Source of the DNA: Alphaproteobacteria bacterium
Lineage (GTDB): Bacteria > Pseudomonadota > Alphaproteobacteria > RF32 > CAG-239
Reading direction: 5' to 3'
DNA: 64,000 bases
NCBI GenBank assembly: GCA_017626035.1
Contig: JAGAJR010000018.1
Span: forward strand, 36,329-100,328
Shown: positions 1 through 64,000 of the stretch, piece by piece
How positions within the stretch are numbered: position 1 is the stretch's first letter
Layout of the letters: each line of letters begins with the position of its first letter
Translations under genes and position numbers: made by a program
Notes under the pieces: model-generated
What the model was told of the DNA's origin: nothing
What the model saw: only the letters and a program-made list of their open reading frames with translations
The model's database searches: none

Positions 1-306
1 AATCCATACCGCTGAAACTGGTCAGCATACTTTTGAATTCATTAATGCTTTTAGAAACGGCGTCCAAGGAGGTAGACATTGTTTTCAGCTCGGTTGTCAG
101 AACTTTGTTGTTTTCCATAAAGTTATTGGTTACCGTCAGCGAAGCTTCCAAAGAAACAATGCTGTAAGCACTCATGCCGTATCCGGAATAAGATTGCGAC
201 TTCAGACCGGTAATGGACTGGAAATTGTATAAATCAAAAGTTTCCTTGTTCCTGATGGTCTGGTTCATCATATTGATGTAGGTTGCGTAAGTAGGAATTC
301 TAGTCA
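1..306 (-). CDS. flgL: Flagellar hook-associated protein 3 (FlgL), N-terminal part; the gene runs off the window start
   Basis: The minus-strand translation from the ATG at 306 reads MTRIPTYATYINMMNQTIRNKETFDLYNFQSITGLKSQ..., a flagellin-like N-terminal helical domain. It lies directly downstream of flgK in the same operon. Confidence 0.55.
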
Positions 307-317
307 TAACAAACCTC

Positions 318-2507
318 CTAAAGGATATTCAGCAGCATATCCAGCATTTCTTTGTTAGCGGTAAATGTTTGGGCACAAGCCGCATAGCTTTGCTGAAAGA
401 TAATAAGTTGAGCCAGTTCCTCATCCATATCAACCCCGCTGAGCTTAGCCTCTTTCAGGGAAATGGAATTGGTAAGCTCTGACTGGTAGTTGAAAGAAGA
501 TTCTGTTTCGTTGCATTGAGAAGCCAGATTGCCGACAAAAGTAGACGCATAGTTAGATAAGGTCGTCTGGGTTGAAGACAGCGTTCCGGCCTGAGAAAAA
601 GCTTGGGATGTCGCAAACGCTTCGGCCAAATCGTTGGCAATGTTGTTTGCGGCAGGGTTAAGCTGATATTCTCCGGAATTAGGGTTAAATTCAGGGGAAC
701 CGGCAGAAATCAGGCTTGGCGAAGTCAATAAATCATCCCGAACGCGAATAGAACCGGCGGTATCTGCATTAGACGGGTGCATACCGATTCTTTCCAAAAA
801 TCCGGTAGTTTGCGTCGCTCCGGCATTAAGAGCTTCGTTGATTTCCAATTGTTCTCCGGAAGTGTTGTTGATTTGTAAAACATAACCGCTGCCGTTAGGA
901 ACCAGAGAAGCTTTCAACTGCCCGTTAAGGTCATTGTTATTGTTGATTTTGTTGACAATGTCCTGAAGGCTGTCATTCGGATAGACGTTAATGGAACCCA
1001 AATTCGGATTATTGGCCGTTCCGAATTCCAGAGTAATTCTTTCCCGAACGCCGAGGTTAGCGTTTTTACTCAAAACTTTTGAATCATAAACGGCTTCGTT
1101 GGCGGTAGAGATAAAGAAATCGTTTAATCCGAAGAAATTTGAAAAACCTTCCATTGTTCGGTCAAAAGCACCGTCTCCGTTGACGTCAAAACGGACGGTA
1201 ACGTCTTTTTGTTCGCTTCCCGGAGTAGAATAAGCTTCATCCATAACCGAGAAGGAATAATTGCTGTCTCCGGTTTCAATAACCAGATTGCCGTCAGCGT
1301 TGATTTGGGCGTATGCTTGCGGCAGATTGGCCCCGTCAGGAGATTGCAGCCAGTCGTTAATTCTGGAGATGGTGTCGGTAACGCTTTCGCCCTCGGCAGG
1401 CATTCCCAAATTGCCGAGCAGGGTCGTTGTCGCAACCTGTTTTCCGTCAGCATCAAAGATTGTAAAACGGACATCACCGCCTTCAATTTGAATCTTTTGA
1501 ACATCCGGATTAATAAAGTCGCGGGTTCCGGTCAGAGATGACGGTGCGTTCGGATAAGAAGTTCCGCGGTTGTGAACTTGGTTTATTGAGTCTTTCAATA
1601 CCGAGGCTAATTCGTTTAACTGAGATTGCAAAGCAGTCAGGGAAGTGTCGCGGACTTCGATTAATCCTTTGATTTCACCGTTTTTAATGCGGTTGGTTAT
1701 ATCTTCTCCGTCCACATAAATTCCCCCGATTCCGCCGCCGGCATAAGATGTTGTCGGGCTGGCCTGAGCCACGGCACTGTGGGAAAGATAGTGCGGATAA
1801 CGGTCAAGAAGAGTAACGCCGTTGGTTGTTTGGATAACGATTTCTCCGTTTTCTCTGGTAAAATAAGAAAGGTCAATCAATCCGCTCAGGTTTCTTAAGG
1901 CCTCATCTCTCTGGTCTTCCAAATCGGCAACGCCTTCGTAGTTAAGAACCTTATATTTTACGATTTGATCGTTCAGTCTTTGAATGTCATCAAGATAGCC
2001 GTTGACTTGCTCGCAGGCTTCCGAAATATTTAAATCGGCATCGCCGCGGAGTTTTTGAATTTCCTGCGTCAGGGAGTTTAATCTGGAGGCAACGGTGTTA
2101 GCGTTGTTCAGCAAAGAATATCTGGCAGCAGAAGAGGTAACGTCGGAAGCAAACGTTTCAAAAGCAGACTGTAAGTCGGCAACATTGGCAGAAAGAGAAT
2201 TATTTCCCTGCGGTGTTCCGAGCAGAATTTCCGCTTTGCCCAAATATTGGCTTTGAGCGTTCAGGCTGCCTGTGGTGCAGTTGGAAGCCAGAAAGCTTTT
2301 AAGCAGGCCTTCGTTGACGTTGCGGGTAATGTCGCCGAGGGTAACGCCGGCATTTTGTCCGGCCAGAACGACGTTTTTCTGTTGTGCGACTTTACGGGTA
2401 TAACCGACGGTGTCCACATTGGCGATATTGCGTCCCACAATATCCATCTGAGACTGCGAAACTTTCATTCCCGTAAGGGCTGTTTGAATACCTGATAACA
2501 TTGCCAT
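318..2507 (-). CDS. flgK: Flagellar hook-associated protein 1 (FlgK)
   Basis: A 729-aa protein. The N-terminus MAMLSGIQTALTGMKVSQSQMDIVGRNIANVDTVGYTRK is the flagellar hook-filament junction signature. The C-terminal helical region ends LSGVDMDEELAQLIIFQQSYAACAQ. Confidence 0.85.
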   Translation of the reverse strand: MAMLSGIQTALTGMKVSQSQMDIVGRNIANVDTVGYTRKVAQQKNVVLAGQNAGVTLGDITRNVNEGLLKSFLASNCTTGSLNAQSQYLGKAEILLGTPQGNNSLSANVADLQSAFETFASDVTSSAARYSLLNNANTVASRLNSLTQEIQKLRGDADLNISEACEQVNGYLDDIQRLNDQIVKYKVLNYEGVADLEDQRDEALRNLSGLIDLSYFTRENGEIVIQTTNGVTLLDRYPHYLSHSAVAQASPTTSYAGGGIGGIYVDGEDITNRIKNGEIKGLIEVRDTSLTALQSQLNELASVLKDSINQVHNRGTSYPNAPSSLTGTRDFINPDVQKIQIEGGDVRFTIFDADGKQVATTTLLGNLGMPAEGESVTDTISRINDWLQSPDGANLPQAYAQINADGNLVIETGDSNYSFSVMDEAYSTPGSEQKDVTVRFDVNGDGAFDRTMEGFSNFFGLNDFFISTANEAVYDSKVLSKNANLGVRERITLEFGTANNPNLGSINVYPNDSLQDIVNKINNNNDLNGQLKASLVPNGSGYVLQINNTSGEQLEINEALNAGATQTTGFLERIGMHPSNADTAGSIRVRDDLLTSPSLISAGSPEFNPNSGEYQLNPAANNIANDLAEAFATSQAFSQAGTLSSTQTTLSNYASTFVGNLASQCNETESSFNYQSELTNSISLKEAKLSGVDMDEELAQLIIFQQSYAACAQTFTANKEMLDMLLNIL

Positions 2508-2518
2508 TGTAAAAACTC

Positions 2519-2980
2519 CTATAAAGTTCTGTTTATTGCGATTGCGTTTTTACTGTTATCCAAAGGTGAATACTTACCTTGGGAGCCATAAGATGTCGAA
2601 TTGGCATTATTGGTAATTTTGGCAATTCGGACAATTGAATCCATGACGGATTTGCTGGTTTCCATTCGGGTTTTCAGCAAAGTGTCATTTTCCTTGAGCA
2701 GGGTGTCAAGCTTGAGAGAAAGCTCTTTGACGTTATTTCTTTCCGTCTCTTCCAGAGCTTTCAGAACCTCCTGGTTCTTAATAAAATAAGCGACCAGATT
2801 GCGATATGCCGTAACGATTTTTGTTTTTTGTTCGTAAAGAGCGGTAACGGCATCCGTATCATAATTTCTGAGAGCTTCGTTTTCGATACTCAGAAGGTCG
2901 GAAAAACTGTTGATTATTTCTTTATAATCGGCAATTTTTCTGTTGAAATCTTCATTTTGAATTTGAGCTGTATTTTCCAT
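2519..2980 (-). CDS. FlgN-like flagellar export chaperone (tentative)
   Basis: A 153-aa helical protein lying between the rod-binding gene and flgK, the usual flgN position. The C-terminal ..YGSQGKYS.. resembles the FlgN tail. Confidence 0.4.
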   Translation of the reverse strand: MENTAQIQNEDFNRKIADYKEIINSFSDLLSIENEALRNYDTDAVTALYEQKTKIVTAYRNLVAYFIKNQEVLKALEETERNNVKELSLKLDTLLKENDTLLKTRMETSKSVMDSIVRIAKITNNANSTSYGSQGKYSPLDNSKNAIAINRTL

Positions 2981-2981
2981 A

Positions 2982-3347
2982 TTACACCTCTTTTCCGCTG
3001 GTTGGGATATTGCCTTGGGAAAAAGCTTCCTGCATATCCAAAATTGATTTCATGACATAGTCGGCAACTCCGACGGTTCCTGTTTTGGCCATGGCTTTTC
3101 CGTATTCGTTAATCAGCATGGAACGATAAATTTTTTCGGCATGGCCGCCGCCGAACATTCCGTCGGTGGAAATTCCTTCAAACATGGTTTCCATCATTCT
3201 GGAGAGGAAAAATGCTTCAAAGTCCTGAGCGGCTTCTTCGGCTTTTCCGGAAGCCTGCGTGTTTTTCAACATCCCCAGCATCGCTTTTTGTTTTTCAAAA
3301 GCGGCGGAAGCTTGGTCGAAGAATATGTTTGTTCCGGTCAACGTCAT
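2982..3347 (-). CDS. Flagellar rod-binding protein (FlgJ N-domain / CheL-like)
   Basis: A 121-aa protein with the motif DFEAFFLSRMMETMF, typical of the Rod_binding domain. It sits immediately downstream of flgI with a 1-nt gap, as in alphaproteobacteria. Confidence 0.6.
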   Translation of the reverse strand: MTLTGTNIFFDQASAAFEKQKAMLGMLKNTQASGKAEEAAQDFEAFFLSRMMETMFEGISTDGMFGGGHAEKIYRSMLINEYGKAMAKTGTVGVADYVMKSILDMQEAFSQGNIPTSGKEV

Positions 3348-3348
3348 T

Positions 3349-4473
3349 TTAGATTACCTCGATGTCTGCCTGCAGAGCCCCGCTGGCTTTGATGGCCTGC
3401 AAAATACTGATTAAATCCCTCGGCGTAACACCCAGAGCGTTCAGCCCGTCTACCAGTTCCTGAAGGTTAACGCCTGTTTCCAAAACAGCCAGACGGCTTT
3501 GAATATCTTCATTAATGTCAATGGCGGTGGTTGTTTCGACAACGGTTTCTCCGTTTGAAAACGGCAATGGCTGGGATACGAAAGGAACTTCCGAAATTTT
3601 AATTGTCAGGTTGCCTTGGGCAATGGCCAGTTTATTAATTTTGACGTCTTTGCCGATGACAACAATGCCGGAGCTTTCGTCAATAACAACTTTTGCCAGT
3701 TGATCCGGCTGAACACGGAGCTGTTCGATTTTGGTCATCAAATCAACAATTTTTCCTTCATAACTGCTCGGAACGTCAACCGAAATAGTTGTCGGATCAA
3801 GTGCTTGAGCCGTATCAATACCGAGCAGGGCGTTGATAGCGTCGGATACTCTGCGGGCGGTCGTAAAGTCAGGGTTGCGTAAGGCCAACCGGATTGTTTT
3901 CATGCTTTCCAAAGAAAAGTCCACTTCATTTTCGATAATGGCTCCGTTCGGAATGCGTCCCGAAGTCGGAACACCTTTGGTAACGGATTGGGTTGCCCCG
4001 CGGGCAGAAACCGCACCGGAAGCGACTTGTCCCTGAGCCACGGCATAAACTTCTCCGTTGGCAGCAACCAGCGGCGTGGCAATCAACGTTCCACCCTGAA
4101 GATTTTTGGCATCGCCGAGAGCACTGACCATGACGTCGATTCGGCTTCCTTGTCTTCCAAACGGCGGCAGGCTGGCCGTAACCATAACGGCGGCAACGTT
4201 CTTAGACTTAAGCTGTCCGTCTCTGGAGTTGATGCCGACCTGATCCAAAAGGGAGATAAGGCTTTCTTTGGCAAAATTAATGGATTTAATGTTATCGCCG
4301 GTGCCGTTCAGACCGACAACCAAACCGTAACCGACCAGTTGGTTTTCCCTGATGCCTTCAAAATCGGCAATATCTTTTATTCTGGAACTGGAAACGGCTT
4401 CCGTCGAATAAAAAGACATTAACAGTGTAATCACTGTAAAAATGGCGGTTTTCTTAAGGTTTAAGACTTTCAT
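3349..4473 (-). CDS. flgI: Flagellar P-ring protein FlgI
   Basis: A 374-aa protein with a signal peptide. Conserved FlgI blocks VGYGLVVGLNGTGD and GGTLIATPLVAANGEVYAVAQG are present. Confidence 0.9.
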   Translation of the reverse strand: MKVLNLKKTAIFTVITLLMSFYSTEAVSSSRIKDIADFEGIRENQLVGYGLVVGLNGTGDNIKSINFAKESLISLLDQVGINSRDGQLKSKNVAAVMVTASLPPFGRQGSRIDVMVSALGDAKNLQGGTLIATPLVAANGEVYAVAQGQVASGAVSARGATQSVTKGVPTSGRIPNGAIIENEVDFSLESMKTIRLALRNPDFTTARRVSDAINALLGIDTAQALDPTTISVDVPSSYEGKIVDLMTKIEQLRVQPDQLAKVVIDESSGIVVIGKDVKINKLAIAQGNLTIKISEVPFVSQPLPFSNGETVVETTTAIDINEDIQSRLAVLETGVNLQELVDGLNALGVTPRDLISILQAIKASGALQADIEVI

Positions 4474-4539
4474 AACAACATAATCCCATAAATTGGCAAT
4501 TAAACTTAAGGGATTATATGCAAACAGCGTGCCAAAAAA

Positions 4540-5418
4540 TCAGAGACGGGACATAACCTGCTGAATATGATTTAAAAGAATCTGAATTTTTTCAGTTTTC
4601 TTGGCATCATAATGAGAAACAAGCCAGCAGCGGTGTTCCAAATGCAGGTCAATATCAATCGGAATAAGGTCCTTTTCAATTTTTCCGTAATTAATCGGAT
4701 GAACGCCTATTCCCAAACCTTCTTTATTAAACTGTATAAGCAGGTTGGATGAATTAATCTGAGCCACGACATGTTCCGAATGGTCGATGATTTCTTTCCA
4801 TTCCGGCCAGATTGCCGTATATTCTTTTCTGTCGCAAATGTAGTGGTTTCTTTTCAAATCATCCAGATTCTTAGGGATTCCGTAACGGGAAATATATTCG
4901 GGCGAAGCAAAAAGTCCGAATTTTATCATAAATTCGTTAAATATAACCGGTTCGGAAGGTTTCGGCTTGCTGTAAACAATGGCAATGTCAGCTTCTCTGG
5001 TACTGAAATTCGGCATTTCGTTGGAACAAATCACATCCAGGTTAACATCGGGATATTGATGATGGAAGTCAACCAGATGTTGAATTAAACAAGTTCCTAT
5101 ACCGTCAGTTGTCCACAGCTTAATTTTGCCGGAAATGCTGTGTGCTTTTGTCGAATAATTTTGAACATCATACAACAAAGCAAGCAGCCTTTGGGCATAT
5201 TCGTCAATGGCGAGGCCTTCTTCTGTCGGCACCACACCGTGGGAAGCATTGGAAAAAAGCTTCATCCCGGTTTCCTTCTCCAATTTGTGAATGGCGACGG
5301 AAACATTCGATTGTTTGGTAAAAGTTTTTTCGGCAGTTTTGGTATAACTTCCCGTTTTAATTGTATTGTTTAAATAGAGTAAACCTCTAAGGGTTGCAAT
5401 ATGTTTGTTTATATCCAT
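4540..5418 (-). CDS. LysR-family transcriptional regulator
   Basis: A 292-aa protein. It has an N-terminal HTH (TGSYTKTAEKTFTKQSNVSVAIHKLEKETGMKLF) followed by a LysR substrate-binding domain. Confidence 0.75.
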   Translation of the reverse strand: MDINKHIATLRGLLYLNNTIKTGSYTKTAEKTFTKQSNVSVAIHKLEKETGMKLFSNASHGVVPTEEGLAIDEYAQRLLALLYDVQNYSTKAHSISGKIKLWTTDGIGTCLIQHLVDFHHQYPDVNLDVICSNEMPNFSTREADIAIVYSKPKPSEPVIFNEFMIKFGLFASPEYISRYGIPKNLDDLKRNHYICDRKEYTAIWPEWKEIIDHSEHVVAQINSSNLLIQFNKEGLGIGVHPINYGKIEKDLIPIDIDLHLEHRCWLVSHYDAKKTEKIQILLNHIQQVMSRL

Positions 5419-5525
5419 AATATATACCAGCTATATAAAATTAGCTCCTTCTAATATAAGAATTTAAAAGAGATACTGGTAATAGTATTCCACGCAAAGG
5501 TTACTATTACCTTAAAAGGACCCGG

Positions 5526-6113
5526 ATGACGGAAAATGCAATAAACATAGCGGTTGCTCAAACTCTGGATGATCTGATGAAAGTTATGGTTATCCGGGGA
5601 GCCGTGTTTGTCGGCGAACAGCATCACCGCTATAATCTGGAGTTTGGGGAAGGAGAACTGACCAGAACGCATTTATTGGCTCAGGAAGGAAATGAACCGA
5701 TAGGAACAATGCGTATCTTAAAAGAAAACAAAGATGCCAAGTTTGAACGGTTGGCAATTCTGGCTTCGCACCGGGGTAAAAACGTATCGGAGAAAATAAT
5801 CGAAAAAGGATATGAAATCTGCCGGGAGAGCGGAATAGAACAGGTTTGTCTGTTTTGCAAACCGCACCTGTTGGGTTTCTGGGAAAAGCAGGGATATAAA
5901 AAAGTCGGAGGAAATAAGGCCTTGAAAGTTGAAAATATGCTTCTTCTGCCGATTGTTTTGAATCTGCGTCCCGATCTGGGCGAAAAGGAAGCCGGATATT
6001 ATGATAAAATACCGGACATCCTGTTGAAAGAAAAAGGAGAGTGGGTGGAGTATCAGCCGGATGCTCTGGCCATTATCCTGAATAAGAAAAAAGAATATTT
6101 GTCGGGAAAATGA
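5526..6113 (+). CDS. GNAT-family N-acetyltransferase
   Basis: A 195-aa protein. The acetyl-CoA-binding-like region RLAILASHRGKNVSEKIIEKGYEICRESG is present. Confidence 0.55.
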   Translation: MTENAINIAVAQTLDDLMKVMVIRGAVFVGEQHHRYNLEFGEGELTRTHLLAQEGNEPIGTMRILKENKDAKFERLAILASHRGKNVSEKIIEKGYEICRESGIEQVCLFCKPHLLGFWEKQGYKKVGGNKALKVENMLLLPIVLNLRPDLGEKEAGYYDKIPDILLKEKGEWVEYQPDALAIILNKKKEYLSGK

Positions 6114-6158
6114 TTTTATAAAAAACGGCTCTTTTTCATTTTAAGCAAGGAGAAAAAT

Positions 6159-6356
6159 ATGAAAACCGATATCCGAAAAGAAAATGAATATTTTTTCAGG
6201 GAAGAATATCTTCAGGATATAAAAAACACTAATGATTTGTTTGAAAAACTGGCGTTGGAACTCCGTAAAAGAGGCTATAAGGAAACGCATTATCTTTTGC
6301 AGGTAACACATTATTCCTTTTGTCAGGAAATATTTTCCGAAATAAAAAATAAATAA
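6159..6356 (+). CDS. Small hypothetical protein (65 aa)
   Basis: A strong RBS (AAGGAG) sits 8 nt upstream of the ATG. The gene lies in an AT-rich gap upstream of the helicase-like gene. No recognisable domain. Confidence 0.35.
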   Translation: MKTDIRKENEYFFREEYLQDIKNTNDLFEKLALELRKRGYKETHYLLQVTHYSFCQEIFSEIKNK

Positions 6357-6458
6357 AGCAAAACTGTTGAAAATATGGAACTTAAACTTTCTAAACCGGA
6401 GAAAATAAGCTATATAATCTATATAAGTAATATTTAATATAAAACTCTGGATACCGGA

Positions 6459-7712
6459 ATGAACTTGAGAGTTGCTCCCGGTGCGGCGGAAAAGCTGGCA
6501 CAATTGAAAGCGGGAGCTTTGTTTGTTAAAGAGGAAACGAAAAAAATAGCTTTAGCACTTGATTTGGTTAAATCTAAACAAAGTGAAATAGATTTTATTG
6601 TCTGGATTGCTCCGGCAGCTTTTTGGGCCAGAAAGACGTATTGGGAAAACATAAGAAAAAAAGCCGGATGTTTCCGTAATAAAATTTGCAGCTATTCCGT
6701 TGAAAGCATTTCCATTTCGGATAATAAATATTTGCAGCTTTACAATCTGATTGACAAATACCGGACATTTTGTGTGATAGATGACAGCATTACCATCAAG
6801 AATACCGAGGCTGGCAGAACCAAAAGATTGTTGGCTGTCCGTCATAAATTTAAATACCGTTTGATTTTAAGCTCTTTGCCTTTGGCTCAAGGATTGATAG
6901 ATTTATATTCCCAGTTGGAATTTTTGGATTCAAAAATTTTGCGAATGAATGAGAGCCAGTTTTCCAATATGTTTCTGCCTTTTTACGAAGATTGTTACAA
7001 AACCTGGAGAAGATGGTCGCGGCCGGAAGATGAAAAACTTTTGGTGCAAATGATGCGTCCGTATGTTCTGACTTGCGATATGGCTCAAAACCGGCATTTT
7101 AAATACATTGACAATGATTTTGAACTGACGGACGTAGAACGCCGCAGCTATAAATATGAAAAGGATTTTTTCCTGAAAAACAGAACTCAGGTGGCTTTTA
7201 TGGAGGTCGTCCAGAGCTTTCAAAGAATGTATACCCTGAGCTATAATAAAATTCAGGCTCTGCTTATTTTATTGAAAAATATCACGGAGAGAAAAGAAAA
7301 GGTCATCATTTATATCAGATTTCTGGATGAAATAATTTTCTTTAAGGAAAGCGGTTTCCTGAACGGTTTTGATTTTGTCGAATGCACGGGAAAGTCAAAT
7401 AAACGGCAGGCTGTTTCGGCTTTCACAAGCGGCACGGATATTATGTTTTGTACTTATGGCGTAAACCAGCAGGATTTGGATTTGTCTTTGTGCCGGAATA
7501 TCATCTTTTTCTCTCAAACGTTTGACTATAAGAGCAAGGCACAGGTTTTGGGCAGCTTTAGCGGCGGAAAATTCAAACAGGACATTAATATTTATAATTT
7601 TTGGGTCAAAACCGGTTTAGAGATGATTATCCGGGATAATCTGACCCGCAAGGCAAATGTCTTGTCGCATGTCTGCCGGATTATTTCTCAAAAGGAGATA
7701 AACAGACTGTGA
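6459..7712 (+). CDS. SNF2-family helicase-like protein, N-terminally truncated or degenerate
   Basis: A 417-aa protein. An SNF2 motif III-like block (RLILSSLPLAQGLIDLYSQLEFLD) and a helicase-C region (ECTGKSNKRQAVSAFTSG...) are present. There is no Walker A. The DEAH position reads VIDDSITIKN. The stop overlaps the start of the next gene (ATGA). Confidence 0.5.
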   Translation: MNLRVAPGAAEKLAQLKAGALFVKEETKKIALALDLVKSKQSEIDFIVWIAPAAFWARKTYWENIRKKAGCFRNKICSYSVESISISDNKYLQLYNLIDKYRTFCVIDDSITIKNTEAGRTKRLLAVRHKFKYRLILSSLPLAQGLIDLYSQLEFLDSKILRMNESQFSNMFLPFYEDCYKTWRRWSRPEDEKLLVQMMRPYVLTCDMAQNRHFKYIDNDFELTDVERRSYKYEKDFFLKNRTQVAFMEVVQSFQRMYTLSYNKIQALLILLKNITERKEKVIIYIRFLDEIIFFKESGFLNGFDFVECTGKSNKRQAVSAFTSGTDIMFCTYGVNQQDLDLSLCRNIIFFSQTFDYKSKAQVLGSFSGGKFKQDINIYNFWVKTGLEMIIRDNLTRKANVLSHVCRIISQKEINRL

Positions 7713-9013
7713 AGAAATATTTGGATATAAACGTCTATGAGGCTGTGCAGGAACGTTTGAAATTTGTTTTTGAAAATTTTGAAAACATCTATGTTTCTTT
7801 TTCCGGCGGCAAAGATAGCGGGCTTTTGTTGAACTTGGTCTTGGATTATAAACGCCGCCATGGGATTAAGCGTAAAATCGGCGTCTTTCATCAGGATTTT
7901 GAAGCCCAGTATCAAACAACAACGGATTATGTTACCCGGATGTTTGAGAATAACCTGAATGATATAGAACCTTATTGGGTCTGCCTGCCGATGGGCTCCC
8001 GTTGTGCAGTCAGCAATTATCAAATGTATTGGTATCCGTGGGATAAGACGGAAAAAACTTCCTGGGTTCGTCCGATGCCGGCATTTTCTTATATCATTAA
8101 CGAAGAAAACAATCCGTTTGATTTTTATAAATATAAGATGACGCAGGAAGATTTGTATGCCGAGTTTGGTAAATGGTATGCCCGCACGCATGAAGGCAAA
8201 ACGATTTGCCTTTTGGGGATTCGGGCGGATGAATCGCTGAACCGTTACCGGGCGTATGCCAATGAGCGGAAAAGGATGGTTAAAGAGTCCAAGTGGACGG
8301 CCGAAAAAGGCAAAAATTTCTATAACGGCTATCCGCTTTATGATTGGACAACCAAAGATGTTTGGGTGGCAAACGGGAAATATGACTTTGATTACAATAA
8401 AATTTATGATCTGTTTTATAAAGCCGGATTGTCGATTAATCAAATGCGTGTGGCCAGCCCGTATCACGAGAGTGCCAAAGAAAGTCTGAACCTGTATCGG
8501 GTTTTGGAACCGGCAACCTGGATAAAAGTGGTAAGCCGAGTGCAGGGAGCAAACTTCGGAGCGATTTACGGAAATTCCAAAGCTCTGGGAGCCAGAAAAT
8601 TCACGCTGCCGGAAGGCCATACCTGGAGGTCTTATGTAAAATTTCTTTTGGCGACTTTGCCTGAAGAAATGCGGAAAAATTATATCAGCAAATTCAAAAC
8701 CTCAATTCGTTTCTGGTGGAAAAAAGGCGGCGTTGTCAGTGAAGAGGCGATTAAAGAACTGGAAAACTGCAATTATTCCATCATCCGCAACGGAAAAAGC
8801 AATTATCACAGCAGCAAGGATCAGGTACGTTTTTTGGGAACGCCGGATGATACGGACGATATTAAATCCACCATAGATATTCCGTCATGGAAACGTATGG
8901 CGATTTGTATTCTGAAGAATGACCATTTGTGCAAATATATGGGTTTTACCCAAACACAAAAACAAAGTTCCCGGCAAAAAGAACTTATCGAAAAATACCG
9001 AAAAATGTTATAA
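7709..9013 (+). CDS. PAPS-reductase-like PP-loop protein with DUF3440-like C-terminus (IbrA/YbdN-like)
   Basis: A 434-aa protein. It carries the PP-loop SFSGGKDSG. The N-terminus MKKYLDINVYEAVQERLKFVFENFENIYVSFSGGKDS is typical of the IbrA/YbdN family. Confidence 0.7.
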   Translation: MKKYLDINVYEAVQERLKFVFENFENIYVSFSGGKDSGLLLNLVLDYKRRHGIKRKIGVFHQDFEAQYQTTTDYVTRMFENNLNDIEPYWVCLPMGSRCAVSNYQMYWYPWDKTEKTSWVRPMPAFSYIINEENNPFDFYKYKMTQEDLYAEFGKWYARTHEGKTICLLGIRADESLNRYRAYANERKRMVKESKWTAEKGKNFYNGYPLYDWTTKDVWVANGKYDFDYNKIYDLFYKAGLSINQMRVASPYHESAKESLNLYRVLEPATWIKVVSRVQGANFGAIYGNSKALGARKFTLPEGHTWRSYVKFLLATLPEEMRKNYISKFKTSIRFWWKKGGVVSEEAIKELENCNYSIIRNGKSNYHSSKDQVRFLGTPDDTDDIKSTIDIPSWKRMAICILKNDHLCKYMGFTQTQKQSSRQKELIEKYRKML

Positions 9014-9024
9014 GGAAAACACTA

Positions 9025-9537
9025 ATGAACAAATTTGTCAGTCCGGTTTATAATGTGCAGGCCATTCCCGTCGAAAAAATACGGGCCAATAACTATAATC
9101 CGAACAAAGTCGCTCCGCCGGAGATGAAACTGTTGGAGATTTCTATTTGGGAAGATGGTTATACTCAGCCGATAGTTTGTTATTATGACAAAGAGAAAGA
9201 CGAATATATCGTTGTCGACGGTTTTCACCGTTATACGGTTATGCTGACCAGCGACCGGATTTATGAGCGGGAAGGCGGAAAAATGCCGGTGGTGGTGATT
9301 GATAAGGAACTGGGAGAACGCATGGCCTCTACCATACGCCACAACCGGGCTCGGGGCAGCCATAGCGTCGACTTGATGAGCAATATCGTGTCTGAACTTC
9401 TGGAGATGGGAAAAAGCGATGCCTGGATTTGCCGCAATATCGGAATGTCTGCGGATGAATTGTTGCGTTTAAAACAGTTGACAGGATTGGCTTCTCTGTT
9501 TAAGGATGAGGAGTTTTCCCGCAGTTGGGAAGCCTGA
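9025..9537 (+). CDS. ParB-like nuclease domain protein (IbrB/YbdM-like)
   Basis: The start was chosen at the ATG at 9025, which has an AAGGA RBS. ParB N-domain motifs IPVEKIRANNYNPN and VVDGFHRYTV...TIRHNRARGSH are present. Confidence 0.7.
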   Translation: MNKFVSPVYNVQAIPVEKIRANNYNPNKVAPPEMKLLEISIWEDGYTQPIVCYYDKEKDEYIVVDGFHRYTVMLTSDRIYEREGGKMPVVVIDKELGERMASTIRHNRARGSHSVDLMSNIVSELLEMGKSDAWICRNIGMSADELLRLKQLTGLASLFKDEEFSRSWEA

Positions 9538-10319
9538 AAGGATTATCTTTGCGAAATAAGATATTGATATATTGTGATTACGGTTGTTCGGATATTACCA
9601 ACCTGCACAAGGAACTGGAACGCTGTTTTCAAGACAAAGGCATTAAAATTTCCGAAGTTGACGCTTCGGGAATTATTAAGGAAAACGCCTTAAATGAGGA
9701 AGTCTTGGCCTTTTTTATGCCGGGCGGAGCTTCCACGCCGTATCGGCAGAAACTCAAAGAATACGGAAACGATAAAATTGCGGAATATGTAAAAAACGGC
9801 GGTGTCTATTTTGGTATTTGTGCCGGAGCGTATTATGCCTGCGATAAAATAAACTTTGAAATGGATGTCCCCGAACTCCGGTTGGAGAGAACCGGAATGA
9901 ACTTGATAAATGCCGCGGCGGTGGGAACTTTGTATAAAGAACTTGGAATAGCTCCTTATTCTCCGGACACGTCTTCTGCCGCGGTGGTTGATATTCGTTG
10001 TGAAGACGATGGAGCCGTTTGTGCCGCTTATTATCACGGAGGCCCGTATTTTGACATATCTGAAGATAAAGAATGCGAGGTTTTGGGAACTTATGAAAAT
10101 GTAAAAAATCATCCTCCGGCAATTATTGCTAAAAAATACGGAAAGGGGATGGTTTTAGCCTCGGGAGTGCATCTTGAAGACAGCGGGGAACGTCTGGGAG
10201 CCGCCATTCACAAACTGAAAAAGGATAGGGACAACGCCTTGGCAATCGCCGAACAATTAAAAAAGCGGGAAATTTCCAGACAGATTCTGTTTAATAAAAT
10301 GATGAACCGTATCCGGTAA
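9525..10319 (+). CDS. BPL_N / class-I glutamine-amidotransferase-like protein
   Basis: A 264-aa protein. It has a GATase1-like nucleophile elbow VYFGICAGAYYA. The TTG start overlaps the end of the ParB-like gene by 13 nt. Confidence 0.5.
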   Translation: MGSLKGLSLRNKILIYCDYGCSDITNLHKELERCFQDKGIKISEVDASGIIKENALNEEVLAFFMPGGASTPYRQKLKEYGNDKIAEYVKNGGVYFGICAGAYYACDKINFEMDVPELRLERTGMNLINAAAVGTLYKELGIAPYSPDTSSAAVVDIRCEDDGAVCAAYYHGGPYFDISEDKECEVLGTYENVKNHPPAIIAKKYGKGMVLASGVHLEDSGERLGAAIHKLKKDRDNALAIAEQLKKREISRQILFNKMMNRIR

Positions 10320-10380
10320 ATTGATTTTTTCTTCGGAATGATTATATCTGAGGCGGACAAAACTCGGAAAGGAAAAAATC

Positions 10381-10569
10381 ATGAACGAAGATTTAAATGA
10401 AGTCGTATGCCGTTGTTGGAACGTAACGGCCGGAGATATCAAAAAAGCCGTGGATAACGGAGCACAAAGTTATGAAAGCGTCCGGGACATAACCCGTGCT
10501 TCGACGGGGTGCGGCTGTTGCGAAGGAAGAGTTCGCGAGTTGGTGGAAAAATTTTTACATCCCGAATAA
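10381..10569 (+). CDS. Bfd-like (2Fe-2S)-binding protein
   Basis: A 62-aa protein with the four-Cys pattern CRC...CGCC typical of the BFD-like [2Fe-2S] domain. Confidence 0.6.
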   Translation: MNEDLNEVVCRCWNVTAGDIKKAVDNGAQSYESVRDITRASTGCGCCEGRVRELVEKFLHPE

Positions 10570-10575
10570 CCGATA

Positions 10576-10609
10576 AAATCCCCGGAAGAAAAACGGGGAT
10601 TTTTTTTGT
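10576..10609 (+). terminator. Rho-independent terminator closing the cassette
   Basis: A hairpin (AAATCCCCGGAAGAAAAACGGGGATTT) followed by a T7 tract. Confidence 0.7.
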
Positions 10610-10665
10610 TGTTTTTCATTGCAAAAAGAGATAACTTCTCCCCGAATTATATAAGGGAGAAAGAA

Positions 10666-11574
10666 ATGAAGTTATCGTCGGTTTTGATGTCTGTTTTTAT
10701 TGTTGCCTGTTGGGGGCTGAACGCGTCAATAGGAAAAATGGGCGTAATGGAAGTTCCGCCGCTGGCTTTTTTGACTATTCGTTTTATTTTTGCCGGACTG
10801 TTGTTTTTGCCGTTTGCCAAGCTTGACAAATCCCAGTTGAAAATGCTGTTTTTGATTGCTTTGCTGCTGAATGTCGGGCATATGGGCTGCATTTTTGTTG
10901 CCCTAAAATTTCTGACGGCGTCTTCCGCATCGGTGTTGCAGCAATGCGAAGTGCCCATTGCTGCGATTGTGGCCTGCATTTTTGCCGGAGAAAAAATGAA
11001 CGTTCAGCAAATTATGGGAATCATCATTGCTTTTCTGGGAATTTTATGTATTTTCGGGATTCCGGAAATTAATATGGTCGGATTGGTTGCCGCTTTGTTT
11101 TCCGGTTTGTTTTGGGCATTTGCCCAACTGGCGTTCAAACGGGCTAAGAAAATGGATTCATACAGCTTTCTGGCATATACCTCTCTTTTCTCGGTTCCGT
11201 TTTTGGGAGCGGCTTCTTATTTTCTGGAAGACAATCATTATATAGCTTTGTTGCAAGCCGCCGATTACAAATTTTATCTCTCCATGTCATATCAGGTGTT
11301 GGTTTTAGGTGTGGTTATGATGTTGTGGCAGCGGGTTGTTGCCGAAAACGGCATAAATAAGGCCATTCCGTTTACACTTTTGCACATTGTGTTCGGCATT
11401 ATGGGGGGAATGATATTCTTCGGCGACACTCTGAATGTTTATATTGTCAGCGGGGCGTTGCTGATTGTCGGCGGCGTGGCTCTGACCATTTTGCCGCAAA
11501 TTGACATTAAAAAAATATGGTATCGGCTGTTTCCGCACCATAAGCCGCAGAAGAATGAAAGCCTGCCTTTATGA
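10666..11574 (+). CDS. EamA/DMT-family transporter
   Basis: The start was chosen at the ATG at 10666, which has an AAGGGAGAAAG RBS. The protein has about 10 predicted TM segments and EamA-like repeats. Confidence 0.65.
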   Translation: MKLSSVLMSVFIVACWGLNASIGKMGVMEVPPLAFLTIRFIFAGLLFLPFAKLDKSQLKMLFLIALLLNVGHMGCIFVALKFLTASSASVLQQCEVPIAAIVACIFAGEKMNVQQIMGIIIAFLGILCIFGIPEINMVGLVAALFSGLFWAFAQLAFKRAKKMDSYSFLAYTSLFSVPFLGAASYFLEDNHYIALLQAADYKFYLSMSYQVLVLGVVMMLWQRVVAENGINKAIPFTLLHIVFGIMGGMIFFGDTLNVYIVSGALLIVGGVALTILPQIDIKKIWYRLFPHHKPQKNESLPL

Positions 11575-13400
11575 TTGATATTAACGACATAACCGTTCGC
11601 ATTGGCTCTAAAGTTTTGTTGTCTGGAGCATCTGCCCATATTTCCGACGGACAGAAAGTCGGATTGATAGGGGCAAACGGCTGTGGCAAATCTACGTTGT
11701 TTCGGGTTTTGCGGGGAGAATTGGAAACCGAGACCGGAACGGTGGTTTTTCCGAGCCGGCATAAAGTCGTTTTTGTGGAGCAGGAAATGAAAGACGTTTC
11801 CGTTCCGATATTGGAATTTGTCTTAAATAAGGATGAAGAAAGAAGCCGCTTGTTACAAAGTTTGGAGAAGGCTTCGGAAGAAGAACTGGCCGAAATCCAT
11901 GAACGGCTGCGAATAATCGGAGCGTCTTCGGCAGAAGCCAGAGCTGCGGAAATTTTGGTGGGACTTGGTTTTTCTCCTGAAGATTTTTCCCGCCCGATAA
12001 AAGAATTTTCCGGCGGGTGGAGAATGCGTCTGAGTTTGGCTGCGGCATTATTTCAGCCGTCTGATGTTTTGCTTCTCGACGAACCGACCAATCACTTGGA
12101 TTTGGAAGCCGGGATTTGGTTGGAAAATCATTTGCAAAAATATCGGGGGACATTGCTTCTTATCAGCCATGACCGGAATATACTGAACAGTTTGTGTGAT
12201 TATATCATTCATTTTGACAATCAAACCTTGGTAACCTATTCCGGAAACTATGATAATTTTGAAAAGACCCGGGCTTTGCAGCGGGAAGTTTTGTCCCGGC
12301 AGGCCAAAAAGCAGGAAATGCACCGTAAACATCTTCAGTCTTTTGTCGACCGTTTTCGTTACAAAGCCACCAAAGCCAAACAAGCCCAAAGCCGTTTAAA
12401 AATGTTGGAAAAAATGGAAATGCTTTCTCCGGTTAAAGATGATGTTTCAACGCATTTTGAATTTCCGGAACCGGAAAAACTTTCTCCTCCGTTCGTCAGC
12501 ATTGAAAACGGCGTAGTCGGATATGGAGATAAACCGGTGCTGAAAAAACTTTCCTTCCGGATTGTTGACAATGACCGGATAGCTTTGTTGGGAGCCAACG
12601 GCAACGGTAAATCGACTTTGGCGAAACTATTGTCCGGACGGCTGCCTCTGATGAGCGGAGAAATAAGAAAAACGCCGAAATTAAAAGTCGGATATTTTGC
12701 CCAGTATCAGACGGAAGAGCTTCCCGAGGAACAAACCGCCGCGGAGTATATGTCTTCTTTGATGCCGGAAGCCAATGAAACCAAAGTCCGTTCGCATTTG
12801 GCAAGGTTTGGCCTGGGACAGGAAAAAGCCCTGACGGTTATCGGCAGTTTGTCGGGAGGAGAAAAGGCTCGTCTCTTGTTTGCCGCGATTACGACGGAAG
12901 CCCCGGCGTTGTTGATTTTGGACGAACCGACCAACCATTTGGATATTGATGCCAGAGATGCTTTGGTTGAAGCGGTAAACGCCTATGGCGGCTCAGTTAT
13001 TCTGATTACGCACGATATTCGCCTGATAGAATTGATAGCCGATGACCTGTGGTTGGTTAAGAACGGTCTGTGCCGTCCGTATGACGGAGATTTGGACGAC
13101 TATAAAAAGCTGCTTCTGGAGGAGAAGAAACCGACAGAAAAAATAAAGGAAGAAAAACCTACGGAGCGGAAAGAAAATACTTATAACCTCAAAAAACAGC
13201 TCAGTTCTCAGATTCGTAAGCTGGAAACCGAAATAGACAAACTACAGAAACGAAAAAATGCTTTGGAACAACTTTTTTCGGAACAATTGTCAATGGAAGA
13301 CATCGTTAAAAATAATAAGGAATTAAAGCAAATTCAGGAACTTCTGGAACAACGGGAAAATGAGTGGCTGGAACTTTCCGGACAATTGGAAAATTTGTAG
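11571..13400 (+). CDS. ABC-F family ATPase (Uup/EttA-like)
   Basis: A 609-aa protein with two ABC cassettes. Each has Walker A (GANGCGKST / GANGNGKST) and the LSGG signature, followed by a C-terminal coiled coil. Confidence 0.85.
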   Translation: MIDINDITVRIGSKVLLSGASAHISDGQKVGLIGANGCGKSTLFRVLRGELETETGTVVFPSRHKVVFVEQEMKDVSVPILEFVLNKDEERSRLLQSLEKASEEELAEIHERLRIIGASSAEARAAEILVGLGFSPEDFSRPIKEFSGGWRMRLSLAAALFQPSDVLLLDEPTNHLDLEAGIWLENHLQKYRGTLLLISHDRNILNSLCDYIIHFDNQTLVTYSGNYDNFEKTRALQREVLSRQAKKQEMHRKHLQSFVDRFRYKATKAKQAQSRLKMLEKMEMLSPVKDDVSTHFEFPEPEKLSPPFVSIENGVVGYGDKPVLKKLSFRIVDNDRIALLGANGNGKSTLAKLLSGRLPLMSGEIRKTPKLKVGYFAQYQTEELPEEQTAAEYMSSLMPEANETKVRSHLARFGLGQEKALTVIGSLSGGEKARLLFAAITTEAPALLILDEPTNHLDIDARDALVEAVNAYGGSVILITHDIRLIELIADDLWLVKNGLCRPYDGDLDDYKKLLLEEKKPTEKIKEEKPTERKENTYNLKKQLSSQIRKLETEIDKLQKRKNALEQLFSEQLSMEDIVKNNKELKQIQELLEQRENEWLELSGQLENL

Positions 13401-13436
13401 TTTTTATAAATTCCACTATTTTTGTCTAGATATGTG

Positions 13437-13465
13437 TTGCAAGGATAGAAAATATATGCTATTAT
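13437..13465 (+). promoter_or_regulatory. Sigma70-like promoter for the LRR effector gene
   Basis: The elements are TTGCAA, a 17-nt spacer and TATTAT. A GAGGA RBS precedes the ATG at 13487. Confidence 0.5.
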
Positions 13466-13486
13466 CCCGGCACTATATGAGGATAA

Positions 13487-16132
13487 ATGATGAAAATCGC
13501 TGATTTCAAAGAATATATGGCAGCCATCCGCAGCCTTTATTCCGGTTCTTCTGCGGAAGAACTGGATGCACTTTTGCACGATTTGAAATCTGCGTCAATC
13601 CAAAGGGAAAATACCAAAAAGAAACTTCAGGCGGAACTTAAAAAAATCAGATACCGGATTAACCTGTTACGAGAAAGAATTAAACAGGCACAAGGGATTG
13701 AGGATAAAATTGAAGCCAGCCGTGAAATAAAAGAATATCAGCAGTTAAAAAAGGAATTTATACTTAAAAATAAGGAACTTGAAGGCGTCCCCCGTTTTGA
13801 AATGTTGTCACCTTATGCCAAAACGGCAGCTTGTACGGATTTTTTGTTGAAAAAATATCTGACAAAAGAGATTGTCAAAAACAACCCGCTCGGGTTTAAG
13901 AAAAATCAGAGAGGAGATATTGTTGTTGATATTAAACAGCTTCAAAATTCCCATTTATATCAGGAAGCGGCTCATATAAGAGACTATGTTTCGTCTTATA
14001 TTAACCTGTATCCGCATCGGGTTTTGGGAGCAGGATATTTTAACGGAAAACTGTCGGAAATGAAAAGCTGGACTGAACTTCTGGAGGCGGCGGACAGGCA
14101 TTTTGACGAAATCAACCGTAAGGAAAAAGAAAACAAAGATAAAGAAAAAAAGGTTGCCGAAAGCCGGGACGGAATAGAAAGCGTAGAAATTTATGCCTCG
14201 GAAAATCTTCAGGCCGTAAGGCTTCTGAGCGAAAATGCCTTAAAGTATGAAGGCCGGGAAATGGGGCATTGTGTCGGCAGTTATTACAATCGTGTAAAAA
14301 ACGGCACATCTCAAATTTATTCCTTGCGGGATTATAATGAGGAGGGAGAGCTGGTTCCTCACGTAACGATTGAGGTTGTTGGCGACAGAGTGGTTCAGAT
14401 AAAGGGACGGTCCGACAAAATGGCTGCTCCCCGTTATATAAAGGCGGCTCGGAATTTGGTTATGAAACTTTCCGGAATAAAAACTTTGGAAAAGTTGAAA
14501 AATACGCAAAACATTCCATCATCGGAGCTTGAAAATATCGGGTTTATAAAAGATAAAAACAATAAGATTCAAGATATTTTATCGCTTAAGAAAGATGAAA
14601 TTGAATTATATAATTTAACGATAAACGGAGAAGATTTAAATTATCTGAATTTGGAAAGATTGAAAGTAACCGAACTGTATTTAACGGGTGTTCTTTCTCA
14701 GTCTGTCTTGGATAATCTGGCAAAATTAAAATCTCTGCAATCAATCAGTTTGGGAAAGGTAAAATCCGTCGAAGGGAAGAGTTTGGATTTCGGAGGATTG
14801 TCAGAAATAAAACATTTAACTTTGTCTTCTTGCGATTTGTCGTCTGTCAAAAAAATATGTCTTCCTGAAAATTTGCAGGATTTATATTTAGGGAAGGTCA
14901 AGAGCGGATTGGATATCGTTTATTCCAAGAATCTGAAAAGCTTGAATATAAGCCTATCCTCTGCCGCTGATATTAAATATTTTGAAGAAAAAATATCTTC
15001 CCCGATATTGAAAATATATGTGCAGGATATGGATATCCGGGAGAATTTGTCTTTTGCCAAAACGAGTTTGCTGGTATTTGAAAATTGCCGGATTGAGGAA
15101 GGAAAGCATATTTTCGTATCGGAAAATTTGCAAAATTTGGAAGTGGAAGAATCTCCGGGGCTGTTGGAGTCGATAGTTTTTGAAAACCAAAACAACATAA
15201 AGGTTCTAAAATCAGATGACGGGAGTGTTTTCAACAGCAATGTGATTTCTCCGAATTTATCATCTTTTGTTGTCGGCAATGTTGAACTTGATGAGAAAAC
15301 CGCCGCACAAATATCTGAAATGTCAGAGTTGCGGGTATTGGGTTTGAACGAAGTTTCCTATCATGCCAAGCAGCCGTGGATTATTCCCGAAAGTACGGAA
15401 TGGATTACTTTTAGCGGGGTTGATTTTGACGGTATTTTGTCCGGAGAAAAATGTTCAAATCTGCAAAAAGTTGTATTGATTGGATGTGATTTGCAGAATG
15501 CGGATGTGAGGTTAAACACCGTTTTGAAGCAATCAACTTTAAATCTGGTGCAGAGCAAAGTCGGTATTGAATTTGACTTTGATATGTTCAAAGGTGTAAC
15601 CGAATTGAATGTTGGCAGCCAGGATTTATCGGCAAGAAGCAAAGAATTGAAGTTTCCGGAGACAGTGGAAACTCTGTTGTTAGGCGGTTGGCTTCCCGAT
15701 AAAATGACGGAATTGGACTTGACTCCGTATAAAAAATTGCGGACAATCAATATGGGAATGATGAGCGGCAGAAATGTGGAAAAGATAATTTTTCCTGAGA
15801 ATCTGGTCGATTTTACATTTGATGAAATTGGCTGGCTCAAGTCATTGACTGAGTTGGATTTAAGCCGTTGTCACAAAATGACGGATTGGAATGAAACCTT
15901 GCTTAATCAGTTTACATTGATTAAACTTCCGGAAACAATAAAAAAGATGCCATGGAAACAAATGGCGTTTAATGATAATGTTCGGATTGAACTGCATGCA
16001 AATACGCCGCAGGAAGTTGTGGAAGAATTTAAATCCCATTTGGGGAATAAAGTTATTATCGGCAAAAAGCAACAGGAAAAAGGGAAGATAAATCTTTTGC
16101 CGATGTTGTTCGACAAATGTCAGGAATTTTAG
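13487..16132 (+). CDS. Large LRR-containing effector-like protein with a conserved N-terminal domain (H-C motif)
   Basis: An 881-aa AT-rich gene. The N-terminal domain contains EGREMGHCVGSYYNRV...IYSLRD...PHVTIEV. The C-terminal ~500 aa are leucine-rich repeat-like (LxxLxLxxC/N). Confidence 0.65.
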   Translation: MMKIADFKEYMAAIRSLYSGSSAEELDALLHDLKSASIQRENTKKKLQAELKKIRYRINLLRERIKQAQGIEDKIEASREIKEYQQLKKEFILKNKELEGVPRFEMLSPYAKTAACTDFLLKKYLTKEIVKNNPLGFKKNQRGDIVVDIKQLQNSHLYQEAAHIRDYVSSYINLYPHRVLGAGYFNGKLSEMKSWTELLEAADRHFDEINRKEKENKDKEKKVAESRDGIESVEIYASENLQAVRLLSENALKYEGREMGHCVGSYYNRVKNGTSQIYSLRDYNEEGELVPHVTIEVVGDRVVQIKGRSDKMAAPRYIKAARNLVMKLSGIKTLEKLKNTQNIPSSELENIGFIKDKNNKIQDILSLKKDEIELYNLTINGEDLNYLNLERLKVTELYLTGVLSQSVLDNLAKLKSLQSISLGKVKSVEGKSLDFGGLSEIKHLTLSSCDLSSVKKICLPENLQDLYLGKVKSGLDIVYSKNLKSLNISLSSAADIKYFEEKISSPILKIYVQDMDIRENLSFAKTSLLVFENCRIEEGKHIFVSENLQNLEVEESPGLLESIVFENQNNIKVLKSDDGSVFNSNVISPNLSSFVVGNVELDEKTAAQISEMSELRVLGLNEVSYHAKQPWIIPESTEWITFSGVDFDGILSGEKCSNLQKVVLIGCDLQNADVRLNTVLKQSTLNLVQSKVGIEFDFDMFKGVTELNVGSQDLSARSKELKFPETVETLLLGGWLPDKMTELDLTPYKKLRTINMGMMSGRNVEKIIFPENLVDFTFDEIGWLKSLTELDLSRCHKMTDWNETLLNQFTLIKLPETIKKMPWKQMAFNDNVRIELHANTPQEVVEEFKSHLGNKVIIGKKQQEKGKINLLPMLFDKCQEF

Positions 16133-16178
16133 AAAAGTTTGAAATTAAGAATTTTGTATTTATTAACAATTTAAACAA

Positions 16179-17087
16179 ATGCGTATGGGTGTATCAGTAT
16201 CTGCCGTTAAAAATTTAATGGTTACCCTAGGGGTAAAAGCAGACGAGTTGTTTTCCGCGGAGGAGTTCAAAACTTTTTTGACCGAAACCGTTGCAAAACA
16301 AGGGCTCGTCATCAGTGATGTTTTCGATGAGAAGGCACAAAAACTTTTCATTGAAGAGTGGTTCAAAAGCAATCCGGCCGCCCTGGAAAAACTGTTTTCT
16401 GCACAGTCTCAGGAAACCTTTGTCTTCAATTGGGTCAAAACACATCCGGACTGTTTTGGCAAACTGTTTCCCACAGAGGCGGAACGGCTGAAAAAAACGG
16501 AAGAGTTTGTGGCTGACATGGCGAAAAGTATGGCCTCCTCAGAGCAAAAAATAACTGCCGAAAAACAGCCTGATGCTGAAAAGACGGTGGCCGCACCTCC
16601 TGTTCAGACGGTTTCCGCCGATGAAGGACAAGAAGCTCTCAGGGATGTTGCTTCGGCGGCATCTTCTCAGGAAACTTCCGTTGAAGAAAAACAGGAAACT
16701 CCCGTCGAGGAAAAACTGGAGTTCGTCAGGGACGGAAATTATCAGTTTGTCCGTCAAAACGGTTTGGTTATCGGAGTTGTTATTGACGCCGGAACACGAA
16801 AGTTTATCGTCATGCACGATTATGACCAGGACAACCTGTCCAAGGAAGAGGCACGTAAAAGGGCTGAACGCCGTCCGACAGTCAAAGGTAAACACTGGCG
16901 TCTGTTAACGGATGATGATTGCCGGGCAATGTGCAGCTCTCTGAGATCCGGAGGCGGTAAGGGACAAAATGCCTTGGCTTCGCTGATGAAAAAGCTCGGC
17001 GGCAATTTCTGTCATCAGGAGCACTTGACCTCCGACTATCACGGTCCGCAAAGGTATAAAGTCAAATATGCCGTGGATCTGGATTGA
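16179..17087 (+). CDS. Hypothetical protein (302 aa), acidic central region
   Basis: A long ORF with consistent coding potential. No recognisable domain. It follows the LRR gene. Confidence 0.45.
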   Translation: MRMGVSVSAVKNLMVTLGVKADELFSAEEFKTFLTETVAKQGLVISDVFDEKAQKLFIEEWFKSNPAALEKLFSAQSQETFVFNWVKTHPDCFGKLFPTEAERLKKTEEFVADMAKSMASSEQKITAEKQPDAEKTVAAPPVQTVSADEGQEALRDVASAASSQETSVEEKQETPVEEKLEFVRDGNYQFVRQNGLVIGVVIDAGTRKFIVMHDYDQDNLSKEEARKRAERRPTVKGKHWRLLTDDDCRAMCSSLRSGGGKGQNALASLMKKLGGNFCHQEHLTSDYHGPQRYKVKYAVDLD

Positions 17088-17105
17088 GACTTTAATCTCC
17101 GACGC

Positions 17106-17152
17106 AAAAAAAGAACTCTCTTGTCATAACAAGGCAAGAGAGTTCTTTTTGT
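17106..17152. terminator. Bidirectional intrinsic terminator
   Basis: The perfect 12-bp stem AGAACTCTCTTG/CAAGAGAGTTCT is flanked by an A-tract and a T-tract. It lies between convergent genes. Confidence 0.7.
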
Positions 17153-17162
17153 ATAAAATATT

Positions 17163-17612
17163 TCAGACGGCCTGTTTTTTAATTTTTTTTCCGAAGATTC
17201 GCTCTTTTTCCATGACTAATTTTGCATTGCGGTCAAAAACATTGGTATCGCCATGGGCAACGGCATCTTCGTAGTAAGCGATTTTGAAATTAATTTTTTC
17301 CATGTGCTGTTGAAGCTTTTCCATTTCTTTTTTCAACTTTTCCTTTTGTCTTTTGAACATATCCAGACGCTGCTGTAAAGTTGCGTTTCCTTCCTGGCAC
17401 CAGTCGATATATTGCTTGATGTCTTTAATCTGCAGGCCGGTTCCTTTCAGACATTCGACAATGGCCAGCCATTCCAAATCGGCATCCGAGAACACTCTCA
17501 GACCGGAGGATGTTTTACGGACAAAGGGAAGAAGCCCTTCTTTGTCATAATATCTTAAAGTATGTGCGGTCAGCCCCATTTTCTCGGCCGCCTGGCCAAT
17601 TGAATATCCCAT
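17163..17612 (-). CDS. MerR-family transcriptional regulator
   Basis: A 149-aa protein. It has an N-terminal MerR HTH (YSIGQAAEKMGLTAHTLRYYDKEGLL) and a C-terminal coiled coil. Confidence 0.8.
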   Translation of the reverse strand: MGYSIGQAAEKMGLTAHTLRYYDKEGLLPFVRKTSSGLRVFSDADLEWLAIVECLKGTGLQIKDIKQYIDWCQEGNATLQQRLDMFKRQKEKLKKEMEKLQQHMEKINFKIAYYEDAVAHGDTNVFDRNAKLVMEKERIFGKKIKKQAV

Positions 17613-17681
17613 AGTTGTCTCCTGAGTTGTTTGATAAATAAGACGCTAATCAAAAATTATCAGGATGTCAATAAAAAAGTC

Positions 17682-17712
17682 TTGACTTAAAGTTAACTCT
17701 AAATTGTATGCT
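17682..17712 (+). promoter_or_regulatory. MerR-type promoter with a 19-bp spacer and palindromic operator
   Basis: TTGACT at 17682-17687, then a 19-nt spacer containing the perfect palindrome AGTTAACT, then TATGCT at 17707-17712. It is divergent from the MerR gene. Confidence 0.55.
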
Positions 17713-17756
17713 TATAAAAAACGATTCGAAAACGATATGTCAAAGGAGCTGTTTCT

Positions 17757-19283
17757 ATGGTAACTTGTGCCGTTATGACTTCCCTGATGGGATGTATGGT
17801 AACAACTTATTTGTTTTTCCGTTACACAATGTGTATGGGGCTGGGAATCACAGCCAAAACGATTTTGTTCGGAATATTTGTCCTGATGGGATGTATTCCG
17901 CTTCTGATACCTTACAAGTTGGAAAATATTCTGGGAGCGTTTTATCCCATATACCGCTATGCAATGTATTTTATTTTCATTGCCTGCATTATTTTGTTCG
18001 CGGTTACTTTAGTGTCGGATGCTTTTCTCTTTCTGCTGAGCTATACAAAAATTGCTTTAAAATCAAAATTCTTTTGGTGTTTCGGCATGAATTACGTCAA
18101 CATTGCCATAGCGTTGCTTTGTGCAGCCTATGCGTTGTATGAAGGCACCAAAATCCCGGATATCAAAGAAGTTAAGATTGTTTCGGCCAAGGTTTCTCAA
18201 GAACAGACAATTGCTTTGTTAAGCGATATTCATCTTCATCGGGCAATCTTTCCGCATAAAATCAAAGAAATTGTGGAGAAGACAAATTCAGCCGAGCCGG
18301 ATGCCGTCATATTGGCCGGAGATATTATTGACGATGACGTAGACAAGATTGCGGATATGACTTCTTTGTTAAAAGGGCTGAAAGCTAAAAAGGGCATTTA
18401 TTTTGTTACCGGAAACCACGAATTTTATACCGGTTATCACGAAACAGTCAAAGCACTTAAAAATCTGGGCTTCACTTTCTTGGAAAATAACAGTGAAACT
18501 TTGGGCGGAAATGTATATGTGGCCGGAATTCCTGATTTGTTTTCATCTAAAGGGTATGGAACGGACATAGATTTAAACCAAGCCTTTTCTTCAGCTCCGG
18601 AAGGCAGTTATCGCTTGTTGGTTCCTCACACGCCGGCGGATTTCGGAAAGGACAATATTTTTGATTTGGAAGTTTCCGGGCATACGCACGGAGGACAAAT
18701 TTTTCCGTTTCATCTCTTAGCCAAACTTCGCAATAAATATTTGGCTGGATTATATACAATGGATGAGGAAACAAATATTTATGTTTCCAGAGGAGCGGGA
18801 CAATGGGGACCGCAAATGCGTTTTCTGGCTCCTTCGGAAATTACTTTGATTAAACTCAAACCGCAGCAAGGAAAAAAACAAGTGAAAAAAGCACAAATTG
18901 ATACGATTTTTAATCAGGGGGAAATCAACCCTTACGGAAAGTTCTTTACCGGCCAAACCTATCTGCAAAGATTGAGTGCCTATGATGATGTTTGGCATTC
19001 TTCCGTTGCCAATGTAACTTTTGAACCGGGAGCCAGAACCAATTGGCATCGCCACAGCGGCGGCCAGATTTTATTGGTTTTAGGCGGAGAAGGACGGTAT
19101 CAGGAGAGGGGAAAAGAAATCCGGATTTTGAAAAAAGGAGATGTTGTGCGTATTCCTGTTGATGTTGATCACTGGCACGGAGCCGCCCCGAACAGTTGGT
19201 TTACACATATCTCCATTGAAACCAACGGAGAAAATAATAAAACCGATTGGCTTGAACCTGTAACCGACGAAGAATATAAATAA
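17757..19283 (+). CDS. Membrane-anchored metallophosphoesterase fused to a C-terminal cupin domain
   Basis: A 508-aa protein. It has N-terminal TM helices, then calcineurin-like motifs (LSDIHL, AGDIIDD, GNHEF, GHTHGG), then a cupin block (NWHRHSGGQILLVLGGEG...DHWHGA). Confidence 0.65.
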   Translation: MVTCAVMTSLMGCMVTTYLFFRYTMCMGLGITAKTILFGIFVLMGCIPLLIPYKLENILGAFYPIYRYAMYFIFIACIILFAVTLVSDAFLFLLSYTKIALKSKFFWCFGMNYVNIAIALLCAAYALYEGTKIPDIKEVKIVSAKVSQEQTIALLSDIHLHRAIFPHKIKEIVEKTNSAEPDAVILAGDIIDDDVDKIADMTSLLKGLKAKKGIYFVTGNHEFYTGYHETVKALKNLGFTFLENNSETLGGNVYVAGIPDLFSSKGYGTDIDLNQAFSSAPEGSYRLLVPHTPADFGKDNIFDLEVSGHTHGGQIFPFHLLAKLRNKYLAGLYTMDEETNIYVSRGAGQWGPQMRFLAPSEITLIKLKPQQGKKQVKKAQIDTIFNQGEINPYGKFFTGQTYLQRLSAYDDVWHSSVANVTFEPGARTNWHRHSGGQILLVLGGEGRYQERGKEIRILKKGDVVRIPVDVDHWHGAAPNSWFTHISIETNGENNKTDWLEPVTDEEYK

Positions 19284-19292
19284 GAGGATAAA

Positions 19293-19832
19293 ATGGCTAA
19301 AAAAATATTGGTATTGTCGGGAAGCTTCCGCAAACACGGAAATTCCGATTTGTTATGCGATGAGTTTGTCCGCGGAGCAACAGAAAGCGGTAATGATGTT
19401 GAAAAGATTTTCATCAATGACCGGAAAATAAATTTCTGCAGAGGGTGCGGAGTATGCAACACAACGCACAAATGCGTGCAGAAAGATGATATGGAAGAAA
19501 TCTTGAACAAAATGGTTGCGGCCGATGTGATTGTTATGGCAACTCCGGTTTATTTCTATACCATGAACGGACAGATGAAAACGCTGATTGACCGCACTGT
19601 CCCGAGATATGAGGAAATCAGCGGCAAAGATTTTTATTTTATTGTTGCTGCTGCGGACGGAAATAAGGCTAATATGCAAAAAACAATTGAAGGCTTCCGC
19701 GGTTTTACGGATGATTGTCTGCCCGGTGCAAAAGAAAAAGGGATTGTCTACGGAGTAGGTGCTTGGCAGATTGGAGATATTAAAGGCTCTCCGGCCATGA
19801 AAGAAGCCTATGAAATGGGTAAAAACGCCTGA
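19293..19832 (+). CDS. NADPH-dependent FMN reductase / iron-sulfur flavoprotein-like
   Basis: A 179-aa flavodoxin-like fold (ILVLSGSFRKHGNS) with a Cys cluster (CRGCGVCNTTHKC). Confidence 0.65.
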   Translation: MAKKILVLSGSFRKHGNSDLLCDEFVRGATESGNDVEKIFINDRKINFCRGCGVCNTTHKCVQKDDMEEILNKMVAADVIVMATPVYFYTMNGQMKTLIDRTVPRYEEISGKDFYFIVAAADGNKANMQKTIEGFRGFTDDCLPGAKEKGIVYGVGAWQIGDIKGSPAMKEAYEMGKNA

Positions 19833-19835
19833 ATG

Positions 19836-19867
19836 AAAAATCCCCTCAAATGAGGGGATTTTTTTTA
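19836..19867. terminator. Bidirectional intrinsic terminator
   Basis: The hairpin ATCCCCTCAAATGAGGGGAT is followed by a T8 tract. Confidence 0.7.
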
Positions 19868-21052
19868 ATTGGCAGAAGATAACCATTTGTCCAGGAGCAA
19901 GGCTGCCGATTGTCCGGAAGCAATGGCCTCAACAATGGTGGAACCGCCGTTTTTGCAATCTCCGGCATAAATAATTCGTTCATCGTCAATTTTTTCGTCT
20001 GCCCGACTGCCTATGGCGGTAATAATCAAGGAAAAGCCCGGAAGTTTTATCGAGGAGTTTGGCAAAGGTGTCAGTTTACCGTCAACAAAATGGTTTTTAT
20101 GAATAATCAGGGACAATAATCCGTTTTCCTGTTCCACTTTTTCCGGACTGCTCATCGGATAAATGTTAACTTGACGGTTCAGAAGTTCCAGACATTCGAG
20201 GTTTGAAATTCTCATATCGGGAAGTCTGCGGCGAACAAACATTTCCACTTGTTCCGCTCCGCTTATCTGGGCGGTAAAGGCACAGTCGGCAGCCACGTTT
20301 CCACCACCGATAACGGCTACTTTTCCCGTTGTTTGATATTTTTCCGGCCGGCGGAGATATTCCATATAAGGCAGACAGAGATCTTCCCCCGGAATATTCA
20401 GTTTAACGCAGTGAGGCTCTCCGGTGGCGACAATCACCCCGTTAAAACCTTCTTTCAATAAATCGAGCGGATTATCAATTTTGGTATTTGGTTTAAGCGT
20501 AATGGTGTTTGCATCGGCAATAAAAGACCAGTCTTTTTCAATAACCTCATGCGGAAGCCTTTCGTCGGGAATCATATTTAAGGCCCCGCCGATTGTATCC
20601 GAAGCTTCAAAAACGGTAATGGCATATCCTTTTGAACTTAAGCCGGCAGCGGCGGCCATACCGGCAGGACCGGCTCCGATAACGGCAATGCTTTTCCCGT
20701 TAGGCGAAAGGTTTTTTTTCTCCTTTTTTTTCTCCCGATAATTTTCTAAAATAGTCGCTTGAACTTTGGGAATATTAACGGCAAAATCAATTTTGCTGCG
20801 GGTGCAGGCTTTCATACAAAACTTGTCGGGACAGATAAGGCCGCAGGTTTGCCCCATGGGGTTAGTTCGGGTAATGGTTTCAACCGCTTCGGAAAAATTT
20901 CCTTGTTTGGCAAAGTTTATAAATTCCTGCGGATTGCAGTTGACCGGGCAAGCACTCATACACGGACGGGTTTTGCAGTTCAGACAACGTTCCAGTTCCG
21001 CCTTCATTTGGATTTTGCTCAAGTATAAGGATTTTTTTTTAGTCATAATCAA
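19865..21052 (-). CDS. Glutamate synthase small-subunit-like NAD(P)H oxidoreductase (GltD/PreT family)
   Basis: A 395-aa protein. It has N-terminal Fe-S Cys motifs (CLNCKTRPCMSACP), two dinucleotide-binding GxGxxG motifs (VIGAGPAG; VIGGGNVA) and the characteristic C-terminal YAGDC. Confidence 0.75.
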   Translation of the reverse strand: MIMTKKKSLYLSKIQMKAELERCLNCKTRPCMSACPVNCNPQEFINFAKQGNFSEAVETITRTNPMGQTCGLICPDKFCMKACTRSKIDFAVNIPKVQATILENYREKKKEKKNLSPNGKSIAVIGAGPAGMAAAAGLSSKGYAITVFEASDTIGGALNMIPDERLPHEVIEKDWSFIADANTITLKPNTKIDNPLDLLKEGFNGVIVATGEPHCVKLNIPGEDLCLPYMEYLRRPEKYQTTGKVAVIGGGNVAADCAFTAQISGAEQVEMFVRRRLPDMRISNLECLELLNRQVNIYPMSSPEKVEQENGLLSLIIHKNHFVDGKLTPLPNSSIKLPGFSLIITAIGSRADEKIDDERIIYAGDCKNGGSTIVEAIASGQSAALLLDKWLSSAN

Positions 21053-21185
21053 GCCTTTGTTGTTTTATATAAAAATAAACGTTAGCGATAGGTTTAAGTC
21101 AATAGTTTTAACCGAGTTATCCGATTTTTTGCCTTTTACAAGTTCAAATTTTATAGTAAAATAACTAGTTGTAGGGAGACACAAA

Positions 21186-21677
21186 ATGAAAGAAACACAA
21201 GCTTTTTATTATAAATTCAAAAAGAACTGGTTTTGGATGGGGATGAATATTTTGCTTTTGGCATTAATGTTGTGCTGCTGTATCAAATATCCGTCCTGTT
21301 TGTATTGGCGTCAAACCAAAGTGTTAATCGGAACATTGGTGTTTTCGTTTGTTGCCTGGGGACTAAAATATTGGTGCCGGCACAGAGTTGCCCTGCTGGA
21401 TGAAAACGGCATAAAAATCGATCACTGCAGTCCTTTGCCGTGGAAGGATATTAAAAATGCGGAATATAAAACGGCAAAATGCTGTTTCCAAAAACTTCCG
21501 GTAATTATCCTGAATCCGAAAAAGAACATTAAATATCATTATAATTTTATGCAAAAACGTTGTGCCAAAATGGATTTTACGGCGTTTTCCATTCCTTTAT
21601 ACGCCATGACACCTGAAGACGGGGAAAAAATCGCCGCCTTAATCGGAAAAAAAGTAAAATTTATCAATAAAAAATAA
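21186..21677 (+). CDS. Hypothetical membrane protein (163 aa)
   Basis: Two TM helices and a Cys-rich segment. No recognisable domain. Confidence 0.35.
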   Translation: MKETQAFYYKFKKNWFWMGMNILLLALMLCCCIKYPSCLYWRQTKVLIGTLVFSFVAWGLKYWCRHRVALLDENGIKIDHCSPLPWKDIKNAEYKTAKCCFQKLPVIILNPKKNIKYHYNFMQKRCAKMDFTAFSIPLYAMTPEDGEKIAALIGKKVKFINKK

Positions 21678-21802
21678 AAGGTTTTTAATTGTTTTTTTGC
21701 GGAGTTGAGATTAAACTTCCTCTGTCAAAGAAAGTAAAAACTTTGAATTTTTATGTTTCTTTGGTGAAAAGTTATAATAAATAATTTCACTGAGGGGAAA
21801 TA

Positions 21803-22885
21803 ATGAAAATATTAGTCGGAATGAGCGGAGGCGTAGATTCCTCCGTAACGGCGTGTATTCTGAAGGAAGCAGGCCACGAAGTTATTGGTGCCACAATGTC
21901 TGTTTGGGATAAGGGGCGGGCATATAATATTTTATCACATAAAGACGCGTGTTTTTCGCCGCATGAAGAACGGGATATTGAAGAAGCGGAAGCCGTATGC
22001 CGGAAGTTAGGACTTGAATACCACGTTATAGATTGTACAAAACAGTATCAGAAACTTGTTCTGTCGAATTTTAAACAGGAATATTTATCGGGAAGGACAC
22101 CCAATCCCTGTGTCTGGTGTAATTCAATGATTAAATTTGAGGCTCTGCCGAAAAGTGCGGCAGAGAAGGGAATTGTTTTTGATAAATTTGCCACCGGACA
22201 TTATGCTCGTTTATTATATAATGAAGATAACAAAAGATGGCAGCTCCGTCGGGCTGTCGATGAACGTAAGGATCAAACCTATTTTCTATATCGTCTGAAG
22301 CAGGAACAGTTGGAAAAAATTATGCTCCCTTTGGGAGAATATAGCAAAAATGACGTTCGTGAAATTGCCCGAAGGCATGGTTTGAAAGTGAGTGATAAGC
22401 CGGATAGTCAGGATTTCTATTCCGGAAATATCAATGATATTTTGCAAACGCCGCCGCAGCCGGGAAATTTTGTAGATACGCACGGAAAAATATTGGGACA
22501 CCATCAGGGAATTTGGAATTTCACCGTGGGACAGCGAAAAGGACTTGGAATTAGTGCCGAGCGGCCATTGTATGTTATCAGCCTGAATAAGAAAACGAAT
22601 GAGGTTGTACTGGGATATGACGAAGAATGTTATAAACAGTCGCTGACGGCCAAAAATCTTTCTTGGCTTTCGGTTCCTTGTTTTGAAAAAACAGAGGATA
22701 TATACGTTAAACTTCGTTCTTCACAACATCCTGTTGCTGCAGAAGTGAATGTCTTTTCCGAAGATGGTGCCGAAGTTGTGTTTAGAGAAAAACAAAAAGC
22801 AGTGGCTTTCGGACAATCTGTTGTTTTTTATAATAAAGATGGATTGGTACTTGGCGGTGGCATTATTGATAGTTCAGCCGATTAG
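21803..22885 (+). CDS. mnmA: tRNA-specific 2-thiouridylase MnmA
   Basis: A 360-aa protein. The PP-loop VGMSGGVDSS is at the N-terminus. Conserved MnmA blocks NPCVWCN and DQTYFLY are present. Confidence 0.9.
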   Translation: MKILVGMSGGVDSSVTACILKEAGHEVIGATMSVWDKGRAYNILSHKDACFSPHEERDIEEAEAVCRKLGLEYHVIDCTKQYQKLVLSNFKQEYLSGRTPNPCVWCNSMIKFEALPKSAAEKGIVFDKFATGHYARLLYNEDNKRWQLRRAVDERKDQTYFLYRLKQEQLEKIMLPLGEYSKNDVREIARRHGLKVSDKPDSQDFYSGNINDILQTPPQPGNFVDTHGKILGHHQGIWNFTVGQRKGLGISAERPLYVISLNKKTNEVVLGYDEECYKQSLTAKNLSWLSVPCFEKTEDIYVKLRSSQHPVAAEVNVFSEDGAEVVFREKQKAVAFGQSVVFYNKDGLVLGGGIIDSSAD

Positions 22886-22887
22886 CT

Positions 22888-23877
22888 ATGAATGGGGAAG
22901 AAATACTTAAACTGCTGGAGGATGAAAAAAATGAAGCTGAACTTTTTAGACAAGCGGATTTGGTTCGAAAGCAGTATGTCGGAGATGAAGTTCATCTTCG
23001 GGGATTAATAGAATTTTCGAATATCTGTCGAAATAATTGTATGTATTGCGGGATTAGAAAGGATAATAAGAAACTTTCCCGTTTCCGAATTGAACCGGAT
23101 GAATTGGTAAAAACAGTTCAAAAGGCGGTTAATTTGGGATTCCGGACAATTGTGATGCAATCGGGAGAAGATATGTACTATACCCGGGATAAGTTATGCC
23201 GGATTATCGCTGCGATTAAAAAGTTTGATGTCGCCGTTACGTTGAGTGTCGGAGAAAGAACTTTTGCCGATTATAAGGCTTTTCGGGAAGTCGGAGCTGA
23301 CCGCTATCTGATGAGAATAGAAACAACGGATAAAGATTTATATCACCGTCTAAATCCGAAAATGAGTTGGGATTATAGATATGAGTGTCTGCTGATGTTG
23401 AAAGAATTAGGCTATGAACTCGGATCCGGAATTATGGTCGGTTTGCCGGGACAGTCATTGAAATCAATAGCCGAAGATTTGTTATTTTTGAAAAGATTGG
23501 ATGTTGACATGGCTGGTATTGGCCCATTCATTCCTCATCAGGAAACCCCTTTGGCAAACAGTTGCGGAGGAAGTCTTCACTTGGCTTTACGAACAATGGC
23601 AATCATGCGTTTGTTGCTGCCTGACATTAATATTCCCGCCACAACGGCAATGGAAAGTCTGCACCCGAAAGGAAGAATATTGGCATTGCAAAGCGGTGCA
23701 AATGTTGTCATGCCGAATATAACGGAAGGCGAATATCGGAGACTGTACCAGTTGTATCCGGGAAAAATCTGTATAAATGAGACCCCCGTGCAGTGTCGAA
23801 GTTGTATAGGATTAAAAATTATGAGTATTGGGCGTAAAATAGGTATGGGATACGGTAGTCGAAAAAAGGTTCTTTAA
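22888..23877 (+). CDS. Radical SAM enzyme, HydE/BioB/PylB family (HydE-like)
   Basis: A 329-aa protein with the CX3CX2C motif CRNNCMYCGIRKDN. The block GADRYLMRIETTDKDLYHRLNP resembles HydE. The start lies 2 nt after the mnmA stop. Confidence 0.65.
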   Translation: MNGEEILKLLEDEKNEAELFRQADLVRKQYVGDEVHLRGLIEFSNICRNNCMYCGIRKDNKKLSRFRIEPDELVKTVQKAVNLGFRTIVMQSGEDMYYTRDKLCRIIAAIKKFDVAVTLSVGERTFADYKAFREVGADRYLMRIETTDKDLYHRLNPKMSWDYRYECLLMLKELGYELGSGIMVGLPGQSLKSIAEDLLFLKRLDVDMAGIGPFIPHQETPLANSCGGSLHLALRTMAIMRLLLPDINIPATTAMESLHPKGRILALQSGANVVMPNITEGEYRRLYQLYPGKICINETPVQCRSCIGLKIMSIGRKIGMGYGSRKKVL

Positions 23878-23883
23878 ACACTC

Positions 23884-23912
23884 AAAAGCCCTGTTTTTGT
23901 AACAGGGCTTTT
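23884..23912. terminator. Bidirectional intrinsic terminator
   Basis: The AAAAGCCCTGTT/AACAGGGCTTTT hairpin lies between convergent genes. Confidence 0.65.
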
Positions 23913-23933
23913 GAATTTCAGCAAGACATGAAA

Positions 23934-24518
23934 TTACGGCTTCATGACAAATTCAGCGGCTTTACGCAGGCTGCAGGGAAGAAGCGGGCAGGAAATGATG
24001 TTTTCCGTGTCGGCATTGGTTGACGACGTATCCGGTTCTTCAATGAGTTTTTCAACTATAATTTGATATTTTTTGTATCGGCATATGGCTACAATGCGTT
24101 TTTTCTGCCGTGGACATAAAAATACTCTGAATGTTTTGGCCGGACGGTAAATGAAAGCATCTTTCTCCGAAAAATAGATGGCATCTGTTCCGATTTCTCC
24201 CCAGAAGTAACCTTTCTCGTCTTTTATCGCAAAAACCGTCGTGATAAATTTCTTGGTTAACGGATGAAACAAATCAAGAAGTTTCACTTGGGAAATGTCT
24301 CCGCAAACAGCCCCTCCGGAGGAAAAGGCTTTTTGAAGGACATACCAGCTTAACAAAGGCTGCGGGGCAAAAAGAGGATTTTCCGTTGTTCCGTAATCAC
24401 TTACCATACAAGCTGTTTCGGAAGAATTTGTTGTTTCCGAACCTGTCGGCTCTTGTTCTTTCTGTGCGGTTCTTTCCTTTCCGGTAAAGAATTCCGCAAT
24501 TTTTTTAAGAAGTTTCAT
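23934..24518 (-). CDS. Hypothetical protein (194 aa)
   Basis: An ORF with no recognisable domain, at the edge of an AT-rich islet. Confidence 0.35.
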   Translation of the reverse strand: MKLLKKIAEFFTGKERTAQKEQEPTGSETTNSSETACMVSDYGTTENPLFAPQPLLSWYVLQKAFSSGGAVCGDISQVKLLDLFHPLTKKFITTVFAIKDEKGYFWGEIGTDAIYFSEKDAFIYRPAKTFRVFLCPRQKKRIVAICRYKKYQIIVEKLIEEPDTSSTNADTENIISCPLLPCSLRKAAEFVMKP

Positions 24519-24661
24519 AAAATATGTAGAATTATAGGATTATTTTGAAATAAAATAGACAAAAGTATTGTAAGTGTCAAATTAAATTTAAACCGTAAAT
24601 ATAAACAAAATCCCCGTCGAAACGAATGTCGCTTCAAACGGGGAAATTTTGTGATTAGTTG

Positions 24662-25090
24662 CTATACAAATTTTATTGTATATGGCTTAGAGTGCTTAAT
24701 CATCAGTACAAAAATGGGGATTAAGCTGAGAATTGTAATGGCTCGAAGGCCTTGCACTAAACCAGTATCCGGGCAAGTAACCAAATACCAATAAAGAGTA
24801 AGCAGAACCCAGTTTGCAGCCCTTGCCGAAAAATGTTTCAAGTTTACCCTGTGGTCTTTTCTAAACTTTTTCCAGACTTGGAAAAAACGTATGGTTTCCA
24901 ACAAAGCGACAAGTGCCGAGCACGCAAGGATTAAGGCCATTGGAAACTTTGGGGATAAGCCAAAAGTATTCCATAGAATTCCAAATAAGAATAAACAACC
25001 ACATCCTGTTTTCAACAGTGAAATCAAAGATTTCTTTGCTTTCTTTTTCATAATCGTAATTTTTTTATGTGTTTTACAAAATTTATCCAT
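24662..25090 (-). CDS. Hypothetical small membrane protein
   Basis: Four predicted TM helices in AT-rich DNA. Confidence 0.35.
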   Translation of the reverse strand: MDKFCKTHKKITIMKKKAKKSLISLLKTGCGCLFLFGILWNTFGLSPKFPMALILACSALVALLETIRFFQVWKKFRKDHRVNLKHFSARAANWVLLTLYWYLVTCPDTGLVQGLRAITILSLIPIFVLMIKHSKPYTIKFV

Positions 25091-25238
25091 AATCGCTATA
25101 AATCAGGCCTAAAAAATATCATATTTTATAAACCCCGTCAATATCAATTTGGACTATTTTGTCTAAAAACATTGTGCCTTATAAAGTTTACATACAAAAA
25201 ATTGTTGTTTTTCCGCTGCAACTTTATATTTAGAAATT

Positions 25239-25832
25239 TTATTTAGTAATCCCCAATTTTTGCACAAAATGCTGAGAATATTCTTTTGCGGTCATTTTTT
25301 GAAAAGGGTATTCAAAATTGTAATATTCACGATTATTTTCCAATTCATTTTCTCGGGTTTTTGCCCATCCGCTTTGAAAATATTTATCTCCAACTCCAGA
25401 AGATACAATACCTCTGCTTTCAGAAAGATAGCTTCGTAACGCAGGTATAAAATTCTCTTCTCCGAATTTTACGATTAGGTATTTTCCTTCACTGTCCTGA
25501 ATACGAATTCCTTTAGATAAGAATTCAGAGAGTTTTTTTTCTAAAAATTCTGTTTCTTCGTTAATATTTAGGCGAGGTTTGGAAGATGTAAAACCTTGTA
25601 TTATTCTTTTTAAACTTCCGACACCGACATTTTCATAGGTTTTCACAGGAATAAACTTAATATCATTATTCGTTACAATGACTTTCCCTATATAATAATC
25701 ATCTCCTTTTTGATCCCCATTCAAATATTGATATTTTGCATAGCTGACAATATGAAATGTCGTTAATACATTCATTTTTGATGCACCCAATACGATGCTT
25801 ACTAAAAATAATATTAAAAATTTTTTCATCAT
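25239..25832 (-). CDS. Hypothetical secreted protein (197 aa)
   Basis: It has an N-terminal signal peptide MMKKFLILFLVSIVLGA and an RBS. Confidence 0.4.
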   Translation of the reverse strand: MMKKFLILFLVSIVLGASKMNVLTTFHIVSYAKYQYLNGDQKGDDYYIGKVIVTNNDIKFIPVKTYENVGVGSLKRIIQGFTSSKPRLNINEETEFLEKKLSEFLSKGIRIQDSEGKYLIVKFGEENFIPALRSYLSESRGIVSSGVGDKYFQSGWAKTRENELENNREYYNFEYPFQKMTAKEYSQHFVQKLGITK

Positions 25833-25887
25833 TATTTTTTACCATCTGATTATTCTGTTGTTTACGTCTGCCTCTCAAACATTTTTG

Positions 25888-26343
25888 TTATAAGGAATTC
25901 CAAAGAATTGTTACATCCGTTGAGTAAATATATTTTTTCTCATTATTATTGAAAAATAATTGAATATTCATTGGAAAGTTTAAATTTCCTTGTTCATCAT
26001 TAGGTGCAACGAAGTAATCGCTATTAATGATACCAAAAAATTTCTTTTTTTCTAACATAGATTCATTGCATAAAAGATTTTCAATGTTAAATAGATATAT
26101 ATTAAGATTTATTATATGATACTTAGCTTTAATCCATTCCATATCCCAAAAACATTCATTAAAAGCATCCCAATTCTTTCCAAAATAGCTCGGAAATTGT
26201 AACGTTTTAGAGAATTTATTAAACAAATCTTCTTTTGTAGAAATATTTTTGCAATCAATTTTTATCAACTTTGCATCCAAAGATTGTGAAATTTCTTTAT
26301 CATCGGATATAAAATTTATTCTGGTTGAATATTGCATTATCAT
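25888..26343 (-). CDS. Barstar-like immunity protein
   Basis: The block KEDLFNKFSKTLQFPSYFGKNWDAFNECFWD matches the barstar core (..LPEYYGENLDALWDCLTG..). Confidence 0.5.
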   Translation of the reverse strand: MIMQYSTRINFISDDKEISQSLDAKLIKIDCKNISTKEDLFNKFSKTLQFPSYFGKNWDAFNECFWDMEWIKAKYHIINLNIYLFNIENLLCNESMLEKKKFFGIINSDYFVAPNDEQGNLNFPMNIQLFFNNNEKKYIYSTDVTILWNSL

Positions 26344-26392
26344 AGCTCTTTTTTAGGTCGGTAGGTGTAAATATATATAAGCATTATCTACA

Positions 26393-26758
26393 TTAGCTTT
26401 GCCTTTTCAATTTATTAAATTCCTCTTCATTTATACAAAATACCAAATGATAGTAAAGATTTTGAGCCTCTTGAAGAATATTAATTAAATAATTTAAAGA
26501 GATATTATAGCTCTCTTTTACTAATTCGGAATAAGAAGAATATTTTTCAGTATTTATATACCAGTTGTCATATGTATATGAAATTTTATCATTATTAATT
26601 GCAAGTACATCACCGCCTAGAATAGCAATATTGTTATCTTTACAAAAACTTAAAAGAGTAATGGTGTCGGGATAGCTAAAAGCATCTCCGGAAACACCAA
26701 TTGGATTCAAACTGATGGCTTTAGATTGTATGACATAGGGTATAAAATTATTCTGCAT
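26393..26758 (-). CDS. Hypothetical protein, immunity-protein-like (121 aa)
   Basis: A small acidic protein directly upstream of the barstar-like gene, in the same AT-rich islet. Confidence 0.3.
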   Translation of the reverse strand: MQNNFIPYVIQSKAISLNPIGVSGDAFSYPDTITLLSFCKDNNIAILGGDVLAINNDKISYTYDNWYINTEKYSSYSELVKESYNISLNYLINILQEAQNLYYHLVFCINEEEFNKLKRQS

Positions 26759-27021
26759 TACAATTATTCCTTAGACACAGATAAGCAGAGATTTACATCC
26801 TAATAAATTTCTGTATTCTATCACTTTATCAAAAGTTTATCATAATACAGAAGCTGGTCAACAATTAATGTAAGGCTTTATGATGCAAAAGTTCGCGAAA
26901 TCCGTATGTGTAAACTCTCCTTCCTTAGGAGAGAATAACTTTTGTGCGACAGGTTTCAGCACTATAAAAAGGTATTTAAAAACAAAAGAACAACTCATTA
27001 AATGAGTTGTTCTTTTTTAAT

Positions 27022-27097
27022 TGGTGAGCGCGTCGGGATTCGAACCCGAGACCCTTTGATTAAAAGTCAAATGCTCTACCGACTGAGCTACGCACCC
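27022..27097 (-). tRNA. tRNA-Lys (anticodon UUU), CCA encoded
   Basis: The reverse complement reads GGGTGCGTAGCTCAGTCGGTAGAGCATTTGACTTTTAATCAAAGGGTCTCGGGTTCGAATCCCGACGCGCTCACCA. It has a cloverleaf with a TTT anticodon and a GGTTCGAATCC T-arm. Confidence 0.85.
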
Positions 27098-27255
27098 TTA
27101 CGCAACGAAGGAATGTATATAGTATAAAAAAGGCATAGTCAATAAAAAAAATAAAAAAAGTTAAAAAAATTGAAAATGTAGTTTATTTGTTAATAATTAT
27201 ATGTTAGCATCCTCTTAAATTTCAATAATAAACGACTGAAACAGAGGTTTATAAG

Positions 27256-27573
27256 ATGGTTAAGGATATTAATTCAGAGCAGGAAGGCAAATACGATATT
27301 TTACAAAATGCGGCCGGAGAGATTCTCATTATTATCAAATATCGTGAGGGCGGCCCTGAAAATCCGCGTTTGGTTTATGATGGTGGCGAGCAGGCTCTTT
27401 TGTATAGAAGCCGTGAAAGTGCCGTTATGTTGGATGCCATTAATGTAAATGCCCGCAAGCCGTTGAAATCGGTTGATGAAATCCTGATGGTCGAGATTGA
27501 GGATGACGAAGTTGCCCGCGAATATACCGTTCCTGTTCGCATTGTTAAGAGTCTTCAGGCTTTGGCACAATAG
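27256..27573 (+). CDS. Hypothetical protein (105 aa)
   Basis: An ORF between tRNA-Lys and the nuoL-like gene. No recognisable domain. Confidence 0.35.
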   Translation: MVKDINSEQEGKYDILQNAAGEILIIIKYREGGPENPRLVYDGGEQALLYRSRESAVMLDAINVNARKPLKSVDEILMVEIEDDEVAREYTVPVRIVKSLQALAQ

Positions 27574-27675
27574 TTACTTATACACAATCCGGGTATGGTT
27601 TACGACAATAAGGGCTTTAAAAGCCCTTATTTTTTGTTATATTGGCAGAAATAAAAGCTTAAGGACGAAAACACA

Positions 27676-29334
27676 ATGATATCTGACATTTTTCTTTATC
27701 TGATTATTGCCGGTTTGGGGTCCGAAATTATTGCCAAGGACAGGTTTGAAAGATTCCTGACATTTATTTTGTTTGGAATGCTTGTGTTTTTGGGAATGAA
27801 TTTTTTCGAGTCATGGCAGGCCGGAGTAACGGATAAGTTTACTTACCATTGGATAACCTCAAGGTATAATAAGGCGGATATCAATATTTTTTCTTCGGCT
27901 GAAAATTATGCTCTTATTTTTCCGTTTTTTATCATATCGGCATTATTGGTATTGGATAATCTTTTTTATCCGCTTGAACCGAAAAAAAGCAGTTTCAGCG
28001 GTTTAATCGTCTTAAATCTGGCCTGTCTGATATTGCTGATTTGCAGCCGGAATTTTATTCAGCTGCTGATTGGGGCTTGTGCGATAGATGTTTTGGGGTT
28101 TTATGTTACCGATGATATGGAAGCCAAAAAGAAATATACCTTTTATAATACAATAGCGGATTTGGGCTTGTTTATGGTATTTGCGGTTTTGTGGGGATAT
28201 TTGGGCAGTATGGAAATAAGCCGACTGTCGGATTTTCACAAACTCGGGGCTCATCGGGATTTGATAGCGATTCTGTTAATTGCTTGCGTGATGATAAAGT
28301 CTGGAATGTTTATGTTCCAAAATCAGTTTTTGGACTTTCAAGGCTTAAGCTTTAACCGCCTGAATATGATTTCATTTGTTTCCACGCCTGTCGTTGGAAT
28401 TATTATCCTCTGCAAAACCTACCCTTTGCTGGAGATTTCCCGTTATTCCGTTCCTCTGATTCAGATTATTGCCGGAGCTTCCGTTTTTTGGGGCGTATGC
28501 GGAGCTTTGTTGATTGATAATATCAAGGAAAAAGCTTTGTATTTGAATATGATGTTATACGGAACAATTTACGGACTTTTGTCTGTCGGGTTGATAGAAA
28601 GCACTTTGTTGTCCGAATTGTTGGTCGGCGGTTTTTTATTGGTATCTTGCCTGATGTTGGTCGTTATTTCATCGTCAAATGAAAATTATGTTTCGAGAAT
28701 GGGCGGGTTTATCCGGTCTTTGAAATGGACGTTTTTTGTAACTTTAGCGGTCATACTCGCCGTATTCCAGGTTTTGATAAAAAACACAACACCCGAAAAC
28801 CACTATTGGATGTGGGGATATGCGGCTGCTCTGACTCTGAGCCTGAGCTACGTTCTGCCTCAGATTTATTTTGGAAAAAGCAATGCGGACGAAAGGGTTT
28901 TCGCTATGTTAAAAAATGCTTTCGTATCCTATTGGGGGCCGGTTTTATTGATTGCCGCCGTTTGGGTTTATCGGCAGAACTTGTGGAATAAGACATTATA
29001 TGCCCTTTGTGCGGCCTTTGCCCTGTTATTGATTTTGAGGCCTCTTCGCCGTTTGGGAGCCGCTTATGACAGTGAGCAGATACAGGAAACAGATTTTTTT
29101 GAAAGTCTGTATAATATTATGCTGATTGCCCCGATAAAAATATTGGGAAGAGTGTTGTGGCTGACGATTGATTTCCTGATTATAGAAAAAACGCTTATCA
29201 ATACGTTGGGAAAAATAATGAATCTTTTAATCCAAGCCGTGCAGAAAATAAACAGCGGTTCAGTGTGGAACAATATCGCGTTTATTCTTCTGGGCTGGGG
29301 AATTATCATCTGTTATTTTTATTTCCGAGGATAG
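27676..29334 (+). CDS. NADH-quinone oxidoreductase subunit L-like antiporter-type membrane protein (highly diverged)
   Basis: A 552-aa polytopic membrane protein. The region LLIGACAIDVLGFYVTDDMEAKKKY..ADLGLFMVFAVLW aligns to the NuoL TM5-6 block ([23 protein letters not shown]...). It is positioned as nuoL in the nuoLMN-birA-rnj arrangement. Confidence 0.55.
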   Translation: MISDIFLYLIIAGLGSEIIAKDRFERFLTFILFGMLVFLGMNFFESWQAGVTDKFTYHWITSRYNKADINIFSSAENYALIFPFFIISALLVLDNLFYPLEPKKSSFSGLIVLNLACLILLICSRNFIQLLIGACAIDVLGFYVTDDMEAKKKYTFYNTIADLGLFMVFAVLWGYLGSMEISRLSDFHKLGAHRDLIAILLIACVMIKSGMFMFQNQFLDFQGLSFNRLNMISFVSTPVVGIIILCKTYPLLEISRYSVPLIQIIAGASVFWGVCGALLIDNIKEKALYLNMMLYGTIYGLLSVGLIESTLLSELLVGGFLLVSCLMLVVISSSNENYVSRMGGFIRSLKWTFFVTLAVILAVFQVLIKNTTPENHYWMWGYAAALTLSLSYVLPQIYFGKSNADERVFAMLKNAFVSYWGPVLLIAAVWVYRQNLWNKTLYALCAAFALLLILRPLRRLGAAYDSEQIQETDFFESLYNIMLIAPIKILGRVLWLTIDFLIIEKTLINTLGKIMNLLIQAVQKINSGSVWNNIAFILLGWGIIICYFYFRG

Positions 29335-29337
29335 AAA

Positions 29338-30771
29338 ATGGGAACATCGGCAGCATTTTTATCAATGATTATTACCGTTCCGTTTATCGGGCTTTTGTTT
29401 GCCCTGACGGCTAAAGATGATGAAAAGCACTTGGGACGAAACGCGTTTCAGGTTAGTTTTTTCACGGTTACGGTAAATTTGTTTTTAGTCTGGAGAATAT
29501 TTACGCTTCTGGATTTGAAAAAAACGGGGTTGCAACTGGTTGAGAAATATCATTGGCTTGAAAATCCGGGAATTGACATTGTTTTTGGCGTGGATGTGTT
29601 TTCCATGCTGCTGATTTTAGGTGTCCACATTGCTCTTTTGGTGGGGATGACGGGTGTCCGCCATCATCAGGAACATCAAAAATCCCTGATGGTGTTTTCG
29701 CTGTTGTTTTTAAGTATGATGACCGGTTATCTGGTTTCGGCGGATGTCTTTTCTTTTTATATCTTTTTTGAAGCAATGCTGCTGCCGTTGTTTATGCTGG
29801 TCGGTATGTTCGGAGAAATTAAAAGGCAGCCGGTCATCTTTCGTTTTTTGATTTATAACCTTATGGGAGCGGCCTTATTATTTGTAGCCTTGCTGATTCT
29901 GTTTGATTCAAATAACGTGAATATTGCTCTGAATTCGATTCATAAGGTCAAATTGAGCAAAAATATGGAATTTGCCATCTGGGCGGCGATTTTTATCGCT
30001 TTCCTGTCCAGAATTCCTGTTTGGCCGTTTCACTATTGGATTTCGGCGATTAGTTCCAATATCAAAAATCCGTTGGTGTTTATTGTCGCCAATATTGTTC
30101 CGCTGACGGGAGTTTACGGCTTTATCCGTTTTTGGCCGAAAACGGTTCCTGAATCTGTTCAATACTATATGCTGGCTTTAGAAATTATTTGCGTTATTTC
30201 CATGTTGTTTATCGCCCTCATCGGATTGATTAACAAGGATATCCAGTATAAAATATTTTCTTATATGACGGTTTATTACATTTTTTATTTGCTGAGTGCG
30301 TTTGTTCCGGTCAGCACAATCCAATTGAATATCGGTTTTTCGCTCTTTTCGTATCTGATAGTGGTTTCGGCGATTGTGATGATGAATTCTTATCTGGAAA
30401 TCCAACAGGGCTTGCTTGAAATATCTCCGGGCGGCATCCTTTGCTCGGTGCCGAGAACGTCTTTTGTGATGTCTTTTCTGATTTTGGCGGGGGTAGGGCT
30501 TCCGTTGTCTTCCATGTTTAATAATAACTTTGTTTTGCTGGCACATTTGTTCGGGCATAATCTCAGAATGAGTATGGTAGTTATGTTTTCCCTCGTTTTG
30601 GTTTCATGTATGCTCCTGCAGGAATTGTTCAATATGAAAGATATTTCCAAGGTTTGTCAGGAGAAATCCTGTTGTGAGGATATATCTGTCCGAATGTTTG
30701 GGTTTATGTCCGCCGTGATTTTAGTTTTGATATTGTCCTTGATGAACCCGTTGTGGTTTCTCGGCAGTTAG
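29338..30771 (+). CDS. NADH-quinone oxidoreductase subunit M-like membrane protein (diverged)
   Basis: A 477-aa protein. FSFYIFFEAMLLPLFMLVGMFG matches the NuoM FFFFWEMMLVPMYFLI block, and IFIAFLSRIPVWPFHYW matches FFIAFAVKMPVVPLHGW. Confidence 0.6.
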   Translation: MGTSAAFLSMIITVPFIGLLFALTAKDDEKHLGRNAFQVSFFTVTVNLFLVWRIFTLLDLKKTGLQLVEKYHWLENPGIDIVFGVDVFSMLLILGVHIALLVGMTGVRHHQEHQKSLMVFSLLFLSMMTGYLVSADVFSFYIFFEAMLLPLFMLVGMFGEIKRQPVIFRFLIYNLMGAALLFVALLILFDSNNVNIALNSIHKVKLSKNMEFAIWAAIFIAFLSRIPVWPFHYWISAISSNIKNPLVFIVANIVPLTGVYGFIRFWPKTVPESVQYYMLALEIICVISMLFIALIGLINKDIQYKIFSYMTVYYIFYLLSAFVPVSTIQLNIGFSLFSYLIVVSAIVMMNSYLEIQQGLLEISPGGILCSVPRTSFVMSFLILAGVGLPLSSMFNNNFVLLAHLFGHNLRMSMVVMFSLVLVSCMLLQELFNMKDISKVCQEKSCCEDISVRMFGFMSAVILVLILSLMNPLWFLGS

Positions 30772-30779
30772 GAGGTTAA

Positions 30780-32201
30780 ATGTTTCAGACCTATATCAGC
30801 CTTTTTCCCGAGTTTCTTTTGTTGTTAGGCTTGTTAACGCTGTTGTTTACAAATAAATTTCGTTCGGCCAAAACACCCAAGACTTTTTTTACCGTCAGTA
30901 AAATATACATTACCCTGTGCCTGCTGTTTACAATAGTTTTTTATAATCGCAACGGTTTTCCCGGATATTTGGAAAATAACGGATTTACAACCTTGTTTAA
31001 GACGGTTGTTTATCTGCTTTCTCTGGCCTGGTTTTATCTTTCCTGCAAATGGTTTTTGATAAAAAACCGCTCCAGTCTGAGTTTTTACACGCTGGGCATA
31101 ACCAGTTTGCTGTTGCTGAGTTTTGCTGTTTCCGCCGAGAATTTGCTGGTGCTGTTTGCGGCAATGGAATTGGGCTTCTTGTTGAACTTCTTTTTAATCC
31201 GCATGGAAGATACGCATGAGATGTCATGTGTGGCCAAACGCTATTTGATAACCGCCTTGTTTTTTGCGGCAATGTTTGCACTGGGGATTTTTATTTTCTT
31301 TCAGGATGCGGGAACATTGAGTTATGCGGGAATTGATGAGTTTTTGAATAAAGAAAAAAATATTTCTCTGCGGCATTATATTGCCTCGGCGTTAGTGCTT
31401 TCTTCCGTGTTATACATGATTGGTTTGGCTCCGTTTCATTTCTGGATACAGGAAACGGCCGGAAAAGCCATTCTTCCGGTCAGCGGCTACCTGATGTTGA
31501 TACCGGTATTTGCATATTTTGCGATTTTTGTGGATTTGACGATAAATGTTTTTTATGCGGTTTATCCGTTGTTCAAACCGGTATTAAGTTGCTTTGCGGT
31601 ATTGTCGATATTTATCGGGGCATTGGGAGCCAACGGCGAACAAAATATGCGAAAGCTGTTTGCTTGCAGCGGAACTTATCATATCGGTATAGTGTTTCTC
31701 TGTTTGTTAGGGTTTAATGACGCCAGCCTGTTGGGAAGCTTTGTATATTTGGTAACTTATACTTTGTCGGCAATGGGGATTTACACGGCGTTTTACGGTT
31801 TTAAGCGAAAAGGCGAATATCTGAGGACTTTGCCGGAAATCAGCGGCATTTCGGAGATGAAACCGTTTATTTCCGCGGCTTGCCTGGTCTTTATGATTTC
31901 GCTTATCGGGACGCCGCCGTTATTAGGCTTTTTGGGAAAATTATCGGTTATGAATAATTTGGTTATTTTAGGAAATTACTGGGGAATATTGCTTATTTCT
32001 CTGGCACTTCTGATGTTGGCGGCAGCATATTTAAGAGTCATCAAAGTAATGTATTTTGATGTCAGAACAGGTGTCTTTGACCGGGCAGACAAGGGGATAT
32101 ACATCTGCCTGCTGATTAACATTATTTTGGTGCTTATTTCGATTTTGAACCCGAAATATCTGATGTCGGACGTTGAAAGAATATTGGTTACCGTATTTTG
32201 A
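30780..32201 (+). CDS. NADH-quinone oxidoreductase subunit N-like membrane protein (diverged)
   Basis: A 473-aa protein with about 14 TM helices. It lies immediately upstream of birA, as nuoN does in alphaproteobacteria. Confidence 0.55.
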   Translation: MFQTYISLFPEFLLLLGLLTLLFTNKFRSAKTPKTFFTVSKIYITLCLLFTIVFYNRNGFPGYLENNGFTTLFKTVVYLLSLAWFYLSCKWFLIKNRSSLSFYTLGITSLLLLSFAVSAENLLVLFAAMELGFLLNFFLIRMEDTHEMSCVAKRYLITALFFAAMFALGIFIFFQDAGTLSYAGIDEFLNKEKNISLRHYIASALVLSSVLYMIGLAPFHFWIQETAGKAILPVSGYLMLIPVFAYFAIFVDLTINVFYAVYPLFKPVLSCFAVLSIFIGALGANGEQNMRKLFACSGTYHIGIVFLCLLGFNDASLLGSFVYLVTYTLSAMGIYTAFYGFKRKGEYLRTLPEISGISEMKPFISAACLVFMISLIGTPPLLGFLGKLSVMNNLVILGNYWGILLISLALLMLAAAYLRVIKVMYFDVRTGVFDRADKGIYICLLINIILVLISILNPKYLMSDVERILVTVF

Positions 32202-32941
32202 GGATGATAATGAAAGAGATAAACGGTTGGAACCTGCTTGAATATGAAGAAACGGGAAGCACTAATGACGAGGCTAAAAAACTCAGCTTGAATCCCGCGT
32301 ATAAAAAGTATATAGTAACGGCACTCCGGCAAACCGGCGGACGGGGAAGAAGAGGGCGGAACTGGGTAGGCCTGGAAGGCAACCTGTTTATGTCTCTGGC
32401 AATGGAAACCCGATTACGCGACTGGGGAGCGATAAATTTCATAACCGGTTTAAGCCTTTTGCAAACCATAAAGAGTTATTCCGCTCAAGCCGATGTCCGG
32501 TTGAAGTGGCCGAACGACGTTCTGGTAAACGATTGCAAAATTTCCGGCATATTGTTGGAAAAGGGCGAAGGAGATTACTTGATAATCGGTGTGGGAGTGA
32601 ATATTAAAAAGGCTCCGGAAGTGGCTGCCGCTTATAGCACGACAAGTCTGAAATCCGCAGGAATAGAAACAGACAGGACGGAGTTTTTGAGAAGATATGT
32701 GTCCCGTTTTGATGAAAACATAAATCGGTGGCGGGAACAAGGATTTGTGCCTGTTCGTGATGAATGGCTGAAATATGCAAAAAATTTGGGCGGAACAATT
32801 GCCGTTCATACGGAGCGGGAAGATAAAGAAGGAATTTTTTTCGGAGTTGACGACAATGCGGCTCTGCTGCTGCAAACTCCGTCCGGTATTGAAAAAATTT
32901 ATGCCGGAGATGTATTTTATGTAGGAAAAGAAAATGAGTGA
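32198..32941 (+). CDS. birA: Biotin--[acetyl-CoA-carboxylase] ligase BirA (catalytic domain only)
   Basis: A 247-aa protein. The BPL motif GRGRRGRNW is present, followed by WPNDVLVNDCKISGILLE. Confidence 0.8.
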   Translation: MRMIMKEINGWNLLEYEETGSTNDEAKKLSLNPAYKKYIVTALRQTGGRGRRGRNWVGLEGNLFMSLAMETRLRDWGAINFITGLSLLQTIKSYSAQADVRLKWPNDVLVNDCKISGILLEKGEGDYLIIGVGVNIKKAPEVAAAYSTTSLKSAGIETDRTEFLRRYVSRFDENINRWREQGFVPVRDEWLKYAKNLGGTIAVHTEREDKEGIFFGVDDNAALLLQTPSGIEKIYAGDVFYVGKENE

Positions 32942-34601
32942 TTTTGATAGAAGCGGAATATATTTTCTGCCTTTGGGCGGGGCTGACGAAATCGGAATGA
33001 ACCTTTATGTTTATGCCGTAGACGGGAAATTAATCGTCGTTGACGCCGGATACGGTTTTTTGAATGATGATTATCCGGGAATGGATTTGGGTTTTGCCGA
33101 TGTGTCGTTTTTAAAGAATTATACGGATGATATTGAGGCTTTGTTTATAACCCATGCCCATGAGGATCATTTCGGAGCCATAGCCCAGATATGGCCGGAA
33201 TTGAAATGTCCGGTCTATGCGACGGATTTTACCAAAGGCCTGATAGAGGAACGCCTGAAGGAATACCATCTGGACGGAGAAGTCCCCGTGCATTCGGTCA
33301 GCGGAAACAAAATTATCCGCCTGCAGAATTTTGAGGTGGAATATGTTTCAATTGTCCACTCTGTTCCGGAAACAAGTGCCCTGATTATCCGTACCCGTTT
33401 CGGCAATGTGGTGCATGCGACGGATTGGCGGTTTGACGACAGCCAACTGCCGTTGATACAAACGGATTATCAGGCATTGGAAAAAGCAGCCAAAGACGGT
33501 GTGGAAATGTTTGTCTGCGATTCAACAAATGTCTTGGTTGATGAAAAACTTCCGAGCGAAAATGATGTTCGCCAAAGCCTGATAAAATTGATTCCGACTT
33601 TTGAAAACGGGTTGATTACCACTTGTTTTGCCTCCAATTTGATGCGGCTGGAGAGTCTGATATTGGCGGCTGTCGAAGCTCAGCGAACACCGGTTTTGGT
33701 AGGGCGGACTTTGCTCCAGAATATGCGGATTGCCAAAGAGTGCGGCTATTTTAAAAATTTGCCGAATGTTCTGGATATTCAGGAGGCCAAGGAAATACCG
33801 TCGGACAAGGTGCTGTATATTTGTACCGGTTCGCAGGGAAATTACCGCAGTGCCCTGACTAATATTGTTAATGGCGAAAACAAAGATATTAAATTGGGCA
33901 AAGGCGATGCCATCATCTTTTCTTCCAAGATTATTCCCGGAAATGAAGATAAAATCGAGCGAATGCAGGAAAAATTGATTGCTCAGGGTGTTGAGGTAAT
34001 TACGGAGGAAGATTATCTGGTGCATACGTCAGGCCACGCCACCAAAGAGGAATTGAAGCGGATGTATGATCTGCTTAAACCGAAAGTCGTCTTGCCGGTG
34101 CACGGAGATAAAAAGTTCATCAGAGAACATCAACGCTTTGCTCAAGCGTGCGGCATTCAACAAGTGGCAACGGCCAAAAACGGCGATGTTATGCTGTTGG
34201 AAAACGGACATATCAGTTGTTTGGAAGAAGTGCCGACGGATATTCTCGGCGTTGACCGCAAACAGATTACTTCGCTTAATTCGCAGCTGGTGAAAAACCG
34301 CCGCCGCTTGATGTATAATTGCAGCCTGTTTATCAGCACGGTATTTGATGAAAATTGGAACTTGGAAGATTTGCAGATTTCGTCAATAGATATTTTGGAA
34401 GAACCGGCATTTTTGGAACTTGCGGAGGAAATCAAAGCCGACGTGATAAAAGATATTCGGGAACACGTGGAAAAATTGAATTATAAAGTTCCGGCAATTA
34501 CAGACTATATTCGCGGTAAAATCAGAAAGCGTATTTACAATGAAACGGGAATAAAACCGGTGGTGTTTATGCACTTTTTCAAACGCCCGAAACCGGAATA
34601 A
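32934..34601 (+). CDS. rnj: Ribonuclease J (metallo-beta-lactamase / beta-CASP)
   Basis: A 555-aa protein. It has the MBL motif ITHAHEDHFGA and beta-CASP blocks. It sits in the nuoN-birA-rnj synteny typical of alphaproteobacteria. Confidence 0.85.
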   Translation: MSDFDRSGIYFLPLGGADEIGMNLYVYAVDGKLIVVDAGYGFLNDDYPGMDLGFADVSFLKNYTDDIEALFITHAHEDHFGAIAQIWPELKCPVYATDFTKGLIEERLKEYHLDGEVPVHSVSGNKIIRLQNFEVEYVSIVHSVPETSALIIRTRFGNVVHATDWRFDDSQLPLIQTDYQALEKAAKDGVEMFVCDSTNVLVDEKLPSENDVRQSLIKLIPTFENGLITTCFASNLMRLESLILAAVEAQRTPVLVGRTLLQNMRIAKECGYFKNLPNVLDIQEAKEIPSDKVLYICTGSQGNYRSALTNIVNGENKDIKLGKGDAIIFSSKIIPGNEDKIERMQEKLIAQGVEVITEEDYLVHTSGHATKEELKRMYDLLKPKVVLPVHGDKKFIREHQRFAQACGIQQVATAKNGDVMLLENGHISCLEEVPTDILGVDRKQITSLNSQLVKNRRRLMYNCSLFISTVFDENWNLEDLQISSIDILEEPAFLELAEEIKADVIKDIREHVEKLNYKVPAITDYIRGKIRKRIYNETGIKPVVFMHFFKRPKPE

Positions 34602-34636
34602 TTTAAGACAAAGCCCCTTTTTGAGGGGCTTAAACT

Positions 34637-34915
34637 TTATTCTTTAGGCTTAGAAAGAAATCCCGCGTAAACACGAAGTTGATAATAATTCGCCAGTTTT
34701 TGAATAAGTTTCCAGTTGACGGCTTCCCGCCCGATTTCCACATTGTCCAACTCTCTCTGCTTAATATGTAAATCCATACAGACAACGGAAGAGTTTATTT
34801 TCCGTTTTTGACGGATACGAAATAAGTGCATCCCTAAAGACCGTTGAATGGCTTTACGGATAGATTTGTTTTCCGATTGGTAAAAGAAATTGTTTTTAAT
34901 TTTATGTTCAGTCAT
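34637..34915 (-). CDS. XRE-family helix-turn-helix protein (copy 1, 92 aa)
   Basis: HTH_3-like region IRKAIQRSLGMHLFRIRQKRKINSSVVCMDLHIKQRELDNVEIGRE. An AAGGAG RBS lies 9 nt upstream. The protein is about 90 percent identical to the copy at 53682-53963. Confidence 0.55.
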   Translation of the reverse strand: MTEHKIKNNFFYQSENKSIRKAIQRSLGMHLFRIRQKRKINSSVVCMDLHIKQRELDNVEIGREAVNWKLIQKLANYYQLRVYAGFLSKPKE

Positions 34916-34940
34916 CTTTTCAAACTCCTTATTTTGTTTA

Positions 34941-35136
34941 ACTTAAACAAAACCCTGCCTTGTGAAGGCAGGGGGAGTTCAGAACTGTAGTAGAACAGTC
35001 TGGGTTATTCGAGCATAGCCTTATGTCCCCAGCTCCCCGTAAAGGAGTTGTTCTTTTTTCTACTAGGAGCTCTGACACTCCGCAGTCCACCTCTGAACTG
35101 CAAAAAAGATGATAAAGCAAATAGATTAATTTGCAA
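34941..35136 (-). promoter_or_regulatory. Conserved promoter + ~160-nt leader RNA ending in an intrinsic terminator (attenuator) immediately upstream of the XRE gene, copy 1
   Basis: Minus-strand promoter elements are TTGCAA (35131-35136) and TATCAT (35109-35114). The terminator hairpin CCCTGCCTTCACAAGGCAGGG (34953-34973) is followed by UUUUGUUUAAGUU. No separate promoter lies between the terminator and the RBS. Confidence 0.4.
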
Positions 35137-35319
35137 TTAAAATTCTAAGCCACAATCTTATAAGCGGCACATAGATACTAACAGGATGTCAAGGTGCTCA
35201 CTCTCCACAGCTAACTTTCGCCCGTGGTCGCCGACCACCCAACGGGGAGTTAAAGCACATACTCAACACCGCCAACTAATGCCCGTGCCGGCTCGGCACC
35301 GCCGACCACCCGCCGGCAC

Positions 35320-35754
35320 CTAGACGAACTCGTCAACTTCTTCAATGATTTCGTTTTTCTCGTAAAAATGCTTAAGATAAGAGTGCCCGGTGCGGTCGTC
35401 ATCATCTTCTTTGATGATGGATTGATTATTGCCGTAAACGTCAACCTGGCTAGGGGTGCGGCGTTTTTCGGGAGCGGCCGGAGTTTCATATACGCCGCTG
35501 GCCGTCAGGGCTTCAATGGCACTGGGAATATAGGTTGCTCCCGACAGAAGTTTGCCTTCATCGGGTTTATCCCGTTTGTCAAAGGCTTGCGGGTTATTTT
35601 CATTGCTGCCGCGATTCTCATCACGGACAAAAACATTGTTTGTGGTGTCAATATTTTCAACAAAAGGGTGCTCTTCCACCCCGGCAACATAACGTTCGGA
35701 TCTCTTTGCCGGAGCTGAAGTATTTGATACTTTTCTGGTAGCTGAAATACTCAT
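35320..35754 (-). CDS. Hypothetical protein (144 aa), acidic C-terminus
   Basis: An ORF abutting the right end of repeat copy 1. No recognisable domain. Confidence 0.35.
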   Translation of the reverse strand: MSISATRKVSNTSAPAKRSERYVAGVEEHPFVENIDTTNNVFVRDENRGSNENNPQAFDKRDKPDEGKLLSGATYIPSAIEALTASGVYETPAAPEKRRTPSQVDVYGNNQSIIKEDDDDRTGHSYLKHFYEKNEIIEEVDEFV

Positions 35755-35918
35755 TGCAATTCTCCAATGACAATATAATTACATCCTGTAACCTATAATC
35801 TCTTATTATTATGTTAGCATAAGAAAACTTTAAAAGCTATAATTATCTGATTTTGTGGAAAATTGTAACAAAAAAGCCACAAATGACTTTGTGGCTTTGG
35901 GAATAAGGTGTTTGTCCG

Positions 35919-36191
35919 TTAAAATTTAAGATCTTCTTCGGTAACTTCCTCATTTTCTTCTTTTTTGGCTTCTTCGGCCTTGCGGGCAGCGGCTTGTTCT
36001 CTGGCTGCCTTTTGCTGTTCTTTGACTTCGTTGATTTTGTTTTCAACTTCAACTTTTTTCTTTTTGGCTTCATCGACGGCCAGTTTGAGCTTTTCTTCCG
36101 CAACGGCTTTCAGTTCCGGAAGTTTTCCGGCACCGAAAATAGCGGCAACGATAACAACGACGAGGAACCAGCCCCAAAATCCTGAAAACAT
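35919..36191 (-). CDS. TatA/TatB-family twin-arginine translocase subunit-like protein
   Basis: A 90-aa protein. It has an N-terminal TM helix followed by the FGAGKLPEL motif, then a K/E-rich amphipathic tail. Confidence 0.45.
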   Translation of the reverse strand: MFSGFWGWFLVVVIVAAIFGAGKLPELKAVAEEKLKLAVDEAKKKKVEVENKINEVKEQQKAAREQAAARKAEEAKKEENEEVTEEDLKF

Positions 36192-36203
36192 GTTTTAATC
36201 TCC

Positions 36204-37274
36204 TTATTTGTTTTTCAGCTGATGCAAAACTTCTGTCGCATCATAGGTTTCAATGTATTTTTCCGCCTTTCCGGCCAAACGGTCATATTCAGCCTCCATT
36301 TTAGAAAAATCAGTTGTATATTTACTTGTATTGTTAATGATGTTTTTTATTTTTGCAAATCTAATCATCGATTTATCCGAAAGAACCCGGGCATGAGTGC
36401 AAACTTCCTGCATTTCGGCCGCATCTCCCAGACAATAACAGACGGCATCGCAGCCGGCGGCGAGAGAGGCCTGAGCTTTTTCGCCGATAGAGCCTTTTAA
36501 GGCCTTCATGTCAATCCCATCAGAAATCAGAAAACCTTCGAAACCGATAATACCCCGAATAATCGTCTGAATGGCCTTTGCCGATTGCGTAACCGGAAAT
36601 TCCGGATCAACTTCGGGAATGACAATATGGGCAGTCATTCCGGCCGGAGCGTCCTTTAATTGTTGAAACGGATAAAAGTCTTTTTCCAAATCTTTAAGCG
36701 AATAGTTCAAAACCGGAAGATTAAGGTGAGGGTCGACAGATGCTCTGCCGTGTCCCGGAATATGTTTAATGCACGGACAAATGCCGTTGCGGATGTATTC
36801 TTCAACCATTGTTTGGCCGAGCAGGGCGGTTTTCTTTTCATCGCTGCTGAAACAACGGCTGAGTAAGGCTGCCGTTGTGTTGGGAAAAGCAATGTCCAAA
36901 ACCGGAGCATAATTCCAGTTAATGCCGAGTTCTTTTAAATCCCGGCTGATAAGAGCCGCATGACAGCGGGAAGCGTTAACGGCGTCTTGCTCATCAAGAG
37001 AACCCAAATTTTTTTGCGAGAGATATGACCTGAATTCCGGTTCAACCAACCGGCGGACTCTTCCGCCTTCCTGATCCACGGCGATTAAAACGTCATCTCT
37101 GCCGATAACTTCTTTAATGGAAGAGATTAATTTTTTAAGTTGATTTTTATCTCGAATATTTGTGCCAAAAAGCGTAACTCCGATAGGATTGTAGCGGGAA
37201 AATAAATGTTTTTCGCTATCGTTCAATTCGGTTGAAGAGCAGGAGAGCATGGCGGCGAGAATTGGTTTTTCCAT
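36204..37274 (-). CDS. nagZ: Beta-N-acetylhexosaminidase NagZ (GH3)
   Basis: A 356-aa protein with the GH3 N-terminal blocks LIAVDQEGGRVRRL and KHIPGHGRASVDPH. Confidence 0.8.
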   Translation of the reverse strand: MEKPILAAMLSCSSTELNDSEKHLFSRYNPIGVTLFGTNIRDKNQLKKLISSIKEVIGRDDVLIAVDQEGGRVRRLVEPEFRSYLSQKNLGSLDEQDAVNASRCHAALISRDLKELGINWNYAPVLDIAFPNTTAALLSRCFSSDEKKTALLGQTMVEEYIRNGICPCIKHIPGHGRASVDPHLNLPVLNYSLKDLEKDFYPFQQLKDAPAGMTAHIVIPEVDPEFPVTQSAKAIQTIIRGIIGFEGFLISDGIDMKALKGSIGEKAQASLAAGCDAVCYCLGDAAEMQEVCTHARVLSDKSMIRFAKIKNIINNTSKYTTDFSKMEAEYDRLAGKAEKYIETYDATEVLHQLKNK

Positions 37275-37283
37275 AAAAGCCTC

Positions 37284-37946
37284 TTATACCAAAAAAGAAA
37301 TCAAAAATTTAGAAAAGCGAATGACATACATTCCGAAGAGATTGAGATTTACGCCGAAGCTTCTGCCGATTTCAGGAAGAATAAATGCCAGCAGGACAAG
37401 AGCGGCAAGTCCGATTCGGTCAGCATTGACATAACGGACAGCCCAAGGCTTGTCCAGCCAGCCGAACAGGATTTTGGAGCCGTCCAGAGGCGGAATAGGC
37501 AAAGCGTTGAATACGGCAAGAAAGACATTGAAAACAATCATGTTTAAGAAAAACAAACCGATAACCGCCTGAAGAAACGGATGGGAGATATATGGGGTTA
37601 AATGAAGCAAAACGGCAGAAACGGCGGCAAGCAAAAGATTCATGATAATTCCGGCCGCAGAAACCAAAATAACGTCTCTTTTCGGGTTTCTTAAAGCCTG
37701 AAAATTGACCGGAACAGGTTTTGCCCAGCCGAAAATAAAACCCGCCTTGGAAAAAATTAACAAGGCAGGCAAAATAATCGTGCCGAAATAATCAACATGT
37801 TTAATCGGGTTAAGAGATAATCTCCCCTGTCTTTTGGCCGTGTCGTCCCCTAACAGAAACGCCATGTACCCGTGAGCAATTTCATGTAGTAAAATTGCAA
37901 TCAGAACAGGAATGAAATTAACAATTAACCCGATAAACATATCCAT
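37284..37946 (-). CDS. Site-2 protease-family zinc metalloprotease (M50-like)
   Basis: A 220-aa polytopic protein with the HEIAH zinc motif in the first TM helix. Confidence 0.7.
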   Translation of the reverse strand: MDMFIGLIVNFIPVLIAILLHEIAHGYMAFLLGDDTAKRQGRLSLNPIKHVDYFGTIILPALLIFSKAGFIFGWAKPVPVNFQALRNPKRDVILVSAAGIIMNLLLAAVSAVLLHLTPYISHPFLQAVIGLFFLNMIVFNVFLAVFNALPIPPLDGSKILFGWLDKPWAVRYVNADRIGLAALVLLAFILPEIGRSFGVNLNLFGMYVIRFSKFLISFLV

Positions 37947-37947
37947 G

Positions 37948-38964
37948 TTATTTCTTCTTTACGATGCAGGAACCACCCAGAGCCTTAATGTCTTTACATA
38001 AACTGTCGGCACCGGCTCTGTCTCTGAAAGCACCGGCTTTAAGGCGGTAAAAGATACCGTCAAAGCCCAAGTCGGCTTCTTCAATTTCATGCGGTTGGTT
38101 TTTCAAAACGCCGTATTTCTTCGACAGGCTTTCCCAAGACTTGTTGACGGCGGCTTTGTTTTGAGACGACATCAACTGAACTTGCCATGAACCGACAGGA
38201 ATGTCTTTAAGTACGACGGCCGGTTTCGGAGCTTCTTTCGGAGTTTCTTGTTTAACTTCCTTTACCGGTGCCGGTTCTGGTTCCTTGACAGGTTCGGCTT
38301 TGGCTTCTTTGACAGGTTCAGGTTTCGGAGCCTCGGCAACAACTTCTTTGGAAATTTCGGCGATGCTGACAACTTTTTCGGCCGGTTCTTCTTTAACGGC
38401 AACAGCCTCTTTCACTTCAACGATTTGCTTGGCTTCGGTGATGACTTCATCCTTTTGGGCTTCGGCAATAATCTTGTCAATGGTCGGATTATCCTGAACG
38501 GCCGGAGCAGGAGCAGGCAACGGAGCCGGAATTTCAAATTCAGAAACCAGCGGCTGCTGTTGAGCCTGAATAACCGGCATTTTCGGAGCTTCAGGAGGAG
38601 GCAGGAGATTTTCGACAACCGGTTCGCCGCCGGATTTCTTTTCGATAATATCATAGACGGACTTGTCCTGATTTAAGATTTCCATACCGCCCGGTTCACT
38701 CGGCTGAACTTTAATGGCTGTCTGCGGTTTGCGAATAACCGGAATTTCAACATTGGTGTTCTGGGCATATTGAGGAGAAAGGACAAACCAACCGACAATA
38801 CCGGCCAAAGCCACACCGGACACCGCACCGATAAACACGCTTTTGGAGCGTTTCATTTCATTGCGTTTTTCTTCAAAAGCGGATGTGTCCTGAGTAGAAA
38901 TTTTCTGACGAAACTCATTTAAAAAATCATCATTTCTATTATCGTCTGGAAATTCTTGAAACAT
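37948..38964 (-). CDS. SPOR-domain protein with a Pro/Glu/Lys/Ala-rich linker
   Basis: It has an N-terminal TM helix, a low-complexity PEPVKEAKAEPVKEPEP linker and a C-terminal SPOR-like domain (SWQVQLMSSQNKAAVNKSW..YRLKAGAF). Confidence 0.55.
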   Translation of the reverse strand: MFQEFPDDNRNDDFLNEFRQKISTQDTSAFEEKRNEMKRSKSVFIGAVSGVALAGIVGWFVLSPQYAQNTNVEIPVIRKPQTAIKVQPSEPGGMEILNQDKSVYDIIEKKSGGEPVVENLLPPPEAPKMPVIQAQQQPLVSEFEIPAPLPAPAPAVQDNPTIDKIIAEAQKDEVITEAKQIVEVKEAVAVKEEPAEKVVSIAEISKEVVAEAPKPEPVKEAKAEPVKEPEPAPVKEVKQETPKEAPKPAVVLKDIPVGSWQVQLMSSQNKAAVNKSWESLSKKYGVLKNQPHEIEEADLGFDGIFYRLKAGAFRDRAGADSLCKDIKALGGSCIVKKK

Positions 38965-39048
38965 ATTAATCTCCTGTATATTAAAATATTTTTATCTTAC
39001 TATAAGCAATAAAACTTTATAATCCTTTAACAAAAGCCTTCCAACGCC

Positions 39049-40239
39049 TTAAAATCTGGTGTGCGGATCAAAAAGGCGGCGGTGTTCTTCAACGGCGGTC
39101 ATATCCGTCATTCCGGCAATATGTTCGCAGACCAGATTATAAAGTTCTTCTTCGGAAGAAAATTTTTCAATAATCGGACGATATTCCATCGGCAGAAGCT
39201 TGTAGTCCGAGACATAAGCCTGAAACAATTCCTCAACGATTCTGGTAGATTTCATATCCATCCGTGCAACATTGGTATGAGTGTAAAAATATTTTTTCAA
39301 AAATCCTCTGAGCAGTTTGATTCTTTCTGCCATTTCCGGAGAAAAATCGACAATAAATGATTTTTGCCGACGGGTGTCGTCCGGATGAGAAATTTTGAAC
39401 TTCAAAAGATTTTCCCGAGTGTTTTTGAGAATGTCAAAAATCATCTGGGCAATGGTGTTTCGGGTAATGGCATAAATCCGAAGATTATCGTCCGCATCGG
39501 GATGTTCTTTTTCAAATTTGCAGAGGATTTCATCAATAAAAGGCAGTTGTCGGAGCTGTTCAATCGTAAAGAAACCCGCCCGGAACCCGTCGTCAATATC
39601 GTGGTTGTTGTAGGCGATGTCATCGGCTGCGGCTCCGACTTGTCCTTCAAGGGACGGATAGTTTTTCAGATCCAAATCAAACTTTTTGTTAAATTCTCGC
39701 AGATAAGAATTGGAAACTTTTTTAATCGGCCCGTTGTGTTTGACGGTTCCTTCCAAGGTTTCCCAAGTCAGATTCAAACCGTTAAATTCCGGATAGTGAA
39801 CTTCCAGCTTGGTCATAATTTTAAGAGATTGGATATTATGGTCAAACCCACCGTATTTTTTCATGGAATTTTGCAGGCCGCGTTCTCCGGCGTGCCCGAA
39901 AGGAGAATGACCCAAATCATGGGCGAGGGCAATGGCTTCCCCGAGTTCTTCGTTAAGACAAAGGCTTTTGCAAATGGTGCGGGTAATCTGTGCGACTTCA
40001 ATGCTGTGCGTCAGACGGGTGCGGTAGTTTTTGCCCTCGTGATAAGCAAACACCTGTGTTTTTCCGTCAAGCTTGCGAAAGGCTGAAGAATGGATTAAGC
40101 GGTCCCGGTCGCGTTGAAAAGGGGAACGGATGATGTTGGTAAAGTCTGGATAAAGGCGTCCGTGGCTTTGTTCGGGATGAACGGCGTATTTTGCAAGTTC
40201 CATATTTTTAGCTTTCAATAATTTTATTTTCAGATACAA
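39049..40239 (-). CDS. dgt: dGTP triphosphohydrolase-like HD-domain protein
   Basis: A 396-aa protein with HD-domain motifs RLTHSIEVAQI and LAHDLGHSPFGHAGE. Confidence 0.85.
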   Translation of the reverse strand: MYLKIKLLKAKNMELAKYAVHPEQSHGRLYPDFTNIIRSPFQRDRDRLIHSSAFRKLDGKTQVFAYHEGKNYRTRLTHSIEVAQITRTICKSLCLNEELGEAIALAHDLGHSPFGHAGERGLQNSMKKYGGFDHNIQSLKIMTKLEVHYPEFNGLNLTWETLEGTVKHNGPIKKVSNSYLREFNKKFDLDLKNYPSLEGQVGAAADDIAYNNHDIDDGFRAGFFTIEQLRQLPFIDEILCKFEKEHPDADDNLRIYAITRNTIAQMIFDILKNTRENLLKFKISHPDDTRRQKSFIVDFSPEMAERIKLLRGFLKKYFYTHTNVARMDMKSTRIVEELFQAYVSDYKLLPMEYRPIIEKFSSEEELYNLVCEHIAGMTDMTAVEEHRRLFDPHTRF

Positions 40240-40268
40240 TACATTAAATTTAACAATAAAGGTATAAA

Positions 40269-41060
40269 ATGAAAATAGCGACTTATAATGTAAATTCCGT
40301 TAACGCCCGTATGGAAAATTTGACGGACTGGCTGCAAAAATCCAATCCCGATGTTGTTTTGCTGCAGGAGATTAAAACGGAATTTAATTCTTTTCCGTTT
40401 TTTGACTTTCAGCTTCTGGGATATGATGCCAAAATTCTGGGGCAAAAAAGTTATAACGGAGTTGCCGTTTTAAGCCGCCATAAAATGACGCTTGTCCATG
40501 AGGGGCTGCCGGGTTTTGCGGACGAAAATTCAAGATATTTGGAAGTCATGGTCGATGTAAAAGGCGAAAAATTTCGGGTCGCGTCAATATATATGCCGAA
40601 CGGAAACCCGCCGTATAACAATCCCGATGATAATTCAAAGTTTGAGTATAAGCTGAAATGGATGGAAGCTTTTTATAATCATGTCGCAGAATTGGTAAAA
40701 ACGCGTGAGCCGATTGTTCTCGGCGGCGATTTTAATGTGATTATGACGGATAATGACGTTTACGACAAAAGCCTGTTCATTAACAATGCTCTGTTTCGGG
40801 AAGAGGTAAAACAACGCTTGAAAGCGGTCGAGTATCTGGGTTTTTATGACGCTTATCGGGCGTTGCACCCCGAAACGACGGGATATACTTATTGGGATTA
40901 TGCCGGCAATGCTTTGCAGCTGGATTTCGGTATGCGGATAGATTATCTGTTTATGTCCCCGGTTGCCGCAGACAGATTGTTGTCCTGCGAGGTGGATAAA
41001 ACGCCGAGACAAGGGAACAAGCCATCGGATCATACGGCTTTGGTTGTGGAATTGAGATAA
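40269..41060 (+). CDS. xthA: Exodeoxyribonuclease III
   Basis: A 263-aa protein. MKIATYNVNSVNAR at the N-terminus, with a catalytic SDH near the C-terminus. Confidence 0.9.
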   Translation: MKIATYNVNSVNARMENLTDWLQKSNPDVVLLQEIKTEFNSFPFFDFQLLGYDAKILGQKSYNGVAVLSRHKMTLVHEGLPGFADENSRYLEVMVDVKGEKFRVASIYMPNGNPPYNNPDDNSKFEYKLKWMEAFYNHVAELVKTREPIVLGGDFNVIMTDNDVYDKSLFINNALFREEVKQRLKAVEYLGFYDAYRALHPETTGYTYWDYAGNALQLDFGMRIDYLFMSPVAADRLLSCEVDKTPRQGNKPSDHTALVVELR

Positions 41061-41061
41061 A

Positions 41062-43173
41062 ATGAAAAAGAACAAAGTAAAAAAGCAAGGCTTGCTTCCG
41101 GAAAACTGCCTTTTGGAAGTGAACGGCGAGAGCGGTTTCGGAGATTTGACGGCAGTAACGTCTGACCGGGGCGACAATCCTCAGAATTACAAAATCTATG
41201 TGCTGGAAAACAAAAAGATTAAACCGGCATTGCAGCAGGGCGACAAGTTTCTGGCCAAGCTGATTTTCAAACGCGGAGCCTGGTGGGCAAAACCGATTGC
41301 CCGAACTTCCGTCTCCGGCGGACAGACAGAAAAAATCTATGGTGTGATTGAAAAGCGGGACGGAAAATATTTTCTCAAATCAACGGAAAAAAATGCCCGT
41401 ATGGATTATCTGCTGGATAATGTCGGCAAAACCAAAGAGGGGGATTTTGTCAGCGTTATGCTGAGCGGAGAGAGAAAATTTAAAGAAGCCCGTATTCTCA
41501 AAAGTTTCGGCCCGTTCAACTTAAGCAAGGCCGCATCTGTCTTAGTCTTGGAAAAATATGATATTCCGGATGTCTTTTCCGACAAGGTGCTGAAAGAGGC
41601 GGAACATTCTCCGGACTTTAACCGCCGGGAACGGGAAGATATTACCGCACTTCCTTTGGTAACGATAGACGGGGATGATTCTAAAGATTTTGACGATGCC
41701 GTCTATGCCGAAAAAACGGAAACCGGATTTAATCTGGTCGTGGCGATTGCCGATGTGGCGTTTTATGTGCCTTATTTCAGCGAATTAGACAGGGAAGCGT
41801 ATAAACGCGGCAATTCGGTTTATCTGCCGAATATGGTTATTCCGATGCTGCCGGAAAAATTATCCAATGATTTATGCTCTCTGCGTCCGAAAGTGGAAAG
41901 GGCTTGCCTGGCGTGCTTTATGAAAATAGACAAGGACGGAAATCTGAAAAGTTATGATTTTAAACGGGCGGTGATGAAGTCGGCGGCTCGTCTGACTTAT
42001 CGCGAAGTTCAGGAAGCCATTGACGGAAAATTCAACAATAATACCGTCGGTCTGTTCAAGGCGGTTATCCAACCTCTGTATGAAGCTTATTTTGCTTTGG
42101 ACAAAGCTCGGAAAAAACGCGGTTCTCTTGAGATTGAACCGAACGAAATTACCGTGAAACTGGATAAAAACGGCAATGTGAAGTCTGTGGAGAAAGCGGA
42201 AGATTTTACCAGCTGCCGGATTATCGAAGAATTTATGATTGCGGCCAATGTCGCTGCCGCCAAAGCTTTGAAAAAGAGCAAACTTCCGGTAATGTATCGG
42301 GTGCATGAAAAGCCTTTGGAGGAAAAATTAAAAGAGTTGGAGCCGCTGCTGTTTGATTTGCATTTGAAACTTCCGGATTATCCGGCTTTGAAACCGGAGC
42401 ATTTGAATAAAGTTTTGGAACTTTGTCGGGCTAAGGAATACGGAGCCGGAATCAGCGATTTGATTTTGCGTTTGCAGTGCCAGGCAAAATATACACCGCA
42501 TAATGTCGGCCATTTCGGATTGGCGTTGACGGATTATGTTCATTTTACCTCGCCGATACGACGTTATTCCGACCTGTTGATACACCGGGCGTTGATAAAA
42601 GCTTATAACATGCCTGAACCGGGAGCCTTGGATGACGGAGCAACGGAAAAGCTGTTTGAAGACATCGGCGAACATTTGTGTGTAACCGAAAGAAGAGCCG
42701 TCAATGCCGAAAGAGATATGGTTGCCCGTTTTCTGTCTTCTTATTTGGAACCGTCCGTCGGCGGAGATTTTGATGTGAAAATCAGCGGTCTGACAACCGC
42801 CGGCGTTTTTGTTCAGGTGGAAAGCCTCGGAGCGGAAGGGCTGATTCCGATGCGGTCGCTTCCGGATGACGATTATGTTTTGGAAGCCGGAGGCAGCCGG
42901 ATGAAAGGAGCGGTAAACGGACGCTGTTTTATCTTCGGAGATAAAATTAAAGCTCGTCTGCTTGAAGCTTCGCCAATAACTGGTGGATTAATTTTTAAAT
43001 TTGTGGATGAAACCGAAGGCGTCGATTATTATGAAAAAGGCGTTGGTCGGATGTTTTCTGCTCGCAAGCCGCAGAAACGGAAAATGCCGAAGCCGGAACG
43101 CAAGAAAAAGCTTAAAGAAAAAAATAAACAAAAGAAAAACAAAGAGAAAAAGACAAAGACCAAGAAAAAATGA
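41062..43173 (+). CDS. rnr: Ribonuclease R
   Basis: A 703-aa protein with an RNB domain (HFGLALTDYVHFTSPIRRYSDLLIHR), an S1 domain and a Lys-rich C-terminal tail. Confidence 0.9.
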   Translation: MKKNKVKKQGLLPENCLLEVNGESGFGDLTAVTSDRGDNPQNYKIYVLENKKIKPALQQGDKFLAKLIFKRGAWWAKPIARTSVSGGQTEKIYGVIEKRDGKYFLKSTEKNARMDYLLDNVGKTKEGDFVSVMLSGERKFKEARILKSFGPFNLSKAASVLVLEKYDIPDVFSDKVLKEAEHSPDFNRREREDITALPLVTIDGDDSKDFDDAVYAEKTETGFNLVVAIADVAFYVPYFSELDREAYKRGNSVYLPNMVIPMLPEKLSNDLCSLRPKVERACLACFMKIDKDGNLKSYDFKRAVMKSAARLTYREVQEAIDGKFNNNTVGLFKAVIQPLYEAYFALDKARKKRGSLEIEPNEITVKLDKNGNVKSVEKAEDFTSCRIIEEFMIAANVAAAKALKKSKLPVMYRVHEKPLEEKLKELEPLLFDLHLKLPDYPALKPEHLNKVLELCRAKEYGAGISDLILRLQCQAKYTPHNVGHFGLALTDYVHFTSPIRRYSDLLIHRALIKAYNMPEPGALDDGATEKLFEDIGEHLCVTERRAVNAERDMVARFLSSYLEPSVGGDFDVKISGLTTAGVFVQVESLGAEGLIPMRSLPDDDYVLEAGGSRMKGAVNGRCFIFGDKIKARLLEASPITGGLIFKFVDETEGVDYYEKGVGRMFSARKPQKRKMPKPERKKKLKEKNKQKKNKEKKTKTKKK

Positions 43174-44273
43174 AATTAACCGGATACATATTTTTATCAA
43201 TGTTGTTTTTCACGTTTTCCGCTCATGCCGGAGACGGTGCCGTACTGCACCGGATTTATCAAACGGTGGCGGATGAGTATATTGAACCGGTTGCGGTGGG
43301 AGATTTTGCCCCTCTGTGCTTAAAAGGGCTGGGAAAAATGGATAAGAAGCTGCGGATTGCGGATGACGGCAGCCGCGTTTCGGTTTATTACGGAACAACG
43401 TTTGTCAAAGGAGTTCTCAAACCGGAAGACAAAAAGGATATTGACGCTTGGGTAAAGTTGAGCCTGGATGTGATGTCTGCCGCCCGCAAAGCTTCTCCGG
43501 AAATAAATCGCCGTGATTTTGAAATGGTCGATTATATGATGGTTGAGGGTTTTCCGGCACTGGATGCTGACTCCAAATATTATCCTGATTTGGACATAAC
43601 CGGAGAGAAAAACAAAAAAACGAAACGTTATTTTTATGACCGGATGATAGATGATGTTTTATACATTAAAGCCGGAGCCATTAATCAGTATACAGGCAAA
43701 AACCTTGAAGACAGCTTGAAAAAAAATAAGGAAATCTCAGGACTGATTTTGGATTTGCGGGGCAGCCCGGGAGGAATGTTGAGTGAAGCCGTAAAAATTG
43801 CGGGCTTGTTTTTGGATGAAGGGATTATCGTTTCCACTCAGGGTAGGAGCGGCGACAGCATTAAATTTTACAATGCCGAAGAGGGAGATATTTTGGAAGG
43901 CCGTCCGATTGTGATTTTGATTGACGGGCAGACGGCATCTTCGGCGGAAGTTATCGCTTCCAGCCTTAAAGAGCAGGGGCGGGCCAAGGTTGTCGGAACT
44001 CGGAGTTTTGGCAAGGGAACGGTGCAGACCCTGAAAAAATTCGACAATGACAGTGAAGCAGCTTTGACCAACGCCTATTTTTATACGCCGTCCGGTTATA
44101 AAATTGACAAGACCGGCGTTTATCCGGATTTGTGCACGGCCGGAATGTTGGAAACCACACCGTTGGAAAAGATTCTGCCCAGATTGGGAATTTATGAAAC
44201 TTGCGAACGCGAAAACCGTGAAAATATGAACATAGATGTTGATGCGGCGGTGGCTTTAATTCAAGAAAAATAA
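43170..44273 (+). CDS. S41-family C-terminal processing peptidase-like protein
   Basis: A 367-aa protein with a signal peptide. S41 catalytic blocks LDLRGSPGG and GTRSFGKGTVQ are present. Confidence 0.7.
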   Translation: MKLTGYIFLSMLFFTFSAHAGDGAVLHRIYQTVADEYIEPVAVGDFAPLCLKGLGKMDKKLRIADDGSRVSVYYGTTFVKGVLKPEDKKDIDAWVKLSLDVMSAARKASPEINRRDFEMVDYMMVEGFPALDADSKYYPDLDITGEKNKKTKRYFYDRMIDDVLYIKAGAINQYTGKNLEDSLKKNKEISGLILDLRGSPGGMLSEAVKIAGLFLDEGIIVSTQGRSGDSIKFYNAEEGDILEGRPIVILIDGQTASSAEVIASSLKEQGRAKVVGTRSFGKGTVQTLKKFDNDSEAALTNAYFYTPSGYKIDKTGVYPDLCTAGMLETTPLEKILPRLGIYETCERENRENMNIDVDAAVALIQEK

Positions 44274-44333
44274 GTTTAAAAAGCAAAGAGCCCGGGTCAT
44301 TTGTTGACCGGGGCTCATTTTTTTGCCGAGAGT

Positions 44334-44675
44334 TTAATCGCTTTCTTTCACCCAGTAGTACATTCGGCGGCAGATGAGTGCGACAATGCCGACGATGAAA
44401 ATACGGAAGATCATCCAACCGCCATGTGCGGGAAGGTCTTCAATCTGGATGCCGGAGCAGATTTCCGTCAGCATAATCGATCCAAAGTAGCCGGCAATGT
44501 AAAACATTCCTACTGATAAGAATAGGGCCTGCCATGCCACTTTTTTGAGTTGCTTCATGATGAAGTTCCCGGCGGCTGCGGCATAAGGTTCGCAGAAGCG
44601 AAGGAACTGCTTGATGATAGCTACGATGTTGGATACGAGTTCATTTTTGCTGGTTTTGTTTACGATTGCATTCAT
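44334..44675 (-). CDS. Hypothetical membrane protein (113 aa)
   Basis: Two C-terminal TM helices. It lies between a terminator and an AT-rich gap. Confidence 0.35.
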   Translation of the reverse strand: MNAIVNKTSKNELVSNIVAIIKQFLRFCEPYAAAAGNFIMKQLKKVAWQALFLSVGMFYIAGYFGSIMLTEICSGIQIEDLPAHGGWMIFRIFIVGIVALICRRMYYWVKESD

Positions 44676-44952
44676 TGTTATTGAGTTTTAATTGTTTGAC
44701 ATACTTGCAAAAGATACTGTACCGGAAGAGAAAACTCTCTTTTTTTACATTTAATGGGCACAATAATCTTTGAAACTAAAATGAATCATATCATAAAAAG
44801 ATAATTACTGCAATGGACAAAATTATGAAAAATTTGTAACAAGATGCAAAATATTGAATAATTGCTGTTAAAATATGGTTGACAATCGGCTGAAAAAATG
44901 TATATTACGCCTAAATGTTTAAATAATAACCTAAATTAAAGAGTATAAAAAA

Positions 44953-45120
44953 ATGGCAAAAGCAGTAAAAGTTAAAGTAAAATTGGAAAGTACAGCCGGT
45001 ACGGGAACATTTTATCTTGCTGAAAAGAATCCTAGAACTCATCCGGAAAAATTGTCTTTGAAAAAATATGACAAGAAATCTAAAAAACACGAAGAGTTCG
45101 TAGAAAAGAAATTGAAGTAA
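44953..45120 (+). CDS. rpmG: 50S ribosomal protein L33
   Basis: This ORF is not in the ORF track because it is shorter than 60 aa. Translated by hand it reads MAKAVKVKVKLESTAGTGTFYLAEKNPRTHPEKLSLKKYDKKSKKHEEFVEKKLK, which matches the L33 consensus. An intrinsic terminator follows at about 45148-45176. Confidence 0.85.
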   Translation: MAKAVKVKVKLESTAGTGTFYLAEKNPRTHPEKLSLKKYDKKSKKHEEFVEKKLK

Positions 45121-45246
45121 CAGATTCTTCTCAAGTGCACGATTTACAAAGGTACCGGTTTTCGGTACCTTTTTTGTTTGCTTTGTCCCGCCGTTCAGGC
45201 AATGCGGAAAGTTATGTTGAAGCCGGCACGCCTTTCGGGCAGGATT

Positions 45247-46191
45247 TTAACTGTCGAGAATTTTAGCCTTTTCGTATTCTTTATGCAGTTTTTCGATTTG
45301 AACATCGGTATATCGCTGGGTGGTGGTTAGGGACGCATGCCCCAGCAGTTCCTGAATGGAACGCAAGTCGGTCCCTTCGGCTAACAGGTGGGTGGCAAAA
45401 GAATGCCGCAGAGCGTGAGGCGTTAAGTTGTCAGGGAGGCCTAAATACGCTCGGATTTTTTGCATCTGCCTTTGAATAATTCGTGGACTTAAACGCTCTC
45501 CTCGTGCCCCTAAAAACAAAGCATCACCATTTTTCAAATGATAAGGGCATTCGTTAAGGTAAGCATTGATGTTTTCGATAATGACCGGCAATAAAGGCAC
45601 AATTCTTGTTTTATTACCTTTTCCTTTGATTCGCACGAAGTCGTTATTGGTAATATCGCCGATATTTAAGGAAAGGGCTTCGGAAATACGCAGGCCGCAC
45701 CCGTATAAAAGGGTAAAAATGGCTTTATCCCGAAGTCCCTGCCACGAATTTTTTTCCCAAAACTCGGATTCTTTCAAAAATTTGAATGTGTCGTCCACGT
45801 CCATGGCTTTGGGCAGGACTTTCGGCCGCCGCGGCGATGAAATAATCGAAATGGCGGAGTTTTTAACAATATCGTTGCGATCCAGCCATTTAAAAAAGTT
45901 TTTAACGGCGGAAATTCCTCTGGCAATGGAAGATTTCTCAAGATATCTGCCTGCCCGGTAACTGAGATAGCCGCGAAAATCCCGAACGTCAATTTTTCCC
46001 AAATCGGCAACGGAAATTTTTTCATCATTAAAGAAACCGAAAAACTCGGACAAATCCCGAAAATACGCATCCAGCGTGTGTTCGGAATAACGCCGTTCGT
46101 TTTTGAGCCAGTCTTGCCATTGGTGAATTAAATTTTTTACGTCCGCCCCGGCAATATATTTAATCTCTGTTTTCATACCCCCAGAATACAA
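45247..46191 (-). CDS. Tyrosine recombinase XerC/XerD family
   Basis: A 314-aa protein. The catalytic region LRHSFATHLLAEGTDLRSIQELLGHASLTTTQRYT carries the RHRY-type residues. Confidence 0.8.
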   Translation of the reverse strand: MYSGGMKTEIKYIAGADVKNLIHQWQDWLKNERRYSEHTLDAYFRDLSEFFGFFNDEKISVADLGKIDVRDFRGYLSYRAGRYLEKSSIARGISAVKNFFKWLDRNDIVKNSAISIISSPRRPKVLPKAMDVDDTFKFLKESEFWEKNSWQGLRDKAIFTLLYGCGLRISEALSLNIGDITNNDFVRIKGKGNKTRIVPLLPVIIENINAYLNECPYHLKNGDALFLGARGERLSPRIIQRQMQKIRAYLGLPDNLTPHALRHSFATHLLAEGTDLRSIQELLGHASLTTTQRYTDVQIEKLHKEYEKAKILDS

Positions 46192-46299
46192 CAGGCTTGT
46201 TTAAATTTTGGTATATAATCTGTGAGTTATTTTCCTAAGGGGTTTGTCCTTTGTTTGTTTGGCTGTTATGATAAGCGGGTCTGAAAAAGAGAGGATTTT

Positions 46300-48477
46300 G
46301 TGAGTAATATTGTCGGAGTAATGCTGCCTTTGCCGTTTAACGAACCCTTTGACTATAAAGTTGAGGGAGATGTTTCCTTAGGCTCGATTGTCAGAGTTCC
46401 TTGGGGACGGGAAGAGCAAATCGGCGTTGTTTGGAAGCTTGGAAAATCCGCGGATATTGCCGAAAACAAAATAAAGCCGATACTGGAAAAATATAATTAT
46501 CCTCCTTTGTCCAAAGAATTAATGAAATTTGTGTCGTGGGTCGCTTCCTATAATCTGGCTTTTACGGGGTTGGTGTTGAAAATGGTAATCAGCGTCAAAA
46601 CCGTTTTTGAAGATCCGAAGATGACGGCGTTGTATACTTTGTCGGGAAAAACGCTGGCGGAAGCAAAACTGAAAAATTCCGATGCCCGCTGGCGGGTAAT
46701 GGACTTGTTGAAACATTATCCTTATACCCGTCAGGAAATCGCCAAGGGGGCGGGAGTCGGGCAGTCTGTTATTAAGACCATGATTGACGCCGGTGTTTTG
46801 AAACCGATATTTATTGAGAATAAACGGGAATTTCTGGAGCCGGTCGGAACATATCACAAAGTGGATTTGACGGGAGAACAGCAGGCGGCGGCAGATGTTT
46901 TGGTATCTAAAATCGGCGGCGGCTTTTCGGTAACGCTTTTGGACGGGGTTACCGGTTCCGGAAAAACGGAAGTCTATTTTGAAGCGGTTGCCGAGGCTTT
47001 GAGCCAAAATAAACAAGTGTTGATTCTGGTGCCGGAAATTGCTTTGACCACCCAGTGGCTGACTCGATTTGAAAAACGTTTTGGCGTCAAGCCGGCCAAA
47101 TGGCATTCCGGTCTCGGTGTTAAAGAAAGAACAGACACTTGGAAGGCCGTTATTGAAGGCAGGGTTAAAGTTTTGGTCGGAGCCCGTTCGGCGTTGTTTC
47201 TGCCTTATTCTGATTTGGGATTGGTGGTTATTGACGAAAGCCACGACCATTCTTTTAAACAGGAAGACGTTGTGAATTATCAGGGACGGGATATGGCAAT
47301 CGTGCGGGCGAAGTTTGAAAACTTTCCTCTGATTCTTTCAACGGCAACGCCTGATTTGGAAACCGTCTGCAATGTGGAGGAAGGAAAATACGATGTGGTA
47401 AAGCTGGCCTCCCGTTTTGCCGCGGCGGAGTTGCCCGAAATAAAGATTATCGACCTGAAAAAGGACAAGCCGAAAAAGGAAAGCTGGGGCGTAACTTGGC
47501 TGAGCCCGTCTTTGGTTGAGGCTTTAAAACAAAACTTGGAAAAATGCGAACAGTCTATGCTGTTTCTTAACCGAAGGGGATATGCCCCGTTAACAATCTG
47601 CCGCGATTGCGGACACCGTATCCAATGTCCGAACTGCACGGCGTGGATGACGGAGCATCGCAAGTCAAAATCTTTAATCTGTCACCATTGCGGCCACACG
47701 ATACCGATTCCCAAAGTTTGTCCCGAATGTGGTTCCGAAGACGGGCTGACCGCTTGCGGTCCGGGAGTGGAACGGATTGCCGAAGAAGTGAAAAAACGTT
47801 TTCCCGATGCCCGGATTGAAATCATTTCCAGCGATATTACCGCTTCGCTGAATGAAGTTTCTGCCGTGATTCGTAAAATGGAACAAGGCGAGGTCGATAT
47901 TTTAATCGGAACGCAGATTTTGGCCAAAGGACATCACTTTCCGAGCTTAACGCTGGTCGGAATTGTCGATGCCGATTTAGGTTTGATGGGCAGCGACTTG
48001 CGGGCTTCGGAGCAGACGTTTCAGTTGTTGTCTCAGGTTTCGGGAAGAGCCGGCCGCGGCGAGAAAAAAGGCACGGTGTATCTGCAAACGCTTTATCCGG
48101 AAAACGCGGTTTTAAAAGCTCTTTTGGAAAATGACCGGGAGCAGTTTCTCAAACTTGAGAAGAAAACCAGAAAAATGTTAAAAATGCCGCCGTTCGGAAA
48201 ACTGGCTGCGGTCATTGTTTCCGGAACCAATCAGGAAGCTGCGGAAAAAACGGCGGTTTGGCTGGGACAAACCGCACCGAACAACGAATATGTCTCGACC
48301 TTGGGACCGGCACCGGCACCGATTTATATGTTGCGGGGAAAATACCGTTTCCGGTTGTTGTTGAAAACGGCAAAAAATATCAAAATTCAAGAAGTTGTAA
48401 AAGAATGGATGAAAAAAGTAAATGTTCCGTCTTCAGTACGGGTGGAGGTGGATGTTGATCCTTACAGTTTTATGTAA
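46300..48477 (+). CDS. priA: Primosomal protein N' (PriA helicase)
   Basis: A 725-aa protein with Walker A GVTGSGKTEVY, a DESH box and a Cys4 zinc-binding region (CRDCGHRIQCPNC...CHHCG...CPECG). Confidence 0.9.
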   Translation: MSNIVGVMLPLPFNEPFDYKVEGDVSLGSIVRVPWGREEQIGVVWKLGKSADIAENKIKPILEKYNYPPLSKELMKFVSWVASYNLAFTGLVLKMVISVKTVFEDPKMTALYTLSGKTLAEAKLKNSDARWRVMDLLKHYPYTRQEIAKGAGVGQSVIKTMIDAGVLKPIFIENKREFLEPVGTYHKVDLTGEQQAAADVLVSKIGGGFSVTLLDGVTGSGKTEVYFEAVAEALSQNKQVLILVPEIALTTQWLTRFEKRFGVKPAKWHSGLGVKERTDTWKAVIEGRVKVLVGARSALFLPYSDLGLVVIDESHDHSFKQEDVVNYQGRDMAIVRAKFENFPLILSTATPDLETVCNVEEGKYDVVKLASRFAAAELPEIKIIDLKKDKPKKESWGVTWLSPSLVEALKQNLEKCEQSMLFLNRRGYAPLTICRDCGHRIQCPNCTAWMTEHRKSKSLICHHCGHTIPIPKVCPECGSEDGLTACGPGVERIAEEVKKRFPDARIEIISSDITASLNEVSAVIRKMEQGEVDILIGTQILAKGHHFPSLTLVGIVDADLGLMGSDLRASEQTFQLLSQVSGRAGRGEKKGTVYLQTLYPENAVLKALLENDREQFLKLEKKTRKMLKMPPFGKLAAVIVSGTNQEAAEKTAVWLGQTAPNNEYVSTLGPAPAPIYMLRGKYRFRLLLKTAKNIKIQEVVKEWMKKVNVPSSVRVEVDVDPYSFM

Positions 48478-48558
48478 AAGTTAGTATGTATTAATAAATT
48501 AGAAACCAATTGTTCTTTAATATGTGAAGCAGTCAGTTAATAAAAACAGAGTTTAAAA

Positions 48559-49113
48559 TTGAAAAAAATTTCAAAATCAAAAATAGTTTCGACTTATGCT
48601 TTGGCTTTGTATGAAGGAGCCGAAGAGAAAAAGTCCGTGGAAAAGGTTTTTGCCGATGTGGAGAAGCTTTTGTCTGCGGTTAAGGAAGATGCCAGTATCG
48701 TTAAATATCTGGCTAATCCGATTTGGGACGTTGAAGCTAAAAAAGCGGCGATTAAAGAAGTTGCATCCAAAGTTCATTTGTGCAAAGAGACAATGAATTG
48801 TATGGACGTTATTGCCGATAATAAGCGTTTTGCGGAATTTCAGCAGATTCTTGAAGGATTTGTCCGTCTGTATTATTTGAAGAATAATATTGTTGAGGTG
48901 GAGGTTCAGACAGTTAAAAAACTGGCGGCATCTCAGGATAAAAAACTGAAAGAAAATCTGGAAAAAGTTTTGAATAAAAAAGTTATGGTTAAGTATGATT
49001 TGAAGCCTGATTTGTTGGGCGGCTTAATTATAAAATTCGGTTCTTCGATGATTGATAATTCAATCAAAGGAAAATTAAATCGTTTAGAATTAATAATGAA
49101 AGGTGGACGCTAA
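48559..49113 (+). CDS. atpH: ATP synthase F1 delta subunit (OSCP)
   Basis: A 184-aa protein with a TTG start. The N-terminus is OSCP-like. It is followed by atpA with a 1-nt overlap. Confidence 0.75.
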
Positions 49114-50663
49114 TGTCTATGGTTGCCAGCGAAATATCTTCCATTATCAAGGAAAAAATCGCCAATTCCGACGTCAATGTCGACGTCTCGGAAGTTGGAC
49201 GCGTTTTGTCCGTCGGTGATGGTATTGCCCGTGTCTATGGCTTGGATAAAGTTCAGGCCAACGAAATGGTCGAGTTTGAATCCGGGGTTAAGGGAATGGC
49301 TCTTAACTTGGAAGAGGATAACGTCGGCGTGGTTATTTTTGGTTCCGACCAGGAAATCAAAGAAGGCGATGTTGTTAAACGGACGGATAAAATCGTGAGC
49401 GTTCCGGTCGGAAAAGAATTGCTTGGCCGTGTTGTTGATGCCTTGGGCGAACCGATTGACGGAAAAGGTCCGATAAAGGCAAAAGAATACAGCAACTCCG
49501 AAGTTAAGGCTCCGGGCATTATTCCGAGAAAGAGCGTTCATGAACCGGTACAAACCGGCTTGAAGATTATTGACTCCCTGATTCCTATCGGCCGCGGTCA
49601 GCGTGAGCTGATTATCGGCGACCGTCAGACCGGAAAAACGGCAATCATTCTGGATACGATTATTAACCAGAAGAGCGTCAACGATCAGGCAAAGTCTGAA
49701 AAAGACAAAATGTATTGTATTTACGTCGCTGTCGGACAAAAGCGTTCTACCGTGGCACAAGTGGTTAAAACCTTAAAAGACCACGGAGCAATGGATTATA
49801 CCATTGTTGTTGCCGCAACCGCTTCCGATCCGGCTCCGATGCAGTTTATCGCTCCGTATTCCGGATGTGCCATGGGCGAGTTCTTCAGAGACAACGGAAT
49901 GCATGCGACAATCTTTTATGACGACCTGTCCAAACAGGCAACGGCTTACAGACAAATGTCCCTGTTGCTCCGTCGTCCGCCTGGACGTGAAGCTTATCCG
50001 GGTGACGTGTTCTATCTGCACTCTCGTCTGCTGGAACGTGCCGCTAAGATGAATGACGCCGAAGGTGCCGGTTCTTTGACCGCTTTGCCGGTAATTGAAA
50101 CACAGGCCGGAGACGTTTCCGCATATATTCCGACCAACGTTATTTCCATTACCGACGGTCAGATATTCTTGGAGACCAGCTTGTTCTATCAGGGCGTCCG
50201 TCCTGCGGTTAACGTTGGTATCTCCGTATCCCGTGTGGGTTCCGCCGCTCAGATTAAGGCGATGAAACAAGTCGCCGGAAAAATCAAGCTGGAACTGGCA
50301 CAATATCGCGAAATGGCAGCCTTTGCCCAGTTTGCTTCGGATATGGACGTTTCGACCAAGAACCTTCTGGCTCGCGGCGAACGCTTGACCGAGCTGTTGA
50401 AACAGCCTGTTTATCATCCGATGCCGGTTGAGGACGAAGTTGTCAGTATCTTCTCCGGTGTAAGAGGTTTCTTGGATAAGATTCCGGTAAACAGAGTAAA
50501 AGAGTTTGAAAGCAAATCTCTGGCGGAGATTAAGGCAAACCACCCTGAATATCTGAAACAAATTCGTAAGGAAAAAGTAATTTCTGATGAGTTGGATGCA
50601 AAACTGACTGAATTTTATGAAAGCTTTTTAAGCGAATTTATTGGTGAAGAAAAAGCAGCATAA
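49113..50663 (+). CDS. atpA: ATP synthase F1 alpha subunit
   Basis: A 516-aa protein with Walker A GDRQTGKT and many conserved alpha-subunit blocks. Confidence 0.95.
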
Positions 50664-50672
50664 GGAAAGACG

Positions 50673-51596
50673 ATGGCAGGCTTAAAAGAGTTAAGAACTC
50701 GTATTGAGACGATAAAATCGACGCAGAAAATCACTTCGGCAATGAAGATGGTTGCTGCGTCCCGCCTTCGCCGTTCCCAAGGCTTGATAAGCAAATGTTC
50801 TTTTTATCACAACAATCTGATTTCTTGTGCCAACCGGGTAATTTATGAACTCCGGGAAGAGGAAAACAATACGGGAACAGCCGTCAGTTATCCAAAGCTG
50901 ATGACCGGAACGGGCAAAGATAAAACTTATCTTTTGCTGGTGTTCACGTCAGATCGTGGATTGTGCGGAAGCTACAATGCCAACGTGGCCAAAGTTGCAA
51001 TGGCCCGTATTGAAGAACTCCTGGCTCAGGACAAAGAGGTTAAAGTGGTCTGTGTCGGCAAAAAAGGGCGGGACATTATCAAACGCAAATATGCCGGACT
51101 GATTGTCAACACCATAGAAGGCGTGGCTAAGAAAGGGGCGAAGTATTACGAAGGAACGGATATCGCTTATCCGGTTCTTGAGGCGTATGAAAAAGGCGAA
51201 ATTGATGTCTGTGAAGTGGTTGTCAGCCATTTCCGTTCCGCAATCAACCGCGAAGTAAAATGTAAGCAGCTTTTGCCGATGAAAATGGAAAACTTTGACA
51301 ATAACAATCGTTTGAGTTTTCGAACAAATGTTGTCAGAGGGGCTTTTTATGAATATGAGCCGGGCAAGCTGGAACTTTTGTCGGGAATGCTGCCGCTGAT
51401 TTTCAGAGAGAGCGTTTTTCAGGCGATTGTCCATTCTCAGGCTTCGGAACACGGTGCCCGCATGACCTCAATGGACAATGCGACCCGCAACGCCAAAGAA
51501 ATGATATCCAAATTGACCTTAAAATATAACGGAATTCGGCAGTCCGCCATTACTACGGAGCTGATTGAAATTATTTCAGGTGCGGAAGCACTCTAA
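50673..51596 (+). CDS. atpG: ATP synthase F1 gamma subunit
   Basis: A 307-aa protein. The N-terminus is MAGLKELRTRIETIKSTQKITSAMKMVAASRLRR. Confidence 0.9.
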   Translation: MAGLKELRTRIETIKSTQKITSAMKMVAASRLRRSQGLISKCSFYHNNLISCANRVIYELREEENNTGTAVSYPKLMTGTGKDKTYLLLVFTSDRGLCGSYNANVAKVAMARIEELLAQDKEVKVVCVGKKGRDIIKRKYAGLIVNTIEGVAKKGAKYYEGTDIAYPVLEAYEKGEIDVCEVVVSHFRSAINREVKCKQLLPMKMENFDNNNRLSFRTNVVRGAFYEYEPGKLELLSGMLPLIFRESVFQAIVHSQASEHGARMTSMDNATRNAKEMISKLTLKYNGIRQSAITTELIEIISGAEAL

Positions 51597-51601
51597 GATA
51601 A

Positions 51602-53248
<1,647 letters not shown>

Positions 53249-53272
53249 GCCATTCAGAATAAAGGACAGACA

Positions 53273-53650
53273 ATGGAAAGAGGCATCATATTCAGAATAT
53301 CCCGTCCGTATAAAATCTATCGGACAATGCTGGCCCAAAAGATTGTTGTCCCGGGCGTTAACGGCGATTTGACCGTTTTACGCGACCGGGCACCAACCCT
53401 GATTTTGCTCCGTAACGGCATACTTCAGGTTTTGGATGCCGCCAATAATCCGATAGAACGTTATTATGTTAAAGGCGGAATAGCGGATATTGCCAGAAAC
53501 CGTTGTGCCGTCTCCACGGAAAAAGTTGTTGCCTGTGAAAATATGACATTGGAAAAGGCAACGGAAAAACGGGATGCCGCCATTCATCAGGAAGATAAAG
53601 ATTTCTACCAGATGATTATTAATGACATTACCGTTTTCGGGAATAAATAA
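53273..53650 (+). CDS. atpC: ATP synthase F1 epsilon subunit
   Basis: A 125-aa protein. IVVPGVNGDLTVLRDRAPTL aligns to the epsilon core (..VTGSEGELGIYPGHAPLL..). It is the last gene of the atp operon. Confidence 0.7.
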   Translation: MERGIIFRISRPYKIYRTMLAQKIVVPGVNGDLTVLRDRAPTLILLRNGILQVLDAANNPIERYYVKGGIADIARNRCAVSTEKVVACENMTLEKATEKRDAAIHQEDKDFYQMIINDITVFGNK

Positions 53651-53681
53651 AGTAAAGCCCCTCAGTTGAGGGGCTTAAATT

Positions 53682-53963
53682 TTACTTTTTAGGCTTAGAA
53701 AGAAATCCCGCGTAAACATGGAGTTGATAATAATTGGCCAGCTTTTGTATAAGTTTCCAGTTGACGGCTTCCCGTCCGATTTCCACATTGTCTAAATCTC
53801 TCTGCTTAATATGCAAATCCATACAAACAATGGAAGAGTTGATTTTCCGCTTTTGGCGGATACGAAATAAGTGCATACCCAAAGAACGTTGAATGGCTTT
53901 ACGGATAGATTTGTTTTCCGATTGATAGAAAAAATTAGTTTTAATTTTATGTTCAGTCATCAT
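53682..53963 (-). CDS. XRE-family helix-turn-helix protein (copy 2, 93 aa)
   Basis: It is about 90 percent identical to copy 1 and has the same AAGGAG RBS. One extra Met codon is present at the start. Confidence 0.55.
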   Translation of the reverse strand: MMTEHKIKTNFFYQSENKSIRKAIQRSLGMHLFRIRQKRKINSSIVCMDLHIKQRDLDNVEIGREAVNWKLIQKLANYYQLHVYAGFLSKPKK

Positions 53964-53986
53964 CTTTTCAAACTCCTTATTTGTTT

Positions 53987-54193
53987 TAGTTAAACAAAAC
54001 TCACCTTATTGAAAAATAAGGTGAGGGAGTTCGAAACTGCTTACGACAGTCTGCATTCTTCGACATATAAATATGCTTATACCTGCAGCTCCCCCATAAA
54101 GAGGAGTTGATATTCGTAAGAGGAGTTTCGACGCTCCGCAGTCCACCTCTGAACTGCAAGAAGGATGATAAAGCAAATAGATTAATTATTCAA
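53987..54193 (-). promoter_or_regulatory. Conserved promoter + leader RNA with covarying terminator hairpin, copy 2
   Basis: Minus-strand elements are TTGAAT (54188-54193), a 17-nt spacer and TATCAT (54165-54170). The terminator CTCACCTTAT-loop-ATAAGGTGAG (53999-54025) is followed by UUUUGUUUAACU. Confidence 0.4.
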
Positions 54194-54332
54194 GCCACAA
54201 ACTTTCGGTCTGCACATAGATACTAACAGGGAGTTAAGGCACTTACTCAACACCGACAACCGAGGCGATCAAACTGGCTCAGTTTGGCCCGTGGTCGCCG
54301 ACCACAAAGCCCCTCAATTGAGGGGCTTTTAA

Positions 54333-56600
54333 TTAAGCACAGTTTTTAGTTTTTTCCGGCATAAGTTCTTCCAGAACCTGTTTTTTCAGAGTTACGTTAT
54401 CGGCTTTACCGGTTGCAAAAACCGGAAGCTGGTCTTTATAGAGGATAACTCTTGGCAGATAGAGTTCGGACATTCCGTTGTTTTTGATGTAATTGTGCAA
54501 AACATCCTGTTCAACCTGACGATTATTGGTAACTAAAACAATCTGTTCGCCTTTACTTTCATGCGGAATGGCAACCACGCCATACTGGAATTCGGCTCCC
54601 ATCCATTCATAGGCATTGCAGACCATTTCCTGAACAGCGTTAAGAGATACCATTTCCCCGCCGATTTTAGCAAAACGTTTAATCCGGTCTTTAATGTAAA
54701 CAAATCCGATTTCATCAATTTCCACAACGTCTCCGGTATGATACCAACCGTCTTCCAGCGGGACTAAAACTCCCGGGTTGTCAGGCAGAATATATCCCAG
54801 CATAATGTTTGGCCCTTTAATGACGAGTTCGCCGCCTTTTTCAATACCGTCAACCGGTTCAATCCTATATTTAATGGCCGGCATCAGTTTTCCGATAGAG
54901 CCGAAACGGTTGAAAATACGATTGTTAGCGGTAATCACCGGAGAACATTCTGTTGATCCGTAACCTTCCATAACGCGGATACCTAAGCGTTCCATCCACA
55001 TATTGCGGGTGTCGGGTTTAACGGCCTCGGCACCGCCGAACATAAAGCGGACATTGTGGAAGTCAAACGGATGGGCAATTTTGGCATAACCGCGGAAGAA
55101 CGTGTCTGTTCCAAACATAATGGTTGCCCCGATTTCATACACAATCTCAGCCACAACACGATAATGGAGCGGAGAAGGGTAGAGGAAGAGTTTGGCTCCT
55201 TCCAACAGCGGAAACAGCGTTCCTGCGGTCAGCCCGAAACTATGGAACATCGGCAGGGCATTAAACAGCGTGTCTGTAATATTGATGGTTTCAATAGCTG
55301 AAATCTGCTTAATGTTGGAAATAATGTTGGCATGGCTGAGAACCACGGCTTTCGGAGCTCCTTCCGAACCGGAAGTAAACAGGATGACGGCTTTTTTGTT
55401 GCCGCCGTCTTTGTGCGGAACCCGTTTGATTTTATAACGCAGGAAAGCGTTGATTTTATCCCATAAGCCGATTTCTTTGCGGAGAGATTCCAAAAAGACG
55501 ATTTCCACGCCGTTGGCTTTAAGAACATCCACCACTTGTTCCATTTTGGCATTCTTGATAAAGGCCAGAGAAGTAATGACTTTCTTTACTTCGGCGGTGC
55601 GACACATGGAAGCCATGTTTTTTGCTCCGACGGAGAAGTTGAGCATAACCGGAACGCGTTCATAAGCCGATAACCCGAAGAAAGTGCAGACGGCGGCAAT
55701 TGTGTTCGGCAATAAAATGGCAACATGCTCTCCCGGCAGGGTTTTTCTCTTGAAATATTTTCCGAGAACAAAAGACTTAATGATAATGTCTTTGTAAGAA
55801 TTCGGCTGCCGCTGAATATCTTCCACAAAATGCGGGCGTTTCAACAATCCTTTTTTGGAATGAACTTTGGCTGTTTTCATTAATTGGGCAAACAGGGAGA
55901 TGTTCGGATTGTAATTAACTTCAAAACACATCTCGCGGAGAATTTGATAAACTTCGTTGCTGATGTGGTCTCTCTGGCGGCGGAGTTCGTCTTTTAATTT
56001 GAAAGCACGAGGTTTTCCGACGGTAATTTTTACCTTTGGCAGCGGACGGTGCGGAAGTTTTCCCTTGGTTTTGGAAAAATAACCGTATTGAGGGCCGTTA
56101 ATCCAAACCGGAATAAGCGGAGCATGGGATTTATCGGCCAACAAGCCCGGGGCTTCGTAAATTTTCATCAGGCCACCGTTTTCGGTCATGCGTCCTTCGG
56201 CAAAAATAACGCACAAACGTCCTTCTGAAACTTTGGAAATAAGGCTTTTCAAATCCCCCGGTTCAATCGGGTTAAACAGGATGACATCCGCAGTTTTCAT
56301 CAAAACGCGTATCCATCTCTTGCGATAAAGATGCCCGTTTAAGGCAAAAATCGGATTTCCGGGAAGAAAAGCAAACAATAAAACAGGGTCAAGATACGAA
56401 ACGTGGTTGGATACATAAACCCCTTTTTTGGGAAGATTTTTATCTTTAAATTCAATAGAACATCTTACTTTAAATAATCTGAAAATCAACCTCAAACAAA
56501 ATCGGACGAAGTCTCTCAAAATTAGTCTCCGGTAGTTACAAAATATAGGAAATTCTAAACAAATTATTAATATTTTGTAAAGAAATAAAATCCCGGGCAT
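54333..56600 (-). CDS. Bifunctional acyltransferase / acyl-ACP (acyl-CoA) synthetase, Aas-like
   Basis: A 755-aa protein. It has an N-terminal PlsC-type HX4D motif (VSNHVSYLD) followed by an AMP-binding domain (ILFTSGSEGAPKAV ... GWYHTGD). The start is uncertain. Confidence 0.75.
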   Translation of the reverse strand: MPGILFLYKILIICLEFPIFCNYRRLILRDFVRFCLRLIFRLFKVRCSIEFKDKNLPKKGVYVSNHVSYLDPVLLFAFLPGNPIFALNGHLYRKRWIRVLMKTADVILFNPIEPGDLKSLISKVSEGRLCVIFAEGRMTENGGLMKIYEAPGLLADKSHAPLIPVWINGPQYGYFSKTKGKLPHRPLPKVKITVGKPRAFKLKDELRRQRDHISNEVYQILREMCFEVNYNPNISLFAQLMKTAKVHSKKGLLKRPHFVEDIQRQPNSYKDIIIKSFVLGKYFKRKTLPGEHVAILLPNTIAAVCTFFGLSAYERVPVMLNFSVGAKNMASMCRTAEVKKVITSLAFIKNAKMEQVVDVLKANGVEIVFLESLRKEIGLWDKINAFLRYKIKRVPHKDGGNKKAVILFTSGSEGAPKAVVLSHANIISNIKQISAIETINITDTLFNALPMFHSFGLTAGTLFPLLEGAKLFLYPSPLHYRVVAEIVYEIGATIMFGTDTFFRGYAKIAHPFDFHNVRFMFGGAEAVKPDTRNMWMERLGIRVMEGYGSTECSPVITANNRIFNRFGSIGKLMPAIKYRIEPVDGIEKGGELVIKGPNIMLGYILPDNPGVLVPLEDGWYHTGDVVEIDEIGFVYIKDRIKRFAKIGGEMVSLNAVQEMVCNAYEWMGAEFQYGVVAIPHESKGEQIVLVTNNRQVEQDVLHNYIKNNGMSELYLPRVILYKDQLPVFATGKADNVTLKKQVLEELMPEKTKNCA

Positions 56601-56746
56601 GGGCGTATAAGCCGTAGAACAGGATAATAAATTGAATTATAGGAAAAATTTTCACTTTTCAAAAGGGGATAAAATCGGGTATTGTTATTTGAAAAGGAAT
56701 ATAACATAATACTTTCGGCGATAATATTTTGAAATATGAGGGTTTT

Positions 56747-57400
56747 ATGGAGAAAAAAGATTCAAAAACGGCTCTGCTTTACAGTGCATTCAAGGAATTT
56801 GCACAAAACGGCTTCTGGGGAGCAACAACCAGGGATATTGCCGGACGAGCCAATATTAACATTTCTTCCATTCTATATTATTTTGGCGGCAAAAAGGGAA
56901 TTTATACCGCCGCTTTGAAAAATATTGTCGAAACGGTTAATGCCAAAACCCAAAATCTGACTTTAAGATACGAAGAGGTAATAAAACATCCCGAAGATTA
57001 TCAGGGAGCCAGAGACTTATTGAAAGATTCCTTCAATCTTTTTTGTGAGTTGATTTGCGGGGAGGCACTTTCCAAAGATATGAAAACGGTGTTCTTGAGT
57101 GAATATTCCCGCCCGACGGAAGACTTTAATATTTTATACGACGGATTAATTCAGCCGTTTCATAAAAGAATGTCGAACTTAATGGTTCAGGCCGGCCGCG
57201 GAAAAATTACCCTGCAGGATGCTTATCTGTATACGTTTCCGATTTTCGCCCAGCTTTTTGTATTTAGTTCCCGCAAAGAGACGATCTGCAAATTTATGAA
57301 TTGGACGGAATATACACAGGAAGAAATTAAGCGTTTGCAGAGCTATATGCAAGGGCAGATAGAGGCTTTGCTAGACAGGAAGCCACCTGAAAATCTCTAA
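56747..57400 (+). CDS. TetR/AcrR-family transcriptional regulator
   Basis: The start was chosen at the ATG at 56747. The N-terminal HTH is ALLYSAFKEFAQNGFWGATTRDIAGRANINISSILYYFGGKKG. Confidence 0.7.
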   Translation: MEKKDSKTALLYSAFKEFAQNGFWGATTRDIAGRANINISSILYYFGGKKGIYTAALKNIVETVNAKTQNLTLRYEEVIKHPEDYQGARDLLKDSFNLFCELICGEALSKDMKTVFLSEYSRPTEDFNILYDGLIQPFHKRMSNLMVQAGRGKITLQDAYLYTFPIFAQLFVFSSRKETICKFMNWTEYTQEEIKRLQSYMQGQIEALLDRKPPENL

Positions 57401-57482
57401 TTCAATCAATTGATTGACATTCCTAAATTTTTGTATTATAAGCCTTTTTGTTCTTTGTATAAACAACAGAAAGACTATTTTA

Positions 57483-58736
57483 ATGAACAAATTTTTAACT
57501 TTAACCGCAATCGGAACCGTTATGCTTGCCGCAGGAAATGCTCAGGCTGCCGGTTTCTTGTTGCGTGAACAATCCGTTGCCGGAATGGGCAATGCTTTCG
57601 CCGGAGCTACTGCCGGAGCGGAAGATCCTTCTTACTCTTTTTACAATCCGGCCGGTTTGACCATGCATTACGGAACAAAATTATCCGCTAACGCAACAGC
57701 CATTGTCGGTAATGTTGAGGGATATGACGCAGTTGGGCCGAACGGGGCTTATACTTCTGAGATGAGCCACCCGGTTGATAAAGCCGTTTTGCCGTCAGTT
57801 GCCGTTTCTCACCAGATTAACAATCGCTTGTCCGCAGGCTTGTCTTTGAATGCTCCGTTCGGATTGATTACGGATTACAGCCAAAACTGGGCAGGTGCCA
57901 ACCATGGTACGGAATCAAAATTAAACACTTATGATTTGACGCCGATGCTGGCTTATCGTGCCACCTGCAATTTGTCATTTGGTGCCGGTCTGGTTGTCCA
58001 GTATGTCAGTGCAACTTTGAAAAACGGTGCTTTGTATCACATACATCCGGCTTATTATACCAATGCGAAACTTAAAGGGGATACGACCGATATCGGATAT
58101 ACCATTGGAGCTTTGTATGAATTGACGGACAACACCCGTTTTGGTATTTCTTACCGCAGTCAGATTAATCATAAATTAAAGGGCGATATTACATTTGCCA
58201 AACAAACAGGTGCTTTGGGTTTGGTAAATCAGGATATTTCCGCAAAATTGACAACACCGGCTCTGTTGAGTATGGGTGCTTATCATGACATTAACGACAA
58301 ATGGTCGGTTATGGCTGAAATCCAAAAAACTTATTGGTCTTCTTTTGATGACTTAACAATCAAAGGCAATAAAAAAGCCGTTATCAGCCAAACAAACGAA
58401 AGTTGGAAAGACGTGTGGTTCTATTCAATCGGTGCCAGCTATCGGGTTAATGACCAGTGGAAATTAAGAGCCGGTTTGGCATTTGACCAAACCCCGGTTA
58501 ATGATTATACCCGGACGCCTCGTATTCCGGATTCAGACCGTATTTGGTATTCCGGCGGTGTGGAATATAAATTTGATGACTCTTTGACCTTGAATGCCGG
58601 ATATACTTATATTCGTGCCGAACACAGCAAAGTCAACCTGCAGGCAACAGGCTGGGATGCTTCCCGCGGAGCTTTGTCTGCCAAATATAAGGGGAACATC
58701 CACTTATTTGGTTTGTCCGCCAACTATAATTTCTGA
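57483..58736 (+). CDS. fadL: Outer-membrane long-chain fatty acid transporter (FadL/OmpP1/TodX family)
   Basis: The start was chosen at the ATG at 57483. It has a signal peptide with an AQA cleavage site, then AGFLLREQSVAGMGNAFAGATA, which is the FadL N-terminal hatch signature. The C-terminal residue is Phe. Confidence 0.8.
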   Translation: MNKFLTLTAIGTVMLAAGNAQAAGFLLREQSVAGMGNAFAGATAGAEDPSYSFYNPAGLTMHYGTKLSANATAIVGNVEGYDAVGPNGAYTSEMSHPVDKAVLPSVAVSHQINNRLSAGLSLNAPFGLITDYSQNWAGANHGTESKLNTYDLTPMLAYRATCNLSFGAGLVVQYVSATLKNGALYHIHPAYYTNAKLKGDTTDIGYTIGALYELTDNTRFGISYRSQINHKLKGDITFAKQTGALGLVNQDISAKLTTPALLSMGAYHDINDKWSVMAEIQKTYWSSFDDLTIKGNKKAVISQTNESWKDVWFYSIGASYRVNDQWKLRAGLAFDQTPVNDYTRTPRIPDSDRIWYSGGVEYKFDDSLTLNAGYTYIRAEHSKVNLQATGWDASRGALSAKYKGNIHLFGLSANYNF

Positions 58737-58812
58737 TTTTATTCTCAGGAAAATCCCCCTCTTATCAGAAGAGGGGGTAAATGGCACTAATAAAAAAACG
58801 GATACTGAATTT

Positions 58813-59538
58813 TCAGTATCCGTTTTTTACTTCATTAAGATATAGTAAGCGAGATAACATATTTTTTAATAATTCAGTTTCATCACTTTCAGCCATATGA
58901 TTAGCAAGAGATCCGCATTTTCCCAAACAATATTTATTTTTATTATAAATATTGTCATAAAAACGAAAAACAGATTTTCTGGCTTCATCTAATGTCTTTA
59001 ACATGATTTTTTGTTCCTCAATTTCAAATCCGGTAATAATCTGTTCTTTTATGGCGGTGTAAAGACATTCGTTTTCGGTATCTTCTTTGAAACAGTTTTG
59101 GATAGTTTTATCGATTTCTTTTTTGATGTCTGCGGAGATTTGGGTTGGTGATTTTTCTTTGATAACGGGAAAAGCAGATTTAAAATGTGAAATTTTATTT
59201 TTTTGAGCATCTGTGCATCCGGCAATATAAGCGAGATTTTCATAGGTATTGTTATTTTTTTTGACATAAACATAAGCAATATCTTTTTCGCTGTTATTGA
59301 TAGAGAGTATATAATAATTATTTTCCGGAGATTTTTTGATGGAAGTTTCCTTGATTGTTTCCGAAAGGGCTTCTGATTGGTTACATAATTCACAGTAATT
59401 TATAATTTCAGAGTTTTCCGGCAAAGATAGAACAGCTTTTTGTGCGGCTTCGCGGTTGATGTAGAAGCAGACATCAGCAAAAACGGTTTTAGAGTTTACA
59501 AACAAACTCAAAATTAAAAAAAATAAAAATCTTTTCAT
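58813..59538 (-). CDS. Hypothetical secreted protein (241 aa)
   Basis: It has the signal peptide MKRFLFFLILSLFVNSKTVFA. The gene is AT-rich with no recognisable domain. Confidence 0.4.
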   Translation of the reverse strand: MKRFLFFLILSLFVNSKTVFADVCFYINREAAQKAVLSLPENSEIINYCELCNQSEALSETIKETSIKKSPENNYYILSINNSEKDIAYVYVKKNNNTYENLAYIAGCTDAQKNKISHFKSAFPVIKEKSPTQISADIKKEIDKTIQNCFKEDTENECLYTAIKEQIITGFEIEEQKIMLKTLDEARKSVFRFYDNIYNKNKYCLGKCGSLANHMAESDETELLKNMLSRLLYLNEVKNGY

Positions 59539-59571
59539 TATTTAGTTCCTATATTATTTTGCTGTTTTTTA

Positions 59572-62391
59572 TTAATTACTGAGTTTAGCTTTCAGATACT
59601 TGGCTGTATAGCTTTTAGGGGATTTTGCCACTTCTTCCGGCGTTCCTTGGGCAACGATTGTTCCGCCGCCGTCGCCGCCTTCAGGTCCCATGTCAATAAT
59701 ATAATCGGCGGTTTTAATGACGTCGAGATTATGTTCGATGACAATGACAGAGTTACCGTTATCTACCAATGTATGCAAAACTTTTAAAAGTTTGTTGATG
59801 TCTTCAAAATGTAATCCGGTTGTCGGCTCATCCAAAATATACAAAGTTTTTCCGGTTGCTTTTTTGGACAGTTCTTTTGAGAGTTTGATACGTTGGGCTT
59901 CCCCGCCGGAAAGGGTGGTAGCCTGTTGTCCGAGCTTGATATAGCCCAATCCGACTTTACGGAGCAGTTCCAAACGGTTTTTAATTGACGGAATAGCGTC
60001 AAAAAAGTGGTAAGCTTCGTCAACCGTCATATCCAAAACATCGGCAATGGATTTGTCTTTATATTTGACTTCCAGCGTTTCTCGGTTGAAACGTTTGCCT
60101 TTGCAGACATCGCATTCCACATAAACATCAGGCAAAAAGTGCATTTCTATTTTGGTAACGCCGTCGCCTTTGCAGGCTTCACAACGGCCGCCGGCAACGT
60201 TGAAAGAAAAACGTCCGGCATTATATCCGCGGGCTTTGGCTTCCGGAAGATTGGCAAACCAGTCGCGGATATAGGTAAACAGTCCGGTATAAGTAGCCGG
60301 ATTGGAACGAGGTGTTCTGCCGATAGGAGATTGGTCAATATCAATAATTTTATCAATATTTTCCACGCCGAGAAGTTCGTCATATTTTCCGGCCGGAACG
60401 CGGGAGCCGTTGAGTTCTTTGTTCAAGGCGTTGGAAAGGGTTTCTAATATCAAAGAGGATTTTCCTCCGCCGGAAACGCCGGTAATGCAAGTCATGGTTC
60501 CGAGCGGAATTTTAACCGTAACGTTTTTGAGGTTGTTGGTGCGGACTCCTTTCAGTCCGACAAATTTTCCGGTGCCTTTGCGGCGTTTTTCCGGAACCGG
60601 AATAACTTTTTCTCCGTTCAAATATTGAGCCGTAAGACTGTTTTTGTTTTTAAGGACTTCTTCAACCGTTCCCTTGGCCGTAACTTGCCCGCCCAATTCT
60701 CCGGCGGCGGGACCCATGTCAACCAGATAATCAGCGGCACGAATGGCGTCTTCGTCATGTTCGACCACAATAACGGTATTGCCGATGTCTCTCAATCGGG
60801 TCAGGGTTTCAAGCAGACGGTCGTTGTCTCTTTGGTGCAGTCCGATGGAAGGCTCGTCAAGAACATACATAACTCCGGTTAATCCGGAACCGATTTGCGA
60901 TGCCAGACGAATGCGTTGAGATTCTCCGCCGGACAATGTTCCCGATTGGCGGGAAAGGGACAGGTAATCCAAACCGACATTGTTGAGAAATGTCAGACGG
61001 TCGATAATTTCTTTGAGGATTTTGTGAGCGATTTCTGCCTTTTTCGGGGAAAGCTGCTCTTCCACTTTCATAAACCAGTCGCGGGCTTTGCTGATGGACA
61101 TTTCAGACGCTTCCATAATGTCTAAACCGCATATTTTAACGGCCAGTGTTTCCGGTTTAAGGCGTTTCCCGCCGCAGAACTCGCACGGGGCGGCAGATTG
61201 GTAGTGAGAAAATTCTTCCCGCACCCACGAAGATTCGGTTTCAAGAAAACGCCGTTCCATATTCGGAATAACGCCTTCAAAAGGTTTGTCTGTCATAAAA
61301 CGGGAATAAACCATCGGAACACAAACATTCCCCGAACCGTAAAGAATAACGTGTTTGGCTTCTTCCGAGAGGTCTTTCCATTTGGTGCTTGGCGGAATTC
61401 CCAAAAATTCGCAAAGGGAATTGATTGTCTGACTGTAAAATGCCGATTTTCCGGAGTTCCACGGGGCGATGGCTCCCTGGCTTAAAGAAAGGTTCGGGTT
61501 GGGAACAATCAAATCCGGATCCATATAAAGGCGGGCTCCGATACCGTCGCAGTGCGGGCAGGCTCCGTAAGGATTGTTAAAAGAAAACAGCCTCGGCTCA
61601 ATTTCTTCAATGGTAAAACCGGACACCGGACAAGCAAACTTGGAGGAAAAAGTCGTCCGTTTTTTGGAAGAAACGTCTTCAACATAAGCAATACCGTCGC
61701 CGAGTTTTAAGGCTGTTTCAAAAGACTGGGCCAAACGTTCGTCAATGCCTTCCTTAACGGCAATTCGGTCGACAACGACTTCAATATCGTGTTTTTGATT
61801 CTTATTAAGTTCAGGGAGTTCTTCAATACCGTAAACTTCTCCGTCGATGTTAAGTCGCTGGTAACCTTGTTTCTGAAGGGATTCAAATTCTTTTTTGAAC
61901 TCGCCTTTTTTACCCCGGGCAATCGGAGCCAAAAGCATAAGTTTTGTTCCGAAAGGCATTTCTTTTACTCGGTCGACCATCTGCGATACGGTTTGGGATT
62001 CAATCGGCAGTCCGGTGGCCGGAGAATAAGGTGTTCCCGCACGAGCCCACAGCAGACGCATATAGTCGTAAATTTCGGTAACCGTTCCGACGGTGGAACG
62101 CGGATTGTGCGAGGTGGTTTTTTGTTCAATGGATATGGCCGGAGAAAGGCCTTCAATGGAATCCACATCCGGTTTTTTCATCAGTTCAAGGAATTGGCGG
62201 GCATAAGAAGACAAACTTTCCACGTAACGCCTTTGCCCTTCGGCATAAATTGTATCAAAAGCCAAAGATGATTTTCCCGATCCTGAAAGTCCGGTGATGA
62301 CGGTCAGCTTGTCTTTGGGAATATTGATATCAACATTTTTTAAGTTGTGTTCTCTGGCACCTTTGATTTCGATGAATTTATTTTCAGGCAT
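59572..62391 (-). CDS. uvrA: Excinuclease ABC subunit A
   Basis: The start was chosen at [19 protein letters not shown]. There are two ABC cassettes with [14 protein letters not shown] and [10 protein letters not shown], plus zinc-finger Cys pairs. Confidence 0.95.
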
Positions 62392-62539
62392 TTTAATCTT
62401 CTCCTTCAGCGAAAATAATATAGTGAGGAGAAGGGGGAAAGGCAATAGAAATTTTAGATAAGGGACTCTGACAAAAAACTTGCTTTTTTTTCAAATAAGG
62501 CTAATATGCGGCGAAGTTAATTAACAATAATAGTTTTGA

Positions 62540-63658
62540 ATGGTAAATTTATATAAACAAATAATCCCTGTCGTGAGTTTGCTTGCTGCAGGGGCTGCTT
62601 ATGCCGGTGTCAATATAGCCGTTATCGCACCAAAGGAAGGCGAACATCAGAAATCGGGCTATGAACTGATTTCCGGCGTAACCACGGCAGTGGAGGAGAT
62701 TAATTCCCAAGGCGGCCTGAACGGGGAGAAAATTAACCTGATAACCGTCGATGACCAGTGCGATGATCGGTTGGCGGTGTCTACGGCACAGATGATGGCG
62801 GTAAATGCGAACAGAAAAGATAAAATGTCGCTGGTTATCGGTCCTTATTGCAGCAATTCATTTGATAATGTTGCCAATATTTATGCCAAAGCCAATATTT
62901 TTCAGATTGTGCCGATAGCTTTATCGGAAAGCGATGCCAAAGAAAGCCATAAAGGCTTGGTTAAAATGGTTGGTTATAAAGACAATCAGGCTAAGGATTT
63001 TTTCAAATATTACACTCAGGCGTTTGAAGGGCAGAAAGTGGCCATTATCTATGACAGCGGCATCCGCAGCATTGTCGACTTGGCGGCGTCGGTGCAGAGT
63101 GAGTTTCGCAAAGCCGGCGTGTCTTCACTGTTGAAAGCGTTTAACTTCAGAAATTATGCTGACAATTACGATGAAATGGTTGAGGACATTACCCGCAACA
63201 ATATCCATATCGCCTATATTCTGGGCAAGCCGAAAAATATCGCAAAGATTTCTAAAAAGCTGAAAAATGAAGAACGTGATTTTGTAATTTTCACCAATAA
63301 GTATCAGGCGGGGGATGATTTCAGCAAGACAATGGGCTCCGCCGCCGAAAATACTTACCTGATAGCTTTGCCGAGCCTCAAAGACAGTCCTGATTTTGCC
63401 GAAACGCTGGTTCAACTGCGTTTGCACGGTGTGGAATTGGAGGGATTGGCTGTTTACGGCTATTCTGCAGTCAAACTGTGGGAGGAAATTGTTAATAAAG
63501 CTGATTCTTTCAAGTATGACAAATTGGCCAAAGCTTTGGAGGAAGATAAGATTGAAACCGGTTGGGGAGAAGTGATGTTTACCAACGGGAATCCTCAAAA
63601 TTCAATTAATTACGGCATTTATAAATTCTCCGGCGGCGAATATACACAGGTCTATTGA
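62540..63658 (+). CDS. Periplasmic substrate-binding protein, LivJ/LivK-like (type 1 PBP)
   Basis: A 372-aa protein with a signal peptide. GLNGEKINLITVDDQCDDRLAVSTAQMMA resembles the branched-chain amino acid binding protein N-lobe. Confidence 0.6.
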   Translation: MVNLYKQIIPVVSLLAAGAAYAGVNIAVIAPKEGEHQKSGYELISGVTTAVEEINSQGGLNGEKINLITVDDQCDDRLAVSTAQMMAVNANRKDKMSLVIGPYCSNSFDNVANIYAKANIFQIVPIALSESDAKESHKGLVKMVGYKDNQAKDFFKYYTQAFEGQKVAIIYDSGIRSIVDLAASVQSEFRKAGVSSLLKAFNFRNYADNYDEMVEDITRNNIHIAYILGKPKNIAKISKKLKNEERDFVIFTNKYQAGDDFSKTMGSAAENTYLIALPSLKDSPDFAETLVQLRLHGVELEGLAVYGYSAVKLWEEIVNKADSFKYDKLAKALEEDKIETGWGEVMFTNGNPQNSINYGIYKFSGGEYTQVY

Positions 63659-63731
63659 TTTTCTGTTTTATTATCTTTTGTTTCAGATATAATCATTGCC
63701 AGTTTTAATTAATTTATAAGGTAAAATAACT

Positions 63732-64000
63732 ATGGTTGGAAGTATCAATAAAGTAATTCTGGTCGGCAATCTCGGTGCGGACCCTAAAGTAAGCAATACT
63801 CAAAACGGTTCCAAGATTGTCAATTTAAATATTGCAACCTCAGACAGCTGGAAAGATAAATTGTCCGGAGAAAGAAAAGAAAGAACGGAATGGCATCGCG
63901 TAGTTATTTTTAACCCGCAGCTGGCCGATGTTGCCGAGAGATATTTGAGAAAAGGTTCCAAAGTTTATCTGGAAGGACAGCTCCAAACCCGCAAATGGGA
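63732..64000 (+). CDS. ssb: Single-stranded DNA-binding protein (N-terminal OB fold; runs off the window end)
   Basis: The translation reads [43 protein letters not shown]...EWHRVVIFN. It is divergent from uvrA, as in many bacteria. Confidence 0.85.

Follow-up and report, generated by a model that had tools for sequence, protein, structure and literature searches.

Riboswitches and attenuators that work through an intrinsic terminator platform are a familiar type of bacterial leader RNA, examples being the S-box (SAM-I) and purine leaders of Bacillus. In Listeria, the leader transcripts SreA and SreB, once terminated at a site of their own, go on to behave as trans-acting small RNAs. The Alphaproteobacteria have the multicopy, tandem ‘cuckoo’ or CcsR sRNAs (RSs0680a-d), which lie beside small DUF1127 ORFs and are much shorter than the RNA considered here, with two hairpins that carry CCUCCUCCC loops. 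In ToxIN, a type III toxin–antitoxin system, an internal terminator sets the ratio of RNA to protein. Below, we describe a leader that is present twice in a 64-kb stretch of DNA, the whole of which is referred to as the window. Taken alone, an intrinsic terminator is ordinary; tracing the one that had been predicted in this leader revealed a large covarying RNA family for which Rfam 15 has no entry, which numbers at least 130 unique members, nearly all of them of human-gut metagenome origin, and which is tied to a family of small XRE regulators in uncultured bacteria. The leader is a candidate riboswitch or sRNA.

Two hairpins at equivalent sites

The window contains two modules, copy 1 and copy 2, that can be aligned over ~640 nt, and each carries a hairpin at the equivalent minus-strand site, as the original prediction held; that of copy 2 lies inside the interval claimed for it, 53987–54030. 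The copy 2 hairpin (54000–54025, minus strand) is CUCACCUUAU-UUUUCA-AUAAGGUGAG in RNA letters. In DNA letters of the minus strand, its 5′ arm is CTCACCTTAT (54025–54016), its loop TTTTCA and its 3′ arm ATAAGGTGAG (54009–54000), and it is followed by the U-tract UUUUGUUUAA (DNA TTTTGTTTAA; 53990–53999, minus strand). The copy 1 hairpin (34953–34973, minus strand) is CCCUGCCUU-CAC-AAGGCAGGG; its DNA letters are CCCTGCCTT for the 5′ arm (34973–34965), CAC for the loop and AAGGCAGGG for the 3′ arm (34961–34953), and the U-tract is again UUUUGUUUAA (DNA TTTTGTTTAA; 34943–34952, minus strand). A stem-loop had been predicted here too, correctly, although the string written for it has an extra A in the loop or arm: that 22-mer is absent from the window, and the true loop is CAC. 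On the minus strand, copy 2 thus reads ...CAGUUUCGAACUCC, then the hairpin, then UUUUGUUUAACUAAAACAAAUAAGGAGUUUGAAAAGAUG, and copy 1 reads ...CAGUUCUGAACUCC CC, then the hairpin, then UUUUGUUUAAGUUAAACAAAAUAAGGAGUUUGAAAAGAUG. The terminator scan called both hairpins and both U-tracts; both hairpins were also recovered by family folding and that of copy 2 as a covarying helix. With stems of 9–11 bp and loops of 3–6 nt, the two structures have the G+C-rich stem of at least 5 bp expected of an intrinsic terminator, and segments identical to them at two other loci fold with energies of -13.2 kcal/mol (copy 2 hairpin, L017) and -14.9 kcal/mol (copy 1 hairpin, L002).

Near-identical flanks had also been claimed. 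They are present, but the true upstream flank, on the plus strand, is GGAGTTCAGAACTG in copy 1 and GGAGTTCGAAACTG in copy 2, and these differ at two positions, both of which fall within a compensated helix of the larger RNA (P2b, see below). The common downstream flank stands as described: AAGGAGTTTGAAAAGATG occurs exactly twice in the window, once 3′ of each hairpin. Between the flanks, the stem letters diverge while the pairing is kept, again as predicted; with the stems anchored at their base, five of the nine pairs have both members changed from one copy to the other, and no pair is lost. A Shine–Dalgarno (SD) sequence (GGAG) follows ~25 nt 3′ of each hairpin and precedes an ORF of 92 (copy 1) or 93 (copy 2) codons' worth of amino acids, and a promoter-like site is found ~170 nt 5′ of each hairpin on the same strand.

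The promoter-like sites come from a consensus scan. That of copy 2 (54165–54193, minus strand) consists of TTGAAT (54193–54188), a 17-nt spacer and TATCAT (54170–54165), and ends 7 nt 5′ of the first leader helix, P1; that of copy 1 (35109–35136, minus strand) has TTGCAA, a 16-nt spacer and TATCAT. The TATCAT -10 hexamer and its position are common to copy 1, copy 2 and related loci. A loose -10 regular expression matched 107 of 107 sequences across lineages and 71 of 107 shuffles, and this pattern is too permissive to inform.

Two further elements were observed in this region. The perfect palindrome TTAATTGCAAATTAA, at 35140–35126 (minus strand), overlaps the -35 hexamer of copy 1 and also that of most copies in other metagenome-assembled genomes (MAGs), and copy 2 carries TTGAATAATTAA in its place. 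It is plausible that the palindrome is a candidate operator for XRE proteins, in auto- or cross-regulation. Secondly, many leader copies, though not all, have another conserved element of ~100 nt directly 5′ of the promoter-like site. In the window this element is at 54187–54290 and 35140–35330 (both minus strand), the latter apparently a tandem duplication 5′ of copy 1, and it recurs at L002, L003, L005, L006, L015–L017, L019, L029, L035, L037 and L040. It opens with a G+C-rich hairpin (GTGGTCG/CGACCAC, GTGCCG/CGGCAC or GTACCCG/CGGGTAC) whose sequence varies and whose palindrome stays. The element could be another small RNA, a REP- or MITE-like repeat or an upstream control region.

A family of leaders

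A pattern for the 5′ half of the leader, searched in MAGs of gut Alphaproteobacteria, gave 24 loci in six MAGs, and one for the 3′ half gave at least 120 loci in metagenomes; together, the MAGs of gut Alphaproteobacteria and the human-gut metagenomes gave at least 166 matches, which represent at least 130 unique copies. One MAG (GCA_048463395) has 12 copies and another has seven. Candidatus Scatocola faecipullorum, of the Rhodospirillales, is among the leader-bearing MAGs, and human-gut assemblies are the source of most labelled contigs among the metagenome matches listed. The module was also seen on very short contigs (L007, L008, L121 and L125) of the assemblies WFLX01 and VIDP01, which are highly fragmented, their contig numbering exceeding 1.4 million and 0.76 million, respectively. 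In some loci, three to five complete promoter–RNA–terminator units follow each other in tandem with a period of ~255 nt, and an XRE ORF is found only after the last unit (L159 6558–7782; L146 4–711; L093 430–1140). The units without an ORF keep the U-tract.

Among the 130 unique copies, 127 include enough downstream sequence for the hairpin to be studied, and these contain 66 distinct hairpin sequences. Their mean folding energy is -14.3 kcal/mol, compared with -3.5 kcal/mol for shuffles; 99% of the hairpins, and 5% of the shuffles, reach -8 kcal/mol or lower, the lone exception being a parsing error. Thus, the collection of more copies, which might have revealed hypervariability without pairing, instead yielded 66 distinct hairpins that pair. 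Every hairpin in the family has a U-tract (UUUUGUUUU, GUUUCUUUU or GUUUGUUUU) directly 3′ of it. Whatever the lineage, seven or eight of the first nine nucleotides of this tract are U, and the gene-end terminators of the window have poorer U-tracts. Covariation was assessed on a 69-sequence MAFFT alignment that was not fitted to any structure. In the terminator helix, eight of the nine pairs have both members changed and the paired cells amount to 97.1%, which bears out the proposal that selection acts on structure and not on sequence. Stem length and loop size vary freely among copies.

Some further features of the arms were observed. CCUU is present in the 5′ arm of 61 of the 69 terminators and AAGG in the 3′ arm of only 43 of the 69, which tolerates G.U pairs, so that the 5′ arm is under an extra constraint, and the arms of copy 2, CUCACCUUAU and AUAAGGUGAG, resemble an anti-SD/SD duplex. 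A pseudoknot between the invariant AUAAG(G) loop of helix P4 and the CCUU of the 5′ arm was considered; complementarity is 4.6 nt as against 3.7 nt, a small excess, and the pairing was not adopted.

Within genomes as well as between them, the P2b, P2c, P4 and terminator-stem alleles and the ORF subfamilies are combined almost without restriction. For example, the copy 2 stem CUCACCUUAU accompanies both P4 types, three different P2b alleles and four of P2c, and the ORFs that follow it belong to four subfamilies. At L001, an atpC-adjacent locus in a close relative, the protein is 99% identical to that of copy 2, yet the leader is of a different kind (‘type-2’). A ‘specificity code’ in which a helix allele would designate an ORF subfamily is ruled out, the modules being shuffled. 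Because alleles recombine freely among the paralogs, copy 1 and copy 2 differ through allele shuffling: judged by the family, the two stems of the window are alleles drawn from a recombining pool of paralogs and not local mutations, and the compensatory changes arose in the history of the family, not in place after a local duplication. Such cassette-like shuffling of compensated helices is a natural mutational test of the structure.

The ‘type-2’ leaders (L005 2690–2960, which is the same as L027; L024, L035, L001 and L004) are of separate interest. They lack the 3′ half of P4, keep the terminator, SD and ORF, and have one or two insertions of 110–130 nt with terminator-like hairpins of their own, located within the domain and also in the interval from P2 to the terminator. 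As these copies keep the terminator and the ORF, the sensor domain is not indispensable for every copy.

The hairpin as part of a larger RNA

The folding and alignment data indicate that the hairpin is the 3′ module of a folded RNA of ~150 nt, which comprises the helices P1, P2a–c, P3 and P4 (all minus strand). In copy 2, the structured domain (54026–54157), defined by minimum free energy (MFE) folding, RNAalifold, pair counts and a covariance model (CM), contains P1 (54157–54138), P2a (GGAGC, 54137–54133, with ACUCC, 54030–54026), P2b (54131–54124 with 54038–54031), P2c (54120–54114 with 54046–54040), P3 (54106–54089) and P4 (54088–54051), the last with a conserved AUAAG/CGAAnAA internal loop. 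In copy 1, the domain (34974–35101, from MFE folding and the CM) contains P1 (35101–35082), P2a (35081–35077 with ACUCC, 34978–34974), P2b (35075–35068 with 34986–34979), P2c (35065–35058 with 34995–34988), P3 (35047–35033) and P4 (35032–35000). The folding check suggested with the original prediction was borne out, as both leaders fold far better than shuffles (z = -6.1 for copy 2 and -6.7 for copy 1) and RNAalifold recovers the terminator stem from the 69-sequence alignment.

Across the family, P1 is GCAGUUCA/UGGACUGC with the loop GAGR, replaced in other copies by GCAUCCGG/CCGGAUGC and others, and P2a (GGAGU/ACUCC) is nearly invariant. P2b has eight pairs (columns 45–52 with 159–166), three of which are hypervariable yet compensated, and a G.U pair at columns 50/161 is kept in 38 of the 69 sequences. 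P2c has seven to nine pairs with 49 different 3′ strands; cognate strands are complementary over 7.4 nt and mismatched partners over 4.2 nt. Changes in P3 (CUCC../..GGAG) are mostly one-sided, giving wobbles, and P4 (CUGGG/CCCAG or CUGCA/UGCAG) encloses the AUAAG/CGAAnAA internal loop, which is invariant. For the whole structure of 40 pairs, 97.1% of cells are paired, compared with 80.0% when partners are shuffled and 37–52% in slid registers. Double changes are found in 23 of the 40 pairs (69 sequences), and the covariation score was reached by none of 500 shuffles.

A CM built from the 69 sequences finds only the two copies when the window is searched (175.7 bits for copy 1 and 172.2 bits for copy 2). 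Rfam 15 at gathering score gives only a tRNA in the window; nothing credible was obtained for the two leaders at E values up to 10, nor any match for five divergent loci at E values up to 0.1. Coding potential was sought in the leader and in small upstream ORFs past the hairpin, where reading frames are not conserved; a TTG-initiated upstream ORF after the hairpin has 12 codons in copy 1 and three in copy 2. No description of the leader motif was found in the literature. One hundred unnamed candidate RNAs near HTH-XRE genes have been reported (Fremin & Bhatt 2021; PMC8040213), and the leader may be among them; its sequence has no match in the first 200 of the 408 supplementary files of that paper.

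Downstream genes and their context

A 47–120-aa ORF is located 3′ of nearly every copy, after a longer spacer in one lineage, and this leader-linked gene nearly always encodes a small XRE HTH protein; in the most divergent RNA type (L044), the XRE gene is ~360 nt downstream. In the window, the copy 2 ORF (53682–53963, minus strand; 93 aa) was assigned as a small XRE/Cro-type HTH protein by profile comparison, and that of copy 1 (34637–34915, minus strand; 92 aa; 34637–34928 with the SD) is also XRE-type. The window ORF subfamily has no Pfam match by itself. However, hhalign relates a window ORF to the other leader-linked ORFs with 96.7% probability (E 3.7e-10), and the profile of these sibling ORFs matches the solved XRE regulators DdrOC, C.BclI, SinR, 434 repressor and HipB with E values down to 1e-9. 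Sibling ORFs match Pfam HTH_31, HTH_3 and HTH_25, two of them above the curated cut-off. The copy 2 ORF matches the generic HTH_VI model of PADLOC (E 1.8e-5), and defence-system and NCBIfam models gave generic HTH matches only. Relatives of the ORF form only seven clusters at 90% identity, all from MAGs or metagenomes, and adjoin differing genes (atpC, flagellin, cheR and a phosphoglucomutase-family gene).

Both window ORFs have their own gene-end terminator. That of copy 2, a terminator-like hairpin called by the scan (AAGCCCCTCAACTGAGGGGCTT, 53655–53676, minus strand), is a palindrome that is also called on the plus strand, just past the convergent atpC. The window neighbours are housekeeping genes, among them the convergent atpHAGDC operon, priA, a gene for RNase J and genes for an acyltransferase/AMP-ligase fusion and a GH3 hydrolase. 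It was noted in passing that the ATP synthase β subunit encoded at 51620–53248 (plus strand) has 542 aa and, as its first Pfam domain starts only at residue 75, would carry ~70 extra residues at the N terminus; ATP synthase β subunits are usually shorter than this.

P6, the Shine–Dalgarno sequence and regulation

Between the hairpin and the ORF, the U-tract can pair with an A-rich strand just before the SD. This helix, P6, is present in 68 of 74 distinct sequences. In copy 2, its 5′ strand (53998–53992, within the U-tract) pairs with AAACAAA (53986–53980) and, in copy 1, UUUUGUUUA (34952–34944) pairs with UAAACAAAA (34940–34932), so that U-tract and P6 together form an element at 34932–34952 (all minus strand). 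The G/C positions of P6 covary (UUUUGUUU/AAACAAAA in some copies and GGUUUC/GAAACC in others), and one lineage has a hairpin of ~45 nt inserted in the P6 loop. The SD that follows, GGAGUU (53971–53976 in copy 2 and 34928–34923 in copy 1, minus strand), is complementary to the invariant AACUCC (54031–54026 in copy 2), which holds the 3′ strand of P2a and adjoins the 5′ arm of the terminator with no linker. GGAGUU is found in 51 of the 52 distinct SD sequences of the family, giving at least six contiguous pairs to AACUCC; in the window background, 12% of GGAG sequences are followed by TT.

Equilibrium folding predicts that the SD pairs with AACUCC in most copies, with a mean probability of the SD being unpaired of 0.24. 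The two window copies are predicted to differ when folded at full length: copy 1 would have P2 closed and the SD free (probability unpaired 0.50), and copy 2 would have the AACUCC:GGAGUU helix around the terminator and P6 (0.06). Sequestration of the SD by AACUCC is therefore plausible; what speaks for it is conservation together with the energy models, both strands being invariant and so free of covariation.

Base-pair probabilities for transcripts ending before the 3′ arm were searched for an antiterminator, and none that is conserved was found. In such transcripts, P2a is predicted to be formed (0.78–0.84 per pair) and the 5′ arm to be 8–30% paired, with an inconsistent partner. As no antiterminator was found, termination would be the default state and, as the 5′ arm has no conserved partner, regulated attenuation in the riboswitch sense is unsupported.

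Proposed mechanism and alternatives

We consider it probable, from the arrangement of the elements, that the hairpin works as an intrinsic terminator, at which a short RNA ends and by which read-through is attenuated, and that this is coupled to sequestration of the SD. Transcription from a σ70-like promoter would start a few nucleotides before P1, and the nascent RNA would fold into a domain of ~130 nt in which P3 and P4 meet the closing helix, P2a-b-c, at a three-way junction. By default, the terminator would form to give a stable RNA of ~170 nt, and only a fraction of polymerases would continue into the gene for the small XRE-family HTH protein, 25 nt further on; this would amount to attenuation. 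On the read-through transcript, the U-tract would pair with the A-rich strand in P6 and bring the SD GGAGUU next to AACUCC. When P2a (GGAGU:ACUCC) is open, the SD would be sequesterable, providing a second, translational layer of control, and the state of P2, set by ligand, protein or RNA, would decide expression.

The earlier reading of the hairpin as a terminator or attenuator is supported by its canonical anatomy and its position: it would be an attenuator by virtue of lying between the promoter-like site and the SD, and a covarying domain that looks like a sensor precedes it on the same presumed transcript. There are only ~25 nt from the U-tract to the SD, which leaves no room for a second promoter, and the ORF should therefore depend on read-through. 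We infer that termination occurs and is partial and that the short RNA accumulates. Tandem arrays fit units that each terminate. The five-unit arrays, with five terminators, also tell against the proposed scheme in one respect, as a purely cis role of the upstream units is hard to picture. The terminator and the conserved anti-SD/SD pair make predictions that are directly testable.

More tentatively, and with somewhat less confidence than would amount to belief, we propose that the leader represents a new class of regulatory RNA specific to uncultured gut Alphaproteobacteria, in which a sensor (an orphan riboswitch or a protein-binding leader) gates XRE paralogs by termination and SD sequestration, the RNA also serving as a multicopy sRNA and its helices being exchanged as cassettes. 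If this is true, the tandem arrays would make sense as a source of abundant, multicopy sRNA.

A possible alternative, though one that we doubt, is that each unit is a free-standing gene for a multicopy trans-acting sRNA, in which the hairpin is a constitutive terminator or 3′-end protector and the XRE gene a leaky passenger or a partner. Each unit does have its own promoter-like site and a strong terminator; units occur three to five in tandem with no ORF between them, there are 12 copies in one MAG, the antiterminator search was negative, and the helices are shuffled among copies whatever ORF subfamily follows. However, an XRE ORF is found at a fixed short distance after the last unit of each array and after nearly every solitary unit, its SD GGAGUU is complementary to the invariant AACUCC of the RNA, and P6 links the terminator to the SD region. 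A gene for nothing but an sRNA would have no use for cis features such as the ORF spacing, the SD complementarity and P6. The alternative overlaps with the attenuator scheme, and both may hold together.

It could also be argued that the hairpin causes no termination of any consequence and that it and P6 are kept merely as spacers that hold the SD next to the anti-SD, that is, AACUCC beside the SD in a long 5′ UTR, for translational control or mRNA stability. We regard this as unlikely. The two helices fill the AACUCC–GGAGUU interval exactly, with no linkers, a predicted alternative fold would place both of them inside the AACUCC:GGAGUU helix, and it is pairing and not sequence that is conserved. 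Against this, a spacer would leave the composition of P6 free, yet in all lineages seven or eight of the first nine nucleotides of its 5′ strand are U, and a G+C-rich stem immediately precedes them, which is the mark of a terminator; the U-tract surpasses those of the gene-end terminators of the window, and it is retained by array units that have no ORF.

Much less probable still is a function at the level of DNA, as an inverted repeat that serves as an XRE operator, a recombination site or a REP-like palindrome. The downstream protein is indeed a DNA-binding HTH protein, operators are typically palindromes, and copy 1 has a separate palindrome, TTAATTGCAAATTAA, across its -35 hexamer. The stems, however, are wholly different between copies that encode almost the same protein, which rules them out as a cognate operator; neither the length of the stem nor the size of the loop is constrained, and the T-run is always on one side only. 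In addition, the non-Watson–Crick pairs of the terminator stem are mostly wobbles of one orientation, U(5′).G(3′), which are A.C mismatches on the other strand, and therefore the helix exists only in the RNA of the minus strand of the window; the G.U pair that P2b keeps points to the same strand. Finally, that the stretch is hypervariable and self-complementary by chance, with no selection on pairing, could not be excluded from the two window copies alone, but this has a negligible likelihood now that family folding (66 distinct variants pair, as against 5% of shuffles) and the slid-register controls (37–52% paired) have refuted it.

Comparison with known systems

The attenuator scheme favoured here has a close counterpart in the S-box/SAM-I and purine leaders of Bacillus, with which the leader shares the order of promoter, covarying multi-helix domain, G+C-rich hairpin with U-tract, SD and ORF, and in which, as is predicted here, the strand just 5′ of the terminator joins an alternative pairing. 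It differs from them in that an antiterminator helix was not found in the present leaders, in that its targets are paralogous small XRE regulators and not metabolic genes, and in the 12 copies in one MAG, the arrays with a promoter-like site for each unit and the lack of an Rfam match. The likeness to SreA and SreB is that a short, structured, terminated RNA is predicted to be made by default from the promoter of the downstream gene; to our knowledge, SreA/B do not occur as whole units arrayed in tandem.

With the cuckoo/CcsR RNAs, the leader has in common an alphaproteobacterial host, near-identical tandem units that each have a terminator, a linked small ORF and pyrimidine-rich CUCC motifs able to pair with an SD. 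In contrast to those RNAs, it has a four-helix domain of ~130 nt with CUCC inside helices, the unit precedes an XRE gene and Rfam gives no match; the CCUCCUCCC motif is absent from the 69-sequence alignment. ToxIN offers a similar layout of one promoter, a structured RNA, an internal terminator and a protein gene. Here, however, the RNA is not an array of ~36-nt repeats (no internal short repeats were found in the leader) and the protein is an XRE HTH protein, not an endoribonuclease of the ToxN/AbiQ type. In kind, then, this is a structured leader with a terminator platform, which is a known class, possibly doubling as a multicopy sRNA.
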